Shown: positions 1 to 51,723 of the stretch, piece after piece | How positions within the stretch are numbered: the stretch's first letter is position 1 | How the letters are laid out: each line of letters starts with the position of its first letter | NCBI GenBank assembly: GCA_045805005.1 | Contig: JBJMMB010000340.1 | Coordinates: 1-51,723 of the forward strand | Length of the DNA stretch: 51,723 bases | Direction of reading: 5' to 3' | Source of the DNA: Chloroflexia bacterium | GTDB taxonomy: Bacteria; Chloroflexota; Chloroflexia; QHBQ01; JADMIH01 | Position numbers and translations under genes: made by a program | The notes under the pieces: model-generated | The model's input: only the letters and a program-made list of their open reading frames with translations | The model's database searches: none | What the model was told of the DNA's origin: nothing

Positions 1-1714
1 CTATCGCTTCACCGTCCACCCAGCGGCGCGATATCTCTCCGAACGGGCCCGCCAGGTCCTTCACGGAAGCCATCACCTCCGGGTATTGGCGCGTCACATA
101 GTCGAGGTAGAACGGGTACTGGAGCAGCTTGCGGTCGATCACTGCCACATCGGCGTGCTCTCCGCGCACCAGTTGGAGGTAAAAGCTCGGTGAAACAAGA
201 TACCAGTTATTGGTGAGCACCACCGCCCTCGGTGCGAATGCGCTGAACTCGTTATGCACATACGCCTCCGCCAGGTGGTCGTTGGCGTGCCCCGCCCGGC
301 CCGCGTTCCACACCAAAGCCAAGGCCGCCAGACCCAGCGGTATCACAGCCAGCGCGATTCTCGATCTTCGATTTTGCTCGTACCCCGGCTCCTGAGCGGA
401 CCTCGAATTGACAATCCTCCCTCCAAGATACCAGATCCCCACGCCCGCCCAGGCAATAAACATCATGTAAAGCTGCTCAAAATAAGCGGCGACCTCGGCG
501 AGCTGAAAGTTGTAAGTCTCGATGACGGTAATTACGACCAAAAGCAACATCGCTATTAGTATTGGTAAAGCATTGCGCGCCAGCCGCACTCCGCCCACTA
601 CCGCCAGCAGCAGGACAGGTAGGCCCAGCCACGGCCCGAACTGCCCAATTGCCAGGTCCAGACTCCTCGTGATGTAGGCCGCCATACCCCCGGGCGTCTC
701 CCGGCCAACCAGCACGCGGTTCTGCCAGAGCGTGACGTGCCTCCAGAAGTCCCCCCACGTTGAGGGCGACCCCCAGTTAAGGACGGGGTTCTGCGCCGAG
801 CGAAGAGGCAAATAGAGGTAGATTACCAAAGGCAACAGAGCCGCAATTACGACCAACGGTATGGACACCAGCAGCCAGCGCCACACAGGAGCGTCCAGCA
901 CGGTTCGTGCCCTGTGGGACCTCGCCCCCGCCTGCTGGCCTTTCTGCTGGACCTTTCGGCCACCTCCCTTGGGTGTAGGGGCCGGAGGTACCCCGCCCCT
1001 CGTTCGAGCCTCTGGCCAAAGCGCAATAACTGCTAAACTGGGTAACAGAGTAAAGCTCAGCGTGTGGTTCGTGAGGGCGAGCCCCACTCCGAAGGCCAGG
1101 AAGACCAACCACCGGACAGGCTCGGACCACACTCCAGGACGGCGCGGCGGCCATAAGCCTCTCGGCTCTCCCGCACCTCGCACCGACCGGCGTACCCTCA
1201 AAGCCAGCCAGAATAGCGTGGCCGTAAACGCAAATTGGAGGCTGTATAGCTTCGCCTGCGTAGACCAGTTCCACACCGTGAAAGACCCGCACAGCAGCAA
1301 TGCCGCCCCCGCCGACGCCCCGATGACCAACCAGTCCACCGCCGGTTGCTCCGGACCTTTTATTTCGTGTTCCAGTGTGGACGCGGATACCGTGTTACGT
1401 TTGACCGAGACCTCGGCATTCCTGGGCACTGTCAGGTGTTGGCTTATAAGCTCATACACCAGTGCGTAAAAGAAGCCAACAGCTACCGCCCCGGACAGTG
1501 CCGAGATGAAGTTTACGCCGACAGCCGAATCGCCGAATGGCAGCGCGGCCCCCGCGATAGTAAGCAGCGTATATAGAGGATACCCGGGAGGGTGAGCTAT
1601 CCCTGCCAGGCGTCCGACCGCGATGAACTCCCCGCTGTCGATGAAGTTCACCGTAGGCGACAGCGTAAGCGCGTATACAATCAGCGCCACGAGCCCCACG
1701 ACCACACCCGCCAT
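1..1714 (-). CDS. DUF2723-type GT-C family membrane glycosyltransferase-like protein, N-terminal part only (C-terminus lies beyond the left window edge)
   Basis: Missing from the ORF track because it has no stop inside the window. Hand translation of the minus strand from ATG 1714 gives MAGVVVGLVALIVYALTLSPTVNFIDSGEFIAVGRLAGIAHPPGYPLYTLLTIAGAALPFGDSAVGVNFISALSGAVAVGFFYALVYE... and stays open to position 2. There is an in-frame stop upstream at 1763-1765. The DSGEF...GIAHPPGYPLY motif and many hydrophobic segments fit DUF2723 from memory. Confidence 0.7.
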   Translation of the reverse strand, partial: MAGVVVGLVALIVYALTLSPTVNFIDSGEFIAVGRLAGIAHPPGYPLYTLLTIAGAALPFGDSAVGVNFISALSGAVAVGFFYALVYELISQHLTVPRNAEVSVKRNTVSASTLEHEIKGPEQPAVDWLVIGASAGAALLLCGSFTVWNWSTQAKLYSLQFAFTATLFWLALRVRRSVRGAGEPRGLWPPRRPGVWSEPVRWLVFLAFGVGLALTNHTLSFTLLPSLAVIALWPEARTRGGVPPAPTPKGGGRKVQQKGQQAGARSHRARTVLDAPVWRWLLVSIPLVVIAALLPLVIYLYLPLRSAQNPVLNWGSPSTWGDFWRHVTLWQNRVLVGRETPGGMAAYITRSLDLAIGQFGPWLGLPVLLLAVVGGVRLARNALPILIAMLLLVVITVIETYNFQLAEVAAYFEQLYMMFIAWAGVGIWYLGGRIVNSRSAQEPGYEQNRRSRIALAVIPLGLAALALVWNAGRAGHANDHLAEAYVHNEFSAFAPRAVVLTNNWYLVSPSFYLQLVRGEHADVAVIDRKLLQYPFYLDYVTRQYPEVMASVKDLAGPFGEISRRWVDGEAI

Positions 1715-1822
1715 CCAGGGCGCGTGCGCCTCTAGCCTCAAATTATCCCGCAATTGCACTACCTATTCTATAACGCTTTCAGGCACGCGCTCCTTCAATC
1801 GCTGCATGAAGCGCGGACGACA

Positions 1823-1831
1823 AATTATAAC
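1823..1831 (-). promoter_or_regulatory. possible extended -10 promoter (TGTTATAAT on minus strand) for the DUF2723 gene
   Basis: Reverse complement of 1823-1831 reads TGTTATAAT. No good -35 element. About 100 nt upstream of ATG 1714. Confidence 0.3.
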
Positions 1832-1878
1832 ACAATCTGCATTACGAAAGGGTTGTGGCCTAATGTACGAATTGCCTA

Positions 1879-1907
1879 TTGCATTGGAATGGATGTTATG
1901 TTAAGAT
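1879..1907 (+). promoter_or_regulatory. sigma70-like promoter TTGCAT-17-TAAGAT for the 1048-aa gene
   Basis: TTGCAT at 1879-1884, 17-nt spacer, TAAGAT at 1902-1907. About 95 nt upstream of ATG 2004. Confidence 0.4.
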
Positions 1908-2003
1908 GCGTTACGTAAACTTAGCCAGAATCGCGCCGCTTAGGCGCGTCCCAGTCGAGGCGTTCTGTACCGCCAACACTGGCCCTGACCACCTGGAGAA
2001 GGC

Positions 2004-5000
2004 ATGCCGGCATCACGCTCTGTTCGCCTCAAGCGACCTGTGGCAGCGAAGGCAACGCGTAACTCGTTACGTTCGTTGTTGCTCCTGGTAGCTACGATCC
2101 TTCCCGTGGCAGCTATTGCCCTGTTATTCGCCGCCACTCCCGCTCCCCCGGGCCCCTCCAGTTCCCCGGCCTTTGCCATGGGCCGCTCCGCGAACCCTAT
2201 CCCGGCAGCCGTCGAGGGCTCGATAGTCGACCAGGCCACGGGCGCACCCGTCGCTGGAGCCCTGGTGTCTGTTACCGGTGGCCCCCAGACTCAGAGCGAT
2301 GCCAACGGCTACTTTGCCTTCGAGCCGGACGCCCTCTCCTCCCTTCGCGACGGAAACCCTGACGAGGCCGTTGATCTCACGATTTCAGTAACAGCCGGCG
2401 GATACGGCGCATGGACGCTGCAGGGCGCCGTCTACTATCCGGGCGACACGCTTCGCCTCTATCCCAGGCTGGACACCTCCTCCGATGGCCCCGTCCTCCA
2501 GGTAGCCCACCGGCGCCCGCAGGCCTCCAGCGCGCAGGCTCAGGCTCTTACCGAGCCGAACCAGGCCTTCGGCCCACTGGACGTCAGTCCCAAAGAGGTT
2601 CAGCCGTCGGTCGCCGGCCTGGCACCCCCCGCTACCATCAGGGTCTATAGGACGCAGAGCGGCGTGGTCGAGGTCGTGCCCTTCCTCGACTATGTGAAGC
2701 ACGTACTGCCTGTGGAGTGGATCCCCACCTGGGGAGCCGAGTCGCTCAAAGCCGGGGCCATGGCGGCGAAGAGCTACGCCTGGTATTGGATCAGCCGCGG
2801 CGGCAAGCGCGGCAACCTGGGGGCCGACCTCAAGGACAATACCGACGACCAGGTCTACGACCCCAACATAAGCTATGCCAGCACAGATGCTGCTGTGGAC
2901 GCTACCTTCCGTTACTCGCTGACCTTGAACGGCGCGCTCTTCCAGACGCAGTACTGCGCGGGTAGTTATGGCCCCGACACCGGCCAGTGTCCCTGGGCCG
3001 GGTTCGCCATGAGCCAGTGGGGCACCTCCTACCTGGCCGATAGGGGCAGGACCTGGGGTTGGATCACCGGATACTATTTCCCTGGCTCAGTAATTACACC
3101 CGACCCTCCGGGCGGCGGCTACGACGGAACGCCGCTACCCACGTCGACCCGTCGCCCAACGCCCCCGCCTGGTCCCACAAGCGTCGCAACCGCCACCGAG
3201 CCGGCTGCCCCGCCTGTCCCTCCCCTCCCTCCCCCGCCACAGGGTAATTTCGCGGTAGGTCAGGGCTCCACGCGGCCCGACCTGTTCCAGCAGGCTTATG
3301 ACAGGAACGGAGGCGCCCAGGCGCTCGGCATACCCTCCGGTCCCGCCCGCTGGTGGCTCCCATACCTCACGGAGAATAACGTCTTCGCCCAGCCCTTCAG
3401 CGGCCCCGACGGACGCGGCAACACCTGGATCGTGTACGACGTGCTCAAAGCCTCATCGCAGGGCGTTCAGAGGCCGTTCGTTCTCTCCGGCCCTATTGCT
3501 GCCGCCTATGCCGCTCACACGCCCCTTGGGCCCGAGTGGGTGGGTGCTCCTACCTCCGATCCCTACACCGACTCGGTCGGCAATGCGAGCCAGGGCTTTA
3601 CAAAAGGTACGCTCTCCCTGGACGGCGCATCGACGGACTTCACCCCATGGCCTCAGCAATTCGCCGGCTGGAAAGCCGAGTACTTCCCCGGCCACGCGCT
3701 CCCTGGCGCTCTACCCAAAGGTTCGCTCTCGCTCCCCGGCCAGCCCGCCCTGGTGAGCGACCTGCCCGCCCCCGACTTCGATTGGTCTGCTTCCCCGGGG
3801 GCTGCGCGTGCCGTAGGCGCCGGAGGCCAGGACTGGTCCCTCCAACTGACGCACGACGTCCCGGTTACCGCCGGCGTCTACGGCTTTGATTTGGTAGCAG
3901 ACGGCGGCCTGCGCCTATGGGTGGACGGTACGCTCGTGCTCGATAGTTGGCAGGACCGCCCGGCCCTGGCAAACCTGAACTACACTTCCCAGCTTGCGAA
4001 TGGCTCGCATACCGTGCGTCTCCAATACTATAACCTGGGTACAGGCGGCAAGCTGCAATTCAAGCTGGCCCCAGGTGGAGCGAGTTCGGCCCAGGCCACG
4101 CCTCCCGCTTCCGGTGCACTCCCCTCCGGCTCTGCCCAGGGACTCGCGACTCTGCGTGTGAGGGTCTCGTGGCTCGGGCGCCCGCAGCCCCCCTCTCCGA
4201 GCTGGGTCCAGCCCCTGACCCTCAGCCTCTCGCTGCCGGGCAATCCTGCCGTCGTAGCCACCTACCCCGGCGCTACCGACGCGAACGGCGTGGTTTTCTA
4301 CCGGAACCTGCCGGTGGGCAGTTACGATCTGCACGTCAAGGGCCCGCATAGCCTCCAATCTGCACGGGCCGCTATCCGACTCGCGGCTAATACCACCGCC
4401 GATGTCGACATGAAGACCCAGGTTGAAGGGGACGTGGACGGCGACAACTGTGTGACAGTGGACGACCTCTCGTTTGTGCAGACCGTGCTGGGTACGAACA
4501 GAGACATGCCTGGCTTTCTGCCCGCCGCCGACCTCACCAATGATGGCTTCGTCGCGATGAACGACCTCAGCCTCTTACGCTCGGGTTTCGACCGGTGTGG
4601 CGATATCTCAGCCGATAACGAGTTCCGCGTGATGAGTACCAACGCCCCGCCCAGCCTGGCGCAGGCCCTCGCCCCCTGGATAAACCCCTCGTCGCTGAAG
4701 CATGACCTCAAACTGGGCCTTTCCGCCTCCAATAACCTCGTCCGGGTAGGCGATGTGGTGGCCGTAGCTGTAATCGCCCAGGCCGGCAGCCAGCCTCTCG
4801 ACGGGGCCTCCTTCATACTCAGGTACGATCCCCAACAACTCATGCCGGTCGATGGCGCGGGCAACCTCGCCACAACTATCGAGCCCGGCCTGACGCTGCC
4901 GGCGGTTATGGGCAATTGGATAGACACGGCGGGGGGTGCGATTGGCTACTCAGCGGGTATGCTCCAGGGCGATCCCCCCGCGGGCCGCGTTGTGGTCGCC

Positions 5001-5150
5001 ACCATCCGCTTCCGCGCTCTCACAGGCGTCGGTGGTGGCCCAACCCTCCTCGCCTTTGACCCCGCCCCCTCCCCCTTCATGCAGCTCACCAATGGAGGCG
5101 ACAACCTGCTATCGAAGGCGTCGGACCTGTCTCTTCAAGTAGCACCGTAA
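2004..5150 (+). CDS. membrane-anchored or secreted multidomain surface protein: CarboxypepD_reg-like, SpoIID/LytB-like, LGFP-like, PA14, dockerin-like pair, C-terminal cohesin-like domain
   Basis: ORF track, with GGAG 6-9 nt before the ATG. N-terminal basic stretch plus hydrophobic anchor LLLLVATILPVAAIALLFAA. SpoIID-like: LPVEWIPTWGAESLKAGAMAAKSYAWYW...DQVYDP. PA14-like: GWKAEYFPG...DFDWSASPG...GVYGFDLVADGGLRLWVDGTLVLDSW. Dockerin-like: DVDGDNCVTVDDLSFVQTVL and DLTNDGFVAMNDLSLLRSGF. Cohesin-like tail: VGDVVAVAVIAQAGSQPLDGASFILRYDPQQL. Confidence 0.85.
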   Translation: MPASRSVRLKRPVAAKATRNSLRSLLLLVATILPVAAIALLFAATPAPPGPSSSPAFAMGRSANPIPAAVEGSIVDQATGAPVAGALVSVTGGPQTQSDANGYFAFEPDALSSLRDGNPDEAVDLTISVTAGGYGAWTLQGAVYYPGDTLRLYPRLDTSSDGPVLQVAHRRPQASSAQAQALTEPNQAFGPLDVSPKEVQPSVAGLAPPATIRVYRTQSGVVEVVPFLDYVKHVLPVEWIPTWGAESLKAGAMAAKSYAWYWISRGGKRGNLGADLKDNTDDQVYDPNISYASTDAAVDATFRYSLTLNGALFQTQYCAGSYGPDTGQCPWAGFAMSQWGTSYLADRGRTWGWITGYYFPGSVITPDPPGGGYDGTPLPTSTRRPTPPPGPTSVATATEPAAPPVPPLPPPPQGNFAVGQGSTRPDLFQQAYDRNGGAQALGIPSGPARWWLPYLTENNVFAQPFSGPDGRGNTWIVYDVLKASSQGVQRPFVLSGPIAAAYAAHTPLGPEWVGAPTSDPYTDSVGNASQGFTKGTLSLDGASTDFTPWPQQFAGWKAEYFPGHALPGALPKGSLSLPGQPALVSDLPAPDFDWSASPGAARAVGAGGQDWSLQLTHDVPVTAGVYGFDLVADGGLRLWVDGTLVLDSWQDRPALANLNYTSQLANGSHTVRLQYYNLGTGGKLQFKLAPGGASSAQATPPASGALPSGSAQGLATLRVRVSWLGRPQPPSPSWVQPLTLSLSLPGNPAVVATYPGATDANGVVFYRNLPVGSYDLHVKGPHSLQSARAAIRLAANTTADVDMKTQVEGDVDGDNCVTVDDLSFVQTVLGTNRDMPGFLPAADLTNDGFVAMNDLSLLRSGFDRCGDISADNEFRVMSTNAPPSLAQALAPWINPSSLKHDLKLGLSASNNLVRVGDVVAVAVIAQAGSQPLDGASFILRYDPQQLMPVDGAGNLATTIEPGLTLPAVMGNWIDTAGGAIGYSAGMLQGDPPAGRVVVATIRFRALTGVGGGPTLLAFDPAPSPFMQLTNGGDNLLSKASDLSLQVAP

Positions 5151-5177
5151 ACCAGGGATCAGGCGTATGAGCGAAGC

Positions 5178-5231
5178 GGGGGCGGTCAGGCTTGCAGTTA
5201 CACTCTGACACCCGACCCCCGACCCCTGATT
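5178..5231. repeat. heptamer repeat (CCCGACC x2 plus degenerate units) with an imperfect inverted partner, between convergent genes
   Basis: CCCGACC at 5211-5217 and 5218-5224, then CCTGATT. The upstream GGGGGCGGTCAG (5178-5189) can pair imperfectly with CTGACACCCGACCCCC (5205-5220). The 19-mer at 5211-5229 is the exact reverse complement of 46619-46637. Confidence 0.6.
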
Positions 5232-5233
5232 CC

Positions 5234-7603
5234 CTAGCGATATCTCCAATCAAAGTAGTGCCTGCCCACGTTGCCCATCTCCACTTGCCAGCCGGGTGGG
5301 TTGTCGGCCACATATGTGAGCACTCGCCTCTGGAAGGCCTGCACCAGCACCTGCTTGGGGATACCCCCAATCCTCACGTTTGTCCAGTATGCCTCCGTGA
5401 TAGGGTAGCCAAGGTCCGTCACCCAGTCAAGGACCGCCCCGTTTGAGTACGTGCCCAACCGCCCATTGTAGACAGGCCCGGTAGTAGAGGTCATGAAGTT
5501 CCAGAAAACGTTTGGGATATTGTGCCCCGTCACAGGCTCGTACCTGGCAACCCTCACGGCACCTTGCAGCGACGGGTCGTCCCCCACCGCTCCAGCCCGG
5601 TTCAGGGTCGCCGTTACCGCCTGTCCAGTCCTGTCTGTGGCCCGTTTATCGTTGTTGAGCGAGGCCACCGGCGATAGCGAGGCGTAGGTGAGCGCGTCGG
5701 GGCTGTCCGCGTCGCCGGCCACCGGGACGGTGGACGGCTGCTTCGGGGGCGTCCCAAACTGTTTATCGCCCGTCTGCAGCAGCCCGCTGATAAGCTCAAC
5801 TACAAGCAATCCGTTCGTCACGTAGAACCGGCTGGCTCGGTCCCCCGAGGGCTGGTTGATCTCCATGCGGGCCTTATCGAAATACTGCACCTGGCGGACG
5901 CCTCCTGCCCCCTGTGCGTAGGCCTCAGTGGCCGCGGAGAAGCTCGACGGCCCCCATAACCACGGACGCTTAGCCTTGCCGTCGGTAATGGGCCTGTCCG
6001 CTTGCTCCCACTTCCTCAAGAAAGCCTCGTCCGTGAACCCCGTCAAAGGTTCTGGCGAGGGCACCGCGATGGGCGTGGGCCGCATCGTCGGCGTCGCGCC
6101 GGGCGTGGCCTCAGCGATAGGAGCCCCGTTGGTCGAAAACTGGGCGAAATAGATATCCTGGTCGCCGTTCCTGGTATCAGGCCAGGCCGCGTAGGCGGTG
6201 CTCCCGTCGGGCGACAAGTCTAGGGCGATATAGTCCCCAATCAAGGTGCCCTCGAATCCCACGTCCGGGTCGCTCCGCGTGAGGCTCACAGGAGCATTCT
6301 TGCTGAAGGTAGCCCCGCCGTCGGTCGAGCGGGCGAAGTAAGGTAGATACCTCTTGTTATTCGGGTCGTCGCGCCGGTCGAGCCACAGCATATTGAGCGC
6401 CCCATCGCTCCCCACCATCGCCGTCGGGAAGAACTGGTCATGCCGCGGCGAGGGCGGGTCGTCGTTCGCGCGGCGCGACGCGCTCCAGGTGCGTGCTCCG
6501 TCCGAGGACGCCGCGACCATCACGTCTGCATCTCCGGCAGAGTAGTCGTTCCAGGTGACATACAGGCTGCCGTTATGGGGGTCCACCGCCAGGGTGGGCA
6601 GCACGAAGAGGCGGAAATGGCTCCCCGGGAGCGGGCTGGGCGGTATGTTTACGTCTGCGACCCGGCGTATCTGGGGGAACGTTATGCCCCCGTCGGTCGA
6701 TTTCGCCACGTACAGCCCGTCGCCAGAGGAAGTCTGCAGAGCGTGAGCCTCCCCGGTTGGCGCTGTCAAAACCTGCTGCGCGCCGCCCAGACCCTCGTCT
6801 TCGCCCTCTTCGGGCTCTCGAGCCCCGACGCCGCTGAAGTAGAGCACGTACACCTCTCCGTTTGGCCCGACAACCGGAAACGAGCCCTGGTTGTCCTCCT
6901 GTTCCGGAAGGCTCACTAACGTGTGCGCCGAGAAACTCGCACCACCGTCCGTCGAGCGAGAGAGGACGATATCTCCCCGCTCCTTGCGCGGCGTCACCTT
7001 AGTGAAGAGCGTCCAGCTAGCGTATACGTAGCCCTTCCTGGCGGCGTTGTTGCTCCTGTCAACAGCGATCCACTCTTTGTCGTTGAAAACCTGGTCGCTG
7101 TTGGCCGACACCAGCACCGGGGTCTGCCAGGTGGCCCCGGCGTCCGTCGAGTTCGACACGAACAGCCCACCTATAGTCAGGTCGTTCTGGTTGTAGGCGA
7201 GCACCGACATATAAGCCTTCCCGGTCACATCGAACGTTACAACCGGGTCGCTCTGGTTGGGCAATTCGCTGGGGAACGCAGCTATGTGCCCGTCGGCCCA
7301 TGAGTGGCCGCCATCGGTAGACCTGTAGTGCCACACCTGCTTGGGTCCGGTGCGCCAGTCCTTGGCTGCGGCAAGCACATTGTTTGGGTTAGTTGGGTCC
7401 ACCGCGATTGTCGGCTCTTGCTGGTCAGCGGAGGTAACCTGGTTTACGCGGGCCTCGAATGGTCCGGATTGCCGGGACGGCGCTCCAAAAGCGAGTGGCG
7501 AAATAAGGGCGGCCGCCAGGGCGGGCAGCAGGAGCCAGGTAAGCGCAGCCGCTACCCTACCAGGCAGAAGCGAGTGCCGCCCGGGCATTCTCATCAAATT
7601 CAT
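5234..7603 (-). CDS. secreted BNR/Asp-box repeat (sialidase-fold) protein with an unassigned C-terminal domain of about 270 aa
   Basis: ORF track. Signal-like N-terminus ALTWLLLPALAAALISPLAFGAP. Six Asp-boxes: STDGGHSW, STDAGATW, STDGGASF, STDGGITF, SSDGARTW, STDGGATF. A Pro/Thr linker precedes the C-terminal domain. Confidence 0.85.
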   Translation of the reverse strand: MNLMRMPGRHSLLPGRVAAALTWLLLPALAAALISPLAFGAPSRQSGPFEARVNQVTSADQQEPTIAVDPTNPNNVLAAAKDWRTGPKQVWHYRSTDGGHSWADGHIAAFPSELPNQSDPVVTFDVTGKAYMSVLAYNQNDLTIGGLFVSNSTDAGATWQTPVLVSANSDQVFNDKEWIAVDRSNNAARKGYVYASWTLFTKVTPRKERGDIVLSRSTDGGASFSAHTLVSLPEQEDNQGSFPVVGPNGEVYVLYFSGVGAREPEEGEDEGLGGAQQVLTAPTGEAHALQTSSGDGLYVAKSTDGGITFPQIRRVADVNIPPSPLPGSHFRLFVLPTLAVDPHNGSLYVTWNDYSAGDADVMVAASSDGARTWSASRRANDDPPSPRHDQFFPTAMVGSDGALNMLWLDRRDDPNNKRYLPYFARSTDGGATFSKNAPVSLTRSDPDVGFEGTLIGDYIALDLSPDGSTAYAAWPDTRNGDQDIYFAQFSTNGAPIAEATPGATPTMRPTPIAVPSPEPLTGFTDEAFLRKWEQADRPITDGKAKRPWLWGPSSFSAATEAYAQGAGGVRQVQYFDKARMEINQPSGDRASRFYVTNGLLVVELISGLLQTGDKQFGTPPKQPSTVPVAGDADSPDALTYASLSPVASLNNDKRATDRTGQAVTATLNRAGAVGDDPSLQGAVRVARYEPVTGHNIPNVFWNFMTSTTGPVYNGRLGTYSNGAVLDWVTDLGYPITEAYWTNVRIGGIPKQVLVQAFQRRVLTYVADNPPGWQVEMGNVGRHYFDWRYR

Positions 7604-7669
7604 AAGTTGGCTCAGTTCTATTCAGACAGTAACCCGGGCGCGGACCGGTCAATAAAGGCATCTCTATCA

Positions 7670-7698
7670 AGTCTAGGGGAGTACGATTTGCCTGTCAA
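7670..7698 (-). promoter_or_regulatory. sigma70-like promoter TTGACA-17-TAGACT (minus strand) for the BNR gene
   Basis: Reverse complement of 7693-7698 is TTGACA and of 7670-7675 is TAGACT, with a 17-nt spacer. About 60 nt upstream of ATG 7603. Confidence 0.55.
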
Positions 7699-7818
7699 GG
7701 CATGCCGTGCGCCGCCTGTCTTGTGGGTTATCTTTCTTTTCGCTATGATTCATAGCTAAAGGGATATGTAGCACAGGCGTTTGCGCGCAGCCTGCACTGG
7801 GGATAACCTACCGCATTC

Positions 7819-7847
7819 TTGACACCCGCCAGGCGCCTTCCTATAAT
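7819..7847 (+). promoter_or_regulatory. perfect consensus sigma70 promoter TTGACA-17-TATAAT for the ABC-2 exporter operon
   Basis: TTGACA at 7819-7824, 17-nt spacer, TATAAT at 7842-7847, directly upstream of the permease ORF. Confidence 0.7.
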
Positions 7848-7873
7848 CGACGCCAGCAACGCAATGCAGTGCT

Positions 7874-8746
7874 GTGCGTTATACTGTTATATTACCGATT
7901 ATTGGAGATGCCAGTTTGCTCACGAGGGCACGCCAGTCCGTTCGCTACCGCGACCTGCTCTACAACCTGGTGGTTCGGGACCTCAAGGTCCGCTACAAAC
8001 ACTCAGTACTGGGTTTCTTCTGGTCGCTCCTCAATCCCCTGCTTCTCATGGCGGTGTTTACCTTCGTATTCACCGCCCTCTTGAGTGGCAACACCAAACC
8101 CTCCTACCACATATTCTTCCTTTGCGCCCTCCTCCCCTGGACCTGGTGCTCCACCTCCGTTGCGGGCTCTCTCACCAGCATCGTGGGCAACGGGCACCTG
8201 ATCAAGAAGGTCTACTTCCCCAGGGAGATGCTCCCCGTCTCGGTGGTCCTCTCCAACTTGATGAACTACCTCCTCTCGCTGCCCGCGCTCTTCATTTTTA
8301 TGGTCTTCCTGCGCCCGGGCCTATCCGGCTCGCCCTTCGACGCCACCTGCACCACCGTATGCATAAATGGGCACCTGGCCTGGCTGCCCCTCCTCATAGT
8401 TACCCAGATGATCTTCCTCCTGGGCCTCGGCTTACTCCTATCCGCCCTAAATGTCTTCTTCAGGGATACCAGCGTTCTTGTTGAGGTCGGCCTGAGCGCC
8501 TGGTTCTTCCTCACGCCAATCATCTACGACGCCAAGGATGTCGCGGGCGCCTATGCCAACCTGATGTACTATCTCAATCCCATGGCCTCGATAATCGCCA
8601 ACTATCGCGACATCTTCTACTACAGTTCTCCTGGCAGCCCTGACCCCCTATTCATGCTGCGCACTTTGATCACGAGTTCGATTCTCCTTGCAATCGGCTA
8701 CCTCTTCTTCATGCGCGTGAGTAAGAACTTCGGAGAGGAAATATGA
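7874..8746 (+). CDS. ABC-2 type (Wzm/TagG-like) polysaccharide or teichoic-acid exporter permease
   Basis: ORF track. RYRDLLYNLVVRDLKVRYKHSVLGFFWSLLNPLLLMAVF is the typical ABC-2 N-terminal signature, followed by multiple TM segments. The track start is GTG 7874. In-frame TTG 7916, preceded by GGAG, is an equally plausible start. Confidence 0.85.
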   Translation: MRYTVILPIIGDASLLTRARQSVRYRDLLYNLVVRDLKVRYKHSVLGFFWSLLNPLLLMAVFTFVFTALLSGNTKPSYHIFFLCALLPWTWCSTSVAGSLTSIVGNGHLIKKVYFPREMLPVSVVLSNLMNYLLSLPALFIFMVFLRPGLSGSPFDATCTTVCINGHLAWLPLLIVTQMIFLLGLGLLLSALNVFFRDTSVLVEVGLSAWFFLTPIIYDAKDVAGAYANLMYYLNPMASIIANYRDIFYYSSPGSPDPLFMLRTLITSSILLAIGYLFFMRVSKNFGEEI

Positions 8747-10290
8747 TCGGGGATCAGCGCTTGGGCGTCAGGGATCAAGCAGACACGGACGACGATGGAC
8801 GATGGACACTCGACGATGGAGATGCGGTTGCAGATTTGACGACCCCATCGTCCATCGTCCATCGTCCATCGTCCGCCCCTAACCCAACCCCCGGCCCCCG
8901 ACCGGCAACAGCCAATAAGGTCATCAAGTTCAGTCACGTCTCGAAGCGGTTCATCCTGCACCACGAGCGACCCCGGTCGTTCCAGGAAATGGTGGTCAAC
9001 GTGTTTGGCCTGCGCAATCCTTCTAAGCGCGGTGTGGCTATGCCAAGCCCCGAGAAAGAGGAGTTCTGGGCGCTGCGCGATGTCAACTTCAGCATCTACG
9101 CGGGCGAGGCCGTCGGCATCATCGGTGAGAATGGCTCCGGCAAATCAACGACCCTCAAGCTCATCTCCCGCATCCTCGAGCCCACCTCGGGGAGCGTATC
9201 GGTCAAGGGTAAAGTCTCAGCGCTGCTGGAGCTGGGCACCGGCTTCCACCCCGACCTCACGGGCCGCGAAAACATATTCCTCAACGGTTCTCTCCTCGGA
9301 ATCTCAAGGAGGGAGATGAGCCGGCGCTACGACCAGATTGTGGACTTCGCGGAGATCGGCGAGTTCATCGACACACCCATCAAGCACTACTCGTCGGGCA
9401 TGGTCATGCGGCTTGGGTTCGCCGTGGCGATCAACGTGGCCCCCGACATCCTGCTTACGGACGAGGTCCTGGCTGTGGGCGACGAAGCCTTCCAGCGCAA
9501 ATGCCTCGACTACATCGCGCAGCTCCGCAAGCAGGGCGTGACCATCGTGTTCGTGTCTCATGCCCTCGATGCCGTGCGCTCACTCTGCCGGCGCGCCATC
9601 TGGCTCGACCACGGAAACGTGGTCGCCGACGGCCCCTCAGCCGAGATCATAGACCGCTACCTGACTTACGAGAACGAGCGGCACCGAGAGCGCATACGGT
9701 CCGAGCAGGCGGGCGACCCATTGCGGCCTGTTGCCCGGCCCCAACCGCTGGCCCCAACTGAGGACGAATCCGAAAGCCTCGAAACGGTTGAGGAATCTGC
9801 GATGGTTCAGCAGTCCGGCCCACCACCTCCCGAAACTGAACCTCAAGTGGTTGAAGCGTCACCTGTACAGGTAACCGGCGTAACCTTCATAAATGGCCAG
9901 GGTGAGGAAACTACCCTGGCCGCCACCGGCGAACCGCTCACGATCCGAATTGCGTACGATGCGAAAAGCCGGCTTAGGCAACCGGTCTTCGGGCTTGCGA
10001 TCTACACCGAGAACGGCACCCACCTGAACGGCCCCAACACACGCTTCTCAGGTCTGGAGATAGCGGAGATCGAAGGGGAAGGCTACGTAGACTACGAACT
10101 GGAATCGCTGCCCCTGCTCGCTGGCCGCTATGACGTAACGGTAGCCGTCACCGATGCGGATATGGCCCAAACCTACGTCCACCAGCACAGGGCCTACTCA
10201 TTCACGGTGCAGCCCACCCCCGGCCTCCCCGAACGCTGGGGCCTCCTATACATGCCCGCGAAATGGAGCCACGCGAAACGCGCAACCTAA
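8743..10290 (+). CDS. Wzt/TagH-like ABC exporter ATPase with a C-terminal Wzt_C-like carbohydrate-binding domain and an unusual 58-aa N-terminal extension
   Basis: ATG 8743 overlaps the permease stop (ATGA) and follows the SD GGAGAGGA (8732-8739). Walker A GENGSGKST, signature YSSGM, Walker B ILLTDE. A Pro/Glu linker leads to a beta-rich tail: VTGVTFINGQGEE...GRYDVTVAVTD. Confidence 0.85.
   Translation: MIGDQRLGVRDQADTDDDGRWTLDDGDAVADLTTPSSIVHRPSSAPNPTPGPRPATANKVIKFSHVSKRFILHHERPRSFQEMVVNVFGLRNPSKRGVAMPSPEKEEFWALRDVNFSIYAGEAVGIIGENGSGKSTTLKLISRILEPTSGSVSVKGKVSALLELGTGFHPDLTGRENIFLNGSLLGISRREMSRRYDQIVDFAEIGEFIDTPIKHYSSGMVMRLGFAVAINVAPDILLTDEVLAVGDEAFQRKCLDYIAQLRKQGVTIVFVSHALDAVRSLCRRAIWLDHGNVVADGPSAEIIDRYLTYENERHRERIRSEQAGDPLRPVARPQPLAPTEDESESLETVEESAMVQQSGPPPPETEPQVVEASPVQVTGVTFINGQGEETTLAATGEPLTIRIAYDAKSRLRQPVFGLAIYTENGTHLNGPNTRFSGLEIAEIEGEGYVDYELESLPLLAGRYDVTVAVTDADMAQTYVHQHRAYSFTVQPTPGLPERWGLLYMPAKWSHAKRAT
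8788..8874. repeat. inverted heptamer arrays GACGATG (left) and CCATCGT x4 (right) inside the 5' part of the ATPase ORF
   Basis: Left arm: GACGATG GACGATG GACACTC GACGATG GAGATG at 8791-8826. Right arm: CCATCGT x4 at 8845-8872. There is 16-bp perfect complementarity between 8791-8806 and 8851-8866, available in several registers. Confidence 0.85.
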
Positions 10291-10293
10291 AGT

Positions 10294-10391
10294 GTAAAAC
10301 GTAAAACGTAAAACGTAAGGGTGGTGGACATACTTGGATGGGGATTACCAACCATGTACGCCAACCACCATTACGTTTTACGTTTTACGAG
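10294..10391. terminator. long hairpin built from GTAAAAC heptamers; candidate bidirectional terminator between convergent genes
   Basis: GTAAAAC x3 at 10294-10314. TTACGTT TTACGTT TTACGAG at 10371-10391. 10301-10327 pairs with 10361-10388 as 18 bp perfect, 1 mismatch, 6 bp, 1 bulge, 2 bp, with a loop of about 33 nt. The right arm overlaps the pepA stop codon. No U-tract. Confidence 0.6.
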
Positions 10392-11878
10392 TCTCCCTCA
10401 GCCAGCGCGATCAGCGTGCGCACCATAACGCCGGTCGCTCCCTTCGCTTGCCAGGGCATTTCCTTCTCAGTCCAGCCCGTACCCGCGATATCAAGGTGCG
10501 CCCATGGCGTGTTCCCTACGAACTGCTGCAGGAACGCGGCTGCGATGGACGCGCCCCCGAACCGACCGCCGGTGTTCATCAGGTCGGCGATATTGCTCTT
10601 CAGCTTGTCTTTGTAGTCGGGGTATAGGGGCATCTGCCACAGGCGCTCGCCCGCTTCAGCCGCGGCCCTTAGTATCTCGTCCGCCCACGCTTGCTGCGAG
10701 GCCATGAAGCCCGTCACGACATCCCCCAGGGCCACCTTTATCGCGCCCGTAAGCGTGGCGACATCCACCAGGCGCTTGGCCCCTCGTTTGATCGCCAGAT
10801 CCAGCGCGTCCGCCAGCACAAGGCGTCCCTCCGCGTCGGTATTGATGATCTCTATAGTCTTGCCGTTGGCCGCCCGGACCACGTCACCGGGGCGCGTGGC
10901 CCTATCGCTCGGCATATTCTCCACCAGGCCCGCCACTCCTATCACGTCGACGGGGGCCTTGAGCTGTGCTAGGGCCTGCACCGTGCCGATCACGTTCGCC
11001 GCCCCGCACATGTCGTACTTCATGTAATGCATGTCCTGGGCGCCCTTGATCGAGATACCGCCCGTGTCGAAGGTCACACCTTTCCCCACGAGGCCCAGCA
11101 CCGGTCGTCCCGCGCTCTTGCCGCTGGCACCCCTGTAAGTGAGCACAACCACGCGTGGAGGATTAGCGGACCCCGCCGCGACGCTGAGCAGCGAGTTCAT
11201 CCCCCCGTCCTTGATGGCCTCCTCGTCCAGGATATCGCACTCGATGCCGTTGGCTTCAGCCATCTTTCGAGCTTCCTCTGCCGCCCGCTCGGTCGTCATA
11301 ACATTGGCGGGCTCATCGCCAAGCCAGCGGGCGAAATTCACCGCACCCGCGATCTTTTCGCCTCGCCGTAGACCTTCTTCGGCCCTGGCCAGGTCGTCAC
11401 GCTCCGCCACCCAGATTGTGCCCTCGGCAACCTCGTTCTTGTCGGTCCTGTCCTTGTACAGATCCGAGCCGGCGAGGCCGCATAAGACACCGTCGGCAAC
11501 GATCTCGGCCGCGCTGGAGGCAGCCACCCCTGCGGGTGCTGTCAGTCCCAGGCATACACTCCTCGCGCCCTTCTTCCGGGCCTGCCTTGCCGCCGCGCCG
11601 GCCAGGTTGCGCAGCGACCGCACGTCGAATTGGTCCTCCTTGCCCGCCCCGATAAGCAGCACCCGCCTTGCCTTTACGCCGGGCGCGGGGTAGACCCATT
11701 CCGCCTCGTATGTGACCCCCTTGAACGCGCCATCGGAAATCGCCGCGGACAGCGCTCCGTCCAGCGCCTTATCAACCCAGGTCGCCGCCCCACCGAGGTC
11801 CGCCTTATGAAAAGCGTTGACCACCAACACGTCGGCCTCTATTTCTGCCATTGTAGCTTGGGTTATAGACAGTTTCAC
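10385..11878 (-). CDS. pepA: leucyl aminopeptidase, M17 family
   Basis: ORF track. M17 signature NTDAEGRLVLADAL, VGKGVTFDTGGISIK, and typical length of 497 aa. Confidence 0.92.
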   Translation of the reverse strand: MKLSITQATMAEIEADVLVVNAFHKADLGGAATWVDKALDGALSAAISDGAFKGVTYEAEWVYPAPGVKARRVLLIGAGKEDQFDVRSLRNLAGAAARQARKKGARSVCLGLTAPAGVAASSAAEIVADGVLCGLAGSDLYKDRTDKNEVAEGTIWVAERDDLARAEEGLRRGEKIAGAVNFARWLGDEPANVMTTERAAEEARKMAEANGIECDILDEEAIKDGGMNSLLSVAAGSANPPRVVVLTYRGASGKSAGRPVLGLVGKGVTFDTGGISIKGAQDMHYMKYDMCGAANVIGTVQALAQLKAPVDVIGVAGLVENMPSDRATRPGDVVRAANGKTIEIINTDAEGRLVLADALDLAIKRGAKRLVDVATLTGAIKVALGDVVTGFMASQQAWADEILRAAAEAGERLWQMPLYPDYKDKLKSNIADLMNTGGRFGGASIAAAFLQQFVGNTPWAHLDIAGTGWTEKEMPWQAKGATGVMVRTLIALAEGDS

Positions 11879-11879
11879 T

Positions 11880-12917
11880 CTACATCTTCTCGCTGCTATG
11901 CCCTGGAAAGATGCTCGCCTTAGGGTCTATGTAGTGCTTGGCGATGTTGACGGCCAGAGCGGCTTGTGCGTATCCGGTGGCGATCAGGTTCATCTTGATC
12001 TCCTCGGCGGCGATGTCGCCCGCGGCGTACACCCCGGGCAGATTGGTCTCCATCCTGGTGTTCACGAGTACGCCCCGTTTCTCCATCTCCAGGCCCCACT
12101 CCTTGATCGGCCCCAGGTCGGCCTTGAAGCCGACGTTTACAAGGATCGCGTCAACGTCCAGCGTCTCCTCTTCCTTGGTCTGGTTGTTGAAGATGGTCAC
12201 CTGCTCGATCTTCCCCGAGCCCGAGACAGCGTGGACCTCATAAGGGGTCAGAATGCGCACCGGTGAGGCCCGTAACTCATTGACGGAACTCTCGTGCGCT
12301 CGGAACTCGTCGCGGCGGTGGATCAGGGTGATAGACCTGGCGGTATCCTGGAGATTGAGCCCCCAATCGACCGCCGAATCGCCTCCGCCCACGATCAGGA
12401 GATTCTTCCCCGCGAACGCTGCCTTCTCCTTGACGAAATAGAAGACCGCCGCGCCCTCCAGCGCATCCAGGCCGGGCGCTGCCAGCTTGTTGGGGTAGAA
12501 GGCCCCAACGCCTGCGGCGATTACCACTGTACGCGTGAGATGCGTACCCTTGGAGGTCGTCAACTGGATCGTCCCGTCTTCGCGACGTTCGAGAGTCAAC
12601 ACCCGCTCATCGAGGCAGATGGCAGGATTCCACTGTGAGGCCTGCTCCAGCAATAGTTTGACCAGGTCCTTGCCAATGATCTTGGGGTAGCCTGGGGCAT
12701 CATAAATGTACTTTTCAGGATAGAGGGCGGTGATCTGCCCGCCGGCCTCCGGCAGTGCGTCGATGATCTTCGTCTTCATCTCGCGCATGCCTGCGTAGAA
12801 CGCCCCGAAGAGCCCCGTCGGGCCCGCTCCGACGATCGTTACATCAAACACATTGTCCTCGGGCTGCCCGCCTTCCACGTCGGTGCCGTTATGCTCTAGG
12901 TCCATCCGCTCCACCAT
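11880..12917 (-). CDS. ferredoxin-NADP(+) reductase, thioredoxin-reductase-like type (YumC family)
   Basis: The ORF track gives 11880..12962. I prefer ATG 12917 (MVERMDLEH...) because GGAGGGAG lies 8 nt upstream. FDVTIVGAGPTGLFGAFYAGMR...GGQITALYPEKYIYDAPGYPKI...GGGDSAVDW...IHRRDEFRAHE aligns from memory almost colinearly with B. subtilis YumC. The stop lies 1 nt from the pepA start. Confidence 0.88.
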   Translation of the reverse strand: MVERMDLEHNGTDVEGGQPEDNVFDVTIVGAGPTGLFGAFYAGMREMKTKIIDALPEAGGQITALYPEKYIYDAPGYPKIIGKDLVKLLLEQASQWNPAICLDERVLTLERREDGTIQLTTSKGTHLTRTVVIAAGVGAFYPNKLAAPGLDALEGAAVFYFVKEKAAFAGKNLLIVGGGDSAVDWGLNLQDTARSITLIHRRDEFRAHESSVNELRASPVRILTPYEVHAVSGSGKIEQVTIFNNQTKEEETLDVDAILVNVGFKADLGPIKEWGLEMEKRGVLVNTRMETNLPGVYAAGDIAAEEIKMNLIATGYAQAALAVNIAKHYIDPKASIFPGHSSEKM

Positions 12918-12981
12918 GAACGAGTCTCCCTCCGATTTCAATGGCCCGGCGCCAGCGAGCACGCAAAACGCCGGTCGGCGT

Positions 12982-13010
12982 ATTATAACCTACAGGGAGT
13001 GGAGGAACAA
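12982..13010 (-). promoter_or_regulatory. sigma70-like promoter TTGTTC-17-TATAAT (minus strand) for the FNR-pepA operon
   Basis: Reverse complement of 13005-13010 is TTGTTC and of 12982-12987 is TATAAT, with a 17-nt spacer. A small hairpin ACGCC-GACC-GGCGT plus TTTT (minus strand, 12964-12981) sits at the predicted transcript start, just downstream of the amidase stop. Confidence 0.5.
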
Positions 13011-13020
13011 CATTTCGGCC

Positions 13021-15384
13021 CTAGGGTGCCGCCTTCATTCGCGGCCCGTTCGGCTGCTGCAGCGTGAGCGTTAGCATCTTGGAGATTTGCGCCCGGATCA
13101 CGGCTGCTCCCGGGTGGAAAGTGCCGTCCGCGTACCCGCTGACGACGCCGTTTGAGAAGACCGTTTCAACGTAACCGTATGCCCAGTGATCGATAGGCAC
13201 ATCCGTGAAATCGGGGGTGAGCGGACTGACGAGATCCCAGCCCTTCGCGAGCACGAGCATCTTGGCCACCTGTGCTCTACCCACTTCGTTGCCCGGCAGG
13301 AAAGTGCCGTCCGCGTAACCCGAGACCACGCCGCGCACGAACGCCGTTTCGATGTACTGGTAGAAGGGGTGGTCCACGGGCACATCGGTGAAGTCAGGGA
13401 AGACAGGGTTGTAGAGGTTCCACCCAAAACCGAGCGCCAGTAGTTTAGTCAGTTGCCCGCGGGTCGTGCTCGCCCCTGGTCTGAAAGTGCCATCGGCGTA
13501 CCCCGATATGACCCCATTGCAGTATAGGTAGGAGATATAACTGTATGCCCAGTAATCCTCGGGCAGATCAACGAATCGCATGCCACAGGGGCCGGGGGTC
13601 CACGTCGGCCCGGCGAACGGCGTCTCCGTCGCGGTCTCAATGGGATTGGTCGGGACGGGTGTGGCAGTGCCAATTGGTGTCCGGATTGGGGTGTTGGTCG
13701 GCGGGCGCACCGGAGTGTTGGTCGGGGTCCAGGTAGGTGTCCGGGTGGGAGACCTCGTCGCTGATGGGATGGGCGTGTTGGTAGGCAGGCCGCTCGACGT
13801 AGTGGGGATCCACATCACCGCGTCAAACCAGACGTTCCTTCCCGTTTCACCGGCATAGTCGCTGAGCGAGACTTGAGCCGGGGCCCCACCGTTGAAAAGG
13901 AATCTGCCAACGTGCGCCCAGCTACCGCTGCCGACATCGGTGATCGCCTTCTGGCTCACGTGCGAGATCTGGGTGCCATCGGCGGCGTAGACGGTATAGC
14001 GAGCATTAGTGGTTTCCGAATTGTGGTTGTCGACCCACGGTATGAAAGCATATACGTCGTAGTAGCCCGAGTTGGGCAGGTAGGTCGTCCAGGTCCCCGA
14101 GTTGACGCTGGACTGTGGATTGGTCACTGACGTGGTAACATAGCAATTGGATCCGTTGTATCCACCGTTATAGATGTTCCAGTAATGGGCAGGGTCGATG
14201 GGCGTGGGCACAGCCACGAAACCGCTGTCGGTGTTGTCAACCAGCGCCGCGCGGTCCGAGTCGCGGCGCACAAGCCCCATGTAGTAGGTCCAATTCCAGT
14301 ATGGACCAGGGTCAGTGTGCGTCTGGTTGGGGACCTGGTAGTGCCCAATTATGTGAGCCCGGTCGATAGGGACCGCGTACGTGTCGGCCAGGTGGCGAGC
14401 CAGGCCCGCGGACGCCTGGTACATTGCTTCGGTGTACCAGCCCTGCTGGTTTGCGAAGCCCTCATGCTCGATGCCGAAGGCACGCACGTTATAGTCCCAG
14501 TTGCCGGCATGATACGCGGTATTTGCCTCCCGCACCATCTGCGTGATATCGCCATCCGACGAGCGTATCACGTAATGCGCGCTGACCCCCGAGTTCGGAT
14601 TCTGGAACCAGCTAATCGACGACGAATAGGACCCTTCGGTGTCATGTATGATGATCACGTTCTGAGGTCCGTAGGGCCGCCCTACAGTATAGTTATTCGT
14701 GTGGGCGGGCACCCAGTGCGCCGGGCCATAGTCGTCGCTCGCTGGCGGCAGCGAGGTGCGGGCAGGCAGGTTCTTAAGGGCGGAAGACGCGAGGACCACT
14801 ACCTCCCCGCTTTGTAATGTTGCCTGCACACCCTCGCCAACGACCCGGAACACCTCCTGGGCGTACCCTTCGCGGACCGACTCGTCGGTCGCACCTGAAT
14901 ACTCCTGGACGGCACCGTACCAGTCTTCCAGCACCGTTGCGTCTGTCTTTCCATCTCTTAGCTTACCGGATATGTCGCTCAGGAGCGCCGCGCCCGCCTC
15001 AATGTTCGCCTCCGGAAACTTCCTTATGGCGTCTTCGCTCAAACCCGTGAGACTCGCCGAGCGAGCCAGGGTTCCACCCTCGCCATCGACAAGATGCATG
15101 ATCCCATAGCCGTGGTCGATAGACGGCGCGCCGTCGCGCTGCTCCCAGTGCGACTCGACGTGCCCGATCGCCATGAGCACCTGCACGGGCACGTTCCAGT
15201 GCCTGGCCGCGACCTCGAATGCCCGGGTTACGGGCGAGACGGCTGTGTCTGACGCCTGGGGTGCCGCTGATGTCTGGCCAACTCCTGCTACGGCCGCAAG
15301 GATGGCCGAACCTGCAACCAGCGTAGCCACTCGCACGAAATGCGCGGCCCGTTGCGCCGGCCCTACAGGGTTTGTCTTGTGCAT
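13021..15384 (-). CDS. cell-wall hydrolase: SLT-like region, N-acetylmuramoyl-L-alanine amidase (Amidase_2/PGRP) domain, Pro/Thr linker, three C-terminal SLH domains
   Basis: The ORF track gives 13021..15576 with a GTG start. I prefer ATG 15384 (MHKTNPVGPAQRAAHFVRVATLVAGSAILAAVAGVG, signal-like), which is preceded by GAGG. The upstream 64 codons have AT-rich third positions, unlike the rest of the gene. Amidase_2: IIIHDTEGSYSSSISWFQNPNSGVSAHYVI...AYHAGN...FGIEHEG. SLH x3: DYWAYSYISYLYCNGVISGYADGTFRPG, HPFYQYIETAFVRGVVSGYADGTFLPG, DHWAYGYVETVFSNGVVSGYADGTFHPG. Confidence 0.88.
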   Translation of the reverse strand: MHKTNPVGPAQRAAHFVRVATLVAGSAILAAVAGVGQTSAAPQASDTAVSPVTRAFEVAARHWNVPVQVLMAIGHVESHWEQRDGAPSIDHGYGIMHLVDGEGGTLARSASLTGLSEDAIRKFPEANIEAGAALLSDISGKLRDGKTDATVLEDWYGAVQEYSGATDESVREGYAQEVFRVVGEGVQATLQSGEVVVLASSALKNLPARTSLPPASDDYGPAHWVPAHTNNYTVGRPYGPQNVIIIHDTEGSYSSSISWFQNPNSGVSAHYVIRSSDGDITQMVREANTAYHAGNWDYNVRAFGIEHEGFANQQGWYTEAMYQASAGLARHLADTYAVPIDRAHIIGHYQVPNQTHTDPGPYWNWTYYMGLVRRDSDRAALVDNTDSGFVAVPTPIDPAHYWNIYNGGYNGSNCYVTTSVTNPQSSVNSGTWTTYLPNSGYYDVYAFIPWVDNHNSETTNARYTVYAADGTQISHVSQKAITDVGSGSWAHVGRFLFNGGAPAQVSLSDYAGETGRNVWFDAVMWIPTTSSGLPTNTPIPSATRSPTRTPTWTPTNTPVRPPTNTPIRTPIGTATPVPTNPIETATETPFAGPTWTPGPCGMRFVDLPEDYWAYSYISYLYCNGVISGYADGTFRPGASTTRGQLTKLLALGFGWNLYNPVFPDFTDVPVDHPFYQYIETAFVRGVVSGYADGTFLPGNEVGRAQVAKMLVLAKGWDLVSPLTPDFTDVPIDHWAYGYVETVFSNGVVSGYADGTFHPGAAVIRAQISKMLTLTLQQPNGPRMKAAP

Positions 15385-15633
15385 TTGAACCTCACATGCT
15401 TCAAGAAAGACGATGTTCCGGTCTACATTACGACGAGCCAATGCTATTGTGGTTGCGCGAGTTACGTAAAGTCGTTTGCGGCGGTCCTCAAACCGCGGGA
15501 AGTCAAGAGCGCGCCGGTAGGCGTCACGAGCCTCTTCGATGGCCCGCATCGCACCGTGCAATTGTACGAAGCCCACCCAGTACGGTCAAGGCATCTGTGC
15601 AAGGTCAGGGTCTACTCGTTTTTGGGTAAACAA

Positions 15634-15768
15634 CCTGTAGGGGCAGGCCCCCGTTGCCTGCCCCGGTCGTAAACCACAAGTGAGATAAATATCTCCGATT
15701 TCCCGTTTTCCCCATTCCACGCGTGAGAATCGCCAAAAAGCGGAAAAACCGGAAATTGCCGAGATCCT
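15634..15768 (+). repeat. composite dispersed repeat, copy A: one GC-rich hairpin unit plus a core of about 90 nt, directly upstream of the ferredoxin promoter
   Basis: Perfect hairpin GGGGCAGGC-CCCCGTT-GCCTGCCCC at 15640-15664. The core AGATAAATATCTCCGATT...CCCCATTCCACGCGTGAGAATCGCCAAAAAGCGGAAAAACCGGAAA matches the reverse complement of 36955-37045, including the identical 15-mer CCACGCGTGAGAATC. Confidence 0.75.
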
Positions 15769-15769
15769 G

Positions 15770-15798
15770 TTGCCGACATACAAGCCCTCATGTATAAT
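15770..15798 (+). promoter_or_regulatory. sigma70-like promoter TTGCCG-17-TATAAT for the ferredoxin gene
   Basis: TTGCCG at 15770-15775, 17-nt spacer, TATAAT at 15793-15798. About 60 nt upstream of ATG 15859. Confidence 0.6.
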
Positions 15799-15858
15799 GG
15801 GGCTACCGCGTTCAACTACCGATCACTTACCGCGGACCCTAGAGGAGGACGGCCCAAA

Positions 15859-16116
15859 ATGACTTATGTGATCACCGAGCCATGCATCAACGTCAAGGAC
15901 GCTGCCTGTGTGGACGTTTGCCCTGTTGATTGCATCCACCCCCGCAAGGACGAGCCCGGCTTCGAACCTGCTCTTCAGCTTTACATCGACCCGGACGAGT
16001 GCATCGACTGCGGTGCCTGCGAGCCGGAATGCCCGGTGAACGCCATTTTCCCCGAAGACGACGTGCCCACGGAGTACGAGGAGTACACCGCCAAGAACCG
16101 CGACTTCTTCAAGTAA
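15859..16116 (+). CDS. fdxA: 7Fe-type ([3Fe-4S][4Fe-4S]) ferredoxin
   Basis: The ORF track gives 15790..16116. The real start is ATG 15859 ([28 protein letters not shown]...), preceded by GGAGGAG at 15843-15849. Cys pattern: CxxxxxxCxxxCP ... [12 protein letters not shown]. Confidence 0.9.
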
Positions 16117-16132
16117 TTGCCACCCTTAGCAA

Positions 16133-16156
16133 AGAGGGCCACGCTCCTGGCCCTCT
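16133..16156 (+). terminator. hairpin after the ferredoxin gene (9-bp stem, no U-tract)
   Basis: AGAGGGCCA-CGCTCC-TGGCCCTCT, beginning 17 nt after the stop codon. Confidence 0.4.
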
Positions 16157-16181
16157 TCGCGCGTCCGCACGCCCGCGCGTG

Positions 16182-16210
16182 TTGCCGCGCCCACCTATGT
16201 CTGCTATAAC
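16182..16210 (+). promoter_or_regulatory. sigma70-like promoter TTGCCG-17-TATAAC for the liu operon
   Basis: TTGCCG at 16182-16187, 17-nt spacer, TATAAC at 16205-16210. ATG is at 16247. Confidence 0.5.
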
Positions 16211-16246
16211 TTATGTATATGCCCCGTCAGTGAGGATAGTGGGCCA

Positions 16247-17854
16247 ATGGCCGTTATCAAGTCGCGCATCGACGTAAGCTCGGACCAGTTCAAGGCGAAT
16301 AACGATCACATGACCGCCCTGGTGGCTCAACTTTACGAGCGGCTGGATACTGTGCGCCTGGGTGGCGGGGAGGACAACATAGCCCGACATAGGTCCCGAG
16401 GCAAGCTACTTGCGCGAGAGCGTATCGAGCGACTGCTAGATCCGGGTACGGCCTTCATGGAACTATCCAGCCTTGCCGCATGGGATATGTACGGCGGCGA
16501 CGCCCCGGCAGCGGGCATCGTTACGGGGATCGGCGTTGTCTCTGGCCAGGAGTGCCTGGTCATCGCGAACGATGCCACGGTCAAGGGCGGCACGTATTTT
16601 CCCATGACCGTGAAGAAGCATCTGCGGGCCCAGGAGATTGCCCTCGAGAACAGGCTCCCATGCATCTACCTGGTCGACTCGGGTGGAGCGTTCCTGCCGC
16701 TGCAGGCCGAGGTCTTCCCCGACCGGGAGCATTTTGGGCGCATCTTCTACAATCAGGCAGTGATGTCCTCGCTGGGTATTCCCCAGGTGGCCGTCGTAAT
16801 GGGCTCCTCCACGGCCGGAGGTGCCTACGTTCCCGCTATGGCCGATGAATCGGTCATCGTGCGGAACAACGGCACAATCTTCCTCGCGGGCCCGCCGTTG
16901 GTCAAGGCGGCCACTGGCGAAGAGGTCACCGCCGAGGAACTAGGCGGCGCCGACGTGCACACCAGGATCAGCGGCGTCTCAGACCACTACGCCATGGACG
17001 ACCCCCACGCCCTGGCCATCACGCGAGACATCGTGGCAAATCTATTCCGGCAGAAAGACTACCCGTGGGAAGTCGCCGATCCCGAACCACCGGCGTACGA
17101 CCCCACGGAGACTTATGGAGTTGTTTCGACGGACACCCGGTTCCCGTATGACGTGCGGGAGATAATAGCAAGGGTAGTCGACGGCTCTCGCTTCCACGAG
17201 TTCAAAGCCCTCTATGGCAGCACGCTTGTGTGCGGCTTCGCCCGGATAATGGGCTATCCGGTTGGCATCATCGCTAACAATGGCATCCTCTTCTCCGAGA
17301 GTTCCCTCAAGGGTGCCCATTTCATCGAGCTTTGCTGCCAGAGGCGAGTGCCGCTGGTCTTCCTGCAGAATATCACCGGCTTCATGGTTGGCCGTGAGTA
17401 CGAAAACCGGGGGATCGCCCGCGACGGCGCAAAGATGGTGATGGCAGTCGCCAACGCGGCCGTGCCCAAGTTCACGGTGATCATCGGCGGCTCCTTCGGG
17501 GCTGGCAACTATGCAATGTGCGGCCGCGCCTACGCGCCCCGCCAGCTCTGGATGTGGCCCAATGCCCGCATCTCGGTTATGGGTGGTCAGCAGGCGGCCA
17601 ACGTGCTGCTCACGGTGCGTCTCGACAATCTCAAGCGCGCGGGCAAGGATTTGGAGCACCAGGAGCGCGAGGAGTTTACAGCGCCGATCCTCCAGAAGTA
17701 CGAGGACGAGGGGAATCCTTATTATTCTACGGCCCGCCTGTGGGACGATGGCATTATCGATCCCGTTGACACGCGCACGGTACTGGGTCTCGGCATCGCC
17801 GCTGCGCTCAATGCCCCCGTTCCGGCCTCCCACTTCGGCGTGTTCCGCATGTAG
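16247..17854 (+). CDS. liuB: 3-methylcrotonyl-CoA carboxylase beta (carboxyltransferase) subunit
   Basis: ORF track. [85 protein letters not shown] is nearly colinear with MCCC2-type sequences as I remember them. Confidence 0.9.
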
Positions 17855-17879
17855 CCCGGCGGGAGGTGAGTTCTAGATT

Positions 17880-18668
17880 ATGCCTAACGACTATCGATTC
17901 CTCACCCTGTCCACCGACGGCCCGGTAGCGATTGTCACGCTCAACCGGCCCGAGGTGCACAATGCTTTCAATGCCGAGTTGATCGAAGAGCTCCGGCAGG
18001 CCTTCGAGTATCTGGCCGAAGAAAGCTCTACTCGAGTTGTGGTCCTCGCCGGGGAAGGGCGCTCGTTCTGCGCTGGCGCGGATGTCAACTGGATGCGCGC
18101 CAGCCTCGATTTATCGGAGGCTGAGAACGTGGCCGATGCCCTCCGTATGGCCCGCATGTTCGACACGATCAACCGCTGCCCGCGCCCGGTTATAGGGAGA
18201 GTACATGGGGCCGCCCTCGGCGGGGGTGTGGGCCTGGCGGCAGTGTGCGACGTGGTCGTGGCGGCAGACGGCGCTGTATTCGGCCTTTCCGAGGTTAAGC
18301 TGGGGATCGCCCCCGCGGTAATTTCGCCCTACGTCCTCGCGAAAATAGGCCGGAGCCACGCCCGCGCGCTCTTCCTCACCGGTGAGCGGTTCGGAGCTGA
18401 TCGAGCCCAGCGCATCGGCCTGGTCCACCACGTGGTCACAGCGGACGGACTGGACGCCGAGGTTGAGCGTATTTGCGGGGAGGTTCTCACCGCGGCGCCA
18501 CATGCCATATCCCGGGCCAAAACCCTCATCGAGAGAGTACCCGACCTGGGACACGACGAAGCGATGCAGTACACAGCCGAAACCATCGCCGCACTAAGGA
18601 CCGGCACCGAGGGCCAGGACGGCCTGAGAGCTTTCCTGGAGCGGCGGAAGCCTGGATGGGCCCCCTGA
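17880..18668 (+). CDS. liuC: enoyl-CoA hydratase family; by context, methylglutaconyl-CoA hydratase
   Basis: ORF track. Crotonase motifs: VVVLAGEGRSFCAGADVNWM, GRVHGAALGGGVGLAAVCD. Located between the MCC beta and alpha genes. Confidence 0.85.
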   Translation: MPNDYRFLTLSTDGPVAIVTLNRPEVHNAFNAELIEELRQAFEYLAEESSTRVVVLAGEGRSFCAGADVNWMRASLDLSEAENVADALRMARMFDTINRCPRPVIGRVHGAALGGGVGLAAVCDVVVAADGAVFGLSEVKLGIAPAVISPYVLAKIGRSHARALFLTGERFGADRAQRIGLVHHVVTADGLDAEVERICGEVLTAAPHAISRAKTLIERVPDLGHDEAMQYTAETIAALRTGTEGQDGLRAFLERRKPGWAP

Positions 18669-20743
18669 TGTTTTCGAAGATCTTGATAGCCAATCGAGGC
18701 GAAATCGCCGCCCGCATAGCCCGCACCTGCCAGGAGATGGGCATCAGGACGGTGGCGATCTTCTCCGAGGCAGACCGGACGGCCCTACACGTGCGCGCCT
18801 GTGACGAAGCTTACTGCGTCGGCCCCGCCCCCGCGACCGAGAGCTACCTCAAGGGCGACCACATCATCGAGATCGCCCGCAAGGCCGGCTGCGAGGCCAT
18901 CCACCCCGGCTATGGGTTCCTGTCCGAGAACGCCGCCTTCGCTCGCGCTGTTACCGATGCGGGCCTTGCCTGGATCGGGCCGCCGCCCGAGGCCATCGCA
19001 CTTATGGGCTCCAAGATCGAATCCAAGCGCCTCGCCCAGTCGCTTGGAGTGCCCACGGTACCGGGCTACTCGGGCGACGACCAGGCCGAATCCCGGCTGG
19101 TATCGGAGGCCGAGGGAATCGGCTTTCCCGTGCTCATCAAAGCTTCAGCCGGCGGCGGCGGCAAGGGCATGCGGGTCGTAACCTCCGCTCAGGAAATGCC
19201 CGATGCGATCTCCGGAGCCCGGCGAGAGGCGCGGGCCGCCTTCGGCGACGACACGCTGCTTCTCGAAAAGTATCTGCAGGAGCCGCGCCACATCGAAGTG
19301 CAGGTGCTCGGCGACAACTACGGCAGGCTCGTCCACTTGGGCGAGCGCGAGTGCTCCATCCAGCGCCGCCACCAGAAGGTCCTCGAGGAGAGCCCCTCGC
19401 CCGCCGTCACTCCAGAGTTGCGAGCCGCTATGACCCGCTCGGCTCTGGCTCTCGCTAGGGCCGCGGGCTACGCGAACGCCGGTACTGTCGAGTTCATCTA
19501 CGAGGACGGCAACTACTATTTTCTCGAGATGAACACCCGCCTGCAAGTTGAGCACCCGGTAACCGAGGAAGCAATCGATATCGACCTCGTGGAGGCCCAA
19601 ATCAGGATCGCGGCGGGCGACGCCATGTGGCTCGCCCAGGAGGACGTGCAATTCAACGCCCACGCCATCGAAGCCCGGTTGTACGCCGAAGACCCTGAGC
19701 ACGACTTCCTTCCTTCGACCGGCGAGATCAAGGTATTCGACGTTTTGGACGACGCCAGGCTCGATGCGGGAGTGGCTGCGGGCGACAGCGTTACGCCATA
19801 CTACGACCCTATGATCGCCAAGGTGGTGGCAGTGGGCCAGGACCGGCAGGCCGCGGTGGACCGCATGCGGTCGGTCCTCGGGAGCATGCTCGTGGCAGGG
19901 CCAAAGACCAACCTGGATTTCTTGCGCTGGTTGGTGGCCCACCCGCAATTCGAGCTCGGCAACCTGTCCACGCGCTTCATCGAGCGCTACTACCGCCCTG
20001 GAGCCTTCCCCCTCGTGCCCTACCAGGCGACAGTGGCCGGGACCGCCCTGATCGCGCTCTATCCGGAGCAACTGGCGGCTAGCGGCGCATATCGGGAGTT
20101 GAACCCCTGGCGCGCCTCGCCGTGGCGGCAGGCCCGAAGGCACATGGCGCTGGAGACAATCATCGAGGGGCGCACCTACCGATGCGAGTTATCGGGCCGC
20201 GTGGGCAAGCGCGACAGTTGGTCGATCAAAGTTACGCAGGATGAGCACATCGTGTACGAAGGAGGCGCGCGAATGACGGAATCTCGGCCAGACCCCACCG
20301 CCGACCCGAGCGACACGGCACCCGCGCTCTTGCTCCAGTTCGATGACGACCCTACCGTGCACTCGGTGAGATTCGACCCGGTGTTGGGGCGCGAGGCGTT
20401 CGCGGTATACTGGGAGGGGCGCGAGTACTGGGTACGGCCCGCTCCGGCCCTGAGCACTGAGCGGCTGGAGACCACCGTTCACGCCGCGAGCGAGGATACG
20501 CTCGAGAGCCCCATGCCGGGCAAAGTGTTGAAGGTGATGGTCAGCGAAGGCGATGAGGTGCACGACGATCAGCCACTCGTGATCATCGAAGCCATGAAAA
20601 TGGAGTTCACCGTTCGTGCTCCCCACGACGGCCGCGTGGCCCACGTACACTATGAGGAAGGCGCGCAGGTCGCCGTCGGCGACGTGCTCATTGAGCTCGA
20701 CGCGAGTAGCGATCACGGATCACATGACCATGAAGTACCCTGA
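18668..20743 (+). CDS. liuD: 3-methylcrotonyl-CoA carboxylase alpha subunit (biotin carboxylase plus C-terminal biotinyl domain)
   Basis: The ORF track gives 18473..20743. The real start is ATG 18668 (MFSKILIANRGEIAARIARTCQEMGI), overlapping the liuC stop (TGATG). ATP-grasp motifs are present, and the C-terminal biotinylation motif is IIEAMKMEF. Confidence 0.9.
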   Translation: MFSKILIANRGEIAARIARTCQEMGIRTVAIFSEADRTALHVRACDEAYCVGPAPATESYLKGDHIIEIARKAGCEAIHPGYGFLSENAAFARAVTDAGLAWIGPPPEAIALMGSKIESKRLAQSLGVPTVPGYSGDDQAESRLVSEAEGIGFPVLIKASAGGGGKGMRVVTSAQEMPDAISGARREARAAFGDDTLLLEKYLQEPRHIEVQVLGDNYGRLVHLGERECSIQRRHQKVLEESPSPAVTPELRAAMTRSALALARAAGYANAGTVEFIYEDGNYYFLEMNTRLQVEHPVTEEAIDIDLVEAQIRIAAGDAMWLAQEDVQFNAHAIEARLYAEDPEHDFLPSTGEIKVFDVLDDARLDAGVAAGDSVTPYYDPMIAKVVAVGQDRQAAVDRMRSVLGSMLVAGPKTNLDFLRWLVAHPQFELGNLSTRFIERYYRPGAFPLVPYQATVAGTALIALYPEQLAASGAYRELNPWRASPWRQARRHMALETIIEGRTYRCELSGRVGKRDSWSIKVTQDEHIVYEGGARMTESRPDPTADPSDTAPALLLQFDDDPTVHSVRFDPVLGREAFAVYWEGREYWVRPAPALSTERLETTVHAASEDTLESPMPGKVLKVMVSEGDEVHDDQPLVIIEAMKMEFTVRAPHDGRVAHVHYEEGAQVAVGDVLIELDASSDHGSHDHEVP

Positions 20744-21632
20744 CCTAGTAACCATTTACGAAGTGGGCCCCCGCGACGGCCTCCAGAACGAAAAGCCGAG
20801 CGTCCCTACCGACGCCAAGATAACCTATATTGATCTGCTGAGCGCCACGGGACTACGCCTAATTGAGGCTACTTCCTTCGTCAGCCCCAAAGCCATCCCA
20901 CAACTCGCCGACGCTGGCGATGTGATGCGCGGCATCAGCCGGGCCGGAGGAGTTCGCTATCCGGTTCTGGTGCCCAACAGCCGAGGAATGGAGCGGGCAT
21001 TGGAAGCAGGGATAACAGATATCGCCCTGTTCACCGCTGCGTCCGAGAGTTTCACAAAAGCTAACATCAACAGCACTATCGAGGAATCGCTCAGGAACTT
21101 CCAGCCGGTGGTTGCTCTGGCTCGGGAAAATGGTGTCAAAGTGCGAGGATACGTGAGCACCGCCTTCGGGTGTCCGTACGAGGGATATGTTCCACCCGCA
21201 AAGGTGCTTGAGGTCGGCCTGCGGCTGGTGGACCTTGGGGTCGAACAGTTGTCTATAGGCGACACCATCGGCGTGGGCACGCCCAACCAGGTTGAAGAGG
21301 TGATCGGGCTCCTCCTGACGCGAATCGACAAGGAGGCCATAGCGGTCCACTTCCACGACACGAGAGGCACGGCCCTGGCCAACGTCTTGGCCGCCATGGC
21401 GATGGGCATCACGACCATAGACTCGTCCTCCGCGGGCCTGGGCGGCTGCCCCTACGCCCCCGGAGCCTCGGGCAACCTGGCTACCGAGGATCTACTCTAC
21501 ATGCTCAACGGCATGGGCATCCAAACCGGCGTCGACTTGCCCAGGCTGGTAGAGGCTTCGACATTCATCTCAAATCAATTGCATAAAGCGCCCGCGAGCA
21601 AGTACCTACAAGCCGCCATGAGTACCGAGTAG
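20724..21632 (+). CDS. liuE: hydroxymethylglutaryl-CoA lyase
   Basis: The ORF track gives 20616..21632. The likely start is ATG 20724 or 20730 (MTMKYPDLVTIYEVGPRDGLQNE), overlapping the end of liuD. Also has the HFHDTRGTALAN motif. Confidence 0.88.
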   Translation: MTMKYPDLVTIYEVGPRDGLQNEKPSVPTDAKITYIDLLSATGLRLIEATSFVSPKAIPQLADAGDVMRGISRAGGVRYPVLVPNSRGMERALEAGITDIALFTAASESFTKANINSTIEESLRNFQPVVALARENGVKVRGYVSTAFGCPYEGYVPPAKVLEVGLRLVDLGVEQLSIGDTIGVGTPNQVEEVIGLLLTRIDKEAIAVHFHDTRGTALANVLAAMAMGITTIDSSSAGLGGCPYAPGASGNLATEDLLYMLNGMGIQTGVDLPRLVEASTFISNQLHKAPASKYLQAAMSTE

Positions 21633-21689
21633 CGAGTACCGAGCAGCCGACTGAGCTTGTCGTACCTGGAACTTGGAACATGGTACTCG
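21620..21689. repeat. inverted heptamer arrays GAGTACC-type (left) and TGGWACW-type (right) in the liuE-accC junction
   Basis: GAGTACC GAGTAGC GAGTACC GAGCAGC at 21620-21647, overlapping the liuE stop TAG at 21630-21632. TGGAACT TGGAACA TGGTACT at 21667-21687. CGAGTACC (21633-21640) pairs with GGTACTCG (21682-21689). Confidence 0.6.
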
Positions 21690-21712
21690 GCATCCACCTG
21701 AATGGAGAATAA

Positions 21713-23260
21713 ATGCCAATCATCAAAAAGGTCCTGGTTGCCAACCGTGGGGAGATAGCGTTGCGGATAGTGCGCGCATGCGCTGACGTGGGCGTGCAGT
21801 CGGTAGCCGTCTTCTCCGAGGCCGACCGCACTGCGCTACACGTGAGGGCAGCGGACGAGGCCTTCCCCCTCGGGCCGGCGCCTTCGACGGAGTCGTATCT
21901 GCGCATGGATAAGTTGATCGAGGTGGCCTGCAAATCGAGGGCCGATGCGGTGCACCCCGGCTACGGGTTCCTAGCCGAGAACCCGCAGTTCGCAGAGGCG
22001 GTCATCGAAGCTGGTCTAACCTGGATCGGCCCCTCCCCCGAGTCGATGCGCCGCCTCGGGGACAAACTCTCCGGCCGCAGCCTGGCGCGAAGCGCGGGCG
22101 TGCCCGTCGTTCCCGGCACCGACGTGTCGGTCGACAACTCGGAAAGCGCGGCGCGGGCCGCTGAGGGGCTCGGATACCCCGTGTTGATAAAAGCCTCGGC
22201 CGGGGGCGGCGGAAAGGGTATGCGGGTGGTTAGGAGCCGCGATGAATTGGACAGCGCCCTCGGGCTCGCCAGCAGCGAAGCCCAATCGTCCTTCGGCTCG
22301 GGCGTGGTCTACCTGGAGAAATACCTCGAGAGCGTTCGGCACGTGGAAATACAGGTGCTGGCCGACCAGCACGGCCACGCCATACATCTGGGCGAGCGCG
22401 AGTGCTCGGTCCAAAGGCGGCACCAAAAGCTGATTGAGGAGGCTCCATCAGTAGCCGTCGACACGGGCTTGAGGGCTCGAATGGGCGCCGTCGCGGTCAA
22501 CGCGGCTCTCGCCGCCAATTATTCGTCGGCGGGAACAGTGGAGTTCCTGCTCGACCACAACAAGAACTTCTATTTCCTGGAGGTCAACACCCGCTTGCAG
22601 GTCGAGCACCCGGTTACCGAGCTGGTCACCGGGGTCGACATCGTGCTGGAGCAATTCCGCATTGCCTCCGGCAGGCCCTTGCGCCTGACACAAGCCGACG
22701 TTCAGTGGAAGGGGCACGCCATCGAGTGTCGCATCGCCGCCGAGGACCCGTACCACAACTTCGCGCCCTCGCTGGGCGATATCGCCACGCGCACCGAGCC
22801 GAGCGGCCCTGGCGTGCGAATGGACAGCAGCCTCTATCGAGGTGGCCGCATACCCATCTACTACGACCCGATGGTTGCCAAGGTGATAGCCTGGGGCCCA
22901 AGTCGCGCGCACGCTATCATGCGCATGCGCCGGGCCCTGTCCGAGTACCGTGTGGTGGGCATCCAGACCAATATCCCGTTCCACCTGGCTGTTCTCGACT
23001 CGATCGACTTCCAACGAGGCCGCCTCGACACGAGGTTTGTAGAGCGCTTCCTCCAACACGGCATGCCTGAGGAGCCCGACCGCGAGGAGTTCGCCCTGGT
23101 AGCTGCGATGATGGGCGCGCTAGTCGCAGAGCGCCGCTCGACGGCTGGCAGTGCAGGCGGCCTTGCTGCCTCACCAGGGGAACCGGCAACGAACGGTAGC
23201 TCACCGGCTGGTGAGTCTGCCAACTGGCGGCTCGCCGCGCGCAGATCGGCATTGAGATAG
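21713..23260 (+). CDS. accC: biotin carboxylase (acetyl/propionyl-CoA carboxylase type) with a C-terminal extension of about 60 aa
   Basis: ORF track. MPIIKKVLVANRGEIALRIVRAC..., HPGYGFLAEN, ATP-grasp motifs. No biotinyl domain. Confidence 0.9.
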   Translation: MPIIKKVLVANRGEIALRIVRACADVGVQSVAVFSEADRTALHVRAADEAFPLGPAPSTESYLRMDKLIEVACKSRADAVHPGYGFLAENPQFAEAVIEAGLTWIGPSPESMRRLGDKLSGRSLARSAGVPVVPGTDVSVDNSESAARAAEGLGYPVLIKASAGGGGKGMRVVRSRDELDSALGLASSEAQSSFGSGVVYLEKYLESVRHVEIQVLADQHGHAIHLGERECSVQRRHQKLIEEAPSVAVDTGLRARMGAVAVNAALAANYSSAGTVEFLLDHNKNFYFLEVNTRLQVEHPVTELVTGVDIVLEQFRIASGRPLRLTQADVQWKGHAIECRIAAEDPYHNFAPSLGDIATRTEPSGPGVRMDSSLYRGGRIPIYYDPMVAKVIAWGPSRAHAIMRMRRALSEYRVVGIQTNIPFHLAVLDSIDFQRGRLDTRFVERFLQHGMPEEPDREEFALVAAMMGALVAERRSTAGSAGGLAASPGEPATNGSSPAGESANWRLAARRSALR

Positions 23261-23261
23261 C

Positions 23262-23801
23262 ATGGCCAAATACTATATAGAAGTCGATAACAAGGAAATG
23301 GCGGTCGAGGTCTTCCACCGCGAGGGCAAGACCACTTTGACTCTGCAATCCGATGGCGAGGAGCCACGCCTCGTGGCCGCTGATTTCGCGGTGATCCACT
23401 CTAACATCGGCACGGGCGAGGGCCTTTACTCGCTGATCGCCGACGGTAAGAGCTACCAGGTGCACGTCGAGCGAACTGAGGAAGGGCTGCGCATGCTGAT
23501 CGGCGGCCACCAGATCGATCTCCGTGTACAAACCGAGCGCGAGTGGCACTTGAAGAAGGTGGCCCCACGCTCGATGGCGCAGACCGGAGCCGTGGTGGTT
23601 CGGGCCCCGATGCCTGGGCTGGTGAAGTCCGTGGCGGTCGAGAGGGGACAATATGTGCAGAGCGGGCAGCGCCTGGTAGTGCTCGAAGCCATGAAGATGG
23701 AAAATGAGATCACCGCGCCGCGACCCGGAACGGTTGCAGATGTACATGTTGACCAGGGCTCGACCGTCGAAGGCGGCAAGCCGCTGGTAACCATAGAATA
23801 G
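23262..23801 (+). CDS. biotin carboxyl carrier-like protein (biotin/lipoyl attachment domain) with an N-terminal domain of unknown role
   Basis: ORF track. Starts 1 nt after the accC stop. C-terminal motif: [18 protein letters not shown]. Confidence 0.8.
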
Positions 23802-23815
23802 AGAGGCGAACAGCC

Positions 23816-25465
23816 ATGCCTACTCCGCGAGACGAATGGAAAGAAGGTACATTGAATCCCGCCCTGGAGCGGAGCCCTGAGAGAAATCCGCAATTCAGCA
23901 CGCCTTCGGGTATCGTGGTCGAACGCCTCTACACCCCTGACGATATCGAGCAGCTCGATTACGACGAGGATCTGGGCTACCCGGGCGAGTTCCCCTTCAC
24001 CAGGGGCGTCCAACCTACCATGTACAGAGGTCGCCTCTGGACGATGCGCCAGTACGCAGGCTTCGGCACCGCCGAGCAGTCGAACCGGCGCTACCGCTTC
24101 CTCCTCTCCCAGGGACAGACGGGCCTATCGGTCGCCTTCGACCTCCCAACACAAATGGGTTACGACAGCGACCACCCCCTTGCAGTTGGAGAGGTCGGTA
24201 AGGTGGGGGTGGCCATAAGCTCGATGCACGACATGGACCGGCTGATGGACTCGATTCCCCTGGACCGGGTCAGCACCTCCATGACGATCAACGCTACGGC
24301 GTCCATCCTCCTGGCCCTGTACGTCGCGGTGGCCCGCAAGCGCGGCATCGACGCGCGGGTCCTCAGCGGCACTGTCCAGAACGACATCTTGAAGGAATAC
24401 ATCGCACGGGGTACCTATATATATCCTGCCGGCCCTTCCATGCGAATCGCAGCCGACGTAATTACATATTGCGCTAGCGAGATGCCCCGTTGGAATCCCA
24501 TATCGATCAGCGGCTACCACATACGGGAGGCCGGCTCGACGGCGGTCCAGGAGGTCGCCTTTACCCTGGCCAATGCGATAGCGTACGTCGAAGAAGTGCT
24601 GCGCAGGGGCGCAGACATCGACTCCTTCGCGCCCCGATTGGCCTTCTTCTTCAATGCCCACAGCGACTTCTTCGAGGAGGTCGCCAAGTTCCGAGCGGCT
24701 AGGCGCCTCTGGGCGCGCCTGGTATCCGAGCGCTTCGGAGCCCGGAGCCCTCACTCGCAGATGCTCCGCTTCCACACGCAGACTGCTGGCTCCACGCTGA
24801 CTGCGCAGCAACCCGTGAATAACGTTACCCGCGTGGCCCTGCAAGCGCTATCGGCGGTCCTCGGCGGCACTCAATCGCTGCACACCAACGCGCTCGACGA
24901 GGCCCTGGCCCTCCCCACTGAGGCCGCGGCCAGGACCGCCCTGCGCACGCAGCAGATTATCGCTTACGAGACGGGAGTGGCCTCTACCATCGACCCGCTG
25001 GCAGGCTCATACTACGTAGAATCACTCACAACCGCTATCGAAGAGCAGACGATAGCGTACCTCAACCGGATTGATGTCATGGGCGGCACCCTGGCAGCCC
25101 TTGAAGGCGGCTTCTTCCAGCAGGAGATCCAGGAGGCGGCGTACGGGTGGCAGCGCGAGGTCGACTCAGGTGAGCGGGTCATCGTCGGCGTTAACAAATT
25201 CCAATCTGACCAGGCAGGCCCCGTCGAAGTCATGAAGGTTGACCCGGCGCTCCAGCAAGACCAGGTCCGAAGGCTCAGGGCCCTTCGAGACAGCCGGGAC
25301 CAGTCCGATGCCTCGGCGGCGCTTGAGCGACTGGCCAACGCGGCAACAACCGGCGACAACCTCATGCCCCCAATCATAGATTGCGTCGAAGCGGAATGCA
25401 CGCTGGGAGAAATCAGCGACGCGTTGCGAAGCGTGTTTGGCGTCTACAAAGAGAAGCTAGCCTGA
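23816..25465 (+). CDS. methylmalonyl-CoA mutase family, catalytic (N-terminal) subunit only, with no B12-binding domain
   Basis: ORF track. [59 protein letters not shown]. At 549 aa it ends before where the cobalamin-binding domain would begin. Confidence 0.88.
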
Positions 25466-27073
25466 CCTGGCTTCGTCGATCGTGACTTCCACAAATCTTA
25501 CGGCAGTCCCCGGCGCTACCTGGGCCAGGGCCGGCCAATCTGCTTCAGCCACGACCCCGATCACCGGATAGCCGCCTGTGGTCTGGTGGTCGGCGTTGAG
25601 GACTATCGGCTCACCACTGGGCGGCAGTTGGATGGTGCCCCTCACCACCCCAAACGAGAGGACCTCGCGGGCCGCCCCCCGCAGGGGCGAGACTCCTTCC
25701 GTCGTAAGTCGCGTACCTGTACGGTTTGCTTGGTCACTAGCTCGCCAGGCGTGGGACTTGAAGACCTCAACAGAAGTTGCAGTGGCGCCGTATGGTCCGG
25801 TGTAGCGGACGAACCGCAAGGTGACCGGTTCAGCACCTGAGAGCTGTCCTGATTGCGGGCTGAGGCGGCCGGCGGCCTGGGCGGCCGGAACCGGCACCTC
25901 GCCTATGCCGAGGGCATCTCCTGCTCGTAGTGGTCTGCCTGCGTAACCACCAAACGCCGCCGCGAGATATGTAGACCTGGAGCCGAGCACTTCGGGCACC
26001 TCGAAGCCGCCCAGGACCGCAAGCCAGGCGCGGAAACCCCTTTGCGTGCCCGGGGCACCCTGGAAACGCACGCGGCTGCCCTGGCGCACGAGCCAGGTAA
26101 GCCCGGTCGGGACCCGCACGCCGTCCACCTCGCAGCCCATGTCCGCCCCTGCGAGGGAGATACAAACTGTGCGCAGAGCCAGTAGTTCGGGCCCTGTAAA
26201 GGTCAGTTCGAGGACGGCCGCGCCATCCTGGTTCCCGAGCACGCGATTGGCTCGCACTGCTGCCTCCCGGTCCATAACCCCTCCGCATGCGAGCCCCACC
26301 GAGCCATAACCGGGCCTGCCCAGGTCCTGGACGGTGGTCATGCCCTTTGCCTCTAGCACTTCGAACGCGGGGGTTTGCGGATTGGCGACTCCAATCACCA
26401 GTGGAACTGTCTCGGGTTGTGAGCGTGAGGACCTGAAGCGCACAGAATCGCCCGCGGCCAGCAGCGCAGGATTTGCGCTCCCGGGGTCCCAGAGGACCTG
26501 CGCGGTGCGGCCCACCAGGTTCCACCCTCCAGGGGTGGACAATGGGTAGACACCGGTCTTGGCGTCGGCGATGCCCACCGAGCCCACCGGCACCCGCACG
26601 CGCGGCGACGATAGACGAGGGGTGGCAATGGCGTCCGGCACAGTGCCCATATAGGCCCAACCCGGCATGAAGCCAACGAAGTAGACGCGGTAAGTGGGGG
26701 CGGAATGCTGGGCGATCACGTCGCGCTGAGATAATCCATGCGCCACCGCCACCGCTGCCAGGTCCGGGCCATCGTGGCCGCCATAACAAACCGGAATAGT
26801 GTGAGCACGCACCGTGGGCCGCGCAAAGGAAGTCGAGCCCGCGCTTGCTGACCGCACAAGGACACGCAGGTCCTCTTCCGCGAGCACGCGCGGATCGAAG
26901 ATCACCAGCACGCTTGTGTAAGCAGGCACAACGTCCAGCACACCCCGGTGGGCCCCCTCTTTCAGTCGTGCTGCAAGTGAGTGTGCCCTGTCGTTGTTCT
27001 CCGAGGTTAGTGTGTGGCCCGTGAAGGCAAGCAACCCGGCGTCACCGAGCCGGTGAATCGATGGTGCGACCAC
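25457..27073 (-). CDS. fused 5-oxoprolinase subunits PxpB-PxpC (KipI/KipA, allophanate hydrolase subunit 1+2 families)
   Basis: ORF track, GTG start. The N-terminal half is KipI-like ([11 protein letters not shown]...[14 protein letters not shown]). The C-terminal half is KipA-like ([20 protein letters not shown]...[25 protein letters not shown]). Its 3' end overlaps the mutase gene by 9 nt (convergent). Confidence 0.85.
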
Positions 27074-27074
27074 G

Positions 27075-27845
27075 TCAGGAGGCGCCAGCTACCCGCGTCC
27101 TCTCCACGACAATCCCCTCCGCTTCGAGCGCGCCTCGCACCCGCGCGGCAATGTCGGCGGCGCCGGGCGTGTCGCCGTGGATGCAAATGGTATCAATGTT
27201 CAACGTCAGCTTACTGCCATCGTAACAGCGCACTGAGCCGCGGGCGAGTTGCACCGCCTGCGCGGCCGCCTCTTCCGGTGACGCGAGCAACGATCCGGGC
27301 CGGCGTCTATCACGCAGTGAGCCATCCGGCTCATAGGCTCTGTCAGCGAAGCCCTCCCGCATGAAGGGGATGCCTTTCTGGTGCGCCGCCTGCTCCAGGC
27401 GGGATGCCGGCAGCCCGACCAGCGGAAGACCAGCGGAAAAAGCAGCCAGAGCGTCCACAACCGCGAGCGCCAGATCCAGGTCGGTGCAGGCGCTGTTGTA
27501 AAGCGCGCCATGGGGCTTGACGTGGCTCAACTCGAGCCCCTCTCCCCTGGCGATCGCCCAGAGCGCGCCTAACTGGAACAAGAGCCTATGAATCAGCTCG
27601 TCGCGGCTGAGGGACATTGGCCGCCTGCCAAAGCCAATGAGGTCCGGGTAGCCCGGGTGGGCTCCCACCTCAACCCCATGCGATCTGGCGAGCCTTACCG
27701 TGGCGGCCATTGTGTCAGGGTCGCCGGCGTGCGCACCGCAAGCGATGTTTGCCGATGTTATGTAGGGCATGATCGCCTCGTCCGCCCCTTTGCGCCAGGT
27801 GCCGAAGCTCTCGCCCATATCGCAGTTGAAGTCTATCGAACTCAC
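27075..27845 (-). CDS. pxpA: 5-oxoprolinase subunit A (LamB/YcsF family)
   Basis: ORF track. MSSIDFNCDMGESFG...ITSANIACGAHAGDP. The GTG start overlaps the stop of the upstream VWA gene (GTGA). Confidence 0.88.
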   Translation of the reverse strand: MSSIDFNCDMGESFGTWRKGADEAIMPYITSANIACGAHAGDPDTMAATVRLARSHGVEVGAHPGYPDLIGFGRRPMSLSRDELIHRLLFQLGALWAIARGEGLELSHVKPHGALYNSACTDLDLALAVVDALAAFSAGLPLVGLPASRLEQAAHQKGIPFMREGFADRAYEPDGSLRDRRRPGSLLASPEEAAAQAVQLARGSVRCYDGSKLTLNIDTICIHGDTPGAADIAARVRGALEAEGIVVERTRVAGAS

Positions 27846-30541
27846 GTGCGGCGCCCCGCAAGGCGCGCCACGGCGGAGCGCATATCGGTCCGCGTGACCG
27901 TCAGGCGCCGTACCGCCACGTCGAGCGGGAAGAGTGCGATAGCCAGGGCCAAGAGCCAGGGCCAGAGGCTGATGGGCCGGGGTTGTGAAGCAATATCGTG
28001 CGTCAGGGCCTCCGCCGGGGCCGAGATTGACAGCGTCTTGCCATGGCCGAGCTGCGCCAGGTCGGAGAGCAGGTTCTTCGCCGCCGTCTCCGCTCCGGAC
28101 TGGAGCCGGTACTCGCTCGGGTATGGGACGACCAGGCCTGTCTGCTGGACGGCCACTAGCTTATCGGTCACGGAGTCACGCTGTTCGACGCGTACCTGGT
28201 AGACACCCTCCGTCAGGTTCTTCACGACCCCAGCGTAGGTGCCAGGTGACTCCTGCACCGGCTTCGATTCTACGGCCGTGCCTTTGGTCCCCGTGACGGT
28301 CACCGACGTATTGAGGAAATTGCGGGGCGCACCGGAATTCTCTTGCGACACGATACGCAGGGCCACGTCGCGGCCGGTGGTAGTCGCCGCTCCCGTGAAT
28401 GAGAAGGCAGTCTCAAGCCCCGGCGAGGCCTCCTGGGGGATGGTCCAGCCCACCAATTGTCCCGCGAATTGCGCGAAGAGGGGCCATTTCACCCAGTCGG
28501 TGGCCCAGCGCCCTTTCACATCGGGCGTCCATGCGACCGAGCGCCCCAGGCCATACTGCCACTGCGCGAGGATGGGGTCGCCCGCCGGCGACTTAATGAT
28601 CAACTCGGCATTCGGTTTCAAGGTGGAGCCGTTATATCCAAGCAGCCTGGGCAGCCCGGCGCTGTCAAGTCCTTTAATAATGGGGCTGGCGCGCGTCATC
28701 TGCGGTTTGAACGGTTGTTCGACGAAGTAGGAGCCGACGACACGTACCGTTTCCTTGAGGAATACGTCCGGGATCGTATTGACGTCCTCGGCAGCGTAGT
28801 ACCTGCCCCCTCCTTTTTCCGCTAACTGGCGCAAAAGGTCGCCGGCGCCCTGCCCCGCACCCACAGTAGAGAGGGTGATGTTCTGGGCATCCATCTCATT
28901 GAGCAGTGCATTGAAGTCGGCCTGGCGAGTCCAGCCGTCGCTGATGAGGATAATGTGCTTGAGCTTCGCGTCGGTCTGCTTGAGTTCGTCCACCGCCGCC
29001 TGGAGGCCTGCGTGCAGGTTGGTGTTCCCCTCGGCGGCGACGGGCTTGAGGTCGGCTTCCAGGCGGCCCTGCCCCAGGTTGCCCATTTGCTGCATCCCAA
29101 CCAGTTCATGCGCCGACTCGTCAAAGCCGACGACTCCCACCTGGTCGGTGGAATTGAGCACGGCCGCTGCCTTAGAGATGGCCTGCTTCACGATCTCCAG
29201 CTTGCTCACGCCAAACTCGGTGCGCATCGCGGGATTGAACTGCTGGGCGTTGCCGCAGTGACAGCGGCCCATACTTCCCGATTTGTCGGCGACGAACGTC
29301 ATGGCGAGGGAGGCTCGCTCCTCGCTGGTGCGCACGTCCATTGTTACCGGCAACGCCTCCTCGACCGGGGTCCGCAGGTAGCCTCCCGCCCCATAGCTGG
29401 CATCGCCCCCCAGCATGATGAGGCCGTGGCCGAGGTCGCGCACGAAGCGTTGGAGGGCTTGCTGGCCCTCGACACCTATCGACTCAGCCGAGGCGTTGCC
29501 GAGCACCACGGCGTCGTAAGGGCTGAGTGTTTCGTCGGCGGTGGGCATCAAGTCGGGGGACACAACCTTGGCCTGTACGTGGCTGGCTTGCAGCGCGGTC
29601 TTTAAAGTCGTTGCGTCGGCGGGACTGCCCGCCACTATTAGCACCGTGGGCGGCTTTCTGACCATCGTGAACGCAGCGGCCTCGTTGTTTTCGGGGTGGA
29701 GATCGTCAACCGACGTCACCCGCGCTTTCAGCACATGGAACCCCTCCTGCGTAGGCCTAACTGTGAAGCTCAGGGCGTTGTCGCCGGCTTTTAGCTGCAC
29801 GTCCTTCTGGCCTGCCGGCTGGTCATTGTCAAATAGACTTACGGTGGCCGCGCGGTCCGAGGTGGTCCTCACCACGGCCCGCGCCTCGAACTCCTGCCCC
29901 GCGGGTACGGTATCCGGCGCCATCACCCTGTCGACCGCCACCTCGTTCTGCGCACCGGCGGTGAGGGGCACAACCGAGAGTTGCACGCCCGATTGGGCGG
30001 CCAGCCGAGCCTGCTCTGCGGCATTACCGGCGGTCTCCGCGCCATCGCTCAGCAGCACCAACCGCCTGGAGCCGCCCTCTGAAAAGAGGGCAAGGCCCGC
30101 CTGGATTGCGTCGCCGATATTGGTGGCCGTGACCGCCGGCTTGGTACCGAATGGCTTTAGATCACGGTCACCTGCCAGGGCCCGCGCTACCACAGCGCGC
30201 TCTCCGAATAGCACCACCGCGGCCCGGTCGTCGGGTCCCAGGTGCGCTATGGCGTCCTGCACGTACTTGATGGCCGTCGCCTGCGTGGCCTCGCTCACGC
30301 TGGACGATTCGTCAACCAGGAATACCACGCTCAGGGGGCCGCCCGCCGATACAAACTGGAGCCCGGCTAGAGCCAACACCAGCAGGGCCAGCACCAGAGA
30401 CCGTATCACGATGCTCACACGGATTCGCATGGCGTCCCGGGGCCGCGCTCGAGCCCCAAGCAGGCCCAGGAACACGACCACAGGGATGGTGAGTAGCAGG
30501 ATGAGAGCTTTTGGCTCTGACAGTTGCAGCGGTAGGTTCAA
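27842..30541 (-). CDS. membrane protein with two VWA (MIDAS) domains, each followed by a GATase1-like module; TM segments at both ends
   Basis: ORF track, TTG start. MIDAS motifs are LVDESSS and VADKSGS. Also LLSDGAETAG and ILISDGWT. N-terminal TM IPVVVFLGLLGA and SLVLALLVLALAGL; C-terminal TM LWPWLLALAIALFPL. Confidence 0.8.
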   Translation of the reverse strand: MNLPLQLSEPKALILLLTIPVVVFLGLLGARARPRDAMRIRVSIVIRSLVLALLVLALAGLQFVSAGGPLSVVFLVDESSSVSEATQATAIKYVQDAIAHLGPDDRAAVVLFGERAVVARALAGDRDLKPFGTKPAVTATNIGDAIQAGLALFSEGGSRRLVLLSDGAETAGNAAEQARLAAQSGVQLSVVPLTAGAQNEVAVDRVMAPDTVPAGQEFEARAVVRTTSDRAATVSLFDNDQPAGQKDVQLKAGDNALSFTVRPTQEGFHVLKARVTSVDDLHPENNEAAAFTMVRKPPTVLIVAGSPADATTLKTALQASHVQAKVVSPDLMPTADETLSPYDAVVLGNASAESIGVEGQQALQRFVRDLGHGLIMLGGDASYGAGGYLRTPVEEALPVTMDVRTSEERASLAMTFVADKSGSMGRCHCGNAQQFNPAMRTEFGVSKLEIVKQAISKAAAVLNSTDQVGVVGFDESAHELVGMQQMGNLGQGRLEADLKPVAAEGNTNLHAGLQAAVDELKQTDAKLKHIILISDGWTRQADFNALLNEMDAQNITLSTVGAGQGAGDLLRQLAEKGGGRYYAAEDVNTIPDVFLKETVRVVGSYFVEQPFKPQMTRASPIIKGLDSAGLPRLLGYNGSTLKPNAELIIKSPAGDPILAQWQYGLGRSVAWTPDVKGRWATDWVKWPLFAQFAGQLVGWTIPQEASPGLETAFSFTGAATTTGRDVALRIVSQENSGAPRNFLNTSVTVTGTKGTAVESKPVQESPGTYAGVVKNLTEGVYQVRVEQRDSVTDKLVAVQQTGLVVPYPSEYRLQSGAETAAKNLLSDLAQLGHGKTLSISAPAEALTHDIASQPRPISLWPWLLALAIALFPLDVAVRRLTVTRTDMRSAVARLAGRRT

Positions 30542-30571
30542 TGTTTCTCAGCCTTGTTCACGCTTCATGCC

Positions 30572-32596
30572 TCATGTTTCTCGGCTCACGCCGCGCCGGG
30601 TTTGCCACTCTGTCACGGCGCGCCGGATGGCGATGCGTTGCGCATAGGTCCATTCCACGAGTAGAATCAGGAATCCCCCAAGCGCCACCAGGGGCCACGC
30701 TTCGCGCTTGAATGTCTCCTGTGCTGCGGCTGCCGGCGCGGAACCAGAGGGCGCCGAAGCTACCACCGGCAGGTCTGGGCTGCGCACGGGCAGCGCCGTG
30801 CTCTCTTCTCGCGAGAGGAAGTTGACGGCGAACGCCTCCTGGCCCAGCAGGGGGGCAACCTCCTTTCCGCCGGTGCCATTGCCGTAATAGCTGACATAGT
30901 AGACACCAGGTTGCTCCGTCTCGGCAAAGGCCACCCGTGTTGTGCCGGTGACGACAGGGTAGCTCCAATCTTTTGCGGCGGGATCCTCCACCGTTATGCT
31001 CGCCACTCCGGCGCTGGGCGGGTCGATGCCCACGGAAGTCCCCGGATCGACCACCGCCGGCAGCCCACCGGCGGGTACGGGCAGGAGCGAGGTCACCAGG
31101 TTGCGCACGAGCATGGGAAAAGCGGTCTGCAATGCCAGATCGCTATCGTGGAGGTCGAAGGCCACTACTGCCACCTTCCTGGCGCTCTCGTCCCCGATGA
31201 CTAGCAGAGGGCCTTTGTCGCTGGAGAGAACGACCCTCCCCCATTTCGGAGTCTCGACCTGTGCGGCGCTCGCGATGTGGACTTGCGAGAGATCCACATA
31301 GCGCAGCAGGGGATCGGTCGGTACAGCGGCAGGATCGCCAGCCACCGAATCGACCGTGGAGAACGAGCCGGTGCTGGGGATTGGGTCCGTTATCACACCA
31401 GTGACGCTGATGACCGGATTGGCAGCCGGTGGATCGATGAGCAGGATGTTGCCCACAGGCAGCGCGCTCAGCAGGGTACCCGTGATGCCGGCATCGAATA
31501 TGGTAAGGTCCACGGGAGCGCCGTCCACCTTGCCCGCAGGCTTGTACTCACCCGGCGCGACTTTGTACAGGTTCACGGTCGGGAGGAGCGAAAGCGCCAA
31601 CTCGAGAAACGTGTTGCCGGGCGTAACCAGCAGCACGTTAGCCGGGGCGCTCGAGCGGTTGACAACCCACGCCGTATCGTCCAGTGCGACGTCGTCCTCG
31701 CCGGCGAGGGCGGCTTGCACCACTCGGGCGCCTATGGGCAAGTCGTCAAGCACCAGTTCCTGGGTGGCGTCCGGGGGGATTGTCAGGGTGCGCGCGGCCC
31801 AGGGTGAGTCATCCACCGTCAGGTCAAGGCGGCGGGTTACAGTCACGTCCTCGGAGTTAGCAATCTGCACGAATAGTTGGAGGCTGCCCGCCTGCTGCTG
31901 GAGAGACAGAGCCGTAACCGCCTGGTTCTGGAGGCCGGAGCCGAAGGGCACGAACCGGAGATCGGCCTGCAACGGCTCGACGCGGTCTTTGAGCGACGGG
32001 AAAGCCCCGTCGGACAGTACCCACGCGACGCTGTTGTCCTGGCGGGCCGCCGTGGCCCCGGCCAGCTTGAGGGCCTCCGTCATGTCGGTGCCGCGCGCCT
32101 CGGGCTTCAGGGCGTTGATGGCATTGCGCAACCTTGCCCGGTCACCGGTGGCCGGCACGACTACCGAGGCATGCTCGTCCGAGGAGATCAGCGTGGCGGT
32201 GCCGTCCTGCGGCAGATTGTCGACGATGTCAATTGCCTTGGCGCGCGCGGCGTCGAGCCGGGTCTTATCTCGCCGGCCCGGCTCGGCCGGAGCCGACATG
32301 CTGGCCGACACATCCACCACGATGATGGCGTGCTGGCCGATGCGCTCACTTGAGGGGAGCCACGGGCGAGCTAGCGCGAGCACCATGAGCAGCAAGGCCA
32401 CCAACTGTAAGAGCAGCAACATCGATACGCGCAGCCGCTGCCACAGTGAGTTGGCCTCGCGGTCGCGAGTGAGGGAGTCCCAGAGGTGCAGGCTGCCGAC
32501 GGGCGCCATGGGACGGCGCAGTTTCAGGAGGTAGAGGGCCAGGATGATGCCGAGCAGCGGCAGCGCTACCAGCCCCAGAGGCGCTAGGAACCCCAT
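30572..32596 (-). CDS. BatA_N (aerotolerance-regulator N-terminal) plus VWA domain membrane protein
   Basis: ORF track. MGFLAPLGLVALPLLGIILALYLLKLRRPMAPVGSLHLWD is the BatA_N signature. MIDAS motif VVDVSAS. C-terminal TM WPLVALGGFLILLVEW. Confidence 0.8.
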   Translation of the reverse strand: MGFLAPLGLVALPLLGIILALYLLKLRRPMAPVGSLHLWDSLTRDREANSLWQRLRVSMLLLLQLVALLLMVLALARPWLPSSERIGQHAIIVVDVSASMSAPAEPGRRDKTRLDAARAKAIDIVDNLPQDGTATLISSDEHASVVVPATGDRARLRNAINALKPEARGTDMTEALKLAGATAARQDNSVAWVLSDGAFPSLKDRVEPLQADLRFVPFGSGLQNQAVTALSLQQQAGSLQLFVQIANSEDVTVTRRLDLTVDDSPWAARTLTIPPDATQELVLDDLPIGARVVQAALAGEDDVALDDTAWVVNRSSAPANVLLVTPGNTFLELALSLLPTVNLYKVAPGEYKPAGKVDGAPVDLTIFDAGITGTLLSALPVGNILLIDPPAANPVISVTGVITDPIPSTGSFSTVDSVAGDPAAVPTDPLLRYVDLSQVHIASAAQVETPKWGRVVLSSDKGPLLVIGDESARKVAVVAFDLHDSDLALQTAFPMLVRNLVTSLLPVPAGGLPAVVDPGTSVGIDPPSAGVASITVEDPAAKDWSYPVVTGTTRVAFAETEQPGVYYVSYYGNGTGGKEVAPLLGQEAFAVNFLSREESTALPVRSPDLPVVASAPSGSAPAAAAQETFKREAWPLVALGGFLILLVEWTYAQRIAIRRAVTEWQTRRGVSRET

Positions 32597-32626
32597 AGTT
32601 ACCGCCTCTCCTCCACCGCCGCCATG

Positions 32627-33673
32627 CTATCCAGCGTCCTCTGCGGTCTGGTCGAGAACCTCGGCGATAATGGCATCCGGGCTGATGCCCTCGGCCTCGC
32701 CGTCGAAGTTAAGGATGAGGCGGTGGCGCAGGGCCGGCACCGCTGCAGTGCGCACGTCGCGAAACGCCACGTTATACCTGCCGTCAAGCAGGGCCATGAT
32801 TTTCCCCCCGAGTATCATCGCCTGCAACGCCCTGGGTGAGCCACCGTACCGGACGTATCGCCGGGTCATGGGCACGGCTTCCGGATTGTCGGGGTGAGTG
32901 GCGCGCAAGAGGCGGGCGGCGTAGGTGGTCACGTGGGTGGCGATGGGTGTCTGGCGGGCGAGGTGCTGCATTGCCTGGACTTCGGCCCCCGTGGCCGCAG
33001 ACCTGACTGTGATGTCCTGACCTGAGGTGGTGCGGTCCGATATTGCCACCAACTCAGCGGCGGTAGGGAAAGGCACGTTCAGCTTGAAGAAGAATCTATC
33101 GAGCTGGGCCTCGGGGAGTGGGTAGGTACCCTCCATCTCCAGAGGGTTCTGGGTCGCCAGCACGAAGAAGGGTTTGGGGAGGTCGTAAATCGTGCGGGCC
33201 ACGGACACAGTGCCCTCTTGCATGGCCTCGAGGAGGGCCGATTGGGTCTTGGGGGTGGCCCTGTTGATTTCATCGGCCAGGAGAAGGTTGGCGAACACGG
33301 GACCCTTCTGGAACTGAAAGCGCCGCCCACCGGCCTCGTCCTCGACCAGGATGTTGGTGCCAATAATGTCCGCGGGCATCAGGTCCGGGGTGAACTGGAT
33401 GCGGCTGAATTCGCAATCGATGGCGTCGGCCAGGGTGCGGACGAGCACCGTCTTGCCGAGGCCGGGCACGCCCTCCAATAGGGCATTCCCGCCCGCGAGC
33501 ATGCAGACGAGCACCTGGTGGATGATGTTCCTCTGACCCACAATGACCTTGCCGATCTCCGTCTCGATGCGGATGGCCCTATCGCGGAACGCCTCGGCGC
33601 TCAGGGCTACTCCCGTACTCGCGTCCGCGCCATCCTGCTGCTCGCGTTGCTTTTCCGATGGGCTAATTGCCAC
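32627..33673 (-). CDS. MoxR-family AAA+ ATPase
   Basis: ORF track. Walker A EGVPGLGKT, Walker B LLADEINRA, typical length of about 330 aa. FTPDLMPADIIG and TQNPLEMEGTYPLPEAQLDRF are MoxR hallmarks. Confidence 0.9.
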   Translation of the reverse strand: MAISPSEKQREQQDGADASTGVALSAEAFRDRAIRIETEIGKVIVGQRNIIHQVLVCMLAGGNALLEGVPGLGKTVLVRTLADAIDCEFSRIQFTPDLMPADIIGTNILVEDEAGGRRFQFQKGPVFANLLLADEINRATPKTQSALLEAMQEGTVSVARTIYDLPKPFFVLATQNPLEMEGTYPLPEAQLDRFFFKLNVPFPTAAELVAISDRTTSGQDITVRSAATGAEVQAMQHLARQTPIATHVTTYAARLLRATHPDNPEAVPMTRRYVRYGGSPRALQAMILGGKIMALLDGRYNVAFRDVRTAAVPALRHRLILNFDGEAEGISPDAIIAEVLDQTAEDAG

Positions 33674-33700
33674 AGACTACTCCTCAAAAGTTGGTGGTTG

Positions 33701-35662
33701 TTACTTTGTCTGCTTACCGAGCTCGGTAAAGTACTCTTTCACGTACTCCTTGGCATCAGGGGGCACGTAAGTGCGCTCGAGGGCCTGGGTCGCCTGGTCG
33801 GCGTAGCGGCCGAGCACCTCGTTGTAGGGTGTGCGGATCTGGGTGAGCTGCCCAAGCCCCGGTCCGGCATGCGAGGAGCCCTCGGACGAGCCCTCCCCCA
33901 CGCGGCCCCCAACAGCGTCAGTGCCCGCGCTGGGCGGCGCGAACTGACCTGACGTGCCGGTTGCCTCTCCGGGGGCCCCCTGCGCGGGCACGAAAATCTT
34001 GTCGCCCTGGGGAGCGCCCGATGAAGTCTGTGCAGATGAGGCGGTGCCTACGCCGGTCCCCGCCGCGTCGCTCCCGCTACCGGACGCACCGCCCACCCGC
34101 ACGGGTCCGCGGATTGCCCCCTGCACCGAACCCTGCCCGGACGGGCTGCCCCCGCCCGCACCGGACCCCGGTCCGCCGCTAGTGCCCGAACCGTTACCTG
34201 GCTGCGGATAGCCGCCGGCTCCGGCCGTTGTGGACCCGCCCCCGCTACTCTGTTGGAGCGTGCCCGGTCCCGGCCCGGCGGACGAGCCAAGGGCCGGCTG
34301 GTTCTGGCCTATGTTGGGGCTGTTACCGGCGGCGTCCTGCTGGCCGGAGGCGGACGCGTCGGAGCCGTCGCCGGTGCCGGGTTGCTGTGGTGCCGAACGG
34401 CGGAAGCCGACCTGACCACGCTTCGCAGCAGTTGTCGTGCCGGCCCTGGCGATGGTCTGGCGGCCATCGTCCAGTTTGGACAGAGTGCCCTCGAGGGCCT
34501 GAGCTACCTGCTGCTCCTTCTCGGAGGCGCGCAAGCGGGTTGAAGCATTGGAGAGGGCCTCGGAGGCTTTGGCTTCGTCCTTACTGCGGACTGCATTGGC
34601 CGCGTCGGTCAGGTTCTGAGCCAGGGCCGGGTCCTTGTCAGCGGCGAGGGCCGCGGCCCGGTCGAGGGCGCTGGACATGACGCGGGACTGCACAGTGGAT
34701 AGCTGGTTGACATAGGGCTTGAGGTAATTGGCGGCGTCGGAGGCCAGGCCGAGGTCGGTGGTCTCTTTCGTGGACGCGGGGTCCCACTCGGTAACGCCCG
34801 CTACTCCCGACTCTATTTGTTGCGCCGCCCGCGCCAGCCCCTCGAAATCGGAAGCCGCGGCGGGCAATAGCTGGCGGAGTTTGTCTTCTGACGCCGCAAT
34901 TTCCGCGAGGGCCTGCGACCGGTCCTGCCCGGAGGCGCGGAGGCGTGCCTCCAGCCGGTCCAACTCGGCGGCTATTGTACTCTTGAGGCTATCGGGCACG
35001 TCGGCACGCTTCACCAGCTCGGCGTGTAGATCGGCGACGCGCTTGGCCTGGGAGTCCAGGGCCGAGCGGATGGCATTGCGCTCGGTCTTCAGGCCAGCCA
35101 CGGGGCTTGGCATGACGATAGCACCCGCAAGCAGGAGAACCGCGCCGAGGAGGGCCAGGAGCGGCGCAGCCTTTCGAGAACGTGGCCCCTGCTGCCTGGA
35201 AGCGGTGGGTAGCAGGTAGAGGCGCTGCTGGACCAGCTCAACAGTGTCGGCATACAGGCTTTGGGCAAAGGCCGGAGCCAGGCCGGACCGTGAGCCAAGC
35301 CAGGTGCGCCCCCCGACTTCGAGGCAAGTCAGGACGCGCTCGTCAAGTTCGAGGGCTGCGTCGAGGAAGCGGGCGCACCTGGCTCGGGTTATGGGCTTCC
35401 TCGAGAGCCAAAAGGTGAGGAGCGGGAGCCATAGGATTGGTGCAAGCAGCACGGGCCACCAGGGGAGATCCAGCAGCGAGAATCTTATGAGTGCCACCCA
35501 GAACGCGGCGAGGAGCAGTGGGATGGAACAGGTAAGAAGAATGTACCGAGCAGTGCGCTTGCGGCTCAGGTGACGGTGCGCCAGCTTGAGCGCCCGCTCA
35601 AGTTCGGCGCGGTAGTCTCTACCGCCCGCGGCTGCTTGCTGGTTGCGTTGTCGAGCCGGCAT
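33701..35662 (-). CDS. membrane protein with a long coiled-coil and a Gly/Ser-rich disordered region (DUF4175-like architecture)
   Basis: The ORF track gives 33701..35668 (GTG). ATG 35662 is better placed, 5 nt after GGAGG. Two or three N-terminal TM segments, Ala/Leu/Glu-rich heptad-like middle, about 200 aa of G/S/A/T/P-rich sequence, and a conserved-looking tail PYNEVLGRYADQATQALERTYVPPDAKEYVKEYFTELG. Confidence 0.65.
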   Translation of the reverse strand: MPARQRNQQAAAGGRDYRAELERALKLAHRHLSRKRTARYILLTCSIPLLLAAFWVALIRFSLLDLPWWPVLLAPILWLPLLTFWLSRKPITRARCARFLDAALELDERVLTCLEVGGRTWLGSRSGLAPAFAQSLYADTVELVQQRLYLLPTASRQQGPRSRKAAPLLALLGAVLLLAGAIVMPSPVAGLKTERNAIRSALDSQAKRVADLHAELVKRADVPDSLKSTIAAELDRLEARLRASGQDRSQALAEIAASEDKLRQLLPAAASDFEGLARAAQQIESGVAGVTEWDPASTKETTDLGLASDAANYLKPYVNQLSTVQSRVMSSALDRAAALAADKDPALAQNLTDAANAVRSKDEAKASEALSNASTRLRASEKEQQVAQALEGTLSKLDDGRQTIARAGTTTAAKRGQVGFRRSAPQQPGTGDGSDASASGQQDAAGNSPNIGQNQPALGSSAGPGPGTLQQSSGGGSTTAGAGGYPQPGNGSGTSGGPGSGAGGGSPSGQGSVQGAIRGPVRVGGASGSGSDAAGTGVGTASSAQTSSGAPQGDKIFVPAQGAPGEATGTSGQFAPPSAGTDAVGGRVGEGSSEGSSHAGPGLGQLTQIRTPYNEVLGRYADQATQALERTYVPPDAKEYVKEYFTELGKQTK

Positions 35663-35810
35663 CGCCACCTCCGCTTGGCTGCCATACAGGGTTCCGCGGT
35701 TCAGGGGTTTACCTCTATATTATAATAGACCCCACCGCCCGAGGGGTAGAGGCAGACCCAGGAGGTCCCCCAAGGCGCGTCTGCCGCAAACGCGCTCAAA
35801 TACCACGACC

Positions 35811-35826
35811 GACAGGTTGACCTGTC
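35811..35826. promoter_or_regulatory. 7-2-7 inverted repeat GACAGGT-TG-ACCTGTC, possible operator
   Basis: Perfect 7-nt arms, in the 285-nt gap between the tatA stop and the MoxR-operon start. Confidence 0.2.
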
Positions 35827-35947
35827 TTAACTATTAACAGCAGCCAACGGAAAATGGTTCCCGCGGGGCGAGAATGGCCGGGTGCCCAAGCAAAGTAGGT
35901 CGTTAGGAGTAGACGAAAGTCGGTAGTACACGAACACTGCAAGCTGA

Positions 35948-36478
35948 CTACTGCTGGCTGCCGGCCGCCTGCGCCCCTGGGTCGTTCTCGGATGGCACCG
36001 GTTCGATCCGTGGCGGTTCGGGGTAATCCAGGTCCTCAAGCTCCCCGAGTGGTGCCGTGGGCTCACCGGCCAGCGTGGAGTGAGGCATGGGGTAGGCAAG
36101 GTCTGCCGGGTCGCCTGGGGGCACATCCGAGCTACCATTTGAGTGGACAGCGTCGAGCTGTGCTAGTTCGGTCCGCTTCCACTCGGGTATCTCACCGGTC
36201 GCGAAGAATCGGTCGCGCTCCTCCGGGGACAACCCCTCGGCTATTGGGTGCACGGTCCACGGATTGCCCGTCGCTTCGCCCGCGACCGTCGTGACCGCCG
36301 AGATCTCCCTCGAAACCTCTGCCCAGGCATTGCGGGCCGGCTCGATGGCTCTGCGGAAGTCCGCGACCCCCTTGCCCAGCGTCCGCGCCGCTTCAGGCAG
36401 GCGGTCAGGCCCCAGTACGATGAGCGCCACAATGGCAATCACAAGCATCTCAGGCAACCCTACGCCGAATATCTCCAA
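35948..36478 (-). CDS. tatA: TatA/TatE-family twin-arginine translocase subunit with a long acidic/Pro-rich C-terminal extension
   Basis: The ORF track gives 35948..36574. The conserved core (M)EIFGVGLPEMLVIAIVALIVLGPDRLPEAARTLGKGVADFRRAI begins at TTG 36478, preceded by GAAGGA. The upstream codons overlap the end of cutA and are Arg/Pro-rich. Confidence 0.8.
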   Translation of the reverse strand: MEIFGVGLPEMLVIAIVALIVLGPDRLPEAARTLGKGVADFRRAIEPARNAWAEVSREISAVTTVAGEATGNPWTVHPIAEGLSPEERDRFFATGEIPEWKRTELAQLDAVHSNGSSDVPPGDPADLAYPMPHSTLAGEPTAPLGELEDLDYPEPPRIEPVPSENDPGAQAAGSQQ

Positions 36479-36488
36479 GGCTATTCCT

Positions 36489-36866
36489 TCACGCCTGCTC
36501 GGGCGCAGCGGCCAGGTTCTCCGCGCCCACGGCACGACGCGCCGCGGACACCTCGCCGAGCACCCACCGGGCATAATCGCCGTTCACCTGCGCGGGCTCG
36601 ATGCGCAAAACGCACGGTATGTCGTAGCTGTGCAATTCACGTATCGCCCCCTCAGCCGCCTGGACACGGGATGCCGCCGTCTTACACAGAAGGACGGTTT
36701 CTTGCTCGTCGACCAGGCGGCCGCCCCAGTAGTAGAGCGACCGGGTCTGGTGGAGGTTAGCGCAGGCGATAAGCTGCCGCTCCAAGAGAGCGCTAGCGAT
36801 CTTCGCGGCCTCTTCTTCGCTGCCGCATGGGCAATATATCAATACAACGTCACCACTTGCGTCCAT
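36489..36866 (-). CDS. cutA: divalent-cation tolerance protein CutA
   Basis: ORF track. VVLIYCPCGSEEEAAKIASALLERQLIACANL...YYWGG...ETVLLCKT...HSYDIPCV is typical CutA1. The stop lies 10 nt before the tatA start. Confidence 0.85.
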   Translation of the reverse strand: MDASGDVVLIYCPCGSEEEAAKIASALLERQLIACANLHQTRSLYYWGGRLVDEQETVLLCKTAASRVQAAEGAIRELHSYDIPCVLRIEPAQVNGDYARWVLGEVSAARRAVGAENLAAAPEQA

Positions 36867-36884
36867 CTGTACCCCTACGTAATC

Positions 36885-36913
36885 ATTATAGCCACCCGCG
36901 CACGACCTGGCAA
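36885..36913 (-). promoter_or_regulatory. sigma70-like promoter TTGCCA-17-TATAAT (minus strand) for cutA-tatA
   Basis: Reverse complement of 36908-36913 is TTGCCA and of 36885-36890 is TATAAT, with a 17-nt spacer. ATG is at 36866. Confidence 0.6.
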
Positions 36914-36951
36914 CCGGAGTTAGAGTGACAATGAGATTTGCGGGGTGCTAA

Positions 36952-37273
36952 GAGATTACAGCGGTTTCCGGTTTTTCCGGTTTTCACCATTTTTGGGGAT
37001 TCTCACGCGTGGAGCGGAGAAAATGGGGAATCGTAGATCATTATCTAATCTTGAGTCAAGACCTGTAAGAAGGGAGAGTTGGGGGCAGCCCAAACCCCCT
37101 GCAGGGAGACCCCTGCACCCCTTGATGGGGAAGGAGGTACTTGGGGGACACCCCCAAACGCCCGGCAGGGAGGGCCCCGCACCCCTCTTGGCCGTTGGGG
37201 AAGGGGTGGTGTTGGGCTCCAATCCCCCAAGTACCTGGCAGGGAGGCAAGTACACCGCTTTTCTGGGGAGCGG
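36952..37273 (-). repeat. composite dispersed repeat, copy B (inverted relative to copy A): core plus three tandem degenerate GC-rich hairpin units of 60-70 nt
   Basis: The core at 36955-37045 is the reverse complement of copy A (15680-15765). Units lie at about 37078-37136, 37137-37206 and 37207-37273. Each contains TTGGGGG...CCCCCAA (for example 37141-57, 7-bp stem) and a CCTGCAGGGAG-like box. Confidence 0.75.
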
Positions 37274-37290
37274 CCCTATTGTCGCGGGGT

Positions 37291-38190
37291 CTAGACGGGG
37301 GCGCTTTTGACGTTGTGCTCGGAGGGCGCGGCCTCTGAGGTAGACGGTGCGGGAATGGGGGCAGGAGTTGGGGCCGGCGCTTGCGACTTTCTGCGTGGTG
37401 GGAGGAGCAGCGCCGTGAACATGATGCCCAGGTAGCCGCAGTAGGCAAGCAACTCAAGCAGGGAGGGTTCGGAAGTATAGCCAACGAGGGCCTGGAGAAT
37501 GGTGCCTGCAGTGCTGGCGGTGGGGATCCATTCGCCGGTGTTCCAGACGGGGTCGATCAGCGCGGGCAGCCAGCCAATCTCCTGGAACTCGTGAATTCCG
37601 TAACGCAATATGGAAGCACCGAAAAAGACCAGCATGAAGCCCGCAATCTTGAAGAAGAGCCGCAGATTAAGCCTTGCGCCCGCTATGTAGACGGCATAGG
37701 CGGCGGCTATAGACAATAGCAGGCCCACGATGCCGCCGAAGAGCGTGGCGGCGCCGGAGGTCTGGAAGGCGGAGGCGGAGAGGAAGAGGGCCGTTTCTAC
37801 GCCCTCGCGGGCCACGGTAAGGAAGGCTACCCCAAAGAGACCCCAGGCGGCGCCGCCCACGAAGCTAGCTTTCATGCTCTGCTCCAGGGCTCCCTTGATG
37901 TAGGGGGCGTGCCGCGACATCCAGAAGATCATATAGGTGAGGATGCCGACCGCAAGCAGGGAAGTCGCGCCCTCGTAGATTGCCTTGGCCGGGTCCTCGA
38001 AGGTGTTGCCAAGGAGGGCCAGGACGACGGTGAAAGCCACGGCCAGGGAAGCCGCCGAGAGGGCTCCGGCCCACACGGCATACCGGTGCTCCAGGCGGCC
38101 CACCTTTTTCAGGTAGCCAAGCATTATGGCTATGATCAGTGCAGCTTCCAGGCCTTCGCGAAACGTCAACACCGCAGCACCGAAATTCAT
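37291..38190 (-). CDS. FTR1/EfeU-family high-affinity iron permease
   Basis: ORF track. Two REXXE motifs (REGLEAALI, REGVETALF), 7 TM-like segments, Pro/Ala-rich tail. Confidence 0.85.
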   Translation of the reverse strand: MNFGAAVLTFREGLEAALIIAIMLGYLKKVGRLEHRYAVWAGALSAASLAVAFTVVLALLGNTFEDPAKAIYEGATSLLAVGILTYMIFWMSRHAPYIKGALEQSMKASFVGGAAWGLFGVAFLTVAREGVETALFLSASAFQTSGAATLFGGIVGLLLSIAAAYAVYIAGARLNLRLFFKIAGFMLVFFGASILRYGIHEFQEIGWLPALIDPVWNTGEWIPTASTAGTILQALVGYTSEPSLLELLAYCGYLGIMFTALLLPPRRKSQAPAPTPAPIPAPSTSEAAPSEHNVKSAPV

Positions 38191-38252
38191 CTATTTACCC
38201 TCTCTCCTGGTGTTCAGTCGTCCAGATCCCATTTCCAGGGACAAGCGAAATG

Positions 38253-38281
38253 AATATACCTTAATTTGAGAGGTATGTCAA
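38253..38281 (-). promoter_or_regulatory. sigma70-like promoter TTGACA-17-TATATT (minus strand) for the FTR1 gene
   Basis: Reverse complement of 38276-38281 is TTGACA and of 38253-38258 is TATATT, with a 17-nt spacer. ATG is at 38190. Confidence 0.65.
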
Positions 38282-38344
38282 GGGGATTTTGCTAGTTAAA
38301 ACAGCCAATATTGTAGAAAAGCGGGTTGTGGTCAGTTGTGGGGC

Positions 38345-38875
38345 TTATTGGCGGCTGCTGCTGACCCAATCTTGGAGCACCAATTGGGTGCTTGGGAACG
38401 CAAGATCCACCCAGGGGACCTCGTCGGGTGTGAAGGCACGGACCTCGAGGGCTTCGTCGGTGGGGGTTGGGCGGGAACCACCCGCTATGAGACGGGCCAG
38501 GTAGACGATGTTGACCGGCGCTCCGGGCCGGGAGTAGACGCCGAAGAGGCCGGTGAGCTCCACCGGGCAGGCAATCTCTTCGATGGTTTCGCGCATGGCT
38601 GCTTCCTCGCTCGACTCGTCAATCTCCTGAAAGCCAGCGGGATATGTCCAGTAGCCGAGGCGAGGCTCGATGCCGCGACGCAGGAGCCAAACGCGGCCGT
38701 CCTCAACCGGCAGGGTCCCGCAAACTACCTTGGGGTTGATATAGTGGATGTAGCCGCAGGAAGCACAGAAGAGCCTCGGACGCAATTCCGTGGCGATTTC
38801 GCCCTCCGTGAGGGCCGCGCCACACACGAGGCAGTAGGTGACGGCGATCATGGCTGTGTGCCACGCCGAGCCCAA
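38345..38875 (-). CDS. Nudix hydrolase with an N-terminal zinc-ribbon
   Basis: ORF track, TTG start; ATG 38851 (MIAVTYCLVCG...) is an alternative. CxxC...CxxC ribbon. Nudix box: GFQEIDESSEEAAMRETIEEIA. Confidence 0.85.
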   Translation of the reverse strand: MGSAWHTAMIAVTYCLVCGAALTEGEIATELRPRLFCASCGYIHYINPKVVCGTLPVEDGRVWLLRRGIEPRLGYWTYPAGFQEIDESSEEAAMRETIEEIACPVELTGLFGVYSRPGAPVNIVYLARLIAGGSRPTPTDEALEVRAFTPDEVPWVDLAFPSTQLVLQDWVSSSRQ

Positions 38876-38926
38876 CGGGAGACTCGCCTGTTATTCCGGC
38901 GTGGGTAAAGCTGTTGCATCGATACT

Positions 38927-38955
38927 AGCTTATGGTAGAACAAAGTGGATGTCAA
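38927..38955 (-). promoter_or_regulatory. sigma70-like promoter TTGACA-17-TAAGCT (minus strand) for the Nudix gene
   Basis: Reverse complement of 38950-38955 is TTGACA and of 38927-38932 is TAAGCT, with a 17-nt spacer. Confidence 0.5.
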
Positions 38956-39071
38956 TGAGCAGGCCAGCGAGCCTCCGGCTGCATCGACGCCGGATAGCAA
39001 GTACAGGTCGACTACTAACATTAGCGAGGATGGAGTAGATAGGGGCTACCCGAAAAATAACCCGTTGGCAC

Positions 39072-39101
39072 TTGCCTAGCGATAAGTCGTTATGTTAGAA
39101 T
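39072..39101 (+). promoter_or_regulatory. possible promoter TTGCCT-18-TAGAAT for the giant membrane-protein gene
   Basis: TTGCCT at 39072-39077, 18-nt spacer, TAGAAT at 39096-39101. TTG start at 39225 with AGGAG 7 nt upstream. Confidence 0.35.
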
Positions 39102-39224
39102 TATCTTTACTGACTGCGTGCTTTGCCATAAAATAGATCGTGTAGTGCTTCTGCGCATCGGCTTACCGTTAGAGCACTCAGTTATTTTTTCTATGCGTAA
39201 TCGGATGACAATTAGGAGCTGCGC

Positions 39225-42200
39225 TTGACTGCCAACCCTCTTGCCCAGAGCCAATCCCCCGTGCCCGCAGGCGGGTACCCGCCCGCCAGCAGGGAAGAGC
39301 CAAAGGAGTCGTTCTGGGTACGATACCGGACGACCATTGCCCTCCTCGCGATCCTGATCCTCGCCGGCTTCTTCCGTTTCTACGGACGCGACTTCGATCA
39401 AGACACCCACCAGCACCCAGACGAGCGGTTCATAGTCGACCAGACCATGGGCCTGACCTGGCCCACGGCCAGCGCGCAGTTCTTCGACGTAGCGAATAGC
39501 CCTCTGAACCTCCGCAGGGCGGGCAAACATTACCCGTACGGCTCGCTCCCTGTGTACCTGACCAAGGGAGTGGCGTGGGCCTGGGACCAGTACGTGCCGC
39601 GCACCGACATTCATCCGGCGGGGTGGTGGTTGGGCTACGAGGGGATCACCAAGATCGGGCGCATGCTGGCCGCGCTGTTCGACCTCATAACGGTATTGCT
39701 GGTCTTTCTTATAGCGAGGCGGCTATACTCGCGCACGGCGGGATTGATAGCGGCGGCCCTGGTGGGCTTCGCCGTTACGCATATACAGATCGCACACTTC
39801 TACGCATCCGACGCTTTCCTGGTGACCTTCATGATGGGGGCCCTCTATTTCGCGGTGGTCCTTATGCAAAGGCCTTCATGGCGCGCGGCCGTGGGGGTTG
39901 GCCTCTGCCTCGGGTTGGCGGTGGCCAGTAAGGTGTCGGTGGTATTGTTCGCCGTCATCGTGATAGCGGCCATCGCCCTGAGAGCCGGCTACCGGAAGAA
40001 GACCCGCGCCCTGGGCGCCGAGTTCGATGATCCTATCGGGGTCAAGCCCGCGAGCGCCGCCGAGCGCGAGATGTCGGGCACACAGCACTTCATTCGGGGC
40101 CTGCGCTATTTAGTGATAGCAGGGGTCTGCGCCTTACTGGCCTTCGCCATCTCCGAGCCGTACGTGCTGCCCAGCTTCCAGTACTCCGCTTTCAGCGAGG
40201 GCGGCGTGCAGGCGGTGCTGAACTCCAGCCCGTTCTGGGGCGGGATCGTGGAGCAGGCGGGGATACAGAGCGGCCACGACGAGAACGACGTGCCCTACAC
40301 GCGGCAGTACGTGGGCACCATCCCCATCCTCTACCACATGCAGAACCTGGTCTTCTGGGGCATGAGCCCGATTCCAGGGGTGATAGTGGTCCTGGGCTTC
40401 CTTGTAGGACTCTGGTACGCCATTAAGCGCAGGCCAGCGGAAATATTGCTCCTGGCCGGGGCCATACCATACTGGGCCACGATCCTGATAGTCGAGACCA
40501 AGTGGATGCGCTATGTGCTGCCGCTTGTGCCCATCTACTGCATACTCGGAGCCGCCATGCTCATGCGCGGGGCCGCGTTGATGCGAAAGCTGAGCGCGCG
40601 CTCACCGTGGCTGCGCACCAGTCGCAGGCCGATGGCCGTGGTACAGCGGAACCTATTCGCCATCGTAAGTGCGGTGGCTGTCGGGGCCGCGTTCCTGTGG
40701 GCCGTGGCCTTCATGAACATCTACAGCCAGGAGCACTCGCGGGTGCAGGCATCGCGCTGGATCATGGACTTTCTGCCGACCACAATCCAGGCGGCCGGTG
40801 CTGATCGCCCGGCGATTGGAAGCAAAGAGGGATGGGACGACGAGCTTCCACTGGGAGTGCCGCCCAAGGAGGGTGAGCCCCCGCGCCAGGTTGGTGCGTT
40901 GGGGCCAAAGACCGAGTTCGGTTTATATGACGACAGGCCGGGCGACGCCGAACTACAATACATTCAAGAGCAACTCTCCAAAACCGATTACATATATATC
41001 GCAAGCAACCGGATATACGGGTCGATCAGGCACCTTCCATGGCGCTACCCCGTTCAGGACAAATTCTACGAGCTACTCTACGAGGGCAAGCTCGGCTTCG
41101 AACTGGTGCACACGCAGATGGTGACGCCGCAACTGCTCGGCATAAACTTCCCCGACCAGACGGCGGATGAGAGCTTCACCGTTTATGACCACCCGAGGGT
41201 GGACGTGTTCAAGAAGAACACCGATGTCACGGCCGATCAACTCCATATCCTGTTCCAGTCGGCCCTGACAGCTGTTACAAGGCCGGGCACCAACTACAGC
41301 ACGGCCCGACACGGCACCGTCACCGACGACCTGTCGCTTGCATACGACGTGCCCATCGCCAAGCTGGGGGACCTGAACGACTACGCGTGGAACCCCCTAG
41401 CCCAGCCTGACACGCAATGGCTGGCCGTTATTCTCTGGTTCCTGGCGATACAAGTGGTGGGCATCGTAGCCCTGCCCCTCGTGCTAATTATCTGCCGCAG
41501 GCTGCCCGACAGGGGCTATCCGCTAGCGAAGCTGGTGGGCCTTCTGCTCCTTGCCTGGGGCGTATGGACCGTTTCCAGCGCGAAGCTAATACCCTTTACC
41601 GTGTGGGGCGTCGCGTTCATGCTCGCGCTGCTGGCCGGCCTATCGTGGCTCTGCTGGCGGCTGGGGGCGCGCGCCTTGTGGGTTGAGTTGTACGCAAACA
41701 AGAAGCGGCTGATCGTCTTCTATGAGGTAATCTTCCTCGCGGCGTTCCTGGCGTTCCTTTTCGTGCGCATGCTCAACCCGGACCTGTGGCACCCGTCGCT
41801 CGGCGGCGAGAAGCCAATGGAGTTCGGGTTCCTGAACGCGGTGCTCCGCACGCCCTGGATGCCCCCGGCCGATCCCTTCTTCGCGCAGGGCTACGTCAAC
41901 TACTACTACTACGGTCAATTCATCATGGGCGTGATGATGAAGCTGATCGGGGTGGACCCCGGCCTCGGTATCAACCTGGCGATCCCCATGCTCTACGGCC
42001 TCACTTTCACGGCGGGCGCGAGCATCGTCTACAACATCGTGGCACGCGCTCAGAGGGGGAGAGGAAGCGAGCATGCCGTTTCGAGAGCGGGGATGGCCTT
42101 CGGGTTCCTCTCAGGCTTCCTTATGCTGGCCATCGGTAACATGGGTGGGGCCTATGAGTTGCTAGTTATCTGGAGGCCCGATCTCGCTGCTAAAGCTGTG

Positions 42201-45200
42201 GAGTTCGCTCGACAACTCGGCTTTACAGAGCAGTCCATCGTAACTCCGCCCCTGCGCGAGTTTGACTTCTGGGGGCCGAGCCGAATCGTGGCCCATACTA
42301 TCAACGAGTTCCCCTTCTGGAGCTTCCTCTTCGCCGACTTCCACCCGCACCTCATCGATATGCCGTTCACTCTGCTCATGGCGGCGCTGTGCCTCAACCT
42401 GGCCTTCGCAGGTCCGTTCAGGAGCCCCGCGGAGAGGGTAGCGGGGGCAACTCTAACGTCGAGGATCGGGGCCGCCTTTAGCTGGCTCTGGGGCGAAGGC
42501 TGGTCGGGGGCGCTGATGTTCGGAGTGACCGCGGTGGGGCTGGGCACACTTTTCGCGACCAACTCTTGGGACTTCCCGACCTTCGCAGCCGTCGCGGGCG
42601 GGGCCATTTTGATCGCGTTGCTCCTTGCCGGATCGAAGCGGTCAGGGCAGGCCGAGGCTAGGGGAGAGGTATCCGGCACGGCAGCCCTCGAAGAGCCCTC
42701 CACCCGCAAGCTGGACCGCAGCGACCGAGTGGCCCTGTGGGGCACCGGGATCGTCACCCTGGGTCTCCTGGCTGCGGGTTCGCTGTTGGCCTGCCTGCCC
42801 TTCTTGCTCAGTTTCAAGAACGTCTTGAAGCTGGAAGTGCGCCCTCTGGTTGACGGAGGTGTAATCCCAGATACCAGCGAGATCATGCACCGAACCACTG
42901 TTGGGGAGTACCTGATGATCTGGGTGCTCTTCGTATTCGTGGCAAGCTGCTACCTGATAGCGCGGCTGTGGGCGTTCCCCTGGCGGGCGGCGGCGAGCGA
43001 ACTTGGCCGGATGGTCGGCATAGGAGGCCCGTCGCCATCGCGCACCATGGTACCGGAGGGCGCGGCGGCGTTTTCACTGATGCCGGCCCACGAGGGGCGG
43101 CTGGTGCCCGCGATGGCAGGAGCCTCTCCGGCGGGCATGAGCATAGGCGCATCGCCGCCCATCACTATTGGCCCAAGCCCAATGGCGTTTTCTGCGGAGC
43201 GCGGAGACGGCGATGGCCTGACCACCGAGCCCGTACAATACGACGATAACGACCGCGAGGACTCCGGTCCCGAGGGCCGGTCAGGAAGGGGCGTGGAGGT
43301 GCTCGACGCCCAGCCGGCGTCCGATGAGGCGTATGACTTCAGCGCTTCGTCGCTAGGCATCCCGGAGCCCGCCAGTGTGGGCGCTGATATGCCATCGAAC
43401 GGTGCGGCAGGCAGCATGGAGACCTACCCCGCTGACGGAAACGGCCATGTGCCGGACGGGCACGCCGTTGTGGCCGGGAACTGGCTCGCGGAGGCTCACC
43501 AGCAGAGCCAGGCGGTAGTGGCTCCCGTGCAGCGGCCCGAGTCGCCAGGCGTCATTCCGCTGTGGGCCGGGCTCGGACTGCTTGGGCTTACAGTCGCTTT
43601 GGTCGGCCTGCAGTTAGCGACCGGGCAATGGCTGCTGGCTCTTCTGGCGGCGCTGGCGGGCGGCATCATGGCTACCAGCCTCGCCACCTCGCGCTCGGCG
43701 TCGGCCCTCACCACAAGTATGCTGCTCTTCGCCGCGCTGGCGGTGTCAGCGGGTGTTGAAGTCGTCTATCTTGCCGACCACCTCCGGGGCGGCGACATGT
43801 ACCGCATGAACACGGTATTCAAGTTCTACATTCAAGTCTGGCTGCTCTACGGCGCGGGTTCGGCGGCGGCCATATACTACATCCTCTACGGTGTGCGCGA
43901 GCGTATGCCGGAATCGAAAAGGCGCAGCGACACCGCGACGGCCATGGCGGCTCCCGCCGCCGTAGCATACGGCCAGGGAGGCGAGGCGCCGGTGACCGGC
44001 GAGGGCATGGCGCCCGCGGCGGTTGTAGGCGCGGAGATGATGCAGGAGGCATGGAGTGACGGCAGCAGCTCGCAGGTGCCGGTGGAGATTGCGCCCGTGG
44101 ACGGCACAGGCGGCATCGAAGCGAACGGCAACAGCAACGGTACGCCTTCTGTTTCGGAAGCCGGTGAGCAGGTGCCCTGGGCGGGCCAGACTATACCACT
44201 GGTCGCCGGGAGCGCAGAGAGCGTTGCTCCGGTTCTAGAAGAGGGGGACAGCGCGGCTGCCGCCGGGCCGACGGCCAACGGCGACGTACCGCCCGCCCTC
44301 GCGGCAGAGAGCACACCGGCGCCCACCCGTACTGGGCCGCTCCACAACTGGCTTGTGTGGTCCGACGAGGACACGGAGTTGGGCGAGGAGAGCCCGGCTG
44401 CCGCGCCCCAGGACGTGTCGCCCGCTCCTGTGCAGGAGCAGCGGCACATTGAAGTGCTGCCACCCGCACCGCCAGCACCGGCGCCCAGCTATGTCATGCC
44501 TGTGGCGGAAAATCCAACGATGACGGTTGGGCCGAAGCTGAAAATGACCCCTGTAAAGATTGCCTTCTCGGTTGGGTTCCTGGTGCTGCTGGCGATGGCG
44601 CTGACCTTCACCTGGAACGGGACAATTGACCGCGTGAGCGCGGGCAAGCGCTTCCCGCAGCCGCCGGCCTTCGGTACGCTCGACGGGAGGGCGTATATGG
44701 AGACGGGCCAGTATGGGCCGATAAACAGCGGCACAAATGAGTCGCCCGGCTCGGTGATGATCAACCTGAAGTACGACTATGAAGCCATCCAATGGCTCAA
44801 CCAGCACGTGCCCGGTCTCAGAGTTATTATGGAAGGGCCCTACGAGTACTACCGCGACGGCGGCATGCGCGTGGCGGCCAACACCGGCCTGCCGATGATC
44901 GTGGGCGGCCTGCACCAGGGTGAGCAGCGCTACGATTGGCTGGTCGGGGAGCGCGACGGGGACGCGAGGACCCTGCTGACCACCCAGGACCCGCAGGTGG
45001 CGCTGACTATCCTCAGCAAATACGACGTGGACTACATCTACCTGGGCCAATTGGAGCAGGCGCGCGCCGGGGCAGGGCTGGCGAAGTTCGCCCAACTGGC
45101 CGACCCTAAAGTGGGCGTGCTCACCGAGGTCTTCAGGAGCCAGACCCCCAGCGGTATCAAGGGGACGATCATTTACCAGGTTAACAAGGGCGACAAGGCC

Positions 45201-45818
45201 CCAAGCAAACTGGTGGGTGCGCCGGTTCAAGGCTCAGGCGTGGCCGGAGTGTCGATCACACCGCTGCCCACAATGACCCCCACCCCGGTGCCGACGCCGC
45301 CCACGAACAACCCCGAGTTGAAGGGCTTGATGGCCGCCGTGGCGGCCGATCCCACAAACGTCGACACGCACATGAAGCTGGTCGATTGGTATCGCAGCAA
45401 TAACTACTGGCCCGATGCCGTCCGCGAACTGGAGGCCCTTGTGGTCCAACGGCCGCAGGACATCGCAGTGAGGCACCAGCTTGGCGACGCCTACGATCAG
45501 CTCGGGCAGAAGGACAACGCCCTGAAGGCTTATATAGACGCCCGTGACATCGATCCGAAGAACGCCGCCGGCCACAATAAGTTAGGCATCGCGTATCTCG
45601 ATCGCCACAAGTACGACGACGCCGAGAAATCGTTCAACGCCGCGGTCCAAGCCGACCCTGCATTCACCGAGGCGTACCTCCACCTTGCAGAGGTGTACGT
45701 CCAGAAGGGCAACGTGCCCAAAGCCAAAGAGGCCCTGCAATCGGCCATCGACAAAGCCAAGGAGCCCGATGATCCGTGGGCCAAGGAAGCGCGTACGCGC
45801 CTGGCGGGGATGAAGTAG
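39225..45818 (+). CDS. 2197-aa polytopic membrane protein: N-terminal GT-C (PMT_2/ArnT-like) module, DUF2298 'YYY' module with two long low-complexity inserts, and C-terminal TPR repeats
   Basis: ORF track, TTG start. GT-C-like first loop: FRFYGRDFDQDTHQHPDERFIV. DUF2298 motifs shared with the next gene: LPDRGYPLAKL, YVNYYYYGQF, FPFWSFLFADFHPHLIDMP, MNTVFKFYIQVWLLYG, LSKYDVDYIYLGQLE. TPR-like tail: AVRELEALVVQRPQDIAVRHQLGDAYDQLGQKDNALKAY... Confidence 0.85.
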   Translation: MTANPLAQSQSPVPAGGYPPASREEPKESFWVRYRTTIALLAILILAGFFRFYGRDFDQDTHQHPDERFIVDQTMGLTWPTASAQFFDVANSPLNLRRAGKHYPYGSLPVYLTKGVAWAWDQYVPRTDIHPAGWWLGYEGITKIGRMLAALFDLITVLLVFLIARRLYSRTAGLIAAALVGFAVTHIQIAHFYASDAFLVTFMMGALYFAVVLMQRPSWRAAVGVGLCLGLAVASKVSVVLFAVIVIAAIALRAGYRKKTRALGAEFDDPIGVKPASAAEREMSGTQHFIRGLRYLVIAGVCALLAFAISEPYVLPSFQYSAFSEGGVQAVLNSSPFWGGIVEQAGIQSGHDENDVPYTRQYVGTIPILYHMQNLVFWGMSPIPGVIVVLGFLVGLWYAIKRRPAEILLLAGAIPYWATILIVETKWMRYVLPLVPIYCILGAAMLMRGAALMRKLSARSPWLRTSRRPMAVVQRNLFAIVSAVAVGAAFLWAVAFMNIYSQEHSRVQASRWIMDFLPTTIQAAGADRPAIGSKEGWDDELPLGVPPKEGEPPRQVGALGPKTEFGLYDDRPGDAELQYIQEQLSKTDYIYIASNRIYGSIRHLPWRYPVQDKFYELLYEGKLGFELVHTQMVTPQLLGINFPDQTADESFTVYDHPRVDVFKKNTDVTADQLHILFQSALTAVTRPGTNYSTARHGTVTDDLSLAYDVPIAKLGDLNDYAWNPLAQPDTQWLAVILWFLAIQVVGIVALPLVLIICRRLPDRGYPLAKLVGLLLLAWGVWTVSSAKLIPFTVWGVAFMLALLAGLSWLCWRLGARALWVELYANKKRLIVFYEVIFLAAFLAFLFVRMLNPDLWHPSLGGEKPMEFGFLNAVLRTPWMPPADPFFAQGYVNYYYYGQFIMGVMMKLIGVDPGLGINLAIPMLYGLTFTAGASIVYNIVARAQRGRGSEHAVSRAGMAFGFLSGFLMLAIGNMGGAYELLVIWRPDLAAKAVEFARQLGFTEQSIVTPPLREFDFWGPSRIVAHTINEFPFWSFLFADFHPHLIDMPFTLLMAALCLNLAFAGPFRSPAERVAGATLTSRIGAAFSWLWGEGWSGALMFGVTAVGLGTLFATNSWDFPTFAAVAGGAILIALLLAGSKRSGQAEARGEVSGTAALEEPSTRKLDRSDRVALWGTGIVTLGLLAAGSLLACLPFLLSFKNVLKLEVRPLVDGGVIPDTSEIMHRTTVGEYLMIWVLFVFVASCYLIARLWAFPWRAAASELGRMVGIGGPSPSRTMVPEGAAAFSLMPAHEGRLVPAMAGASPAGMSIGASPPITIGPSPMAFSAERGDGDGLTTEPVQYDDNDREDSGPEGRSGRGVEVLDAQPASDEAYDFSASSLGIPEPASVGADMPSNGAAGSMETYPADGNGHVPDGHAVVAGNWLAEAHQQSQAVVAPVQRPESPGVIPLWAGLGLLGLTVALVGLQLATGQWLLALLAALAGGIMATSLATSRSASALTTSMLLFAALAVSAGVEVVYLADHLRGGDMYRMNTVFKFYIQVWLLYGAGSAAAIYYILYGVRERMPESKRRSDTATAMAAPAAVAYGQGGEAPVTGEGMAPAAVVGAEMMQEAWSDGSSSQVPVEIAPVDGTGGIEANGNSNGTPSVSEAGEQVPWAGQTIPLVAGSAESVAPVLEEGDSAAAAGPTANGDVPPALAAESTPAPTRTGPLHNWLVWSDEDTELGEESPAAAPQDVSPAPVQEQRHIEVLPPAPPAPAPSYVMPVAENPTMTVGPKLKMTPVKIAFSVGFLVLLAMALTFTWNGTIDRVSAGKRFPQPPAFGTLDGRAYMETGQYGPINSGTNESPGSVMINLKYDYEAIQWLNQHVPGLRVIMEGPYEYYRDGGMRVAANTGLPMIVGGLHQGEQRYDWLVGERDGDARTLLTTQDPQVALTILSKYDVDYIYLGQLEQARAGAGLAKFAQLADPKVGVLTEVFRSQTPSGIKGTIIYQVNKGDKAPSKLVGAPVQGSGVAGVSITPLPTMTPTPVPTPPTNNPELKGLMAAVAADPTNVDTHMKLVDWYRSNNYWPDAVRELEALVVQRPQDIAVRHQLGDAYDQLGQKDNALKAYIDARDIDPKNAAGHNKLGIAYLDRHKYDDAEKSFNAAVQADPAFTEAYLHLAEVYVQKGNVPKAKEALQSAIDKAKEPDDPWAKEARTRLAGMK

Positions 45819-45882
45819 TTACGAATTACGAATTACGAATTACGAATTACGATGCAGCCACTTGGTAATTCGTAATTCGTAA
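45819..45882. repeat. inverted heptamer arrays TTACGAA x5 and TAATTCG x2.5 forming an 18-bp perfect hairpin between the two DUF2298 genes
   Basis: TTACGAA units begin at 45819, immediately after the stop TAG at 45816-45818. 45833-45850 (TTACGAATTACGAATTAC) is the exact reverse complement of 45865-45882. The loop is 14 nt (GATGCAGCCACTTG). Confidence 0.85.
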
Positions 45883-45902
45883 TGAGCGAAGCGAGGGGCA
45901 GC

Positions 45903-48830
45903 ATGGCGGATGCGATAGTATGGTGGCTTACCCTTGAGGTCTTAGGGATCGCGGCGCTTCCAGTGGCGGGGGTGCTGCTGAGACCGCTGCCGGATAGAGG
46001 GTACGCCGTATCCAAGGTGCTGGGCATATTGCTGGTGGGTTGGCTGGCGTATACGCTGGCGATGATAAAGCTGCTTGGGTTCGGGCGCGGATCGCTCATC
46101 TTATGCACCCTGGTGCTCGCGGGCTTCTCGGGGTGGCTGCTCTACAGGAACAAGCGGGCCCTGCTCGGCGAGCTCTCTGCGCGCTACAGGACGGGCAGGT
46201 TCATCAGATACATTGTCGTCTCGGAGGTGCTGTTCGCCCTGGCGTACACAATCTGGGCCATCGTCAGGGCCTATAACCCCGACATTTTCGCGCAAGAGAA
46301 GTTCATGGACTTCGGCTTCTTGAACGCGATATTGAAGAGCGGGATGTTTCCGCCCAACGACATGTGGTTCGCCGGGCAGTCGATCAACTACTACTACTTC
46401 GGCTACGTGCTGATGGCGGGGATCACGGCCCTGAGCGGCGTGCCAAGCCAGGTGGCTTTCAACCTCGCCAACGTAACCCTATTCGCGCTCACCGCTCTCG
46501 CTGCGTTCGGCTTCGCATACAACCTGGTGGCGAGCAGCCTGGGTCGCTACGCGGGCGTGAGAGCGACCCAGGCCGCGACCAGGGTGCTCACTTCCGTGCC
46601 GAGGAAGAAGGCAAATAGTCAGGGGTCGGGGGTCGGGGATCGGGGGTCGGTACCGGTTGGGCGAAAATCGGGTGCGGCGGATACGCCAGTTGGCTCGGTT
46701 AGGCGCTCCACAGCAGCGGAGACGCCCGTGGCTTCGGTAACCGGCTCCGTCGCCGTGCTGGACAAGAAGCAGGCCAAAGCTCCCGCCAGGCAGGGCAACG
46801 GGCGAGAACCGGGGCCTATGACGGAGGTACCGCTAGAGGCCCGGCAAGGGGCGTCCACCGGACCTGCTTACGAGCCGGTAGATTTCTTGTCTGACGAGGC
46901 GCCGCGCGTGCCGTTCTTCCTGTCACCCTACATTTACGCCATACTCGCCGCGCTCATGGTGGTGGCGATGGGCAACCTTACCACGATGTTTGCCGTGAAA
47001 GACCCCTCGCAGGCGTCGACAGCGAACGGCTGGCGATATTGCTTCAACTGCCAGACGCCCAGCACTTTCAACTGGTGGAACCCTTCGCGTGTGGTCCAGG
47101 ACTACCGGACCACGCAGGCACCCGGCCAGCCTGCCCAGAAGGAGACGGTGGGCTACGAGACGATCAACGAGTTCCCGGCCTTCTCATTTCTGCTGGCCGA
47201 CATGCACCCCCACGTACTCGCACTGCCCGTGGTTATTCTCACGCTGACCCTTGCCTACGGGCTCGCCCGGCGCAAAGTGCTGCGGGCCACTAGCTGGCTC
47301 GATGGCCTCCCGCGGGGCTTTGAGGCGTGGGTAGCCATCGTGATTACAGCGATCGCGGTGGGCTCCCTGTACGCGACGAACACCTGGGACTTCCCGACCT
47401 ACCTGCTCGTCGTGCTGGCAGGGCTTGGACTGCCTTACCTCGCGGCCGAGGGCGGGTGGCGGCGCTTCTTGCCCTGGATCGTGCAGTCGGGGCTGGTCGT
47501 CGTGCTGAGCGTTGTGTCGTTCGCGCTTTTCTACCTGACGTTCAAGGCCCCGCTCTTAGGCGAGCCCGGGCCGATACCGGAGAACCTTGCCAGGCTGCCA
47601 ATCGTGCGTGGGCTCCTTCAGAAGCTGAGCGCCCTGCTCATAATCAACACAGCGGACAAGACCATCCTTGGCTTCATGGTGATCTTCGGGATCTTCCTGC
47701 TGGCCATCGTCGTATGGATTCTCTACGAGTTCATCGCTCCTGTTTTGAGCCGGTGGAGCAGCGGCGAGGCCCCTGGGCGCGGCCTGGCCTGGCTGGGCGG
47801 CATCGTCCTCGTTATCGAGGCGCTCGCCCTGCTGACCCGGTTCCCGCTACTGGCCTTCCTGGGGCCGCTGGTGGTGCTGTCCGTCTACTTGATCTGGACG
47901 ACACCGGGCGCAATCGAGCGCAACCTGGCGCTGGCGATGTTCGCGATCGGGGGGACCATCGGCGTGGCGGTGGAGGTTGTGTTCCTGCGCGACAACTTCC
48001 AGATGAGGATGAATACCCTCTTCAAGTTCTACTACCAGATCTGGATACTGTGGGCGCTGGTGGCCGCATACGCAGTGTGGAGGGTATTGTACGCGGCGTT
48101 CAGAGTAGTCGAGGAACGCGACTCGCGTGGGCGGGCGGTGGTTACCTCCGGACCGCTGGGCGCGAAGGTTGGAGCGGCAACCTGGGCCGGGGTCTTCGGG
48201 CTGCTCGTGCTGTCGGGGCTGATGTATTCTTACTTCGGGCCGATGAGCAGGCAGGTCGGACAGCAGCCGGTGTTCAGGGGCCTGGACGGCTCGACCCACT
48301 TCATAGGGAGCTCGCCCGGCGACTACGACGCGATCTACTGGCTGAAGGAGCACGCGGGCGGCTCTGACGTGGTGCTGGAGTGCTGCAGCACGGAGTACGA
48401 GACCCACGCGGGGCGCATGTCGGCCTTCACGGGCGTGCCCACGCTGCTGGCCTGGGACAACTCGCACGAGGCGCTCTGGCGCAGCAGCCAGCCGGCCCTT
48501 GCGGCTGAGATTCCGGTGCGGAGGAACATGGTGAACTCCATCTACCAGGGGGTTGACCCGACCAGCCACGCCCCGCTGACCGCGCAGCGCTTGCTGGAGT
48601 TGCTTCGCCAGTACAAGGTGACTTACGTTACGGTGGGGGCGTCGGAGCGGAACGAGGCGGGCGCGCAGGAGAGGAACCCCAACGAGCTGCTCAAGCCGGA
48701 AGCAGAGGCCATCTTCAAGGAAGCCCTGGCCCCGGCCTTCACCTCCGGCTCCACGGTGGTGTATAAGGTGCCTCCCGCCGTGGGCGGCACAGGGCAGACC
48801 AACCCCTCGGGGCCGGTAGCCCATCCATAG
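45903..48830 (+). CDS. DUF2298 'YYY' family polytopic membrane protein (paralog of the central part of the 2197-aa protein)
   Basis: The ORF track gives 45882..48830, but ATG 45882 lies inside the hairpin arm and has no SD. ATG 45903 (MADAIVWWLTLEVLGIAALP) follows GAGGGG (45893-45898). Motifs: LPDRGYAVSKV, SINYYYFGYV, FPAFSFLLADMHPHVLALP, MNTLFKFYYQIWILW, LRQYKVTYVTVGASE. Confidence 0.85.
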   Translation: MADAIVWWLTLEVLGIAALPVAGVLLRPLPDRGYAVSKVLGILLVGWLAYTLAMIKLLGFGRGSLILCTLVLAGFSGWLLYRNKRALLGELSARYRTGRFIRYIVVSEVLFALAYTIWAIVRAYNPDIFAQEKFMDFGFLNAILKSGMFPPNDMWFAGQSINYYYFGYVLMAGITALSGVPSQVAFNLANVTLFALTALAAFGFAYNLVASSLGRYAGVRATQAATRVLTSVPRKKANSQGSGVGDRGSVPVGRKSGAADTPVGSVRRSTAAETPVASVTGSVAVLDKKQAKAPARQGNGREPGPMTEVPLEARQGASTGPAYEPVDFLSDEAPRVPFFLSPYIYAILAALMVVAMGNLTTMFAVKDPSQASTANGWRYCFNCQTPSTFNWWNPSRVVQDYRTTQAPGQPAQKETVGYETINEFPAFSFLLADMHPHVLALPVVILTLTLAYGLARRKVLRATSWLDGLPRGFEAWVAIVITAIAVGSLYATNTWDFPTYLLVVLAGLGLPYLAAEGGWRRFLPWIVQSGLVVVLSVVSFALFYLTFKAPLLGEPGPIPENLARLPIVRGLLQKLSALLIINTADKTILGFMVIFGIFLLAIVVWILYEFIAPVLSRWSSGEAPGRGLAWLGGIVLVIEALALLTRFPLLAFLGPLVVLSVYLIWTTPGAIERNLALAMFAIGGTIGVAVEVVFLRDNFQMRMNTLFKFYYQIWILWALVAAYAVWRVLYAAFRVVEERDSRGRAVVTSGPLGAKVGAATWAGVFGLLVLSGLMYSYFGPMSRQVGQQPVFRGLDGSTHFIGSSPGDYDAIYWLKEHAGGSDVVLECCSTEYETHAGRMSAFTGVPTLLAWDNSHEALWRSSQPALAAEIPVRRNMVNSIYQGVDPTSHAPLTAQRLLELLRQYKVTYVTVGASERNEAGAQERNPNELLKPEAEAIFKEALAPAFTSGSTVVYKVPPAVGGTGQTNPSGPVAHP
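46619..46653 (+). repeat. in-frame heptamer array TCGGGGG-type (5 units, 3 good) inside the DUF2298 gene
   Basis: TCAGGGG TCGGGGG TCGGGGA TCGGGGG TCGGTAC, translated as SQGSGVGDRGSV within a low-complexity insert. The first 19 nt are the reverse complement of 5211-5229. Confidence 0.75.
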
Positions 48831-48875
48831 GCTCTATCCCCGAATTCCGGATAGGGCGGGAGGGACAGAGAGCCC

Positions 48876-50639
48876 CTAGCTGCCTGTCTTGAGGGAAATC
48901 ATAGGGCGGACGCCCGACCTGGGGATGGGCTTGTCGTAGCCTGGGTGGTGGCTGTTGGCCCGCTCCCACTGCTTTTCGAGAGCGCGGTTGGAGACGCCCT
49001 CCTCGATGTGCGACCAGGGAAATAGTTCGTCTAAGGGGCGGGCGCGGGTGTAGAAGTCCTCTGTCAGGCCGGTGGCGGCCAGGGCGCGGGTCCACTGGTT
49101 GTAGTTCACGTCTTCAACCAGTGCGATCGCCTCGGCCAGCCTGCGGTCGCCCCTGGAAAGCACCCCCTGGACGCGCAGCCAGCGAGGGGAGTCGATTTTG
49201 AAGACCACACCCTTCTGGCGCAGGGTCTTCGCCAGGTAGCGCGAGCGATCCTCTATTACCTGGAGTGGGTATTGCTCGGCCCACTGGAAGGGGGTGTGGC
49301 TCTTCGGCACGTGGGGGGTGACGCTCCCTTGCACCTCGGCGCCCGGCACATATTTCTCCAGCCGGGCCTTGGCCTTGAGGGTGAGGGCCGCGATGGCCTC
49401 CACATCCTCCATTTCCTCCCCCGGCAGGCCGATCATGAAGTACAGCTTGATCGCCTGCCCACCGTGCCTGCCCACCAGGTCAACGCACTCCAGGATCTGG
49501 TCTTCGGTGAGGTTCTTGTTTACGACCTCGCGCATGCGCTGGGAGCCGCCTTCGGGGGCGAAGGTGATCGTGCGCGTGCCCGTCTCGATAAGGGCCGTGA
49601 GGATGGCGGGGGAGATCGAATCCGCCCGCATCGAGGCGAGCGACATCTTGCCCCCCATCGCCTTGATCTCGGTCACGAGCTCATCTATGGCGTGGTAGTC
49701 GGAGACGGAAGCGCCCATCAGGCCGATTTTGTCGCGGTGCTCCAGCCCACGCCGGGCCTGCTCGACCACGCTCTCCAGCGTGCGCTCGCGCTGGGGCATG
49801 AAGCCATAGGAGGCCAGGCAGAAGCGGCAGCCGCGGGCGCAGCCGCGGGCCACCTCGATCAGGTATGAGGAGCCGAACTCGGTGTCCTGCGTGAGGACCA
49901 CCGAATTAGTCTCGAAGTCGTTGAGGTTGCGCACGCGTTGTTTAACAACCGGTAGAGCCTTGTCCGGCTCGGGGTGGCGGCCGTTTGGTGAGAGGCGGTT
50001 GAAGACGCCGCTGGGGAGGTAATCAAGGTCGTAGAAGGCGGGGACGTAGAGCCCCTGGTGGAGGGCTATGCCGCGCAGCAGGCGCTCGCGGTCGTGGAAG
50101 CCGTGCTCTCGTAGCTCCGCGATGAGGGGCGGGACCGTGACTTCGCCCTCTCCCACAACCGCCACATCAAGGAACGGAGCGACCGGCTCCGGGTTATCTA
50201 TCATGCAGGCCCCGCCCGCGATAATCAGGGGGTGACTCTCGTCGCGGTCCCTGGCGAAGAGGGGGATGCCCGACATGCGGAGGATTTGCAGCATGTGAAA
50301 GTAGTCGAGCTCGTAGGAAACCGAGAAGGCAACCACCGCGTAATCGCGCAAGGGCCGTCCGGACTCCAGGCCAAAGATGCCTGACGCGGGGTTGCGGCGG
50401 TTGCCGGGCCACTCGATGCGGTAGTCGGTGTCGGGCAGGAAGGCGCGCTCGCACACGATATCGGGCTGGTCATTGAAGAGCTTGTATATGGTCTGGAAGC
50501 CAAGGGACGACATGGCCACGTAGTAGGTGTTGGGGTAGACGAGGGCCACGGGGATGCGCCCGCCCCAGTCCTTGCGGATCGTGCCCCGCTCCTGGGCCAG
50601 GCGTTTCTTCAGATCGACCATCTTGCCGGCTTTCGCCAT
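48876..50639 (-). CDS. B12-binding-domain radical SAM protein (TIGR03960-like uncharacterized rSAM family)
   Basis: The ORF track gives 48876..50693. I prefer ATG 50639 (MAKAGKMVDLKKRLAQERGTIRKDWGGRIPVALVYPNTYYVAMSSLGFQTIY), which is preceded by AAGGAA. Radical SAM Cys motif: CARGCRFCLASY. Confidence 0.82.
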   Translation of the reverse strand: MAKAGKMVDLKKRLAQERGTIRKDWGGRIPVALVYPNTYYVAMSSLGFQTIYKLFNDQPDIVCERAFLPDTDYRIEWPGNRRNPASGIFGLESGRPLRDYAVVAFSVSYELDYFHMLQILRMSGIPLFARDRDESHPLIIAGGACMIDNPEPVAPFLDVAVVGEGEVTVPPLIAELREHGFHDRERLLRGIALHQGLYVPAFYDLDYLPSGVFNRLSPNGRHPEPDKALPVVKQRVRNLNDFETNSVVLTQDTEFGSSYLIEVARGCARGCRFCLASYGFMPQRERTLESVVEQARRGLEHRDKIGLMGASVSDYHAIDELVTEIKAMGGKMSLASMRADSISPAILTALIETGTRTITFAPEGGSQRMREVVNKNLTEDQILECVDLVGRHGGQAIKLYFMIGLPGEEMEDVEAIAALTLKAKARLEKYVPGAEVQGSVTPHVPKSHTPFQWAEQYPLQVIEDRSRYLAKTLRQKGVVFKIDSPRWLRVQGVLSRGDRRLAEAIALVEDVNYNQWTRALAATGLTEDFYTRARPLDELFPWSHIEEGVSNRALEKQWERANSHHPGYDKPIPRSGVRPMISLKTGS

Positions 50640-50684
50640 GCGGTGAGTTCCTTTCACAATAAAGGCAATCAATTGGATTGCGAT

Positions 50685-50704
50685 GGAGTGCAACGGAGTG
50701 CAAC
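50685..50704. repeat. perfect tandem 10-mer GGAGTGCAAC x2 at the predicted 5' end of the radical SAM transcript
   Basis: 50685-50694 and 50695-50704 are identical. The adjacent hairpin GCAATC-AATTG-GATTGC lies at 50665-50681. Confidence 0.8.
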
Positions 50705-50710
50705 CGTCTC

Positions 50711-50740
50711 ATTATAACAGAGGGGCAGGTCCGAGCGCAA
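50711..50740 (-). promoter_or_regulatory. sigma70-like promoter TTGCGC-18-TATAAT (minus strand) for the radical SAM gene
   Basis: Reverse complement of 50735-50740 is TTGCGC and of 50711-50716 is TATAAT, with an 18-nt spacer. It is back-to-back with the plus-strand promoter at 50756. Confidence 0.5.
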
Positions 50741-50755
50741 AAAATAAGGAGGCGC

Positions 50756-50784
50756 TTGACACTGCACGGCACTTTCTCTATAAT
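50756..50784 (+). promoter_or_regulatory. perfect consensus sigma70 promoter TTGACA-17-TATAAT
   Basis: TTGACA at 50756-50761, 17-nt spacer, TATAAT at 50779-50784. The next plus-strand gene starts only at 51105. Confidence 0.7.
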
Positions 50785-50790
50785 GCCGCT

Positions 50791-51104
50791 AATCCACCCC
50801 TATCGTCTTTTTTACACGCTCTACCGGGAGTTGGGAAGCGGCACAGCCGGCAACCTGAACCGGAGGGCCAGACAAGATCGACTAGAATGGGAGGTGACAA
50901 GCCCTACATTTGAATACCGGTGCCTCGGCCGACGGCCTGCTCCCCTGGGTTTGGGCCGCCCAAATGGTGCGCGTTTGAGCGCGCTCGCGGACGCGAATAC
51001 ACGCTGGGCAATTTGCGCGTATGGCCGGAATCATCAAGCCCGAGCACAACTGACATTTTAGTAGGGCGCCGCTTGTAGCGCCCAGTGGAGGAGAGTTTCC
51101 AGAT
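50791..51104 (+). other. long GC-rich 5' leader or candidate structured RNA between the consensus promoter and the binding-protein gene
   Basis: About 310 nt with no credible ORF. Local hairpins include TTTGGG-CCG-CCCAAA at 50950-50964 and GGGCGC-CGCTTGTA-GCGCCC at 51064-51083, the latter just before the SD GGAGGAG (51088-51094). Confidence 0.45.
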
Positions 51105-51723
51105 ATGAGATCTTCTAAACGAGGTTTCACCCTACTTGCGATCATGGTGGTCCTCAGCATGCTGCTGACCGCCTGTGGGGGCACAGAAGCCACCCCGACC
51201 GTGGTCCCCGCGGCAACGGACACGCCTGCCGCGGCCGAACCGACCGCCGCCGCTACCGCCGCAGCCACGGCCGCGACCAGCGGGGGCGACACAATCAAGA
51301 TAGCGGTCGATCTGCCGGTGTCGGGCGGCGACGCATCCGATGGCATACCGACCCGCAACGGCATGCAACTCGCCATCGACCAGGCTAACAAGGCCGGTGG
51401 GGTCACCGTCGCGGGCAAGCAGTATAAGTTGGAGATGTACGCGCTCGATGACGTACCCCCAGGCGGCCAGGCTCACGACCCCGCCCAGGGCGCCAAGAAC
51501 GCCGATACCTTCATCGCTGACCCAGCGGTCATGGTGATGCTTGGCCCCTTCAACAGCAGCGTGGCCAAGGCCATGATGCCCAAGCTCAACACCGCCGGGC
51601 TGTGTAACATCAGCCCTGCCAACACTAACGAAACCCTTACGAAGCCTGAGTTCGGGGCGACTAAGGACCTCCGGCCCACCGGTAATGTTACCTACTTCCG
51701 CGTCGTGACGACGGATGACATCC
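51105..51723 (+). CDS. lipoprotein-type periplasmic binding protein, LivK/Peripla_BP_6-like (branched-chain amino-acid ABC transporter family), N-terminal part only
   Basis: Missing from the ORF track because it runs off the right edge. ATG 51105 follows GGAGGAG. Hand translation: MRSSKRGFTLLAIMVVLSMLLTACGGTEATP...GDTIKIAVDLPVSGGDASDGIPTRNGMQLAIDQANKAGGVTVAGKQYKLEMYALDD...MLGPFNSSVAKAMMPKLNTAGLCNISPANTNETLT. Lipobox: LLTAC. Confidence 0.8.
   Translation, partial: MRSSKRGFTLLAIMVVLSMLLTACGGTEATPTVVPAATDTPAAAEPTAAATAAATAATSGGDTIKIAVDLPVSGGDASDGIPTRNGMQLAIDQANKAGGVTVAGKQYKLEMYALDDVPPGGQAHDPAQGAKNADTFIADPAVMVMLGPFNSSVAKAMMPKLNTAGLCNISPANTNETLTKPEFGATKDLRPTGNVTYFRVVTTDDI

Follow-up and report, generated by a model that had tools for sequence, protein, structure and literature searches.

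The window, by which we mean the whole stretch of 51,723 nt that was analysed, is contig C340 of a Chloroflexia bacterium assembly, a MAG of 5.05 Mb in 549 contigs that is 78% complete and has a G+C content of 62.5%. Judging from a protein encoded in the window, its nearest relatives are uncultured soil "Chloroflexia bacterium" MAGs, at ~60% amino-acid identity. At the first of the two loci considered here, an SLH/amidase ORF and a ferredoxin gene (fdxA) lie on opposite strands, while at the second an FTR1 iron permease gene is followed on the same strand by cutA and then tatA (Table 1). Pfam searches confirmed neighbouring genes for the SLH/amidase protein, the ferredoxin, a carboxyltransferase, FTR1, CutA1 and TatA.

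Table 1. Genes, promoter-like sites and repeats at the two loci of the window, with example loci on other contigs.
Feature	Position	Strand	Basis or remark
SLH/amidase ORF, 851 aa	13021-15576	-	Pfam
Promoter-like site TTGACC-17-TACAAT, toward SLH/amidase gene	15561-15589	-	Consensus scan
GTAG-tagged REP copy (REP-A), CTGTAGGGGCAGGCCCCCGTTGCCTGCCC plus flanks	15603-15681	+	Iterated nhmmer; outside the core family
Copy A of core repeat, subfamily 1	15681-15768	+	Alignment, BLAST, covariance model (86 bits)
Copy A, degenerate palindrome TGAGAT-AAAT-ATCTCC	15681-15696	+	
Copy A, left arm	15699-15716	+	
Copy A, loop	15717-15734	+	Holds the 15-mer (15717-15731)
Copy A, right arm	15735-15755	+	GCGGAAAAA/CCGGAAA units
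Copy A, tail TTGCCGAGATCC		+	
fdxA promoter TTGCCG-17-TATAAT	15770-15798	+	Sigma-70-like consensus scan; independent of the repeat
Ferredoxin (4Fe-4S) gene, downstream of copy A	15859-16116	+	Pfam Fer4 families
cutA gene, then tatA	36489-36866 (cutA)	-	Pfam CutA1, TatA_B_E
cutA promoter TTGCCA-17-TATAAT	36913-36885	-	Sigma-70-like consensus scan; ~45 nt downstream of copy B end
Copy B of core repeat, subfamily 1	36960-37048	-	Alignment, BLAST, covariance model (82 bits)
Copy B, right arm	~36995-36965	-	Three units, TGGTGAAAA, CCGGAAAAA and CCGGAAA
Copy B, 15-mer	37012-36998	-	
Copy B, left arm	37030-37013	-	
Copy B, palindrome TTAGAT-AATG-ATCTAC	37048-37033	-	
Three tandem ~60-nt GC-rich two-hairpin units, consensus GGGTGCAGGGGTCTCCCTGCCGGGGGTTTGGGGGTGTCCCCCAACTCTCCCCTTCC	37071-37273	-	Same orientation as core
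FTR1 iron permease gene, upstream of copy B repeats	37291-38190	-	Pfam FTR1
REP pairs, examples	C442:1134-1209/1350-1269; C544:29072-29144/29200-29147		
GC-unit arrays, examples	C428:6590-7002; C65:14957-15291		
Subfamily 2, example loci	C391:3739, C336:1841, C163:5202, C12:3292, others		

The preliminary description of this DNA had pointed to a pair of similar stretches, one before the ferredoxin promoter and one before that of cutA, hereafter copies A and B, and both are there. Pairwise alignment of the two limited their similarity to ~90 nt, and genome-wide BLAST agreed, with 82% identity over 73 nt (E ~3e-14). The identical 15-mer said to be in common, CCACGCGTGAGAATC, was confirmed as exact, with two occurrences and no third site in the whole assembly. 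The 474-nt and 424-nt spacers had been explained by the presence of repeats, which holds as well, since the core and the neighbouring repeats supply most of the extra length (in the spacer before fdxA, repeats occupy ~165 nt, and in that before cutA ~290 nt).

By scanning for a sigma-70-like consensus, we recovered both promoters that had been named, each with a 17-nt spacer. The gaps between copies and promoters needed slight revision, copy A ending 2-8 nt before its -35 (2-5 nt claimed) and copy B ~45 nt before (~40 nt claimed). The REP and the core at the copy A locus sit between the fdxA promoter and the promoter-like site that faces the SLH/amidase gene. This last site overlaps the GTG start of the longest SLH/amidase ORF, so that the true start codon is probably further in, near 15384. 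In 11 same-genus genomes, all of them without the core, we found a canonical -35/17/-10 promoter before fdxA at the same distance to the ATG. On sequence grounds, the predicted fdxA promoter is independent of the repeat. The spacing of the fdxA promoter, its ~55-60-nt 5' leader and the GAGGAGG ribosome-binding site was constant across the 11 species of the genus; further upstream, the DNA was completely different in each of them, and the fdxA-upstream spacers across the genus are too diverged for an empty-site comparison at nucleotide resolution. The copy B locus offers no usable ortholog, because FTR1 and cutA are not adjacent in most relatives.

Two further repeat families flank the copies. 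The range 15634-15768 had been taken as one unit, of which the core part stands while the 5' part proved to be a separate GTAG-tagged REP hairpin. Likewise, GC-rich hairpins do precede both copies as described, but they come from two unrelated families and do not form a common architecture, so that their presence before both copies is a coincidence of repeat-rich spacers. The REP has the structure CTGTAGGGGCAGGC-CCCCGTT-GCCTGCCC with an 8-bp GC stem. By iterated nhmmer, we counted 378 copies without overlaps; 136 of these belong to convergent pairs spaced within 150 nt (REPIN-like), so the hairpin before copy A belongs to a family with the GTAG tag, the hundreds of copies and the inverted pairs of REPs. 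Many other genomes of the genus carry the hairpin in abundance as well (89-97% identity), and GTAG-tagged REPs have previously been reported in Chloroflexi (PMC3733652). The REP-A element carries, in addition, a conserved tail of ~20 nt after CTGTAGGGGCAGGCCCCCGTTGCCTGCCC.

The GC-rich unit next to copy B is more abundant still in the genome, with 467 units in 245 arrays of 1-8 units each, always on the same strand within an array, and one further species of the genus (G025) gave 16 matches to it. These units adjoin 11 of the 34 cores of subfamily 1 (defined below), upstream, downstream or on both sides, and their orientation relative to the core was the same in all neighbouring units (22:0). 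Core and GC units together thus show the variable module number and the fixed relative orientation of BIME/BOX-like elements. Since 11 of 34 cores adjoin GC units whereas only two of 34 lie near a REP, the arrangement of copy B is a recurrent mosaic and that of copy A a chance neighbourhood. That the spacer of the core might recur in the window's other inverted heptamer arrays was considered too, and rejected, since theirs are unrelated.

Genome-wide BLAST with either copy matched ~30 additional loci, and iterated nhmmer extended the core family to 66 non-overlapping loci on 63 contigs, distributed over two subfamilies. The two copies of the window are thus not the only ones. Subfamily 1, to which both belong, comprises 34 copies with the consensus TTAGATAAATATCTAACA TTTCCCATTTTCCCCATTT CACGCGTGAGAATCCCCC AAAATGGTGAAAATGGGGAA(AATGGGAA) ATTGCCCC. 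It begins with a 16-bp palindrome, TTAGAY-N4-ATCTAA, and continues with an imperfect inverted repeat whose arms are built of tandem 8-9-nt units (TTTCCCCAT / ATGGGGAAA), two in the left arm and two or three, inverted, in the right one. The arms enclose a 20-nt spacer with a conserved CACGCGTGAGAATC loop, within which lies a second palindrome, CACGCGTG, and a short tail, ATTGCCCC, closes the element.

The 32 copies of subfamily 2 have the hairpin arms in common with subfamily 1 and CCACGCACG as their spacer. They are without both subfamily-1 palindromes; the motif GCTACAAATAGTATC replaces the first and recurs ~110 nt downstream, and the element is framed by two direct GCT(A/G)CAAATAGTATC copies ~110 nt apart. 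It is further set in extra modules, with CATCGTC and CCCCGAC heptamer arrays on its flanks, and one group carries up to 340 nt of conserved upstream segment that includes the palindrome GCAGATTTATCTGC. Several copies of subfamily 2 lie at contig ends, where they probably caused the assembly to break. With a common sequence at many unlinked loci (29 subfamily-1 copies above 60 bits with a covariance model), non-coding, mostly intergenic and independent of the function of the neighbouring genes, the core family fits the definitions of an interspersed, dispersed non-coding repeat and of a mosaic element, and it had not been described before.

In the subfamily-1 alignment, the best-conserved columns are those of the two DNA palindromes, AGA...TCT in the first and ACGCGT in the loop, at least 90% conserved or invariant. 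The AAT of the loop is also invariant or nearly so, and the 29 copies average 74% column identity. Such near-invariant blocks suggest constraint by protein recognition, which could be that of a transposase or equally of a host DNA-binding protein. By imposing the long hairpin and the palindrome on the alignment, we found 81.8% of cells paired against 79.6% in shuffles, and 23 cells with double-sided changes where 12.5 were expected; none of the 500 shuffles reached either value, though the effect is small. The search for compensatory changes, which had been proposed as a check, therefore gave arm-to-arm covariation above every shuffle, albeit weak, while RNAalifold predicted no consensus long hairpin.

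Folding of single copies gave MFE z-scores below -2 in 62% of subfamily 1, the most stable reaching -40 kcal/mol. Copy A has a weak hairpin of its own (MFE -15 kcal/mol, z = +0.3), and copy B folds differently. The opposite strand folds more stably in both subfamilies (Wilcoxon p = 0.006 for subfamily 1 and < 1e-6 for subfamily 2). In several copies, the right-arm units are closer to each other than to the left arm, as with ATGCTCAAAATGCTG in a copy on contig C316, which together with the varying number of units (2-3) points to slippage. We infer that the hairpin may be an ancestral or generative feature in decay, with occasional correction by template switching at the DNA level. Over the whole window, Rfam models gave no match to the repeats at gathering thresholds; relaxing the search to E up to 10 for the two loci yielded chance-level matches only (miRNA models, for example). 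Two regions of the window were also scanned for terminator-like sites, and none was found.

We then looked at how far the family extends beyond this genome. The loop 17-mer, allowing up to 2 mismatches, has 27 matches here against 0-3 in each of 60 relatives, the latter being the level of a reversed-pattern control, and by nhmmer these stray matches showed no homology to the core. A covariance model built from 29 copies gave 32 matches in this genome, 29 of them above 60 bits, and no match in the 60 relatives, 25 of which are of the same genus. An exact 21-mer scan over one genome per species (185,579 species) gave no match either. BLAST of both loci against the genus recovered the flanking genes, the REP and the GC unit, and never the core. 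Among JGI metagenome contigs we found two matches, and the stretches read of each agree letter for letter with a locus of this genome, in one case the copy B locus; both are thus the organism's own loci, and no strain-level empty site was found among them. In the data searched, the core family as recognised by these patterns and models is confined to one species.

To describe placement, an ORF heuristic based on GC3 was run over the assembly, giving 4016 genes at 86% coding, and all statistics on orientation and region type rest on these calls. Intergenic DNA holds 27 of the 34 copies of subfamily 1; of the rest, 4 are at contig edges and 3 inside ORF calls. These three (C173:3715, C29:2650 and C398:513) are located near the 5' ends of heuristic ORFs, whose N-termini were probably called too far upstream. 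The 27 classifiable copies occupy 16 tandem, 8 divergent and 3 convergent regions, where the available intergenic length predicts 13.8, 8.1 and 5.1, respectively, and this agreement suggests random insertion into intergenic DNA. Within tandem regions, subfamily 1 is oriented with the genes in 8 cases and against them in 8, and the corresponding split for subfamily 2 is 4 to 8. The fixed polarity toward a downstream promoter, on which the preliminary description had built, is therefore not seen genome-wide, all the less so given the three convergent copies. That impression arose because two copies alone were in view; for two copies to face promoters alike has a chance of ~1 in 2 or lower, depending on context, and is not significant.

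Proximity to promoters is not general either. Of the 34 subfamily-1 copies, only 4 are followed within 200 nt by a sigma-70-like promoter of like orientation, and the window copies are two of them. Across the family, the next start codon in the direction of the core is ~24 to 607 nt away from it, and the palindrome stands ~81 nt from the -35 in copy A and ~127 nt in copy B. In a scan of the 34 subfamily-1 copies, promoter-like sites did not recur at any one position within the element, whichever strand was read, and the notion of an outward -35 or an internal promoter as part of the element was rejected. Among the flanking proteins, beyond the abundant SLH type, no recurrent gene family or transposase was found, nor did the flanking genes have a common function. 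Enrichment of SLH genes (3 of 119 flanking genes, 92 of 4016 genome-wide) and of "YFER"-repeat proteins (5 of 119 and 63 of 4016) was considered and judged not convincing.

We also searched for traces of a mobilising system. In alignments with 400-600 nt of flanks, conservation stops at TTAGAT on the left and at ATTGCCCC on the right, and these ends are not inverted copies of each other, so that terminal inverted repeats, as MITEs would have, were not found. By eye, no flanking direct repeat indicative of a target-site duplication was seen, with element boundaries that are fuzzy. The search for a RAYT in the 78%-complete assembly was negative: the sole Y1_Tnp match is of the IS200 type, with 101 bits for NF033573 and 23.6 bits for the RAYT model, whose cut-off is 80. 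This only HUH/Y1 transposase is a 149-aa IS200/IS605-type TnpA (C147:1980-2430; L136:1483-1932, minus strand), located directly downstream of a 398-aa ORF (L136:2000-3196, minus strand) with a ParB-like N-terminal region by eye. We noticed no tnpB gene or flanking repeats around it, and its contig holds no REP copy.

Among known elements, the closest parallels are E. coli BIMEs and the BOX elements of Streptococcus pneumoniae, which like the core are short, non-coding and intergenic, with modules in variable number and fixed orientation and with hairpin parts. The mosaic of a core with 0-3 GC-rich units in invariant relative orientation resembles them also in its copy range of dozens to hundreds per genome. 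The core differs from them in having no sequence similarity, in its arms of tandem 8-9-nt units, in its palindrome-bearing loop and in the extra 16-bp palindrome. BIMEs have associated binding proteins, IHF or gyrase. REP families are usually common to related species, which is the case of the genus-wide REP found here and not of the core. REP/REPIN elements, GTAG-tagged ones among them, are mobilised by RAYT transposases (Di Nocera et al. 2013, PMC3733652; Bertels and Rainey 2011, PMC3116915). The REP directly before copy A fits this class with its copy number and convergent pairs, whereas the core has no GTAG or CGTC tag and no doublets, and its AT-rich, imperfect stem is long (~19 bp) with a 20-nt loop.

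With MITEs (the Correia elements of Neisseria, ERIC/IRU and the cyanobacterial Nezha) the core has in common that it is a ~100-nt non-autonomous element, intergenic, in either orientation and lineage-specific. MITEs sometimes adjoin promoters and may alter expression incidentally. The core is unlike them in lacking terminal inverted repeats and in that its mosaic structure makes the boundaries fuzzy; no target-site duplication or parent insertion sequence was identified. Arms of short tandem units in variable copy number also recall the STRR of heterocystous cyanobacteria, which are heptanucleotide tandem repeats. The other inverted heptamer arrays of the window have the same layout of array, spacer and inverted array as the core, but they are single-locus with unrelated units and spacers, while the core is dispersed, has a conserved spacer and uses units of 8-9 nt instead of 7. 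Heptanucleotide tandem repeats are further exemplified by the TAACTGA repeats of Beggiatoaceae (PMC4679880).

Could the repeat nevertheless act on the genes next to it? One or both palindromes might bind a dimeric host protein, be it a transcription factor or one associated with the nucleoid, so that the spread of the element would have wired many intergenic regions to it. That the palindromes are the best-conserved blocks of subfamily 1, that 22 of the 24 genomic TAGAY-N4-RTCTA sites are within the family and that 24 of the 27 classifiable copies lie in intergenic regions with at least one gene start would agree with such a mobile operator. A regulon would, however, be expected to have a fixed distance to the promoter, coherent targets and conservation at orthologous sites, whereas here the palindrome and the core end stand at variable distances from promoters and starts, orientation shows no bias, the flanking genes are functionally incoherent and the site is missing from the relatives altogether, including upstream of fdxA in the 11 same-genus genomes. 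Moreover, subfamily 2 is devoid of both palindromes, and the distribution over region types is that of random insertion. A shared regulator-binding region, as had been proposed, is for these reasons not borne out: the absence of a common function among flanking genes and the near absence of the palindrome outside the element make a regulon unlikely, and we regard the mobile operator as an improbable reading of these sequence patterns.

Slightly harder to sustain, and in our view quite improbable, is a family of small structured or cis-acting RNAs, in the form of an sRNA gene that ends at the next promoter or of a UTR hairpin affecting mRNA stability, with the conserved, self-complementary CACGCGUG in its loop. 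Hairpin potential above shuffled controls in about two thirds of the copies and the small covariation would suit it, and so would the more stable opposite strand if that strand were the RNA, as G-U pairs would give this difference; but G-richness alone leads one to expect it as well. An sRNA gene or a cis-regulatory RNA would come with its own promoter and terminator, a conserved structure and conservation across species. Instead, there is no fixed-position promoter-like site in or before the element, no terminator-like site in the regions scanned, no RNAalifold consensus and no Rfam match, the orientation is unbiased with respect to genes, and none of the 60 relatives has the element. Copy A, whose hairpin is no better than shuffled, is flanked by two divergent promoter-like sites and hence is probably not transcribed, which argues against a general RNA role. 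The small RNA gene put forward in the preliminary description thus found no positive support.

The third proposal, a promoter-proximal module, would make the element an UP-like curved A-tract region, or the carrier of an outward -35 in its TTGCCC tail, that boosts the downstream promoter. Phased A-tracts do occur in the right arm, and in copy A no more than ~25 nt separates their end from the -35. The tail ATTGCCCC is similar to the -35 boxes of the TTGCCR type that occur in the window, and in three copies a promoter-like site begins 89-135 nt after the start of the element. Yet any promoter-like site within 200 nt downstream is the exception in subfamily 1, tandem copies point either way, some copies lie between convergent genes, the arm of copy B is ~45 nt too far upstream for an UP element, and the fdxA promoter keeps its position in relatives without the element. 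We therefore hold this reading to be very improbable. What stands of a "mobile promoter-proximal module" is that the repeat is multi-copy with the signature of a mobile or amplified element; its association with promoters does not stand. Taking the first two possibilities together, we likewise doubt that the family would consist of protein-bound operators spread recently to dozens of intergenic regions, those of fdxA and cutA-tatA included, or else of species-specific hairpin RNAs with a kissing loop.

Together, these data make it fairly probable that copies A and B are members of a lineage-specific, non-coding, mosaic dispersed repeat of the BIME/BOX/MITE kind, and most likely an ordinary selfish or neutral repeat rather than a promoter module. 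Transposition in trans would have spread the family within the species, or else recombination or template switching, with insertion wherever intergenic DNA tolerates it. Single copies would now be decaying, their hairpins partly lost and their unit numbers altered by slippage. The weak arm-to-arm covariation may be explained by correction of quasipalindromes through template switching in DNA as well as by selection on RNA. The position just upstream of the fdxA and cutA promoters would be incidental, and if they were affected at all, for example by A-tract curvature, this would be a by-product of insertion rather than what the element is for.

For annotation, these loci call for caution: unrelated short repeats, here a GTAG-tagged REP, a GC-rich tandem unit, the core and heptamer arrays, pile up in permissive spacers and can mimic a common regulatory architecture when one window alone is read. 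If the palindromes bound a host protein, the family would show how a repeat can disperse regulatory sites, although nothing here points in that direction. Since its arms resemble the inverted short-unit arrays of the same genome, the core family offers a case for studying the origin of mosaic repeats, and it could also serve as a strain-typing marker.

Follow-up and report, generated by a model that had tools for sequence, protein, structure and literature searches.

A tandem-heptamer hairpin between two DUF2298 genes of a Chloroflexia bacterium, read as a probable gene-less miniature of an intervening-sequence-like cassette

The window analysed here, a stretch of 51,723 nucleotides from a Chloroflexia bacterium, contains two co-directional genes that share the DUF2298 family in Pfam searches and flank a hairpin built of tandem heptamers. 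In the giant upstream product, DUF2298 is recognised with an E value of 5e-100, together with PMT_2 and TPR families. The features of the locus are as follows.

39225..45818, plus strand: upstream gene of 2197 aa from the open reading frame list, with PMT_2, DUF2298 and C-terminal TPR (Pfam)
45816-45818, plus strand: TAG stop codon of the upstream gene, read directly
45817..45852: 5′ arm if its probable overlap with the stop codon is counted, AG of TAG plus TTACG giving AGTTACG
45819-45852: 5′ arm, (TTACGAA)x4.9, that is, four TTACGAA units plus TTACGA (TRF: period 7, 4.9 copies, 100% matches)
45832..45883, plus strand: minimum-energy RNA hairpin, in which 45832-45850 (ATTACGAATTACGAATTAC) pairs with 45865-45883 around the 12-nt loop
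45853-45864: loop of 12 nt, TGCAGCCACTTG, read directly
45865-45883: 3′ arm, (GTAATTC)x2.7, ending in CGTAAT
45882-45884, plus strand: first in-frame ATG of the downstream open reading frame, its A and T within the stem; not the real start
45893-45898, plus strand: Shine-Dalgarno-like GAGGGG, 4 nt upstream of the start codon ATG at 45903, in an unstructured stretch
45903..48830, plus strand: downstream DUF2298 gene of 975 aa (Pfam DUF2298, E 2.7e-106)

The first base of the 5′ array lies directly after the TAG codon of the giant gene, as the initial annotation had stated when it counted five TTACGAA units from this point, and the inverted array, which it ended at 45882-45883, indeed stops at 45883. 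The perfect pairing that it described also stands, while the length of 18 bp does not, the stem consisting of 19 perfect pairs, of which only 5 are G-C. This minimum-energy register leaves 13 nt unpaired directly behind the stop codon. The hairpin alone has an RNA folding energy of -24 kcal/mol (z = -6.2; none of 200 shuffles folds as well), a 121-nt context around it reaches -36.8, and the opposite strand forms just as stable a structure (-24.6). As had been anticipated, the unequal arms of 4.9 and 2.7 units allow two further pairing registers, with a shift of 7 nt and a larger loop in each case. A 14-mer occurs six times in the window, always at the hairpin site, against none expected. At the 5′ terminus, AGTTACG is a one-mismatch copy of the canonical first unit AATTACG that uses the AG of the stop codon, so that the element probably overlaps the stop by 2 nt; the 3′ terminus, CGTAAT followed by g, lacks the last base of the canonical CGTAATT. 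The loop most closely resembles the ACGA-TSCAGGCC loop subfamily (C51:5348, C297:22875, C319:3955).

For the second DUF2298 gene, translation can be placed as starting at 45903. The N-termini of 19 homologues, all of which open with M/L/V-[AGSV]-[DE]-[ATP]-x-x-WW and conserve the MADAIVWW of the downstream protein, align in 19 of 19 cases to this ATG, which therefore represents the real start in place of the ATG at 45882. The earlier description of the first ATG as buried in the stem, and of a second one, supported by a Shine-Dalgarno sequence and located 20 nt 3′ of the stem, is in agreement with these data. A search for strain-level comparison of unit counts found the identical downstream protein encoded on no other contig.

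Hairpins of this type are common in the genome to which the window belongs, a 5-Mb Chloroflexia MAG (G000) in which arrays of period 7 are enriched about 10-fold: perfect arrays of at least three copies number 432 for period 7, whereas periods 6 and 8 have 41 each. With at least three tandem 7-nt copies, dispersed and mostly intergenic, these arrays have the properties of STRR or long heptanucleotide SSRs. The genome holds 196 inverted heptamer pairs, in which dozens of different units coexist, and 37 of them, located at unrelated genes, are of the TTACGAA type. Each of the major unit families keeps to one arm order (37/37, 41/41, 29/29, 27/27 and 26/26), and no bias links arm length to gene direction (36 vs 30, p 0.23). 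According to crude ORF calls made for the analysis, on which all positional statistics on gaps rest, inverted pairs fall into 84 co-directional, 19 convergent and 13 divergent gaps versus 68, 20.5 and 27 expected (p 0.004). For about 70 of the 84 co-directional gaps, the start of the hairpin falls between 11 nt before and 17 nt past the point where the preceding open reading frame ends, and the hairpin typically ends 6-30 nt upstream of the next start. Hairpins of this kind follow about 100 unrelated genes, and most pairs of the genome are found just past stop codons and lack a U-tract.

The TTACGAA hairpin is not conserved at the orthologous junction of genus-mates. Arrays of some kind are present there in 4 of 5 syntenic genomes, and both unit and architecture differ in each. 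Three genus-mates carry other heptamer units and one lacks the hairpin: G001 has a (GACGACG)n hairpin, G005 direct arrays only, and G003 decayed heptamer units, whereas in G011 the TAG is followed by 20 nt and the start, without any array.

The exact pattern of the locus, 5′-(AATTACG)n-loop-(CGTAATT)n-3′, recurs in at least 117 genome stretches from at least six phyla (Chloroflexota, Acidobacteriota, Cyanobacteria, Bacteroidota, Planctomycetota and Desulfobacterota), cultured isolates and closed chromosomes among the sources, and the heptamer is identical across 31-67% GC. The locus hairpin shows the fixed arm order of this family, which prevails by 44 forward to 2 reverse in five genomes of other phyla. 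The outer ends are fixed as well, while the loop side varies among cross-phylum copies: the canonical terminus AATTACG is found in 91 of 118 cross-phylum copies (about 17 expected), 18 of the 37 copies of the own genome and 50 of 58 gene-bearing ones, and its counterpart CGTAATT in 87/118 and 51/58 of the cross-phylum and gene-bearing copies.

The gene enclosed by the latter belongs to PF05635, the 23S rRNA intervening-sequence protein (IVP, S23p), a four-helix bundle related to Avd. Of 80 metagenomic arm pairs with a spacing of 430-460 nt, 60 contain an IVP-like open reading frame, and two of these frames were confirmed as PF05635 (E 1e-28 to 1e-31). Closed chromosomes of Pyrinomonadaceae and Pseudanabaena are examples in which both hairpins and armed cassettes are present. 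Among 30 PF05635 genes of the genus, 28 lie no more than 200 nt from a period-7 array and 17 are flanked on either side by exact inverse arrays. One genus-mate has an AATTACG-armed cassette with a split PF05635 match, at G009:C310:19497-19972; another IVP cassette, armed by (AATTATG)n, sits right after a stop codon (L214), and no cassette in reverse order was found in five genus-mates. Moreover, hairpin counts correlate with PF05635 copy number in 26 members of the genus (rho 0.47, p 0.016), genomes that are kin and not independent. Other heptamer-hairpin families contain conserved 50-nt cores. In the TTACGAA family, loops are short and show little conservation.

The explanation that we favour, and regard as rather more likely than not, is that the hairpin represents a gene-less miniature of a heptamer-armed, IVS-like (PF05635) cassette, tolerated between a stop codon and a ribosome-binding site, whose stem may act on the mRNA. 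In this family, inverted AATTACG arrays constitute the ends and full-length members enclose the PF05635 gene of about 120 aa, the copy at this locus retaining only the 12-nt loop between the arms. Since this loop contains no PF05635 gene and the assembled 78% of the own genome has no PF05635 match, the hairpin is classified as a gene-less derivative and not as a full member. The insertion site would correspond to the 20-nt spacer that, in the hairpin-free relative, separates the stop of the giant gene from the ribosome-binding site of its co-directional paralog, one of the few sites where an insertion would spare both coding sequence and ribosome-binding site, and replication slippage would later have shifted the unit counts to 4.9 and 2.7.

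In the presumably bicistronic mRNA, the element would fold into a 19-bp AU-rich double-stranded stem, removing 52 nt from the linear path. Some 13 + 10 nt of single strand would be left between the stop and the Shine-Dalgarno sequence, near the 20-nt spacing of the hairpin-free ortholog, so that the hairpin is likely to be largely tolerated. The most likely effect would be that of an RNase III site and/or a stem protecting the 3′ end, by which the stability of one cistron would become independent of that of the other. This role, plausible if rRNA intervening-sequence stems and REP elements are taken as models, is compatible with the RNase III domain protein encoded in the genome (C52:6909-7289); however, the 19-bp stem only just reaches the length that RNase III cleaves efficiently, which counts against processing. 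REP hairpins of E. coli, in work attributed to Newbury in 1987 and to Liang, Rudd and Deutscher in 2015, are said to stabilise upstream mRNA and to be able to affect translation termination within ~15 nt of the stop.

Several observations count against a cassette origin. PF05635 has no match in the assembled 78% of the own genome and no tblastn hit there, neither a target-site duplication nor a mobilising enzyme was found, the genes that recur next to the 117 cross-phylum loci belong only to large, unrelated superfamilies, and simple-repeat arms could arise by convergence. As for MITEs, inverted termini are present and a clear duplication is not seen, although the self-complementary AATT and TA could hide one; a transposase-bearing parent element was not found either. 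The sole case of an array, a gene and an inverse array in the own genome turned out to be two separate hairpins around a gene that, read from the sequence, looks like one for an HlyD-type membrane-fusion protein, and was rejected as an autonomous element. With respect to phages as vectors, only 3 matches appeared in 2.9 million viral contigs.

The alternative that survives best, although we consider it unlikely, is an origin on the spot without mobile or cassette ancestry, in which polymerase slippage favouring 7-nt steps and template switching at quasi-palindromes produced complementary arms. Heptamer SSRs are in excess in a wide range of genomes, for which polymerase slippage has been given as the cause (Mrazek 2007, as cited in PMC4692102), and the drift of unit counts at the locus, the short and poorly conserved loops of its family, and the array of G005, along which a unit mutation spreads from GGACGAC to AGACGAT, would all fit such a process. 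Independent origins, however, would be expected to leave both arm orders and random boundaries, instead of the 37:0 and 44:2 arm orders and the fixed phase of the outer termini. Nor would they account for an identical heptamer in six phyla across 31-67% GC, for the conserved 50-nt cores of other families, or for PF05635 genes enclosed by the same arms.

A device specific to this locus, as proposed in the initial annotation, is less probable still. It would terminate or attenuate transcription after the giant gene or gate translation of the second DUF2298 gene, and it draws on a strong structure placed exactly between the two genes, beginning at the stop and containing an in-frame ATG, and on the presence of some array in most syntenic genomes. 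Gating is not supported, given that the hairpin is one of 196 pairs of the genome and that the junction is not conserved, G011 having no array at all. Moreover, the true start and its Shine-Dalgarno sequence lie outside the stem, in a region (45884-45930) that is unstructured in RNA folding (z +1.07), so that the real start is not sequestered. The idea of a terminator fails on the AU-rich stem: the locus contains no terminator-like site and no U-tract, and downstream T is not enriched in the family as a whole (1.97 T in 10 nt vs ~2.2 expected), for which reason a Rho-independent terminator was discarded. No promoter was found within the hairpin. Being one of about 200 similar heptamer hairpins in the genome, it is unlikely to be a purpose-made switch for these two genes, and among the effects on the mRNA it is a role in stability or processing that is plausible.

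It is similarly doubtful, slightly more so, that the DNA arrays act as binding sites for a sequence-specific protein, be it a global regulator or a nucleoid protein, with one protomer per heptamer on both arms. In Geobacter metallireducens, the annotation of paired tandem heptanucleotide sites on opposite strands predicts that global regulators bind there (PMC2700814), and the conservation of an exact heptamer across phyla would suit a sequence-specific partner. Against this, pairs are depleted in divergent gaps, which contain promoters, and accumulate at the 3′ ends of genes, dozens of different units share one genome, and the recurrent neighbours of the 117 cross-phylum loci include no co-occurring candidate binding protein, only large unrelated superfamilies (ABC ATPases, short-chain dehydrogenases (SDR), kinases and sigma-54 activators). 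Finally, mobilisation as a REP/REPIN-type element by a RAYT (Y1 tyrosine transposase), suggested by the multi-copy extragenic palindromes after stop codons (PMC3116915), is largely refuted and very improbable, as the sole Y1_Tnp gene of the own genome lacks flanking arrays, Chitinophaga sp. RAB17 has 26 element pattern matches and no Y1_Tnp gene, and 20 Y1_Tnp loci in four other hairpin-carrying genomes are devoid of AATTACG arrays.

Returning to the cassette-derived miniature, its nearest known counterparts are the ORF-containing intervening sequences of 23S rRNA described in Coxiella burnetii, Leptospira, Brucella and Xanthomonas (PMC4990558). In these, terminal inverted repeats also form a long stem, the termini contain tandem heptameric repeats in numbers that differ from strain to strain, and the full-length relatives of the locus hairpin carry the same PF05635 gene in the loop; the Coxiella stem, which RNase III cuts, contains such heptameric repeats (PMC4990558). 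Unlike them, the copy described here has no ORF, a 12-nt loop and pure, perfect heptamer arms, and it lies between two protein-coding genes and not in helix 9, 25 or 45 of 23S rRNA. The STRR and intergenic heptamer repeats of cyanobacteria, Xanthomonas and Beggiatoaceae (PMC4692102, PMC4679880, PMC2408588) share the 7-nt units, the many dispersed intergenic copies, the variation in number between relatives and an unexplained distribution that spans phyla, and the unit of Nostoc PCC 7120, ATTGCGA/AATTGCG (79 chromosomal and 26 plasmid copies), is one base off AATTACG. Those reports describe mostly direct arrays with no link to a cassette gene, whereas the present arrays are paired and inverted, with fixed order and outer ends. 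Class 2 and 3 sites of Geobacter metallireducens (PMC2700814) likewise comprise two arrays of 3-5 tandem 7-9-nt units on opposite strands at variable distance and in many copies, but their unit sequences differ and they were read as regulator sites, in a study that neither analysed their positions nor linked them to a cassette. REP/REPIN elements of Enterobacteria and Pseudomonas (PMC3116915, PMC3337134) are also multi-copy extragenic hairpins located after stop codons, but here no associated RAYT was found, the GTAG motif is missing and the arms are tandem heptamers. The repeat strings were not found in the full text of the open-access papers and preprints searched.

At a broader scale, it is possible, and put forward only tentatively, that AATTACG-type hairpins and PF05635 cassettes form one family that spreads horizontally across phyla, perhaps through an Avd-like IVP protein together with an RNA hairpin, that its miniatures explain much of the heptamer excess, including the cyanobacterial STRR, and that this locus is one recent insertion. 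For the locus itself, the analysis removes a tempting but unsupported regulatory story. What deserves attention is the recurrence of an identical heptamer in a fixed arm order and with fixed outer ends in six phyla, and the fact that the same arms enclose the gene of a 23S rRNA intervening-sequence protein. One testable object thereby ties together the excess of heptamer repeats in bacteria, the STRR-like repeats of cyanobacteria and the origin of rRNA intervening sequences.

The junction between the gene for a giant 2197-aa protein and that for its 975-aa DUF2298 paralog, both on the forward strand, contains the following features:

45816-45818, forward strand: TAG stop of the upstream 2197-aa ORF (sequence reading)
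45819-45852: 5′ array, four TTACGAA units plus TTACGA (4.9 units; sequence and Tandem Repeats Finder, 100% matches)
45853-45864: loop of 12 nt, TGCAGCCACTTG, between the 5′ and inverse arrays
45865-45883: 3′ inverse array, (GTAATTC)x2.7 (sequence and Tandem Repeats Finder, 100% matches)
45882, forward strand: ATG of the downstream ORF, within the stem (sequence)
45893-45898, forward strand: Shine-Dalgarno-like GAGGGG, preceding the ATG at 45903
45903, forward strand: start ATG of the downstream DUF2298 gene (homologue N-termini)

As described in the initial annotation, the array begins directly after the TAG; the perfect pairing reported there also stands, with a stem of 19 bp (45832-45850 with 45865-45883) instead of 18. 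RNA folding of the 65-nt element yields -24 kcal/mol versus -8.6 ± 2.5 for shuffled sequences (z -6.2), the opposite strand folds equally strongly, and the minimum-energy register leaves 13 nt single-stranded immediately 3′ of the stop. Because the arms contain 4.9 and 2.7 units, they could also pair in two more registers, each 7 nt nearer the stop and enclosing a larger loop, in line with the alternative pairings originally suggested. Across the stop codon the 5′ end reads AGTTACG, differing at a single position from the canonical first unit AATTACG (TTACGAA in another phase), which suggests a probable two-base overlap between element and stop. The N-termini of 19 homologous genes from relatives all follow M/L/V-[AGSV]-[DE]-[ATP]-x-x-WW and align to 45903, which is therefore the start, in agreement with the initial view that set this Shine-Dalgarno-backed ATG against the one at 45882, buried in the stem. 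The segment 45884-45930, comprising the Shine-Dalgarno sequence and the start, is unstructured by folding, and the hairpin does not mask the real start. Pfam assigns DUF2298 to both flanking genes, and additionally PMT_2 and TPR domains to the upstream one. A (GTCGGGG)x4.7 array is also present at 46618-46650, within the coding region of the downstream gene.

Gating of the DUF2298 paralog was one of the roles proposed for the hairpin. The order of giant TPR gene and paralog is kept in five genomes of the genus, the remaining members having the paralog elsewhere with ordinary sequence upstream. The five junctions read as follows:

Source genome: TTACGAA hairpin
G011: TAG, 20 nt with a Shine-Dalgarno sequence, start; no array
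G001 (locus L005, G001:C21, ~1388-1486): inverted (GACGACG)n...(GTCGTCC)n hairpin overlapping the TGA stop
G005 (locus L014, G005:C60): only direct arrays, (GGACGAC)4 abutting (AGACGAT)4
G003: decayed units plus (TTGGACT)2

A dedicated regulator would be expected to be conserved, yet the architecture differs among these genomes, and all that is conserved is the tendency of heptamer arrays to gather at such sites; the specific claim of a gate is not supported. The abutting arrays of G005 exhibit unit mutation spreading along an array. The 19 nt 3′ of the hairpin, gagcgaagcgaggggcagc, have about the length of the G011 spacer and may correspond to it, so that the 65-nt element seems to have been inserted right at the stop codon. 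The insertion site is the one part of the short intercistronic spacer that spares both coding sequence and ribosome-binding site.

The source assembly (5.05 Mb, 549 contigs, 62.5% GC, 78% complete) contains 432 perfect arrays of period 7 with at least 3 copies, compared with 41 each for periods 6 and 8. Arrays of at least 15 nt form 196 inverted heptamer pairs, dominated by the units AAAACGT, AATTACG, ATTGCGT, ACGATGG and AATGCGT; the AATTACG family, to which the present hairpin belongs, accounts for 37 pairs at 76 loci. Arms are typically ~21 nt long, and every major unit family has a single arm order (41/41, 37/37, 29/29, 27/27 and 26/26). Two other pairs lie in the window:

8791-8874: inverted pair, unit GACGATG
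10294-10389: inverted pair, unit GTAAAAC

In several families the arrays enclose conserved cores. The TTACGAA family has short loops of 8-16 nt; TGCAGCCACTTG resembles its ACGA-TSCAGGCC subgroup. The (CGTAAAA)n hairpins (AAAACGT family; 10294-10389 and 41 loci genome-wide) all share a conserved palindromic core of ~52 nt, gggtggtaggcgtacttggttcg...cgaaccaagtacgcctaccaccc, which sets them apart from plain simple repeats as a sharply defined dispersed element. AATGCGT- and ATTGCGT-armed hairpins, whose units differ by one base, have a common asymmetric core, gggaggaagggtagagggttctaccacccaagc, in either orientation (e.g., C107:6092, C526:5302, C258:6316).

By crude gene calling from ORFs (4023 in number, covering 86%), 84 pairs fall in co-directional, 19 in convergent and 13 in divergent gaps, versus a gap-count expectation of 68, 20.5 and 27 (p 0.004; length-weighted gaps give a stronger test). 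Of the 84 co-directional gaps, ~70 have a hairpin that starts between 11 nt before and 17 nt after the upstream ORF end and typically ends 6-30 nt 5′ of the next start; convergent gaps are occupied stop to stop. A further 55 pairs, mostly of ACGATGG units, fall in a "coding" class that is uncertain because all frames of these units are free of stop codons. The hairpins of this family, (GACGATG)n/(CCATCGT)n, such as that at 8791-8874, number 27, nearly all of which lie within crude ORFs that may be either translated or over-extended. Termination of the upstream mRNA, another role initially proposed, is not borne out: no T-tract follows the hairpins across the family (1.97 T in 10 nt versus ~2.2 expected), and consensus scans at this locus find neither promoter nor terminator. 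The hairpin is thus without terminator features, and the family shows no arm-length bias relative to transcription direction (36 versus 30, p 0.23).

Within the genus, 17 of 26 genomes contain the exact pattern (AATTACG)2.5-N4-30-(AATTCGT...); of 400 genomes sampled from the rest of the phylum, none does. A scan in which a single genome represented each species yielded at least 117 stretches. The matches listed span Chloroflexota, Acidobacteriota, Cyanobacteria, Bacteroidota, Planctomycetota and Desulfobacterota, and include closed chromosomes and the cultured isolates Nostoc linckia, Chitinophaga sp. RAB17, Lunatibacter salilacus and Pseudanabaena sp. lw0831; among them local GC spans 31-67% and loops differ between taxa. 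Viral contigs gave only 3 hits. Across five genomes from three other phyla, AATTACG precedes CGTAATT 44 times and follows it twice. Among the matches listed (118 copies), the phase of the outer ends is fixed: 91 copies have a 5′ arm starting exactly with AATTACG and 87 a 3′ arm ending with CGTAATT, whereas the loop-side ends vary. Most of the 26 AATTACG-arm matches in Chitinophaga sp. RAB17 (G433; e.g., C1:418330-418398) flank a single conserved palindromic core, GGATTTGTGGGGAGAT...ATCTCCCCACAAATCC.

Similar arms enclose genes of PF05635, the 23S rRNA intervening-sequence protein (IVP, Avd-like). Neither a profile match nor a tblastn hit was obtained in the 78% complete source genome; PF05635 is present in 22 of 25 genus-mates (1-11 copies) and in 5/5 cross-phylum hairpin-bearing genomes (1-15 each) versus 1/14 controls. 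A period-7 array lies within 200 nt of 28 of the 30 genus genes, and exact inverse arrays flank 17 of them on both sides (8/30 in other phyla). The units ACCGAGT, AGTGGTC and TGAGGAC, which flank such genes, are present in the source genome too, in pairs of the same order that lack a gene. At locus L214 (G440), a PF05635 gene sits within (AATTATG)3...(CATAATT)2 arms, 8 nt 3′ of the upstream stop codon. A metagenome scan found 81 stretches with AATTACG arms 430-460 nt apart; 60 of 80 interiors contain an IVP-like ORF, two were confirmed as PF05635, and bAvd similarity is weak. Outer termini are the same as in the short hairpins (50/58 and 51/58). The AATTACG-armed cassette of genus-mate G009 (C310:19497-19972) has its PF05635 match (C310:19566-19872) split over two frames (profile positions 2-65 and 52-105), and its gene is probably frameshifted and decaying; no AATTACG-armed cassette of reverse order was found in five genus-mates. 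Across the genus, hairpin counts correlate with PF05635 copy numbers (rho 0.47, p 0.016), evidence overstated by the relatedness of the genomes. In metagenome contigs L245 and L244, some AATTACG...CGTAATT pairs 430-460 nt apart hold small host genes instead of PF05635 (one L22-like ribosomal protein, one ferredoxin-like ORF); either such arms can also enclose ordinary genes, or each case consists of two neighbouring hairpins. Open frames through (AATTACG)n arms (L236, L302 and other cassette loci) translate as LRITNYE repeats. The junction hairpin belongs to a family of dispersed elements whose ends are defined and which also has gene-bearing forms.

The present gene-less hairpin would derive from a cassette ancestor that lost its interior, with slippage altering unit numbers. 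In the mRNA, the stem would remove 52 nt from the linear path, and the stop-to-Shine-Dalgarno distance would then be ~23 single-stranded nt, near the 20 nt of the hairpin-free G011 ortholog, which would explain why the insertion is tolerated. REP elements protect the upstream 3′ end. The terminal stem of the Coxiella IVS is 28 bp long, with heptameric repeats whose number varies, and is cut by RNase III (PMC4990558). Given this cleavage, an RNase III domain gene in the source genome and arms of roughly two turns of double-stranded RNA, RNase III processing and/or upstream 3′-end protection would be the most likely molecular effect. The main alternative, with the same identity for the element, is that of a purely neutral passenger. 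A REPIN/RAYT model fails, as exemplified by the absence of a Y1_Tnp gene from hairpin-rich G433; no transposase-bearing parent and no constant neighbouring gene of the hairpin loci were found either.

Each component has a precedent: heptamer repeats in STRR, Xanthomonas and Beggiatoaceae, paired heptanucleotide sites in Geobacter, and the IVS elements themselves. The open-access papers and preprints searched contain neither these repeat strings nor a description of an AATTACG-armed hairpin that lacks a gene and occupies an operon spacer, of the cross-phylum fixed arm order and ends, or of the PF05635-cassette link. The interest of the hairpin lies in this underlying element family, and not in a gate for the DUF2298 gene.
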